NCBI GenBank assembly: GCA_048941265.1
Contig: JBHLNT010000066.1
Span: forward strand, 1-21,822
Direction: 5' to 3'
DNA length: 21,822 bases
From: Promethearchaeota archaeon
Lineage (GTDB): Archaea > Asgardarchaeota > Lokiarchaeia > Sigyniarchaeales > SOKP01
A program made the position numbers and the translations under genes. The notes under the pieces were generated by a model. The model did not search any database, had not been told where the DNA came from, and saw only the letters and a program-made list of their open reading frames with translations. Shown here in pieces: positions 1-21,822 of the stretch. The stretch's first letter is position 1, and every line of letters starts with the position of its first letter.

Positions 1-561
1 TGTTTCAAGGATTTTTACTACTTCATCCTTATCTTGTTGCTGTGCTACTTTCACTAGAGCATGGAATTCCGAACCTTTCAATATCATTTTCTTTCTAAAT
101 TCAGAAATCTCTTTTAATAGGTTCCTGATATGATTCATCTTCTTTATTGATTCCCTTAATCTTTCGGCCGTTATTTTTACCTTAAAATGTTCTTCTAATT
201 GGGTAATTAACTCTTTCATGTCATCAATAAAAAAATTTAGGGCATTCTTATCTCGCTTTCTTGGAGAATTAAGAAAGAACATAAATTCAAGATTCAAACA
301 CTCGAGCCATATATCAAATTCACGATTGGTTCGGTCACAGCCATGAGCACCAATTATTCCTATAATTTCCTTATCAAAACCTTTAATTGCCTGCTCGAGC
401 AGGTTTCGAGTCCAAATGCAATGTGTTGGGGGAATATGTTCATTAGCCTTATCAGGCTCAATAGTCGGATCACCAAATAATCTATAAGGGACAAAACCGG
501 CAGCAAGAATAATTTCTTCTGGGGTCTCGACCCCACTATCAAAAATACCAATCTTTTTCAT
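1..561 (-). CDS. 2-hydroxyacyl-CoA dehydratase subunit (HgdB/FldC/BzdN-like), 3' end outside the window
   Basis: Not in the ORF track. Manual translation from ATG at 561 gives MKKIGIFDSGVETPEEIILAAGFVPYRL...HC...HGCDRT...F...SPRK..., open to base 1. The PEEIIxAAG and 'CD' motifs are typical of this family. Confidence 0.8.
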   Translation of the reverse strand, partial: MKKIGIFDSGVETPEEIILAAGFVPYRLFGDPTIEPDKANEHIPPTHCIWTRNLLEQAIKGFDKEIIGIIGAHGCDRTNREFDIWLECLNLEFMFFLNSPRKRDKNALNFFIDDMKELITQLEEHFKVKITAERLRESIKKMNHIRNLLKEISEFRKKMILKGSEFHALVKVAQQQDKDEVVKILET

Positions 562-704
562 TTCTCATTACTTAATGAATTTGTTTTAAATAAGTGAAAG
601 CATTACAAAATTAAATCCTTTAGAATAAAAAAATATTTATATTTTTATTTCATTTTATACAATATTCTATTAGATTCTACTCATTAAATAAAAAGTTTTT
701 TTTG

Positions 705-1013
705 ATGTCCCAGCATACCATTTCAAGAACATTGAGTAAGGCAATTTTAAAGCCGGAAGTACGTATTAAATTAAAGATATGGAATACATATTTGACCGGA
801 AAACTAGTGAGATTCGATAATTATATGAATTTAATTGTCGAAGATGCTAAAGAAATTTATTTTGGTAGAGGCGGAAAGCGAAGCAAAGATTTAGGCACTG
901 TTATGATCCGCGGTGCGTCTATAATTTTCATTGGTCAGGACCGCGAAAAGATCATGTTTATGGAAGATATGGAAGATAAATTAATGCATCGAGATGAATT
1001 TGACGATATATAG
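705..1013 (+). CDS. Sm-like (Lsm/SmAP) RNA-binding protein
   Basis: Sm1 motif GKLVRFDNYMNLIVEDA and Sm2 motif GTVMIRG. Directly upstream of rpl37e, a conserved archaeal linkage. ATG at 705 preferred over TTG at 702. Confidence 0.92.
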   Translation: MSQHTISRTLSKAILKPEVRIKLKIWNTYLTGKLVRFDNYMNLIVEDAKEIYFGRGGKRSKDLGTVMIRGASIIFIGQDREKIMFMEDMEDKLMHRDEFDDI

Positions 1014-1032
1014 AGAAAGAGATTGATGAATA

Positions 1033-1233
1033 ATGGGAAAAGGAACTCCAAGCAAAGGGAAAAAAAATAAGGCAAGCAGCCATAAAACATGTAGGAGATG
1101 TGGGAAACATTCCTTCCATCGTCGAAAAAGATTTTGCGCAAGTTGTGGTTTCGGGAGGACCGCCAAACTTCGTCAACCAAGTTGGAGAAATAGATATAGA
1201 CCATTTAATGGGAATAAGGGTTTTTATCGATAG
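1033..1233 (+). CDS. rpl37e: 50S ribosomal protein L37e
   Basis: MGKGTPSKGK start and a CRRCG...FH...CASCGFG zinc finger. Confidence 0.97.
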   Translation: MGKGTPSKGKKNKASSHKTCRRCGKHSFHRRKRFCASCGFGRTAKLRQPSWRNRYRPFNGNKGFYR

Positions 1234-1393
1234 AAGTTCTTACTAACCTTTTTAATTCAGTTTAATTACATTCTAAATTAAACATTAAATCTATTTTGAT
1301 TTTAAAGAGAAGTATCGTATATTTTTTTACATCTGATTGATTATTATTCTTTAACCAAATTTAACTTGCAAATAAAGTAAATTAAATCTATCA

Positions 1394-1771
1394 ATGGATT
1401 CTTTAAAAATTGAGCGCTTAAATAAAGAATTAAAAGAATTAGAGACGAGAAGTGGGATCACTGGTTCAGCTATTGTCAATCGTAATGGTCTCCTAATTAC
1501 ATCCAGATTACCAAGGGATGTTGATAAGAGAAAGATTGGAGCAATAGCAGCAACCATTTTTGGTGCTATAGAAACTGCCTCAACAGCATTAAAACATAAT
1601 GATAAAGTTTACAGCCTGAGTATTGAGTTGGATGAGTATCAATTGATAGTTTTTAACGCAAGCGATGATATTATTTTCGCGTCATTGATAGATTTAAATG
1701 TTAATTTAGGCTTAATTCTTATTGAGCTAGAAGAAACACTTAAAAAAATAAGAAATATAGTGAAAAGATGA
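1394..1771 (+). CDS. Roadblock/LC7 domain protein
   Basis: GITGSAIVNRNGLLITSRLP...IGAIAATI...LGLIL pattern; 125 aa. Confidence 0.9.
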   Translation: MDSLKIERLNKELKELETRSGITGSAIVNRNGLLITSRLPRDVDKRKIGAIAATIFGAIETASTALKHNDKVYSLSIELDEYQLIVFNASDDIIFASLIDLNVNLGLILIELEETLKKIRNIVKR

Positions 1772-1775
1772 TATT

Positions 1776-2513
1776 ATGTTAACTGAGGAACAAAAAGAAA
1801 GATATTCGAGACAAATTATCTCTCCTTTAATTGGAGAAAAGGGTCAACAAAAGTTATCTAACATTAGTGTTCTACAAATAGGAGCTGGAGGGCTCGGATC
1901 ACCCTGTTCGCTATATCTTACAGCCTCCGGCATAAAAGAACTTACAATTATCGATAACGATATAGTTTCTCTCTCAAATCTCCAAAGACAAATACTTTAT
2001 AATGAGACTCATATAGGCAAACATAAGGTTGAGGTGGCCAAACAAGCTTTATCCTTATTAAATTCCGAGGTTAAAATAAAAACCTACAAAGATTATATTA
2101 ATGAAACATCAATCGAGAAATACTTAAAAAATCAGGATTTTATTATTGATTGCAGTGATAATATGAAAACTAAGTTTTTAGTCAATAAAATCGCTATTAA
2201 AAATAAAATGAAAGCAGTAATAGCGGGTATTAAAGATTTTTACGGACAAATTATTACAGTTGATCCGCAAAAAAGTGCCTGTTACCAGTGTATTTTTCCG
2301 GAACCTGAATCTGATGAACCAAATCCAGAGGGACCTCTACCCGTTATAGGAGTTACGCCTGGCATATTAGGAACATTAGAAGCTTTAGAAGTAATAAAAA
2401 CTGCTTTAGGTCTTCCGAATTTGGAGAATCATCTCTTAATGATTAATTTAATCGATTTATCATTTAGCAAAATAGAAGTTGTTAAAAACGAGAGCTGTAT
2501 CTGTTCTCGTTAA
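1776..2513 (+). CDS. HesA/MoeB/ThiF family (E1-like) adenylyltransferase
   Basis: RYSRQ, GAGGLG, DxDxVxLSNLQRQ, DCSDN and CYQC motifs. 4 bp after the Roadblock gene. Confidence 0.93.
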   Translation: MLTEEQKERYSRQIISPLIGEKGQQKLSNISVLQIGAGGLGSPCSLYLTASGIKELTIIDNDIVSLSNLQRQILYNETHIGKHKVEVAKQALSLLNSEVKIKTYKDYINETSIEKYLKNQDFIIDCSDNMKTKFLVNKIAIKNKMKAVIAGIKDFYGQIITVDPQKSACYQCIFPEPESDEPNPEGPLPVIGVTPGILGTLEALEVIKTALGLPNLENHLLMINLIDLSFSKIEVVKNESCICSR

Positions 2514-2533
2514 AAAAAAGATTAAAAAAATAT

Positions 2534-3085
2534 TTAAAATTTTATATAGTCTGGATGTTTTTCAAAAAATTCCTTAAAGTATTGACCATTTTTAGCATAT
2601 TCTGCTGTTCCCTGGCCACGACTCATCCTCCCTTGGCGTGGTAATTGTTTTTTTATTTCTGCTGGAATACCTACCACCATGCTATATGGAGGTATTTCTT
2701 TGTTAACTAATACAGCTCCAGCAGCAAGCAGAGAGCCTTCTCCCAATTTCGAATTATGTAAAATATTGGCACCAATACCAATTAAACAATCATTTCCAAT
2801 TTCGCAAGGTCCGTGGATAGTTGCAGAATGGCCTATTATGCAATCAGAACCAATTATTACACTTTCTTTAACTGTAACATGAATAACCACGTTTTCCTGA
2901 ACGGAAGTGTTCTTTCCGATGGAAATTGTACCCCAATCGCCTCTAGCTACTACTCCGAACCATATATTAGCTCCTTCCTCAACGATTACATCTCCAATAA
3001 TAACCGCCGTTGGAGCAACGAATGCGGCTTCATGGATCTGCGGTTCTATGCCAGTTCGTGGACTAGGCATTATCATATTTTTCAA
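2534..3085 (-). CDS. Gamma carbonic anhydrase family (hexapeptide repeat, YrdA/PaaY-like) protein
   Basis: Hexapeptide repeats, RGD, QEN..IH and GHxAxIHG with three His ligands. The start could be ATG 3076 rather than TTG 3085. Confidence 0.92.
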   Translation of the reverse strand: MKNMIMPSPRTGIEPQIHEAAFVAPTAVIIGDVIVEEGANIWFGVVARGDWGTISIGKNTSVQENVVIHVTVKESVIIGSDCIIGHSATIHGPCEIGNDCLIGIGANILHNSKLGEGSLLAAGAVLVNKEIPPYSMVVGIPAEIKKQLPRQGRMSRGQGTAEYAKNGQYFKEFFEKHPDYIKF

Positions 3086-3197
3086 CCTCTTTCAATTAAA
3101 TTTTACTTAATTTAATTTATATATTTCTTTAAAATTCTATTACTATTAGAAGTTTAGCTTAAATATAAGTAAAATATAATAAAAAATTGAAATTAAG

Positions 3198-3743
3198 TTA
3201 ATTTAAAACCTCTGGATGCTGTTCAAAAAATTTTTTAAACACTTCTCCATTCTCAACATATTCTTCTGAAGTTTTTGCACCTTCTAATACACCAGTATCA
3301 GGTAATTGTTTCTTAATTTCTGCAGGAATACCGACAGCCAAGGTTCTCGGTGGAATTTCTTTATTTAATAAAACTCCTCCTGCAGCTAGAACCGAGCCAT
3401 CTCCCATTTTAGACTCATGTAATACATTAGATCCAATTCCTACAAGGCAACCATTTCCTATAGTACACGGTCCATGTATCATAGCGTGATGACCTATTAT
3501 GCAATTCTCCCCGATGATTACCATAGTTCCCTCTTCAGTGTGAATTGTTACATTTTCTTGAATACTCGTATTTTTTCCTATTTTTAACCACCCTTTATCT
3601 CCCCTTAAGATGACTCCAAACCATATATTTGCACCTTCTTCGATTATTACATTACCGATTATAACAGCGTTTGGAGCAATAAAAGCCGATTTGTGGATTT
3701 GAGGTTTTATACCAGTTCTAGGATTAGGCATAATTAGAGGCAA
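3198..3743 (-). CDS. Gamma carbonic anhydrase family protein (tandem paralogue)
   Basis: LRGD, QENVTIH and GHHAMIHG motifs; collinear with the neighbouring copy. Confidence 0.92.
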   Translation of the reverse strand: MPLIMPNPRTGIKPQIHKSAFIAPNAVIIGNVIIEEGANIWFGVILRGDKGWLKIGKNTSIQENVTIHTEEGTMVIIGENCIIGHHAMIHGPCTIGNGCLVGIGSNVLHESKMGDGSVLAAGGVLLNKEIPPRTLAVGIPAEIKKQLPDTGVLEGAKTSEEYVENGEVFKKFFEQHPEVLN

Positions 3744-3861
3744 ATTTATTCACACCACTTTTTCTAATTTTTTTAAATTAAATAGCTATTTACAAAAATT
3801 CTTTTAATATTATAAAAATTATTTTATTAGACGATTTAGCAAATAGATCAGTGGTTATAAA

Positions 3862-5079
3862 TTGACAAATATTGAATACAATAATAAATTAGTTCAAAAA
3901 TATTCTAATCTTACACGAACCATTAATGAAGAATATATAAACATCCATCCTATTCAGAGAGGGGGTATATTGACCCCTGAAGCATATAAGGCTTTATTAG
4001 CCTATGGAGATGGATATAGTTTGTGTGATAATTGCTTAAAAGGGAGAATTGATAAAATTGAAAATCCTCCCGTGATTGAATTTTTAAAAGATATAGCCAA
4101 ATTTTTAAAAATTGATAATGTAATGTTGACAGGTGCCGCAAGAGATTCCAAAAGAATAATTATGGGAGTATTAGCTAAGAAATTTCCCAAGAGAAAAACC
4201 GTAATAATTGATAGTTTAGCACATTATACTACATATTTAGCTATAGAGTATAATAACTTAAATGTGAGGGAGGTCCCAAACTCAGGAGAATCCGAGTTTA
4301 AAATAGAAGCTAGTGACTATGAAACAGTAATTAATCAAGTTATAGATAGGGAGGGAGAGCTACCATTATTAGTATTGTTAACTCATGTTGATTACAAATA
4401 TGGAAATTATAATGATCCTAAACCAATCGGGGAAATTTGTCGCAAGTATAAAATCCCTTTTCTTTTAAATGGGGCATATTCTGCTGGCACGCTTCCAATA
4501 GATTGCAAAGATTATAAAGTTGATTTCATTGCCTGCAGTGGACACAAATCGATGGCTGCATCTGGACCAATAGGACTTTTAGGATTTAAAGAGGAATTCC
4601 ATGATGATGTTATGACTTTATCACAAATTCAAGGTAATATCTCATCTAAATCTTTTCCAAGTAAAATCTGTAATGTTATGGGATGTCCACCAGTCTATGG
4701 AGCTCCATTAATTACTCTTATGGCAAGCTTTCCTACTGTAGTCAGACGTACTCAAAAAGAATATATCGATGAGGAAGCAAAAAAAATAAACTATGTTATT
4801 GATAATATTAAGAATATAAAAGGTGTGCAGATAAACGGTAAATTGCCAAAAATTCACCCTTTAACAAATATAACAACGGAAGGTTTTGCAGAGGTTGCTA
4901 AGACCCATCCCAGAAGAGGCTTTTTTGTGAGAGATGAGTTTAAAGAAAAAGGAATAATAGGTATGCTTCCAGGTATATCTAAGGATATGAAATTCAGTAC
5001 ATATGGTTTAACGTGGGACCAAGTAAAATACTTTACAGAATCATTTCTAGAAATTGCTAAAAAATACAATCTAGTTTAA
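3862..5079 (+). CDS. pscS: O-phospho-L-seryl-tRNA:Cys-tRNA synthase (SepCysS)
   Basis: PIQRGG, GDGYSLCDNC, AHYTT, HVDYKYGN, the PLP lysine motif SGHKSMAASGPIG, a third Cys in MGC, and KFSTYGL. Confidence 0.93.
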   Translation: MTNIEYNNKLVQKYSNLTRTINEEYINIHPIQRGGILTPEAYKALLAYGDGYSLCDNCLKGRIDKIENPPVIEFLKDIAKFLKIDNVMLTGAARDSKRIIMGVLAKKFPKRKTVIIDSLAHYTTYLAIEYNNLNVREVPNSGESEFKIEASDYETVINQVIDREGELPLLVLLTHVDYKYGNYNDPKPIGEICRKYKIPFLLNGAYSAGTLPIDCKDYKVDFIACSGHKSMAASGPIGLLGFKEEFHDDVMTLSQIQGNISSKSFPSKICNVMGCPPVYGAPLITLMASFPTVVRRTQKEYIDEEAKKINYVIDNIKNIKGVQINGKLPKIHPLTNITTEGFAEVAKTHPRRGFFVRDEFKEKGIIGMLPGISKDMKFSTYGLTWDQVKYFTESFLEIAKKYNLV

Positions 5080-5127
5080 TTATTTTATAATAAATCCAAA
5101 AGAAAAGAGAAAGAAATAAAAATATTT

Positions 5128-6408
5128 TTATATTTTTTCAAAGATATGTATGCATAGAGCTGCTTCTCCAGAACCAATATTACCACCTCCATTTTCGGCA
5201 AGAGCTATCTCTGGATTTTCAACTTGTCTTTTCCCTGCCTCTCCTCGTAATTGTGTTACTAATTCATAAATTTGTGCGAGGCCTGAAGCTCCAATAGGAT
5301 GTCCACGTGCTAGTAAACCTCCACTGGGATTAATAGGGATCTTTCCATCAAGTTCGGTTGCTCCACTTTCTACAAAAGGGCCACCTTCCCCAACTGGGCA
5401 AAAGCCTATTTGTTCCATGATATGAAGCTCTCCAAATGCGGTTGCATCATGAACTTCTGCTACATTAATATCTTCTGGTTTAAGACCCGACATTTCAAAA
5501 GCAGCAGTGGAAGCCCGTTTACATATGTTATCTCTTTTCCATGAGCCAGATTTTAAAATAGAAGCACGTACTAAAGCAGCTCTATTTCTTAGAGTTTGAT
5601 TTGCATTTAAAAATTGTTCTGAGCAAAGAATAGCTGCCGCTGACCCATCTCCAATTGGAGCACACATTGCTCTTGTTAATGGAAACGCTACCACATAATC
5701 ATTCATAACTTGTTCTACAGTTTGAGGGAATGTATATTGAGCCAAAGGATTCATTGTTGAATTATTATGGTTTTTTGCGGCAATAATGGCTATTTGTCGT
5801 TGTGTAGTACCATATTTTCTCATATGATTACGAGATGCCATTGCATAAAAATCCATAAACATGGAATGTTCTTTCTTTCCACTTTTTTGTTCTTCACCCT
5901 TTTCTTTAGCCGCTTTTATGTTCCCCTCTTCAATTTGTTTTTTCAATTGTGCAATTAATTTTCTTGTTCTCTCTACATCCGTTCCGGATATAAAACCAGC
6001 CATACTACCCCCTCCACCGCTGCTTTTTTTACCGCTCTTAGATGGTCTCTGATAATACATTTTTTCGGTACCTATTGCTAAAGTACAATCATATAATCCA
6101 GCTTTAATGGCTGTCCACGCTCCATGAAATGCTGTACTCCCACTGGCACAAGCATTCTCTACATTCGTAATAGGGATCTTGTCAACACCATTGGCGCTAA
6201 GTGCCACTTGTCCTCGAATGCAATGTTGCATTTCAGACATCCCCCACCCAGAATTGCTGAACCATGCAGCTTCAATATCTTTTTTTTTTAAATCAACATC
6301 CTTTAGTGCCAGGTCAAGGGATTCGCCTGTCATACTTTTCATAGTTTTATCAAAGTTTTTACCAAATTTGATCATGCCAACTCCAATTATGTAAACTTTA
6401 TCACTCAT
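5128..6408 (-). CDS. Thiolase family protein (SCP2/archaeal acetyl-CoA acetyltransferase type)
   Basis: NACASG active-site Cys, EVHDA, GHPIGASG and ENGGG motifs. ATG at 6408 preferred over TTG at 6417. Confidence 0.93.
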   Translation of the reverse strand: MSDKVYIIGVGMIKFGKNFDKTMKSMTGESLDLALKDVDLKKKDIEAAWFSNSGWGMSEMQHCIRGQVALSANGVDKIPITNVENACASGSTAFHGAWTAIKAGLYDCTLAIGTEKMYYQRPSKSGKKSSGGGGSMAGFISGTDVERTRKLIAQLKKQIEEGNIKAAKEKGEEQKSGKKEHSMFMDFYAMASRNHMRKYGTTQRQIAIIAAKNHNNSTMNPLAQYTFPQTVEQVMNDYVVAFPLTRAMCAPIGDGSAAAILCSEQFLNANQTLRNRAALVRASILKSGSWKRDNICKRASTAAFEMSGLKPEDINVAEVHDATAFGELHIMEQIGFCPVGEGGPFVESGATELDGKIPINPSGGLLARGHPIGASGLAQIYELVTQLRGEAGKRQVENPEIALAENGGGNIGSGEAALCIHIFEKI

Positions 6409-6584
6409 AATATTCAATTATAATTTATATTCTATTTAATTCATTTAAGTGAATTAAAATATCTAAATATTTAGAACTTTAAATAAAACGAAATTAATAC
6501 AATTTGTCTTTATAAGAAAAGAGAATTATTTTTAAACTAATCTTATTTTGATAATATGAAAACATATGAATTTAGAATAAAATT

Positions 6585-7529
6585 ATGACCGTAAAACAAT
6601 TACAAAACGAAATTCTTAATTTAAAAAGAAAAGCCGATGTAACAATTTTAGCTCATTATTATCAACCAATTGAAATTCAAGAAATCGCAGACTTTTTAGG
6701 GGATTCGCTCGGTTTATCCCATAATGCTAGGGACAAAGCAAATACAGAATATATAATATTTGCAGGGGTTGATTTTATGGCTGAAACAGCCTCAATCATA
6801 AACCAAGATAAACATGTACTACTTCCTAGTTATGAATCATGCTGTCCTATGGCCGCATTTTTAACTCCCCAACAAGTGAGAGAATTTAAAAAAAAATATC
6901 CTTACCTACCTGCTGTTGTTTATGTTAATTCTACTGCTACCGTTAAAGCAGAATGTGATATTTGCTGCACCTCATCAAATGCAGTCAAAATTGTTAAAGC
7001 AATGAAAGAAGCGTATGATGTGGATGCTGTGTTATTTGGACCTGATGCTAATTTGGGAGACTACGCCGAGCAAATGTCTAATATAAAAACAATTAAAATG
7101 CCTGAAAATGGTCATTGTTATGTCCATTCCCAAATAACTGTGGAAGATATAAAAATTGTGAAAAAAGCGCATCCAAAGGCTAAACTCCTTGTTCATCCGG
7201 AATGTATCAGAAATGTTAGAGAATTAGCAGATTTTGTAGGTTCCACAGCTCAAATGTATAAAAATGTCAAAGAAAGCCCTCCAGAGATTCAGAATTTTAT
7301 TATAGGAACTGAACAGGGGCTTGTAGAAAGGATGGTCCAAGATTTTCCTAATAAGAAGTTTTATTTGGCAAAGGAAAAACTGATTTGTTATAATATGAAA
7401 AAGCACAATCTAGAGTTAATTAAATATTTATTAGAAAATCTAGATGATAAAAAGCATGAAGTTAAAGTACCTCCTGATATTGCCAAAAAAGCCCTTAAAC
7501 CTATTGAAAAGATGTTAAATTATTCCTAA
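6585..7529 (+). CDS. nadA: Quinolinate synthase
   Basis: ILAHYYQ, GDSLGL, FMAETA, CPMA, YVNS, TSSNA, CYVH, HPEC, GST, GTE and CYNMK motifs, including the three Fe-S Cys. Confidence 0.97.
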   Translation: MTVKQLQNEILNLKRKADVTILAHYYQPIEIQEIADFLGDSLGLSHNARDKANTEYIIFAGVDFMAETASIINQDKHVLLPSYESCCPMAAFLTPQQVREFKKKYPYLPAVVYVNSTATVKAECDICCTSSNAVKIVKAMKEAYDVDAVLFGPDANLGDYAEQMSNIKTIKMPENGHCYVHSQITVEDIKIVKKAHPKAKLLVHPECIRNVRELADFVGSTAQMYKNVKESPPEIQNFIIGTEQGLVERMVQDFPNKKFYLAKEKLICYNMKKHNLELIKYLLENLDDKKHEVKVPPDIAKKALKPIEKMLNYS

Positions 7530-7539
7530 AAGTAATTTT

Positions 7540-8664
7540 TTATTTAGTATGTTCACTTTCTAAAACAGTAACTATATTAAAGCTTTCTTGAATTTTAGTT
7601 CCTTGCAATATATTTTGTTTAAGTCTTTTGCCTTCTACTGATTTCGGCAATTTTTTGGATTGAGAGACTATTTCTAAGAGTTTCTTCCTATCAGTCTCTA
7701 AAAATCCCATATCAATCGCATTTTTTATGATAAGGTTCAAAATTAATAATTCAAATTGTTTTTGAATGGCGTCCCAAATTAAACCCATTTCCTTTAATTG
7801 AAGTGAAATTTCCTTGGCCATCTTATCTAAATTATATAATTCTGTGTAATATCCAGACTCTAGATGGATTATTTCATCAATTAAACGGTCTTTTATCATG
7901 CGTAAAGTTGTTGTTCCTAATAAATCTTCTTCATGAAAAAAAAAGTCGTCATTCTCTCGCTTAATTAGGAAAAAACCAAGCTCATTGGTAATTAACTTAA
8001 GTCTAGCTAAATAGTTTATCGCTTCTGGGGCAACATTATATAGTTCACAAAACTGATCTAAATTTAATTTGTAACCAGAAAATTTTTGAAATTCATTAGT
8101 TCCATCCTCTTCATCAATACGCCAATATTTTCTTGCAAATGCACCTTGACCTAAGATTGAGTTATAAAATACGTAAAAAAGAGAAAGATAAAGATCTCGG
8201 TCCTGCTGGATTTCGAAGAAATTATCTCCTATCTTGGAAACAATCTTAACAATATGAAAGATAAATGAATCAACAACACCAATTTCTTTATAAAAAGTAA
8301 TTAAATTTTCAAGCTTTTGAACATTCTTTTTCAGCTCATTTATCATAAATAATTCTTCTTTTAATTTTAAAGGTTCTTCACCTAATTTTTCAATACCATT
8401 TTCAGTAATAACATATCCTTGATATTGTTTGTTAGTTAATTTATCCGTTATGAGTCTCTGTTCGATATTATTACTTTCTCTATGTAAATCTAAATATTTT
8501 GAAACAGTAGATCTACTTAAATTTGAATATTTCACTAAACTAGTAAACCTTTGTGGTCCTAAATTTCTTAATATAAATAATAATCTTCTGCTATTGTCAT
8601 CGATGGCACGTGCTTTAGTTAACAGTTCATTCTTTAACTTTTTAGATATATTCCAACTTTTCAT
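7540..8664 (-). CDS. Winged helix-turn-helix (ArsR/MarR-like N-terminus) transcriptional regulator with a large uncharacterised C-terminal region
   Basis: GPQRFTSLVKYSNLSRSTVSKYL HTH and a wing ending YVITENG. Confidence 0.78.
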   Translation of the reverse strand: MKSWNISKKLKNELLTKARAIDDNSRRLLFILRNLGPQRFTSLVKYSNLSRSTVSKYLDLHRESNNIEQRLITDKLTNKQYQGYVITENGIEKLGEEPLKLKEELFMINELKKNVQKLENLITFYKEIGVVDSFIFHIVKIVSKIGDNFFEIQQDRDLYLSLFYVFYNSILGQGAFARKYWRIDEEDGTNEFQKFSGYKLNLDQFCELYNVAPEAINYLARLKLITNELGFFLIKRENDDFFFHEEDLLGTTTLRMIKDRLIDEIIHLESGYYTELYNLDKMAKEISLQLKEMGLIWDAIQKQFELLILNLIIKNAIDMGFLETDRKKLLEIVSQSKKLPKSVEGKRLKQNILQGTKIQESFNIVTVLESEHTK

Positions 8665-8695
8665 AATTAAAATGTAATAAACAAAATATTTAAAC

Positions 8696-8764
8696 TTGGA
8701 CTAAATATCTTAATTTGGACTAAATTTTTTTAAGAACACTTAATGTATAAATTTAGTACAAATT
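8696..8764. promoter_or_regulatory. Operator-like repeats in the divergent promoter region
   Basis: TTGGACTAAAT at 8696-8706 and 8715-8725. An inverted copy at 8749-8764 matches 8712-8727 at 15 of 16 positions. Confidence 0.6.
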
Positions 8765-8844
8765 TAATAAATAAATGATTTTATCCCTTAGATTATTACT
8801 ATGAAATCAATTAAATAATAATAAAAACTAAGATCCATAGAAAA

Positions 8845-9033
8845 ATGTCAATAGAAAACCCTAATTTATTGGAAAGAATTAAAAAAATTGAAGAAAGATT
8901 AGATGAGATCGAGAATCGACTTAGATCATTAGAAACTTTTTTAAATCGTCGTCCATTAAGACCTGGCCCTCCTATGCCTCCAGAACCTACACCTCCAGGA
9001 CCTCCGAGACCTCCCGATCCATTTAGATTCTGA
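8845..9033 (+). CDS. Small coiled-coil protein with a polyproline tail
   Basis: Clean heptads (RIKKIE-ERLDEIE-NRLRSLE) followed by a GC-rich Pro-codon run that stands out in AT-rich DNA, which supports real coding. Confidence 0.75.
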   Translation: MSIENPNLLERIKKIEERLDEIENRLRSLETFLNRRPLRPGPPMPPEPTPPGPPRPPDPFRF

Positions 9034-9187
9034 AATTTTAATCATGTCAAGATTGTATGGAAGAATTTAGATTTTAGAAGGGAATTAAACTAAAGTATAT
9101 TCTCTTAGACAAAAATACTTAATTATGCATTCACCCTATTTCAAACTAACAATAATTTTTATAAAAAACTAAAAACATATATAGGAA

Positions 9188-9451
9188 GTGATTAAAATAA
9201 CGCAATACCGATTTCGCCTCACGGGGGTACCCCCAGATCAGGCTATCAAGCTTATAGAAGTAGATCCTAATCAAGGAATCGCAGAAATTAAGAAATCTGT
9301 ACAAAGAGAATATAAACTTAATCCAATTTTAGCCATTCAGTTTATTTTTAAAGGAAAGGTGCTTCCGGATGATTTAAAATTTGCAAAGATCGGCATCCAT
9401 CCTAAGAAGGATGTTATTACAGTGATGGCTACTCAAGCCGGTGGCATCTAA
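9188..9451 (+). CDS. Ubiquitin-like protein with C-terminal GG plus one residue
   Basis: QFIFKGKVLPDD resembles ubiquitin RLIFAGKQLEDG; ends ATQAGGI; 87 aa; GTG start. Confidence 0.85.
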   Translation: MIKITQYRFRLTGVPPDQAIKLIEVDPNQGIAEIKKSVQREYKLNPILAIQFIFKGKVLPDDLKFAKIGIHPKKDVITVMATQAGGI

Positions 9452-9517
9452 AAGAATAATTTTAATAATTTTTTACTATTTTTTTATTTCTGTTATTTTA
9501 TTTAATATGGAAAAATC

Positions 9518-9525
9518 TTATATAA
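9518..9525 (+). promoter_or_regulatory. Putative TATA box for the HD-domain gene
   Basis: TTATATAA preceded by a purine-rich, BRE-like GGAAAAA. Confidence 0.45.
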
Positions 9526-9639
9526 CTATCTTGAGGAAGATAAAAGATTATACTTTATGATTCGCTCCAAGACATTTTCCAACACATAACCTTAAAATTC
9601 TGTGATTCGCCGGGAAAAGATATTTTTAATTCGAGCGAA

Positions 9640-10809
9640 ATGAAGAAACTTACTAAACTCCTTCCTGAATGGTCTAAATTAATTTATAAAGGTTTGGAAT
9701 ATGATGAAACTGAAACATTTCGAACTATTAGGCATGTATTTCGCTCTTTATGGACTTATTATGCTATTATGAATGGAAATTTTGAATCAAATGTTAAAAA
9801 AGGAAATATTAATTTGCTCCAGAAGGATTTAGAGAAAATTTTTCGCTTCCGGCCAGATTTTTTTCCTTTATTACTTTTATATCATGATATTGGACGTCCA
9901 TTTAACAGGGAATGGCACACTTTAGAATCAGCTAAAATTATTCAACAGGCAAAAGTGTTTCAGAGCTTTGATTTATCTCCGATACAAAATCTTATTCTCA
10001 CGGGAGTAATTAGGCATCATTTGCTCCCTGGAACAATTTTTACTGGAGAATCAAGTTATTTTGGAGCAATTTCTCTTTATAAAGATAAAAGCTTACGGGA
10101 TATATGGGCATCACACGAATATATTGATATTCTTTTCCATTCACTTATGGTTTTCACTATAATAGATATCTGGGGATATGATTATTCTAAAATTTTTGAC
10201 CATTATTTCTCACATTATAACCAAATCCGTGATAACTTGATTCGAGTATTTTCAAATGTGAATTCTATAGATAGGGGCAGAAATCAAATGAATCTTTATC
10301 AAGAATTTTCTAAAATTGACAAACTTAACTTAAAATGGCGTGTGGCGTGTGCTTTAAGAATTTTCCAATTTGTTAATACTCAATCGTATTTAACAGAAGA
10401 ATTTTATTTTACTAAAATTGATGAGGGATTAAATGCTAAAAATCAAAGTTGGGAAGAGTTTTCTAGCGGTTTAGGAAACGTACACAGTTTAGTTCAGTTT
10501 AAGTATGCTTTACCCCTTATGATGGTTCTCGCATCTGGAAATTTTGTCCGAAAACCATTTGATCCAGAGGAGAAAATAAATCCTAGAATCTTTGATTTTT
10601 GGCAAACGTGTACGAATATTGTGAAATCAAAACAATCTATTAAAAATACTCCCTCACTCTGGAACTTTATTTTCAACTTGCCTCGTGGATGGTTTTTTGA
10701 ATCAAAACATGTGAAATATGTATTAAGTGATAAATTTCTAAAGACAATTATACAAAGTACCGTTGAATTTGATTCTAAAATGGAAAGTTACCTGATAAAT
10801 ATTAGATAA
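9640..10809 (+). CDS. HD-domain protein of unknown substrate
   Basis: LLYHDIGRP...WHTLESAKI...IRHHLL...IIDIWG fits the HD...H...HH...D pattern. The frame is open upstream to 9544. Confidence 0.72.
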   Translation: MKKLTKLLPEWSKLIYKGLEYDETETFRTIRHVFRSLWTYYAIMNGNFESNVKKGNINLLQKDLEKIFRFRPDFFPLLLLYHDIGRPFNREWHTLESAKIIQQAKVFQSFDLSPIQNLILTGVIRHHLLPGTIFTGESSYFGAISLYKDKSLRDIWASHEYIDILFHSLMVFTIIDIWGYDYSKIFDHYFSHYNQIRDNLIRVFSNVNSIDRGRNQMNLYQEFSKIDKLNLKWRVACALRIFQFVNTQSYLTEEFYFTKIDEGLNAKNQSWEEFSSGLGNVHSLVQFKYALPLMMVLASGNFVRKPFDPEEKINPRIFDFWQTCTNIVKSKQSIKNTPSLWNFIFNLPRGWFFESKHVKYVLSDKFLKTIIQSTVEFDSKMESYLINIR

Positions 10810-10924
10810 AGAGGGAATTCTTACTCGAAATAAAGATTTAATTTATTTGGTATTAGATTCTAATTTTAAAATTAAGCAATTATTTATTAAAATAATATAA
10901 ATTAAAATCAAGTTAGTTTTCAAA

Positions 10925-12316
10925 ATGAAAATTGCCATATTAAATGGAAGTCCGAAGGGAGATCAAAGCGTTACCATGCAATATATATTATATATAAAGA
11001 AGAAAATTCCCAAACATGAGTATAAAATATTAAATGTGGCTCAACAAATAAAAAGACTTGAAAAAAACGATGAAGCATTTCAAGATATTTTAAATGAAAT
11101 CCAAAATGCAGATGCTATAATTTGGGGTTTTCCATTATATGTAATGGCTATAGCTTCCCAATTCAAACGGTTCATTGAACTTATTTTTGAGAAAAACGTT
11201 ATGAGCTATTTTAAAGATAAGTATACTATGTTATTGTTAACTTCGATTCACTTTTTTGATCACACTGCTAAAAACTATATGCATGGAATTTGCGACGATT
11301 TGGGAATGAAAGTTGTGGATTATTATTCAGCAGACAGTTGGGATTTATTATATCCTAAAAGAAGAGCAATGTGGCTAAAAATAGCTGAAAACTTTTTCGA
11401 AGCAATCGAAAACAAGATTCCAACTTCAAGACAATATCCCAGTATTAATCCTAGAGAATTTGAATATCATCCAGAAGGATTTAAAAATGGAGAAAAAAAA
11501 GTAAATCCAGGTCATAAAAAAGTTCTAATCATCACCGATTCTCAAGATGAGAGTGAAAATTTAGGAAAAATGATTAAAATATTTCAAACATGTTTTTCCC
11601 AAGAAATTGAAGTAATTAACATTTATGATATTGATATTTTGGGGGGATGTATAGGTTGTGGTAAGTGTGGATATAATCATGAATGCTCATATACCGGAAA
11701 AGACGGTTATCAGGAGTTTTGGGAAGAACATGTAATGAAAGCAGATATTTTAGTTTTTGCAGGGTCAATCAAAGATAGATTTTTATCATCAAGATGGAAA
11801 ATGGTATATGATAGAGCCTTTTATCAAACACACACTCCTACATTAATCGGAAAACAATTAGGCTTTATAATCTCTGGCCCCTTAAGCCAAATCCCAAATC
11901 TAAAAGAAATGATGCAAGCCCATGTGGAAATCCAAATGTCGAATCTTGGTGGTATTGTAACGGATGAATATGGAGATTCTGCAGAAATAGATGCACTTTT
12001 ATATGATTTGGCTCGACGATTAATTAAATTCGCAGATATAAACATAATAAAGCCACAAACATTTCTTGGAGTAGGAGGTTTTAAAATATTCAGAGATGAT
12101 GTATACGGTCGAAATCGTTTCGTTTTCTTAGCAGACCATAAATGGTATGAAGAACATGGAGTTTATGATTCATTCCCTCAAAATGATCAAAGAGCGATAG
12201 AAATGAATAAGAAATTGATCCCCTTAATCCAGATTGATAAAATCAGAAATAAAATGGACTTTAGGGAAGAATTTTTAAAACCTTTTAAGAAAGTAATAAC
12301 AGATCCTAATAAATAA
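10925..12316 (+). CDS. Two-domain NAD(P)H-dependent FMN reductase / iron-sulfur flavoprotein
   Basis: N-terminal MKIAILNGSPKG and FPLY; the second flavodoxin-like domain carries CxxCxxCx5C (CIGCGKCGYNHEC). Confidence 0.88.
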   Translation: MKIAILNGSPKGDQSVTMQYILYIKKKIPKHEYKILNVAQQIKRLEKNDEAFQDILNEIQNADAIIWGFPLYVMAIASQFKRFIELIFEKNVMSYFKDKYTMLLLTSIHFFDHTAKNYMHGICDDLGMKVVDYYSADSWDLLYPKRRAMWLKIAENFFEAIENKIPTSRQYPSINPREFEYHPEGFKNGEKKVNPGHKKVLIITDSQDESENLGKMIKIFQTCFSQEIEVINIYDIDILGGCIGCGKCGYNHECSYTGKDGYQEFWEEHVMKADILVFAGSIKDRFLSSRWKMVYDRAFYQTHTPTLIGKQLGFIISGPLSQIPNLKEMMQAHVEIQMSNLGGIVTDEYGDSAEIDALLYDLARRLIKFADINIIKPQTFLGVGGFKIFRDDVYGRNRFVFLADHKWYEEHGVYDSFPQNDQRAIEMNKKLIPLIQIDKIRNKMDFREEFLKPFKKVITDPNK

Positions 12317-12341
12317 AAAAAAATCGAAAATGGTTAGAAAA

Positions 12342-13736
12342 ATGAAAATTGCGGTATTAAATGGAAGTCCTAAAGGCGAAAATAGTTGCACTATGCAATA
12401 TATTTTTTATATTCAAAAAAAATTCCCTCAGCATGAGCTCAAAATCTTAAATGTAGCTCAACAAATTAAGAGACTTGAAAAAAGTGAAGAAAAATTTCAA
12501 TCGATTATTGAAGAAATTAAAGCTTCGGAGGGTGTTATATGGGCCTTTCCTTTATATGTAATGCTTGTTTCATACCAATATAAACGCTTTATTGAACTTA
12601 TTAATGAAAGAGAGGTTGGAGATGCCTTTAAGAATAAACATGCTGCATTACTATGCACATCAATTCATTTCTACGATCATACTGCAATCAATTACATAAA
12701 TGCTAATTGTAATGATTTAAAAATGAGATTTGTTGGATATCATTCAGCAAACATGTATGATTTGATGGAAGAAAAGCAAAGAAACAATTTAATTTCGTTT
12801 GCAGAAGATTTCTTTTCTTCAATTGAAGCCAACTCTCTTACTACAATAAGATTTCCTCCTCTCAAATTTCGAGAGTTCGAATACATCCCAAGTGAAGTTA
12901 ATAAAGATAAAGAAAAAATCGATGTTAATGGGAAGAAAATTCTTGTTTTAACTGATTCTACAGATGAGAATACAAATTTAGGCAAAATGATTCAATCATT
13001 TCGGAATTATTTTTCTAGTGATATTGAGACGATAAATATTTATGATATTGATATTAAAGGGGGATGCTTAGGATGTTGTCAGTGCGCGTATGATAATCAA
13101 TGTGTGTACAGGGATAAAGATGGATTTACAGAGTTTTTTAATACAAAATTAAGGACTCCCGATATTCTGATCTACGCTGGAACAATAAAAGATAGATATT
13201 TATCATCAAGATGGAAATTAATCCTTGATAGAAGCTTTTTTAATGGTCATACTCCAACAGCTGTAGGTAGACAAGTTGGGTATATTATCTCTGGTCCAGT
13301 AGGACAATTACCTAATATTCAACAAATATTCATGGCAATGGCTGAGATTTCAGATTCCAATCTGGTTGATATAATTACAGATGAGGATGGAGATTCTAAA
13401 CAAATCAATTCAAGGCTATATAATTTTGCTAAACGACTAGTAAAATTTTCAAATGCTAATTATATTAGACCTGGCACATTTCTGGCTGAAGGTGGTCGTA
13501 AATTATTCCGAGATGCAATTTATAAAATGCGCTTTCTTTTCCAAGCAGATCATAAGTATTATGAAGAACATGGATGGTATGACTTTCCACAAGAAGACAA
13601 GCAAGCTAAACAGATGAATGATATGCTTATTCCCCTGATAACTAAGAATGAAAAATTCAGAAAAAATTTCTATGCAAGAGCAACAACCGAAATGATTAAA
13701 CCATTACAAGCTATTGTAAAAAATCCTAAAAAATAA
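12342..13736 (+). CDS. Two-domain NAD(P)H-dependent FMN reductase / iron-sulfur flavoprotein (tandem paralogue)
   Basis: MKIAVLNGSPKG and CLGCCQCAYDNQC. ATG 12342 chosen by alignment with the paralogue; alternative start at 12330. Confidence 0.88.
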   Translation: MKIAVLNGSPKGENSCTMQYIFYIQKKFPQHELKILNVAQQIKRLEKSEEKFQSIIEEIKASEGVIWAFPLYVMLVSYQYKRFIELINEREVGDAFKNKHAALLCTSIHFYDHTAINYINANCNDLKMRFVGYHSANMYDLMEEKQRNNLISFAEDFFSSIEANSLTTIRFPPLKFREFEYIPSEVNKDKEKIDVNGKKILVLTDSTDENTNLGKMIQSFRNYFSSDIETINIYDIDIKGGCLGCCQCAYDNQCVYRDKDGFTEFFNTKLRTPDILIYAGTIKDRYLSSRWKLILDRSFFNGHTPTAVGRQVGYIISGPVGQLPNIQQIFMAMAEISDSNLVDIITDEDGDSKQINSRLYNFAKRLVKFSNANYIRPGTFLAEGGRKLFRDAIYKMRFLFQADHKYYEEHGWYDFPQEDKQAKQMNDMLIPLITKNEKFRKNFYARATTEMIKPLQAIVKNPKK

Positions 13737-13769
13737 AAGTCATTAATAGCAAAAAAATACGGGATTCTA

Positions 13770-13958
13770 ATGGTTTGGGGAGGGGCGTTTGATGAACAAG
13801 GATCTGATTATATCAGAAAACTCGTACAAGCAGAAAAAACCATTAAATTCTTAGAAAACTTAAAAGAAGAGGTAAATCTCGAAGAGAAACAATGCCTAAT
13901 AAAGACTATTGATATTATCGTGAACTATTTTTCAAAAAATAGAAGCGAAGAACCTTAA
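13770..13958 (+). CDS. Small hypothetical helical protein
   Basis: 62-aa ORF that fills the gap between flanking genes without overlap and looks amphipathic. No family recognised. Confidence 0.6.
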   Translation: MVWGGAFDEQGSDYIRKLVQAEKTIKFLENLKEEVNLEEKQCLIKTIDIIVNYFSKNRSEEP

Positions 13959-13963
13959 ATTAA

Positions 13964-14533
13964 TTACAATTTTTTTATTATTTCTTTAATGATTAAAATA
14001 ATATCATCAGCAACTCTTTTTATTGTATCGGTGAGCTGAAAGTCAAAAAACGGTAAATCTTCACTCTCATTTTTATCATCAATTGTAAACTCATCGCTCT
14101 TATACAAAGTTAGTTCTGTAAACCCTTCAAGGTTTTCTGGGACAATACCTATCATGAAAACTGATAACATGGGAAGTCTCTCAACAATTAAATCTACAAC
14201 TATATGGATTGGGATTGTATGAGTAGAAATAGGTACATAATCACTTATATTATCTCGTTCTAATATAGCGACGGTACCAGGGGGACCACTTAGTGTACAG
14301 GTATCTAAGATGACTAAGTGTGATGGATTAAATTCTACAATCTGATCAATTCTGGCCATTGGATCTATATTTGCGTTAATAAATAAATATCTTTCATCTG
14401 AATAATCTAACAGTTCGGTAATAATATAAGGCCCTACTCCATCATCACTTAATTTTTCTTCACCGATGCCCATGAACACGATTTTCGTTGCGCCATTTAA
14501 TCGGTTTAATAAATTTTCAAGCATTTCTTTCAT
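13964..14533 (-). CDS. hycI: Hydrogenase maturation endopeptidase (HycI-like)
   Basis: GIGE..LSDDGVG, PSHLVILD, GPPG and STHTIP motifs. Confidence 0.85.
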   Translation of the reverse strand: MKEMLENLLNRLNGATKIVFMGIGEEKLSDDGVGPYIITELLDYSDERYLFINANIDPMARIDQIVEFNPSHLVILDTCTLSGPPGTVAILERDNISDYVPISTHTIPIHIVVDLIVERLPMLSVFMIGIVPENLEGFTELTLYKSDEFTIDDKNESEDLPFFDFQLTDTIKRVADDIILIIKEIIKKL

Positions 14534-14631
14534 TGTTATGTTAGAGAAGAATAGAAATTAAATTAATATTTCTTCTTCGTCCAGAAAACGGTTAAATTCA
14601 TTAATTAGAGAAGATTTTAATTAAATAGGAA

Positions 14632-15228
14632 ATGACGGAAAAACCGATTGAAAAGAGTCAAATAGAAGGAATTATAGAAAACGATAAAGTTATTATTTCC
14701 GATAAAGAAGGAATAGAAGATTTCTATCTCACTTCATATATTGGAACACTAGAACAAAATTCTAATGGTCAAGATTTATTAATCTTAGAGCCAATGGAAG
14801 TACTTCTTTTATGCGAAAGGAGGAGAATACTTATATGGGAAGACAATGATAAAAATAAAAAACAATACGATTTCGAGAAACTATTAGAGTATTTTACACG
14901 TTATGATGAGAAATTGTGGCATAAATATATTATCTATATGGACTTAAGAAAAAGGGGCTACATTGTTCGAACGGGTTATGGCGACGGTATCGAATTTCGG
15001 GTGTTTAAAAGAGGAGCGAATTTTGAAGAAGATTCGGCGAAATATCTTATATATCCCGTATATGAAGGAAGCCCTATAGAACTAAAAGACTTAGATAGAA
15101 TATCGCGTGTTGCCATGAGTTCTAGAAAGGATCTTATTGTTGCTACGGTAGATAGATTAAGTAAACCTATTTATTATAGCGTTAAGAAATTTCAAATTTT
15201 AAACATAGAGGGTAGTGAAAGAAAATAA
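14632..15228 (+). CDS. endA: tRNA-intron endonuclease subunit (probably the non-catalytic, structural subunit)
   Basis: LEPMEVLLL, YMDLRKRGYIVRTG and RVAMSSRKDLIVATVD motifs. The catalytic Tyr and His positions appear substituted. Confidence 0.85.
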   Translation: MTEKPIEKSQIEGIIENDKVIISDKEGIEDFYLTSYIGTLEQNSNGQDLLILEPMEVLLLCERRRILIWEDNDKNKKQYDFEKLLEYFTRYDEKLWHKYIIYMDLRKRGYIVRTGYGDGIEFRVFKRGANFEEDSAKYLIYPVYEGSPIELKDLDRISRVAMSSRKDLIVATVDRLSKPIYYSVKKFQILNIEGSERK

Positions 15229-15229
15229 A

Positions 15230-16897
15230 ATGCCTGATAAATTTGCTTGTGATACTTCAGTTATCTTCAACGGTCAAATAATCAACCTAATTGAAGAAGG
15301 TGAATTAGGTGAAAAACCTGAAATTTGCATTTCAAATATAGTTCTAGCGGAAGTAGAATATAGGACAAATATTCAGAAAGAAATCGGATTTTTCGGATTA
15401 AATGTGTTAAAACACTTAAGGGAATTACATGATAAAGGAGAGATTATACTTCATATTGTAGGAAAACGCCCCACTAGGCAAGAAATCAAGATGGCTCCAG
15501 GGGGTGAGCTTGATGCTTTAATTCGGGAATCTGCGCGTGAAAATGAAGCAGTATTAATCACAGCAGACAGAATTCAAGGAGATGTAGGAAAATTTGAAGG
15601 TTTAGAAGTACTATTTGTATGGGAAAAAAAACCTAAAACAGAAATTTTGCCGCATTCTCTTAAATTGATCTCATACTTTGATGATGAGACGATGAGCGTT
15701 CATCTTAAACGAAATTTGCCTCCTTATGCTAAAAAAGGAAGGCCTGGAGATTGGCATCTGCAAAAAATTTCTGAAGATCCAATATCGACCCAATTAATTG
15801 AAGATATAGCGCTTGAAATTATTGAAAACGTCAGGGAAGATGAACATTCGTTTATAGAGATAGAAAAGGAAGGAGCTGTTGTAGCCCAACTTCGTGAATT
15901 TAGAATTGTTATTACGAGACCTCCTTTTTCTACAGATGTTGAAATCACCGCTGTGCGCCCTCTTGTAAATTTAACACTAAAGGATTATTCCATGGATAAA
16001 AGACTTAATAAAAGGCTCAATAAAGCAGAGGGAATACTCGTTGCAGGTTCTCCTGGAGCAGGTAAATCTACATTTTCCGCAGCTTTAGCAAACTATTATC
16101 TTGAACAAGATAAGGTGGTTAAAACACTAGAAAGCGTAAGAGATTTACAAGTAAGACCTGAAATTACACAATATACTAAATTAGAGGGAAATCTCGAAAA
16201 CTCAGCTGATGTTTTATTGCTTGTAAGACCAGACTTTACGATTTTCGATGAAGTTAGGACAACTAAAGACTTTGAGATATACTCAGATTTCCGTTTATCT
16301 GGCGTTGGGATGGTAGGGGTAGTTCATTCTTCTTCGGCAATTGACGCAATTCAAAGGTTTATCGGACGGATTGAGCTCGGAATGCTACCATCCATAATTG
16401 ACACCATAATTTTTATAGAAGGCGGCGATATTTCTTCAGTTTTAACATTAAAAATGACCGTAAAAGTCCCCCATGGATTTAGAGATAAAGATCTTGCAAG
16501 ACCGGTGGTAGAAGTTAGAAATTTTGATAATGGTCAACTTACCTTTGAAATTTATTCTTTTGGACAAGATGTCGTAATAAATCCAATCAATCCAATAAAA
16601 TCTAAGAGATTTGCGAAAGATTTTGATGTTTCCACGGATTTTATTCCACATAAACATGGTAAAACAAAAAAACAGAAAATTGAATTAAATGTTATTGTAA
16701 AAAAGGAAAAAGTTATTATACAAGCTGAAGCTGATTATGCGAGTCAAAATATAGAAGTATATGCAGATGAAAAACAGATATTTACAGGCTCATTGAGTAG
16801 AAAAAGCGAGATAAATCTTTCATTGTTAAATAAAGAGGGGAGAAGAATTCTTAAAGAATTAGATAGAAATAAACAAATTTATGGAAAAATTAAATAG
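15230..16897 (+). CDS. PINc/VapC-family ATPase (PINA, Holliday junction branch-migration ATPase family)
   Basis: PIN domain (DTSV...GELDALIR...TAD), ETMSVHLK, Walker A GSPGAGKST, Walker B TIFDEVR and GVVH...IDAIQRF. ATG 15230 lies 1 bp after the endA stop; alternative GTG at 15215. Confidence 0.92.
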   Translation: MPDKFACDTSVIFNGQIINLIEEGELGEKPEICISNIVLAEVEYRTNIQKEIGFFGLNVLKHLRELHDKGEIILHIVGKRPTRQEIKMAPGGELDALIRESARENEAVLITADRIQGDVGKFEGLEVLFVWEKKPKTEILPHSLKLISYFDDETMSVHLKRNLPPYAKKGRPGDWHLQKISEDPISTQLIEDIALEIIENVREDEHSFIEIEKEGAVVAQLREFRIVITRPPFSTDVEITAVRPLVNLTLKDYSMDKRLNKRLNKAEGILVAGSPGAGKSTFSAALANYYLEQDKVVKTLESVRDLQVRPEITQYTKLEGNLENSADVLLLVRPDFTIFDEVRTTKDFEIYSDFRLSGVGMVGVVHSSSAIDAIQRFIGRIELGMLPSIIDTIIFIEGGDISSVLTLKMTVKVPHGFRDKDLARPVVEVRNFDNGQLTFEIYSFGQDVVINPINPIKSKRFAKDFDVSTDFIPHKHGKTKKQKIELNVIVKKEKVIIQAEADYASQNIEVYADEKQIFTGSLSRKSEINLSLLNKEGRRILKELDRNKQIYGKIK

Positions 16898-17020
16898 GCA
16901 ATTATGTATAGAAATAATAAGAAAAATCGTTAAATTTGCCTTTTCTCAGTAATTAGAAACCTTTCAATATAAACAATAGAAAAAAATAAAAAGCAAATTA
17001 AAAAAAAAATAAATTTTGAG

Positions 17021-18256
17021 TTATTTAATTGATCTTTCTTCTTGAACCATTTCTAAAATTTTACCTTTAGTTTCATAGGGCTTTATTAAGAGGGTAATCA
17101 GAGGGATAATCATAAAAATTCCACCCCATATGAAAAATCCACCCATGGTGGGATACGCTATCAATAAAACAAATGCAATTAAAGGACCAATAACATATGC
17201 TCCACGAACTGCAGTGTAAGAAACGCCTACGGCGGTAGACCTGATTTTAGTTGGAAAAATTTCTGCAAAATAGACCATAATCCAAGCTAAAATAATCGGC
17301 ATGAATAAGTAAATCATAAAGAAAAAGAATGTTACACCCCCGGTAATTCCAAGTCCTATAAATCCAATTACAGACCCTGTACATCCAATAATCATCGTAC
17401 CGTTCCTCCCCACCTTTTCCATCAAAACCCCGGATAAGATAGCACCGACCATTGTAAGTAATGCTGCAACTGTGAGAATGCTACGAAATTGGGGTTCTGT
17501 CCAACCTTTGATGTTCATGTAGTAATATCCGCCCCAGCTTCGAATTAGAATATATGAAATTGTCCACATACTATATACAATCGTGCACATTATAACATAA
17601 ATTAGATCCGTCCTTTTCATATCTTTAAGTGCTTCTTTTAATTTAAGAAATCTAGATTCTCTTTTTTTGTGTTCAATCTCCCATCTCTGTGGTTCTTTCA
17701 TGAAATACCACATGACACAAAGTCCTAACATGAAGAAGAACCATAATCCATATGCCCAGCGCCACCCTACACTTGTCGCAATAGGGCCTGCGATAAATGC
17801 CCATATAGGTATTACACCTATAAGAAATGCGATACTTCCATACAGACCTCTCTTCGCAGGGGGCGATTCCTCAGCTACAGGAATTTCCCAGATATTTGAA
17901 AGAGTTCCTAATATGATAATTGAGTATAATATCATGAACCAATGGAAATTACCCTCAGTAGTAAAAACAATTAAAAGAGCAGGAACCCCTAATACTAACA
18001 TTAGAATTAACATCCCTTTTCTCCTGCCATATGCATCCGCTGCCCATGCTATAAGAAAAACTGCAAAAGTAATTATACCGTAAATTCCTTGCCAAAAGGC
18101 AAATTCTACAGCAGTTATTCTATAATCTTCAAGAATAAATGGTATGAGAGGACCCTCAATTTGAGATAAACTTTGATCAAGAAGACCGATAAGTCCCATA
18201 AATATTACAAGGAAAGCAACATATTTTCCCGACCTTTGTTCAAATTCTTCTGACAT
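17021..18256 (-). CDS. MFS transporter
   Basis: About 12 hydrophobic segments; motif A (ADAYGRR, MEKVGR), EESPPAKRG, GWRWAY, EIFPTKIRS and PYETKG. Confidence 0.93.
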   Translation of the reverse strand: MSEEFEQRSGKYVAFLVIFMGLIGLLDQSLSQIEGPLIPFILEDYRITAVEFAFWQGIYGIITFAVFLIAWAADAYGRRKGMLILMLVLGVPALLIVFTTEGNFHWFMILYSIIILGTLSNIWEIPVAEESPPAKRGLYGSIAFLIGVIPIWAFIAGPIATSVGWRWAYGLWFFFMLGLCVMWYFMKEPQRWEIEHKKRESRFLKLKEALKDMKRTDLIYVIMCTIVYSMWTISYILIRSWGGYYYMNIKGWTEPQFRSILTVAALLTMVGAILSGVLMEKVGRNGTMIIGCTGSVIGFIGLGITGGVTFFFFMIYLFMPIILAWIMVYFAEIFPTKIRSTAVGVSYTAVRGAYVIGPLIAFVLLIAYPTMGGFFIWGGIFMIIPLITLLIKPYETKGKILEMVQEERSIK

Positions 18257-18341
18257 TTTTGATCATTTTAATTTGTTTTTAATATAGATTTTCTATATAA
18301 ATATTGTATTATGGTCTTCTTTAAGATGTATAACTATTTAA

Positions 18342-18423
18342 ATGTAAAATTTTCTTTAAAAAGAAAAAATATATGAAAATTTTTTTTTAAAAAGAAAAAA
18401 GCAATGAAAAATTTTTTATCAAA
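18342..18423. repeat. Imperfect ~31-bp AT-rich tandem repeat (about 2.6 copies)
   Basis: ATGTAAAATTTTCTTTAAAAAGAAAAAATAT / ATGAAAATTTTTTTTTAAAAAGAAAAAAGCA / ATGAAAAATTTTTTATCAAA. Confidence 0.5.
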
Positions 18424-18465
18424 TATCTAAAAATGATAATAGTGTAATAAATGTGTGTATATCAA

Positions 18466-19224
18466 TTAGATACCTAATAATTCTTTTACTTTTTCAACGA
18501 TTGGGGGTAGCACATCTATAATATCATCAAAAAATCGTAAATCTGCCACTCTATCATATGGTGTTTCTCCTCTATTTAAAATAATGAGTTTCGATCCCGA
18601 TTGTTTCGCAATCCCCGGCATATTCGCTGCAGGAGTCACGACTAGGGAAGAACCAATTACAAAAAAAACATCAGAAGCTTCAGATCTTCTCATTGATTCA
18701 TATAACTCATCTTCTGGTAGAGGGTCTCCGAAATTTACAATACTATTAATTAATCTTCCGCTACAATTGGGACATTTTGGTTGCCCATCCTTAACTCTTT
18801 CTGTTCTATATCCTCTCCCCCATTTATTTTTATCCCATCCAGCCTCTTCGAAAAGCAATTTTTTGTTACAATCCAAACATTTCATATAATACATGTTACC
18901 ATGAAGTTCTGCCATTATTTCAAACGGAATACCTGATTTTGCATGTAAACCATCTATATTTTGAGAAATTAAATAGTCTAATTTTCCAATTTTTAAGAGA
19001 TCTACTATAGCATAATGAGCAATATTCGGTTTAACTTGATCCCACGGAGGAGATTCAGGGGGGGGTAATCCTGCATCTCTTCGAGTCCACATCCCATCTG
19101 GACCACGAAAGTCAGGTAATCCAGAGTGAGTCGATATACCAGCTCCAGTAAATACTACAAGCTTTTTTGATTCAGCTATCCATTCCGCTGCTAATTTTAT
19201 CTTGTTTTCCAAATCTTTTTCCAT
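18466..19224 (-). CDS. Sir2-family NAD-dependent protein deacylase (class IV-like)
   Basis: [21 protein letters not shown], ELHGN, two CxxC pairs, GSSLVV.PA and LN.GET motifs. Confidence 0.95.
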   Translation of the reverse strand: [252 protein letters not shown]

Positions 19225-19316
19225 ATTAGATACCTATTTAAGGTTTAAAATTATCCTAAAGATCATTAAAAATTTTCTAATTCACGATATATAAAAATTA
19301 TAATAATTAGCTCTTT

Positions 19317-20078
19317 TTAATCATTTTTCATTAGAATTTTTACTTTCTCAACAATAGAAGGCAAAACTTCAGCAATGGAATCAGAAAATCTTATATCAGC
19401 TATGTTATCATATGGAGTTTCTCCTTGGTTTAGAAGGATTAATTTAGAACCATTTTGTTGAGCAATTCCAGGCATATATGCTGCAGGATAGACCACTAAA
19501 GATGAACCTATAACGAAAAATACATCACTTCGTGCTGATCTCCTCATTGATTCCTCTAATTCATCTTGAGGAAGGGGATCTCCAAAATTAACAATGCTAC
19601 TAATTAGCCTTCCTTCACAATCCGGACATCTAGGATGCCTTTTTCGTGGTTTCGACATTCTAAATCCCATTCCGTGTATTCTTTTATTCCAACCTGCTTT
19701 TTCAAATGTTAACTTTTTTCCACAACTTAAACATTTCATAAAGTACAAATTTCCGTGTAATTCTGCTAATTTATCAAAAGGAATTCCAGATTTTGCGTGA
19801 AGTCCATCTATATTCTGTGAAATTAAATAATCTAACTTACCCATTTCCAATAATTCTTCTATTAAATAATGGCCTTGATTTGGTTGTACCTGATCCCATG
19901 GCGGTGATTTTGGGGGAGGTAAACCTTTATCCCTTCTCGTCCACATCCCATCTGGACCACGGAAATCAGGTAGCCCGCTATCAGTAGATATTCCTGCTCC
20001 TGTAAATACAACAAGTCTCTGAGATTCTACTATCCATTTTGCGGCCAACTCAATTTTTTCTTTAAGATCTATTTCCAT
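19317..20078 (-). CDS. Sir2-family NAD-dependent protein deacylase (class IV-like), tandem paralogue
   Basis: Same motifs as the neighbouring copy. ATG 20078 chosen by alignment; the ORF track gives TTG 20087. Confidence 0.95.
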   Translation of the reverse strand: [253 protein letters not shown]

Positions 20079-20223
20079 ATTACACAAATAAACTATTTGT
20101 TTATTAAAAGATATTGTAATTAGTCCATAACTAAAATAATAATAAAAAAAACTCTTATCAAATAAAAAAAGATTAATTAATAATTGGATAAATTATATAC
20201 TAAAATCACGGAATTAAATTAAG

Positions 20224-21639
20224 ATGGCAAAGAAAAAATCCAAAAAGGAAAGTTTAGATGGCAATAATTTCAAATTATTTTTAAAGTCAATGACAGTTGC
20301 TAAGATTAAAGAATTAATTGATTATTATAACGAAAAATTTGTCATCAATGGACCTAAAGATGAATTGATAAAAGGATTTTCTAATCTTAAAAAAGCAGAA
20401 TTAGTTGGTTTTGTCGATGCTTCGTTGAGTGAATCTGAGAAAAAAGAATTATATAATGAATTTGAATCGGAAATTGTACAGACTTTGATTACAGATGCTC
20501 TTTCTTTAGTGAGCGGGGAACATAAGGTTGAGCAAATTCAAAATGCTTCTATTATTTCAGGGGGGAAAGGTTATAGAGTGTGGTTTAAGGGTAAATATGG
20601 CTCAAATAAAGCTTCTTTACAAATCTTAGATAATATGATTAAAAAGAGCTGTACCTGCAAATTAGGGAGTATGGACGGAATTTGTATGCATCAAATGGCT
20701 ATTTATTTAATGCTTTTAAGCAAAAAATCTATAGATTTAGAAGATTTACCTTTCAATGTAGACAATACGTGGTTTAAATCAATTCAGAAAAGATTGGATC
20801 TCCTTGCTGCTCAAAGTTTATTTAAAGAAGAACCCGCCATCATGTTTTCGAATGGTTATTCCATCTATATTAGCGGAGATCTTATTACCTTGGAGTGGGG
20901 AGGAGATTATGCAGGTCGCATTACTAAGGATATATCCGAAGAAGGAAAAGAAGTTGATGCGTGGGTTGCCCAAAAAGTAGTCGATATATTGCTTAAACCT
21001 ATTAAGATAAAAACAAAAGAGGGAGCACCAAATAAATTAGTTATTGATTCCTATGGAGTTGTATCAAAAATAATGCAAGATTCCAAAATAGTAGATAAAA
21101 TATTAAAAAAATTTGCTAAACTTGAAGATCCAAGTTTACCTTCAGATGATAATTCTCTCGAAGTGTTTTTAAAAAGTGATTTAAAAGAACATACTGCAGA
21201 ATTAAAGATTGAGCCCCCCTTTGAAGCGTATATTGGAAATGAACCTTTTTTATTTGTGAGTTATACCCATAAGGATAAAATGGAAGTATATCCAATTCTA
21301 GAGAAATTATATAATAGCGGAATTAACATCTGGTATGATGAAGGAATCCCTCTAAGTACCGATTGGTGCAACACTCTTGCGGAAAAAATATTGGATTGTA
21401 ATGTCTTTTTATCATTTATTTCCCCCTATGTAAATGAATCGGATAATACCCAGGATGAAATACAATTTGCAATCAATGAAAAAAAAACCTTTCTTGCGGT
21501 TTATTTAAGCGAAGGGGATCTTTCTCCTGGTTTAAAAATGAGAATGAGAAGAATTCAAGGTATTGAGAAATTTAATATGGACCAGGAAAGATTTTTTGAT
21601 AAACTATTAAGCGAAATCAATAGATTGGTTACAATTTAA
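20224..21639 (+). CDS. SWIM zinc finger and C-terminal TIR domain protein
   Basis: CTC-x8-CMH SWIM motif; TIR features FVSYTHKD, IWYDEGI, W...LAEKI, FISPYVNES and DEIQFA. Confidence 0.85.
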   Translation: MAKKKSKKESLDGNNFKLFLKSMTVAKIKELIDYYNEKFVINGPKDELIKGFSNLKKAELVGFVDASLSESEKKELYNEFESEIVQTLITDALSLVSGEHKVEQIQNASIISGGKGYRVWFKGKYGSNKASLQILDNMIKKSCTCKLGSMDGICMHQMAIYLMLLSKKSIDLEDLPFNVDNTWFKSIQKRLDLLAAQSLFKEEPAIMFSNGYSIYISGDLITLEWGGDYAGRITKDISEEGKEVDAWVAQKVVDILLKPIKIKTKEGAPNKLVIDSYGVVSKIMQDSKIVDKILKKFAKLEDPSLPSDDNSLEVFLKSDLKEHTAELKIEPPFEAYIGNEPFLFVSYTHKDKMEVYPILEKLYNSGINIWYDEGIPLSTDWCNTLAEKILDCNVFLSFISPYVNESDNTQDEIQFAINEKKTFLAVYLSEGDLSPGLKMRMRRIQGIEKFNMDQERFFDKLLSEINRLVTI

Positions 21640-21652
21640 TTATATACTTAAA

Positions 21653-21822
21653 TTATCTCTTTTTTAATAATCCTATTAACGATAAAAGATTATTCTCAAG
21701 ACCATAATCTTTTATTTTGGAAAGTGGTTCCTCAATCAAACCAATTTCTTTTGAATGATGAGCATCACTCCCAATACCGACTGGGATTTGACATTTCTTC
21801 AATTTTCCGAAAAAAATTTCAT
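21653..21822 (-). CDS. PHP-domain protein, C-terminal fragment (5' part outside the window)
   Basis: Manual translation gives ...EIFFGKLKKCQIPVGIGSDAHHSKEIG...LLKKR*. GSDAH is the PHP C-terminal metal-binding motif. Confidence 0.75.
   Translation of the reverse strand, partial: EIFFGKLKKCQIPVGIGSDAHHSKEIGLIEEPLSKIKDYGLENNLLSLIGLLKKR

Follow-up and report, generated by a model that had tools for sequence, protein, structure and literature searches.

This locus raises the question of whether two adjacent genes of an Asgard archaeon encode prokaryotic relatives of the eukaryotic sirtuins SIRT6 and SIRT7, and what such a pair might do. The genes lie in a 21,822-nucleotide stretch of DNA from a Promethearchaeota archaeon (contig JBHLNT010000066.1), here called the window. 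Sirtuins convert acyl-lysine and NAD+ to free lysine and O-acyl-ADP-ribose, and class IV (SIRT6/SIRT7) was reportedly defined on phylogenetic grounds by Frye in 2000. The origin of SIRT6 and SIRT7 bears on the rise of eukaryotic chromatin regulation, and a compact, SIRT6-like Asgard sirtuin is a natural candidate for their ancestor, and one that can be expressed and assayed. Caution is needed here, since the compact form is present in many bacteria and our data do not settle the order of the Asgard, bacterial and eukaryotic branches.

The two sirtuin genes and their surroundings

Sirtuin A is a 252-residue open reading frame at positions 18,466 to 19,224 (minus strand), and sirtuin B is a 253-residue open reading frame, counted from its ATG, at 19,317 to 20,078 (minus strand); a TTG at 20,087 would add three residues to B (19,317 to 20,087), and homologues match the ATG start. 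Both exceed the curated cut-off of 24 bits for the SIR2 family PF02146, and the matches (E 5e-32, 111.7 bits for A; E 4e-35, 121.7 bits for B) are far beyond chance. The two proteins align gaplessly over 250 residues, at 74% identity. All of the motifs quoted in the initial annotation are found in the translations: each copy has a motif of 21 residues, then exactly 17 residues (48–64), as had been claimed, followed by KPNIAH in A or QPNQGH in B, a stretch of 16 residues beyond it, and then AELHGN and SIVNFGD. Both copies also carry G27-A-G-x-S31, R40, Q88, N89, D91, H108 and the cysteines C116, C119, C151 and C154, and each retains 22 of the 22 columns that are invariant in an alignment of 60 sirtuins. 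The H108 column is the same in 60 of 60. The codon for this catalytic histidine was read directly at 18,901 to 18,903 (minus strand) in A, and in B lies at 19,755 to 19,757 (minus strand), where it reads cac from 19,757 to 19,755 and aligns with H133 of SIRT6. With an NAD loop, four zinc cysteines and the catalytic His108, the sequences mark A and B as true sirtuins. They are claimed by no curated subfamily, since seven of seven NCBIfam CobB-type equivalog models (NF040867, NF010736, NF001752 and others) score below cut-off with both proteins, the best NCBIfam sirtuin score reaching 215.7 bits where the cut-off is 320.

The A–B spacer (19,225 to 19,316, minus strand) is 92 bases long, with a T-rich stretch after the B stop codon and a TATA-like ttttaaa at 19,244 to 19,250, about 20–26 bases 5' of the A ATG. 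On the other side of B, the spacer shared with a divergent TIR-domain gene (20,079 to 20,223) contains a TATA-like ttttaataa at 20,101 to 20,109, about 23–31 bases 5' of the B ATG. These boxes were read by eye and are weak evidence, since the DNA is only about 30% G+C. No RNA run is among the sequencing runs listed as containing this stretch, and the contigs compared with it are all from DNA.

Since the genome is a draft in 361 contigs and its contamination is estimated at 4.8%, the pair could be an artefact, produced either when two strains were wrongly joined in assembly or by foreign sequence, eukaryotic or bacterial, in the metagenome bin. Several observations make this vanishingly improbable. 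Contigs X2 and X3 both bridge the A–B spacer, and X3, which derives from a run of another study, is 2,132 bases long and spans positions 18,740 to 20,871 with six differences, covering the 5' part of A, the spacer and all of B and extending into the TIR gene. The gene order is the same in genome G162, where it lies on a 793-kb contig, and from these two observations we conclude that the tandem order is genuine and not a product of assembly. The flanking genes are 67–93% identical to those of Loki-family genomes, and A and B themselves differ at 26% of residues with saturation at synonymous sites.

The divergent gene, 145 bases from B, encodes a TIR_2 domain protein (E 7e-16), and its position, which is repeated in G162, could suggest that the SIR2 genes and the TIR gene together form a Thoeris-like, NAD-depleting antiviral system. 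We regard this as very improbable. None of 5,027 PADLOC models matches A or B at E ≤ 0.01, and the TIR protein has a single weak match (E 2e-4); A and B have the PF02146 domain, the zinc module and the catalytic histidine, and in most genomes the family has a single member and no TIR partner. Full-length homologues of the TIR protein are present in 10 of 41 family genomes, and among the five surroundings checked besides that of G000 the TIR gene adjoins a sirtuin only in G162; in G169 and G158 there is no sirtuin near the TIR gene, in G030 the genes are on separate contigs, and G019 is without a compact sirtuin match. The Thoeris-like reading is thus rejected on the null PADLOC result for A and B and on the rarity of TIR–sirtuin adjacency among the genomes checked.

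Architecture and phylogenetic position

A and B have a short helical module. The region containing it and the cofactor loop (residues 41–88; 18,961 to 19,104 in A and 19,815 to 19,958 in B, both minus strand) places 48 residues between R40 and N89 in both copies, with the same alignment gap, compared with medians of 48 in the eukaryotic rows and 65 in long-module sirtuins. Sir2Af2 and Sir2Tm are archaeal and bacterial sirtuins usually placed in class U, and another measure of the spacing gives 50 for A and B against 66–70 for this type. Compared with Sir2Af2/CobB-type enzymes, A and B have a helical module shorter by about 17 residues, and the gap that this leaves in the alignment matches the one in eukaryotic class IV proteins. 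The YxxR motif of E. coli K-12 CobB (FYNARRR) lies inside a stretch of about 31 columns that is gapped in A, B and three eukaryotic class IV proteins; in agreement with the initial annotation, the segment that carries this motif is absent, the motif falling within the gap at the shortened helical module.

Among solved structures, human SIRT6 is the top phmmer match, at 160 bits and about 35% identity in one gapless stretch (5–246). The Sir2Af2 and Sir2Tm matches (152–153 bits) are each split into two stretches on account of their longer helical module, and further sirtuins follow at 105 (SIRT7), 90 (SIRT5), 90 (Xenopus SIRT4), 87 (SIRT3) and 73 bits (SIRT1). The SIRT6 sequence that the initial annotation quoted for comparison (dfrgphgvwt, 17 residues, rptqth and, further on, a stretch of 28 residues) is reproduced in this alignment, where it runs ungapped against B. 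As an internal control, the long-module sirtuin L002 of the same genome shows the opposite preference, with 201 bits to Sir2Af2 and 103 bits to SIRT6. Every named eukaryotic match longer than 443 residues that bears a sirtuin name is either an SRT1 or a SIRT6. An AF2 model of B built from the alignment (pLDDT 95.3) gave Foldseek TMq values of 0.82–0.85 to SIRT6 and 0.65–0.74 to Sir2Af2 and Sir2Tm. In VIA comparisons the same model superimposes on SIRT6 with a Z of 30.2 and an rmsd of 2.2 Å over 238 of its 253 residues, on Sir2Af2 with a Z of 28.6 and an rmsd of 3.9 Å over 225, and on SIRT4, SIRT3 and SIRT5, representing classes I–III, with Z values of 24.6, 23.7 and 23.6; among solved sirtuins the model of B is thus closest to SIRT6, in line with the relationship first proposed for this locus. 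By sequence and predicted fold, the closest eukaryotic and solved relatives of A and B are those of class IV rather than of classes I–III or the Sir2Af2/Sir2Tm type.

The phylogenetic position of A and B was examined in an 80-row IQ-TREE tree (LG+C20+F+G4) that includes no class I, class II, eukaryotic class III or SIRT7-type sequence, and in a 198-row FastTree tree that is likewise without eukaryotic class I–III and SIRT7 sequences. Within this sampling the compact sirtuins form one clade separate from the long-module sirtuins, with support of 100/99 in the former tree and 96 in the latter. This clade comprises eukaryotic SIRT6/SRT1-type sequences (100/100), an Asgard-dominated group (89/91) and a large bacterial group (88/79). 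The 28 eukaryote-clade rows are monophyletic (100/100) on a stem of 0.69 and exclude all 40 prokaryotic compact rows, which places A and B in the sister or stem group of eukaryotic class IV, outside the eukaryotic crown. Four of four eukaryote-clade representatives tested match SIRT6 best. A protein-name look-up with 30 proteins yielded ten named clusters, one of Heimdallarchaeota, six of eukaryotes and three with generic JGI enzyme names; the named eukaryotes are Pelomyxa, Euglena, Synchytrium, two Diversispora (one cluster) and Pyxidicula, and the remaining rows of the eukaryotic clade take their label solely from their place in the tree.

The compact form is not restricted to Asgard archaea and eukaryotes. 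Bacterial titles account for 61 of the best 80 of 588 relatives in species-representative genomes, the helical-module spacing by pattern is 49–51 in 79 of these 80 loci, and the ESM Atlas look-alikes are three bacterial SIR2 clusters. Within the Asgard phylum, a match at E ≤ 1e-55 is present in 47 of 151 sampled genomes and in 22 of 25 of the source family, and the homologue lists name Promethearchaeota, Lokiarchaeota, Hodarchaeota, Hermodarchaeota, Heimdallarchaeota and Helarchaeota. The source genome has five SIR2 genes, of which the long-module paralogues L001–L003 fall in the other clade. A sequence from the myxobacterium Archangium lies within the Asgard-dominated group and one from Bathyarchaeia within the bacterial group, indicating that compact sirtuins are transferred between domains. 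The description of A and B as prokaryotic relatives of SIRT6/7 thus holds for their compact SIRT6-like architecture and for class IV as their nearest eukaryotic and solved kin, and needs qualifying in that bacteria share the form and that A and B lie outside the eukaryotic clade; because the form is common in bacteria, they are part of a broad prokaryotic sister group and not a private link between Asgard archaea and SIRT6/7. Class IV, originally described as eukaryote-specific according to the initial annotation, is no longer treated as confined to eukaryotes: Grau-Bové et al. (2022) report a well-supported clade of Heimdall and Loki sirtuins as sister to eukaryotic SIRT7 (bioRxiv 10.1101/2021.11.30.470311) and a 2021 review assigns bacterial sirtuins, mainly from Streptomyces, to class IV (PMC8603916).

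A stronger proposition is that eukaryotes inherited class IV vertically from their archaeal ancestor, which would make the compact Asgard clade its specific sister group, with the bacterial copies being either more distant or later transfers. The published Asgard–SIRT7 tree favours it, a constraint uniting Asgard and eukaryotic sequences costs just 0.80 lnL (p-AU 0.486), and the distance from His108 to the phenylalanine of the FGD loop is long in both the Asgard clade and eukaryotes (medians of 56 and 52 residues) compared with the bacterial clade (36). However, an AU p of 0.49 demonstrates no clade, and zinc-module length is not an independent character, since it is part of the alignment behind the tree and the groups were themselves drawn from that tree. 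The best tree instead joins the Asgard and bacterial clades, weakly (84/42), and is effectively a three-way polytomy; the placements of Archangium and Bathyarchaeia reflect interdomain transfer, and the tree included no SIRT7-type sequence. We therefore treat direct Asgard ancestry as a tentative possibility, and the branching order of the three compact clades is left unresolved by the data. The likeness to SIRT6 is genuine, but others have published it and many bacteria show it too; with the Asgard–SIRT6/7 relationship in print and partly tested, this locus adds little to it, and what it does add is an old tandem pair.

The tandem pair and its zinc-module loops

Comparison of A with B gives a dN/dS of 0.05, with synonymous sites saturated (pS 0.746), and comparisons with orthologues give 0.09–0.11, including 0.11 between B and the B copy of G162. 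Read from these substitution patterns, A and B are old paralogues rather than a recent duplicate, and both copies are under strong purifying selection. The pair is present in one of the three congeners in which the locus was read, G162, and G138 and G144 have single copies. An MFS transporter gene lies next to A, and next to the single copy of G138 too. The sequence identity of A is 77–79% with the single copies in G138 and G144 and 87% with the split A copy of G162, with which A groups in the tree. B belongs to a clade of nine rows (support 100) that includes the G162 B copy and seven metagenome proteins. These relationships identify A, on synteny and sequence, as the ancestral copy and B as a separate lineage. 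Neither the tandem pair nor the B lineage came up in a literature search on prokaryotic class IV sirtuins.

The two copies differ mainly in the zinc module, which occupies residues 116–154 in each. In A (18,763 to 18,879, minus strand) it has the form CxxC-31-CxxC with a family-typical insert, a stretch of 12 residues followed further on by QPK, and its D131, W135, Y139 and Q148 are the predominant residues, shared by 118, 88, 123 and 124, respectively, of the 124 family members outside the B clade. In B (19,617 to 19,733, minus strand) the insert is a remodelled, basic one of 22 residues, with N131, R133, H135, M137, F139, S142, K143, R147, H148 and R150 specific to the B clade, each in eight or nine of its nine rows. 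The net charge of the loop is +6 to +10 in the B clade and has a median of +4 elsewhere. The arginine anchor of SIRT6, R175, is located in a loop inserted into the catalytic domain (PMC11790868), and in the phmmer alignment R145, R147 and R150 of B stand opposite K170, R172 and R175 of SIRT6, although the third cysteines are misaligned and the equivalence is unsure. Only copy B has basic residues aligned in this region, with the same uncertainty in the alignment.

One interpretation of the B loop is that it presents an arginine- and lysine-rich surface where SIRT6 has its nucleosome-docking anchor, reflecting an old sub-functionalisation in Asgard archaea in which A kept the standard insert and B became a DNA- or chromatin-docking deacylase, either independently of SIRT6 or foreshadowing it. 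We think this unlikely as it stands, but if true it would make B a prokaryotic example of a zinc module turned into a chromatin-targeting device. The pair is in any case a natural experiment, with two long-kept paralogues in one genome that differ mainly in this loop, and since the loop is the nucleosome-docking element of SIRT6, A and B could be used to test its role.

Predicted function and comparison with known sirtuins

We consider it highly probable that A and B are active NAD+-dependent protein lysine deacylases, both functional, and old paralogues within a compact SIRT6-like branch that is widespread in Asgard archaea and several bacterial phyla and to which eukaryotic class IV is more closely related than to any other prokaryotic sirtuins. 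By analogy with established sirtuin chemistry, the acyl-lysine oxygen would attack C1' of the NAD+ ribose with departure of nicotinamide, His108 would activate a ribose hydroxyl, and a cyclic intermediate would resolve to free lysine and O-acyl-ADP-ribose, with the Cys4 zinc module presumably stabilising the small domain. A division of labour is the most likely arrangement between A and B, which may act on different protein substrates or through different docking surfaces.

The initial annotation named archaeal histones, Alba and long-chain acyl groups as possible targets. Two views of the substrates can be weighed. In Lokiarchaeum, SIR2 paralogues carry out NAD-dependent deacetylation of Loki histone-tail peptides, and Lokiarchaeum SIR2 fused to a yeast targeting domain rescues yeast silencing, which one methanogen SIR2 and one Bacillus SIR2 did not; the predicted peptide binding of one paralogue, LoSIR2b, was compared there with the SIRT6–nucleosome structure (bioRxiv 10.64898/2026.07.02.735847). 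By this analogy, the candidate substrate with the best support in Asgard sirtuins would be the histone tail. A and B could instead be CobB-like housekeeping enzymes that mainly deacylate metabolic enzymes, such as acyl-CoA synthetases, and cytosolic proteins, with no special role in chromatin, and this we regard as a serious contender, albeit not the favoured one. Close compact relatives are found in Desulfobacteria, Dehalococcoidia, Spirochaetota, Myxococcota and Anaerolineae, which are without histone chromatin, and the occurrence of the compact form in such bacteria means that the fold does not in itself imply a chromatin role. A and B are moreover bare catalytic cores of 252–253 residues with a canonical FGD loop, and the neighbouring genes encode a transporter and unrelated functions, chromatin genes being absent. 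Against this stand the histone-tail activity in vitro and the silencing rescue of the Lokiarchaeum fusions, set against the failure of the methanogen and Bacillus enzymes (bioRxiv 10.64898/2026.07.02.735847), together with the basic zinc loop of B, which suggests docking to an acidic or nucleic-acid surface.

The assayed Lokiarchaeum enzymes, LoSIR2a–c of Candidatus Lokiarchaeum ossiferum B35, are three paralogues, and that report describes no tandem pair; the source genome here has five SIR2 genes. A correspondence of A and B to LoSIR2b would fit their common Loki/Hod distribution. Asn106 and His123 of its long-module sirtuin L002 have the same numbering as the residues changed in the LoSIR2a N106A/H123A mutant (bioRxiv 10.64898/2026.07.02.735847). 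The clade of Grau-Bové et al. (bioRxiv 10.1101/2021.11.30.470311) consists of Heimdall and Loki sirtuins placed beside eukaryotic class IV, and may be the one to which A and B belong; as reported, that clade is sister to SIRT7, whereas our tree, in which SIRT7 is not included, places SIRT6/SRT1-type eukaryotes beside a prokaryotic group rich in bacteria. The compact bacterial sirtuins (Desulfobacteria, Dehalococcoidia, Spirochaetota, Archangium and others) share the short helical module and the compact clade with A and B, and are 46–57% identical to representatives. In most of them the zinc module is shorter by about 20 residues (median 36 versus 56), the exception being Archangium, which groups with the Asgard clade; a literature search on prokaryotic class IV sirtuins found no characterised member. 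CobB and SIRT5 (class III) have fold and chemistry in common with A and B, but the YxxR with which CobB selects acidic acyl groups belongs to a segment missing from A and B, and SIRT5 scores only 90 bits with B (phmmer, PDB).

Sir2Af2 and Sir2Tm resemble A and B in size, canonical zinc site and FGE/FGD loop, and their fold Z of 27–28.6 is nearly as high as that of SIRT6, although their rmsd to the B model is 3.8–4.6 Å against 2.2 Å for SIRT6. With SIRT6 (PDB 3K35, 3PKI, 6XV6, 8G57), A and B have in common the short helical module, the 17 residues between the WT that ends the first motif and PxxxH, the catalytic Q-N-x-D ... H-G-N core and the first CxxC. They differ in the second zinc pair, which completes a canonical CxxC...CxxC in A and B and a C-x2-C...C-x10-C in SIRT6, and in the substrate loop, which is a canonical NFGD in A and B and DWED in SIRT6. 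SIRT6 is a protein of 355 residues with N- and C-terminal extensions, and SIRT6/7 employ such extensions on nucleosomes and for chromatin or nucleolar targeting; A and B are without them, and the catalytic core spans the whole of each 252–253-residue protein.

The tandem sirtuin genes and their locus

The two sirtuin genes lie on the minus strand as open reading frames of 252 aa (A, 18466–19224) and 253 aa (B, 19317–20078), separated by a spacer of 92 bases. The length of B is counted from the ATG at which its homologues also start; from a TTG at 20087 the protein would be three residues longer. The proteins are 74% identical without gaps and match Pfam SIR2 (E 5e-32 and 4e-35 for A and B respectively), and each retains all 22 columns that are invariant in a 60-sequence alignment, including G27-A-G-x-S31, R40, Q88-N89-x-D91, H108 and C116/C119/C151/C154. 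Every motif quoted in the initial annotation is found in A and B, including the 17-residue spacer from MWT to KPNIAH/QPNQGH, and the SIRT6 sequence given there agrees with the printed phmmer alignment. The window is one complete contig, 21.8 kb long, of a 5.0-Mb draft genome (361 contigs, 91% completeness); the A–B spacer is bridged by contigs of a sequencing run from another study (2132 bases, 18740–20871, 6 differences) and by contigs from a further sample in the source genome's own study (18733–19803).

We compared the locus with those of three genomes of the same genus, G162, G138 and G144. Gene order in G162 is that of the window: two FMN-reductase-like genes, a HycI-like gene, tRNA endonuclease, PIN-ATPase, MFS transporter, A, B and TIR. 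G138 and G144 have a single A-like copy (77–79% identity with A, 71–73% with B) next to the same set of upstream genes, and lack B. Among 25 genomes of the family, none other than the window's own has two compact copies, that is, copies with a short, SIRT6-like helical module. The G162 orthologue of A carries a 30-base insert directly behind the catalytic His-Gly codons (13862–13885 region of the G162 locus; window counterpart 18901–18930), with in-frame stop codons and a hairpin of 8 bp (CATATGAT / ATCATATG, 7-base loop) and with AAACAT on either side, so that the gene is split into reading frames of 111 and 143 aa; A in the window has no such insert at this point.

The MFS transporter gene beside A (17021–18256, minus) shares 93% identity with a gene in G162 that adjoins another MFS-like gene, the latter at just 25% identity (G162 region 10619–13256); G138 has this latter kind only (5623–6909), and the transporter complement at the sirtuin locus thus varies within the genus. 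A tRNA-intron endonuclease gene (14632–15228, plus), to which both Pfam domains match, overlaps by 14 bases a gene for a 560-aa protein with a PIN domain and a secretion-type ATPase domain (15215–16897, plus); the two are kept together in G138, G144 and G162. The pair lies three genes away from the sirtuin whose G162 orthologue bears the hairpin insert. A second tandem paralogue pair (10925–12316 and 12330–13736, both plus) encodes two proteins of some 465 aa, each with an FMN-reductase/flavodoxin-like domain at the N-terminus and each showing 53% identity to the G162 orthologue of the other; this pair is present in G162 too. The quinolinate synthase gene NadA (6585–7529, plus; E 3e-106), for a step of NAD synthesis, lies some 11 kb away from the TIR gene and the two sirtuins, which consume NAD.

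On the other side of the pair, a divergent plus-strand gene (20224–21639) encodes a protein of 471 aa carrying a TIR_2 domain at its C-terminal end (residues 344–462, E 7e-16). Its first 340 residues have no Pfam match, and by eye there is a SWIM-like C-x-C-x8-C-x-H motif near residue 142. We considered this gene as a partner of the sirtuins, which it probably is not: neither A nor B matches any PADLOC defence model. Full-length homologues (52–83% identity) occur in 10 of 41 family genomes, and only in G162, one of five further genomes checked, does the gene stand beside the sirtuins; at E ≤ 1e-10 no homologue was found in G138 or G144.

Resemblance to SIRT6

The solved structure closest to B in sequence is human SIRT6 (E 4e-46, 160 bits), which aligns in a single stretch over residues 5–246. 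Sir2Af2 and Sir2Tm reach 152–153 bits split into two stretches, and scores are lower for Sir2Af1 (132), SIRT7 (105), SIRT5 and Xenopus SIRT4 (90 each), SIRT3 (87) and SIRT1 (73). Among relatives longer than 443 aa, eukaryotic proteins come after a few unnamed ones, and those named as sirtuins are SRT1 or SIRT6, at 34–40% identity. An alignment-based AF2 model (pLDDT 95.3) gives query-normalised Foldseek TM scores of 0.82–0.85 with SIRT6 as against 0.65–0.74 with Sir2Af2 and Sir2Tm. By VIA-align, SIRT6 superimposes with Z 30.2 and an rmsd of 2.2 Å over 238 residues and Sir2Af2 with Z 28.6 and 3.9 Å over 225; Z is about 27 for Sir2Tm and Sir2Af1, 24.6 for SIRT4, 23.7 for SIRT3 and 23.6 for SIRT5.

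The helical module, between R40 and N89, is what separates compact sirtuins from the long-module (Sir2Af2/Sir2Tm) type: it has 48 residues in A, B and the eukaryotic sequences, and a median of 65 in long-module sequences. The genome encodes three more sirtuins, all long-module, and one of these, L002 (Asn106/His123), has Sir2Af2 as its top match (201 bits vs 103 for SIRT6). L002 serves as an internal control: genome composition does not account for the preference of A and B for SIRT6. The description of the pair as structurally SIRT6-like is thus well supported by sequence scores, predicted fold and the short helical module.

Prokaryotic relatives and their relation to class IV

The best 120 database relatives are 71–90% identical; those with names come from Promethearchaeota/Lokiarchaeota, Hod-, Hermod- and Heimdallarchaeota, and some carry the JGI label 'mono-ADP-ribosyltransferase sirtuin 6'. 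Matches at E ≤ 1e-40, in which two kinds of sirtuin are mixed, occur in 64 of 151 sampled genomes of the phylum. At E ≤ 1e-55 there are 47 such genomes, and all 20 sequences fetched from these fall in the compact clade (FastTree); 17 genomes have matches of 1e-41 to 1e-45 only, and the seven sequences fetched from them are all long-module. The compact type is present in 22 of 25 genomes of the window's family. Homologues from bacteria are already noted in NCBI's conserved-domain entry on the SIRT7 group. Scanning one genome per prokaryotic species, with a query alignment headed by a non-Asgard representative, gave at least 588 stretches encoding relatives. Among the best 80 of these, 61 have bacterial titles (Desulfobacteraceae, other Thermodesulfobacteriota, Dehalococcoidia, Anaerolineales, Spirochaetales, Archangium including an isolate, and 'Deltaproteobacteria') and 19 are archaeal (17 Promethearchaeota, Hel- or Hodarchaeota, one Bathyarchaeia, one 'uncultured archaeon'); compact spacing was found by pattern in 79 of the 80.

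The best 150 of 16,613 representatives at E ≤ 1e-3 fall cleanly into compact (spacing about 50) and long (66–70) groups. A 198-row FastTree recovers a compact clade (support 96) holding a 110-row clade with all 13 named eukaryotes (support 99) and a 50-row prokaryotic group. We then built an 80-row IQ-TREE (LG+C20+F+G4 by PMSF) from rows picked by hand to span the FastTree clades: 16 Asgard, 1 Bathyarchaeia, 16 bacterial, 7 unnamed compact, 28 eukaryote-clade and 12 long-module, with the long-branched E. coli CobB omitted. Only eight named eukaryotes are among these rows; a further 5 of 10 representatives looked up in a first batch and 1 of 10 in a second carry eukaryotic names, and the rest are labelled by tree position alone. 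SIRT6 is the top match for all four eukaryote-clade representatives tested. Support is 100/99 for the compact–long split, 100/100 for the eukaryote clade (stem 0.69), 89/91 for an Asgard-dominated clade of 19 rows that includes Archangium gephyra and two unnamed rows, and 88/79 for a bacterial clade of 19 rows that includes the Bathyarchaeia row.

The union of the two prokaryotic clades is weakly supported (84/42), and constraining the Asgard-dominated clade with eukaryotes costs 0.80 log-likelihood units (p-AU 0.486), so the trees do not settle the branching order of the Asgard, bacterial and eukaryotic groups. Counted between His108 and the phenylalanine of FGD, the zinc module has a median length of 56 residues in the Asgard clade and 52 in eukaryotes, compared with 36 in the bacterial clade and 46 for long-module sequences. 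These lengths are compatible with an Asgard–eukaryote link, but are not independent evidence for it because the columns are in the tree alignment and the groups themselves were taken from the resulting tree.

The proposed kinship with SIRT6/7 holds in part. In trees that contain no class I, class II, eukaryotic class III or SIRT7-type sequences, A and B are members of a wide prokaryotic group that is sister to class IV; they fall outside the eukaryotic clade, and many members of their group are bacterial.

The placements of the Archangium gephyra sirtuin, a myxobacterial sequence with a long Asgard-type zinc module, inside the Asgard-dominated clade and of the Bathyarchaeia sirtuin inside the bacterial clade are signs that compact sirtuins have passed between domains. 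Some representatives (P0121–P0127, P0241) have a compact prokaryote-type sirtuin domain at the C-terminal end of 408–537 aa proteins, behind a front part of 160–290 residues to which precomputed annotation assigns no Pfam family; in the 80-row tree P0121 clusters with a sequence from Syntrophaceae.

The remodelled loop of B and comparison with known sirtuins

In a 151-row family FastTree A and B each have closer relatives than the other copy: a 9-row clade (support 100) unites B with the G162 B copy and seven metagenome proteins, and A pairs with the G162 A copy within a clade of 8 rows (support 95). The A–B comparison shows saturation at synonymous sites (pS 0.746) and a dN/dS of 0.05, with 0.09–0.11 against orthologues, so both copies are old and under selection. 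Residues specific to the B clade concentrate in the zinc-module insert (N131, R133, H135, M137, F139, S142, K143, R147, H148 and R150, each in 8–9 of the 9 B rows); four of these sites are occupied by D (118), W (88), Y (123) and Q (124) among the remaining 124 members of the family. Net charge of the loop is +6 to +10 in B and +4 in A, with a median of +4 (range 0–8) elsewhere. R175 is the arginine anchor of SIRT6, placed in a loop insertion of the catalytic domain (PMC11790868). In the phmmer alignment SIRT6 K170, R172 and R175 stand opposite B R145, R147 and R150, but the third cysteines are out of register and the equivalence is therefore a lead rather than a result.

A claim of novelty does not stand, since the literature already reports both the Asgard–class IV relation, with an Asgard clade sister to SIRT7 (Grau-Bove et al., bioRxiv 10.1101/2021.11.30.470311), and histone-tail activity of a Loki SIR2. 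A 2021 review puts bacterial sirtuins, chiefly those of Streptomyces, in class IV (PMC8603916). In two other papers, class IV is kept as animal or eukaryotic, or archaeal sirtuins are put in class III (PMC9486876, PMC10652111). What this locus adds is an old, selectively maintained paralogue pair in which the zinc loop of B is remodelled and basic, a modest addition yet a testable one.

A preprint (bioRxiv 10.64898/2026.07.02.735847) describes NAD-dependent deacetylation of Loki histone-tail peptides by LoSIR2b of Candidatus Lokiarchaeum ossiferum, whose predicted peptide binding is compared with the SIRT6–nucleosome structure, and reports that silencing in yeast is restored when SIR2 catalytic domains from Loki and Hod are joined to the yeast targeting domain. 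The mutant numbering of LoSIR2a, N106/H123, is that of the long-module L002. The columns of the helical module missing from A and B are exactly those in which E. coli CobB has FYNARRR (YxxR). Unlike SIRT6, A and B have no terminal extensions, and they have a canonical CxxC as the second cysteine pair where SIRT6 has C-x10-C, and NFGD where SIRT6 reads DWED.
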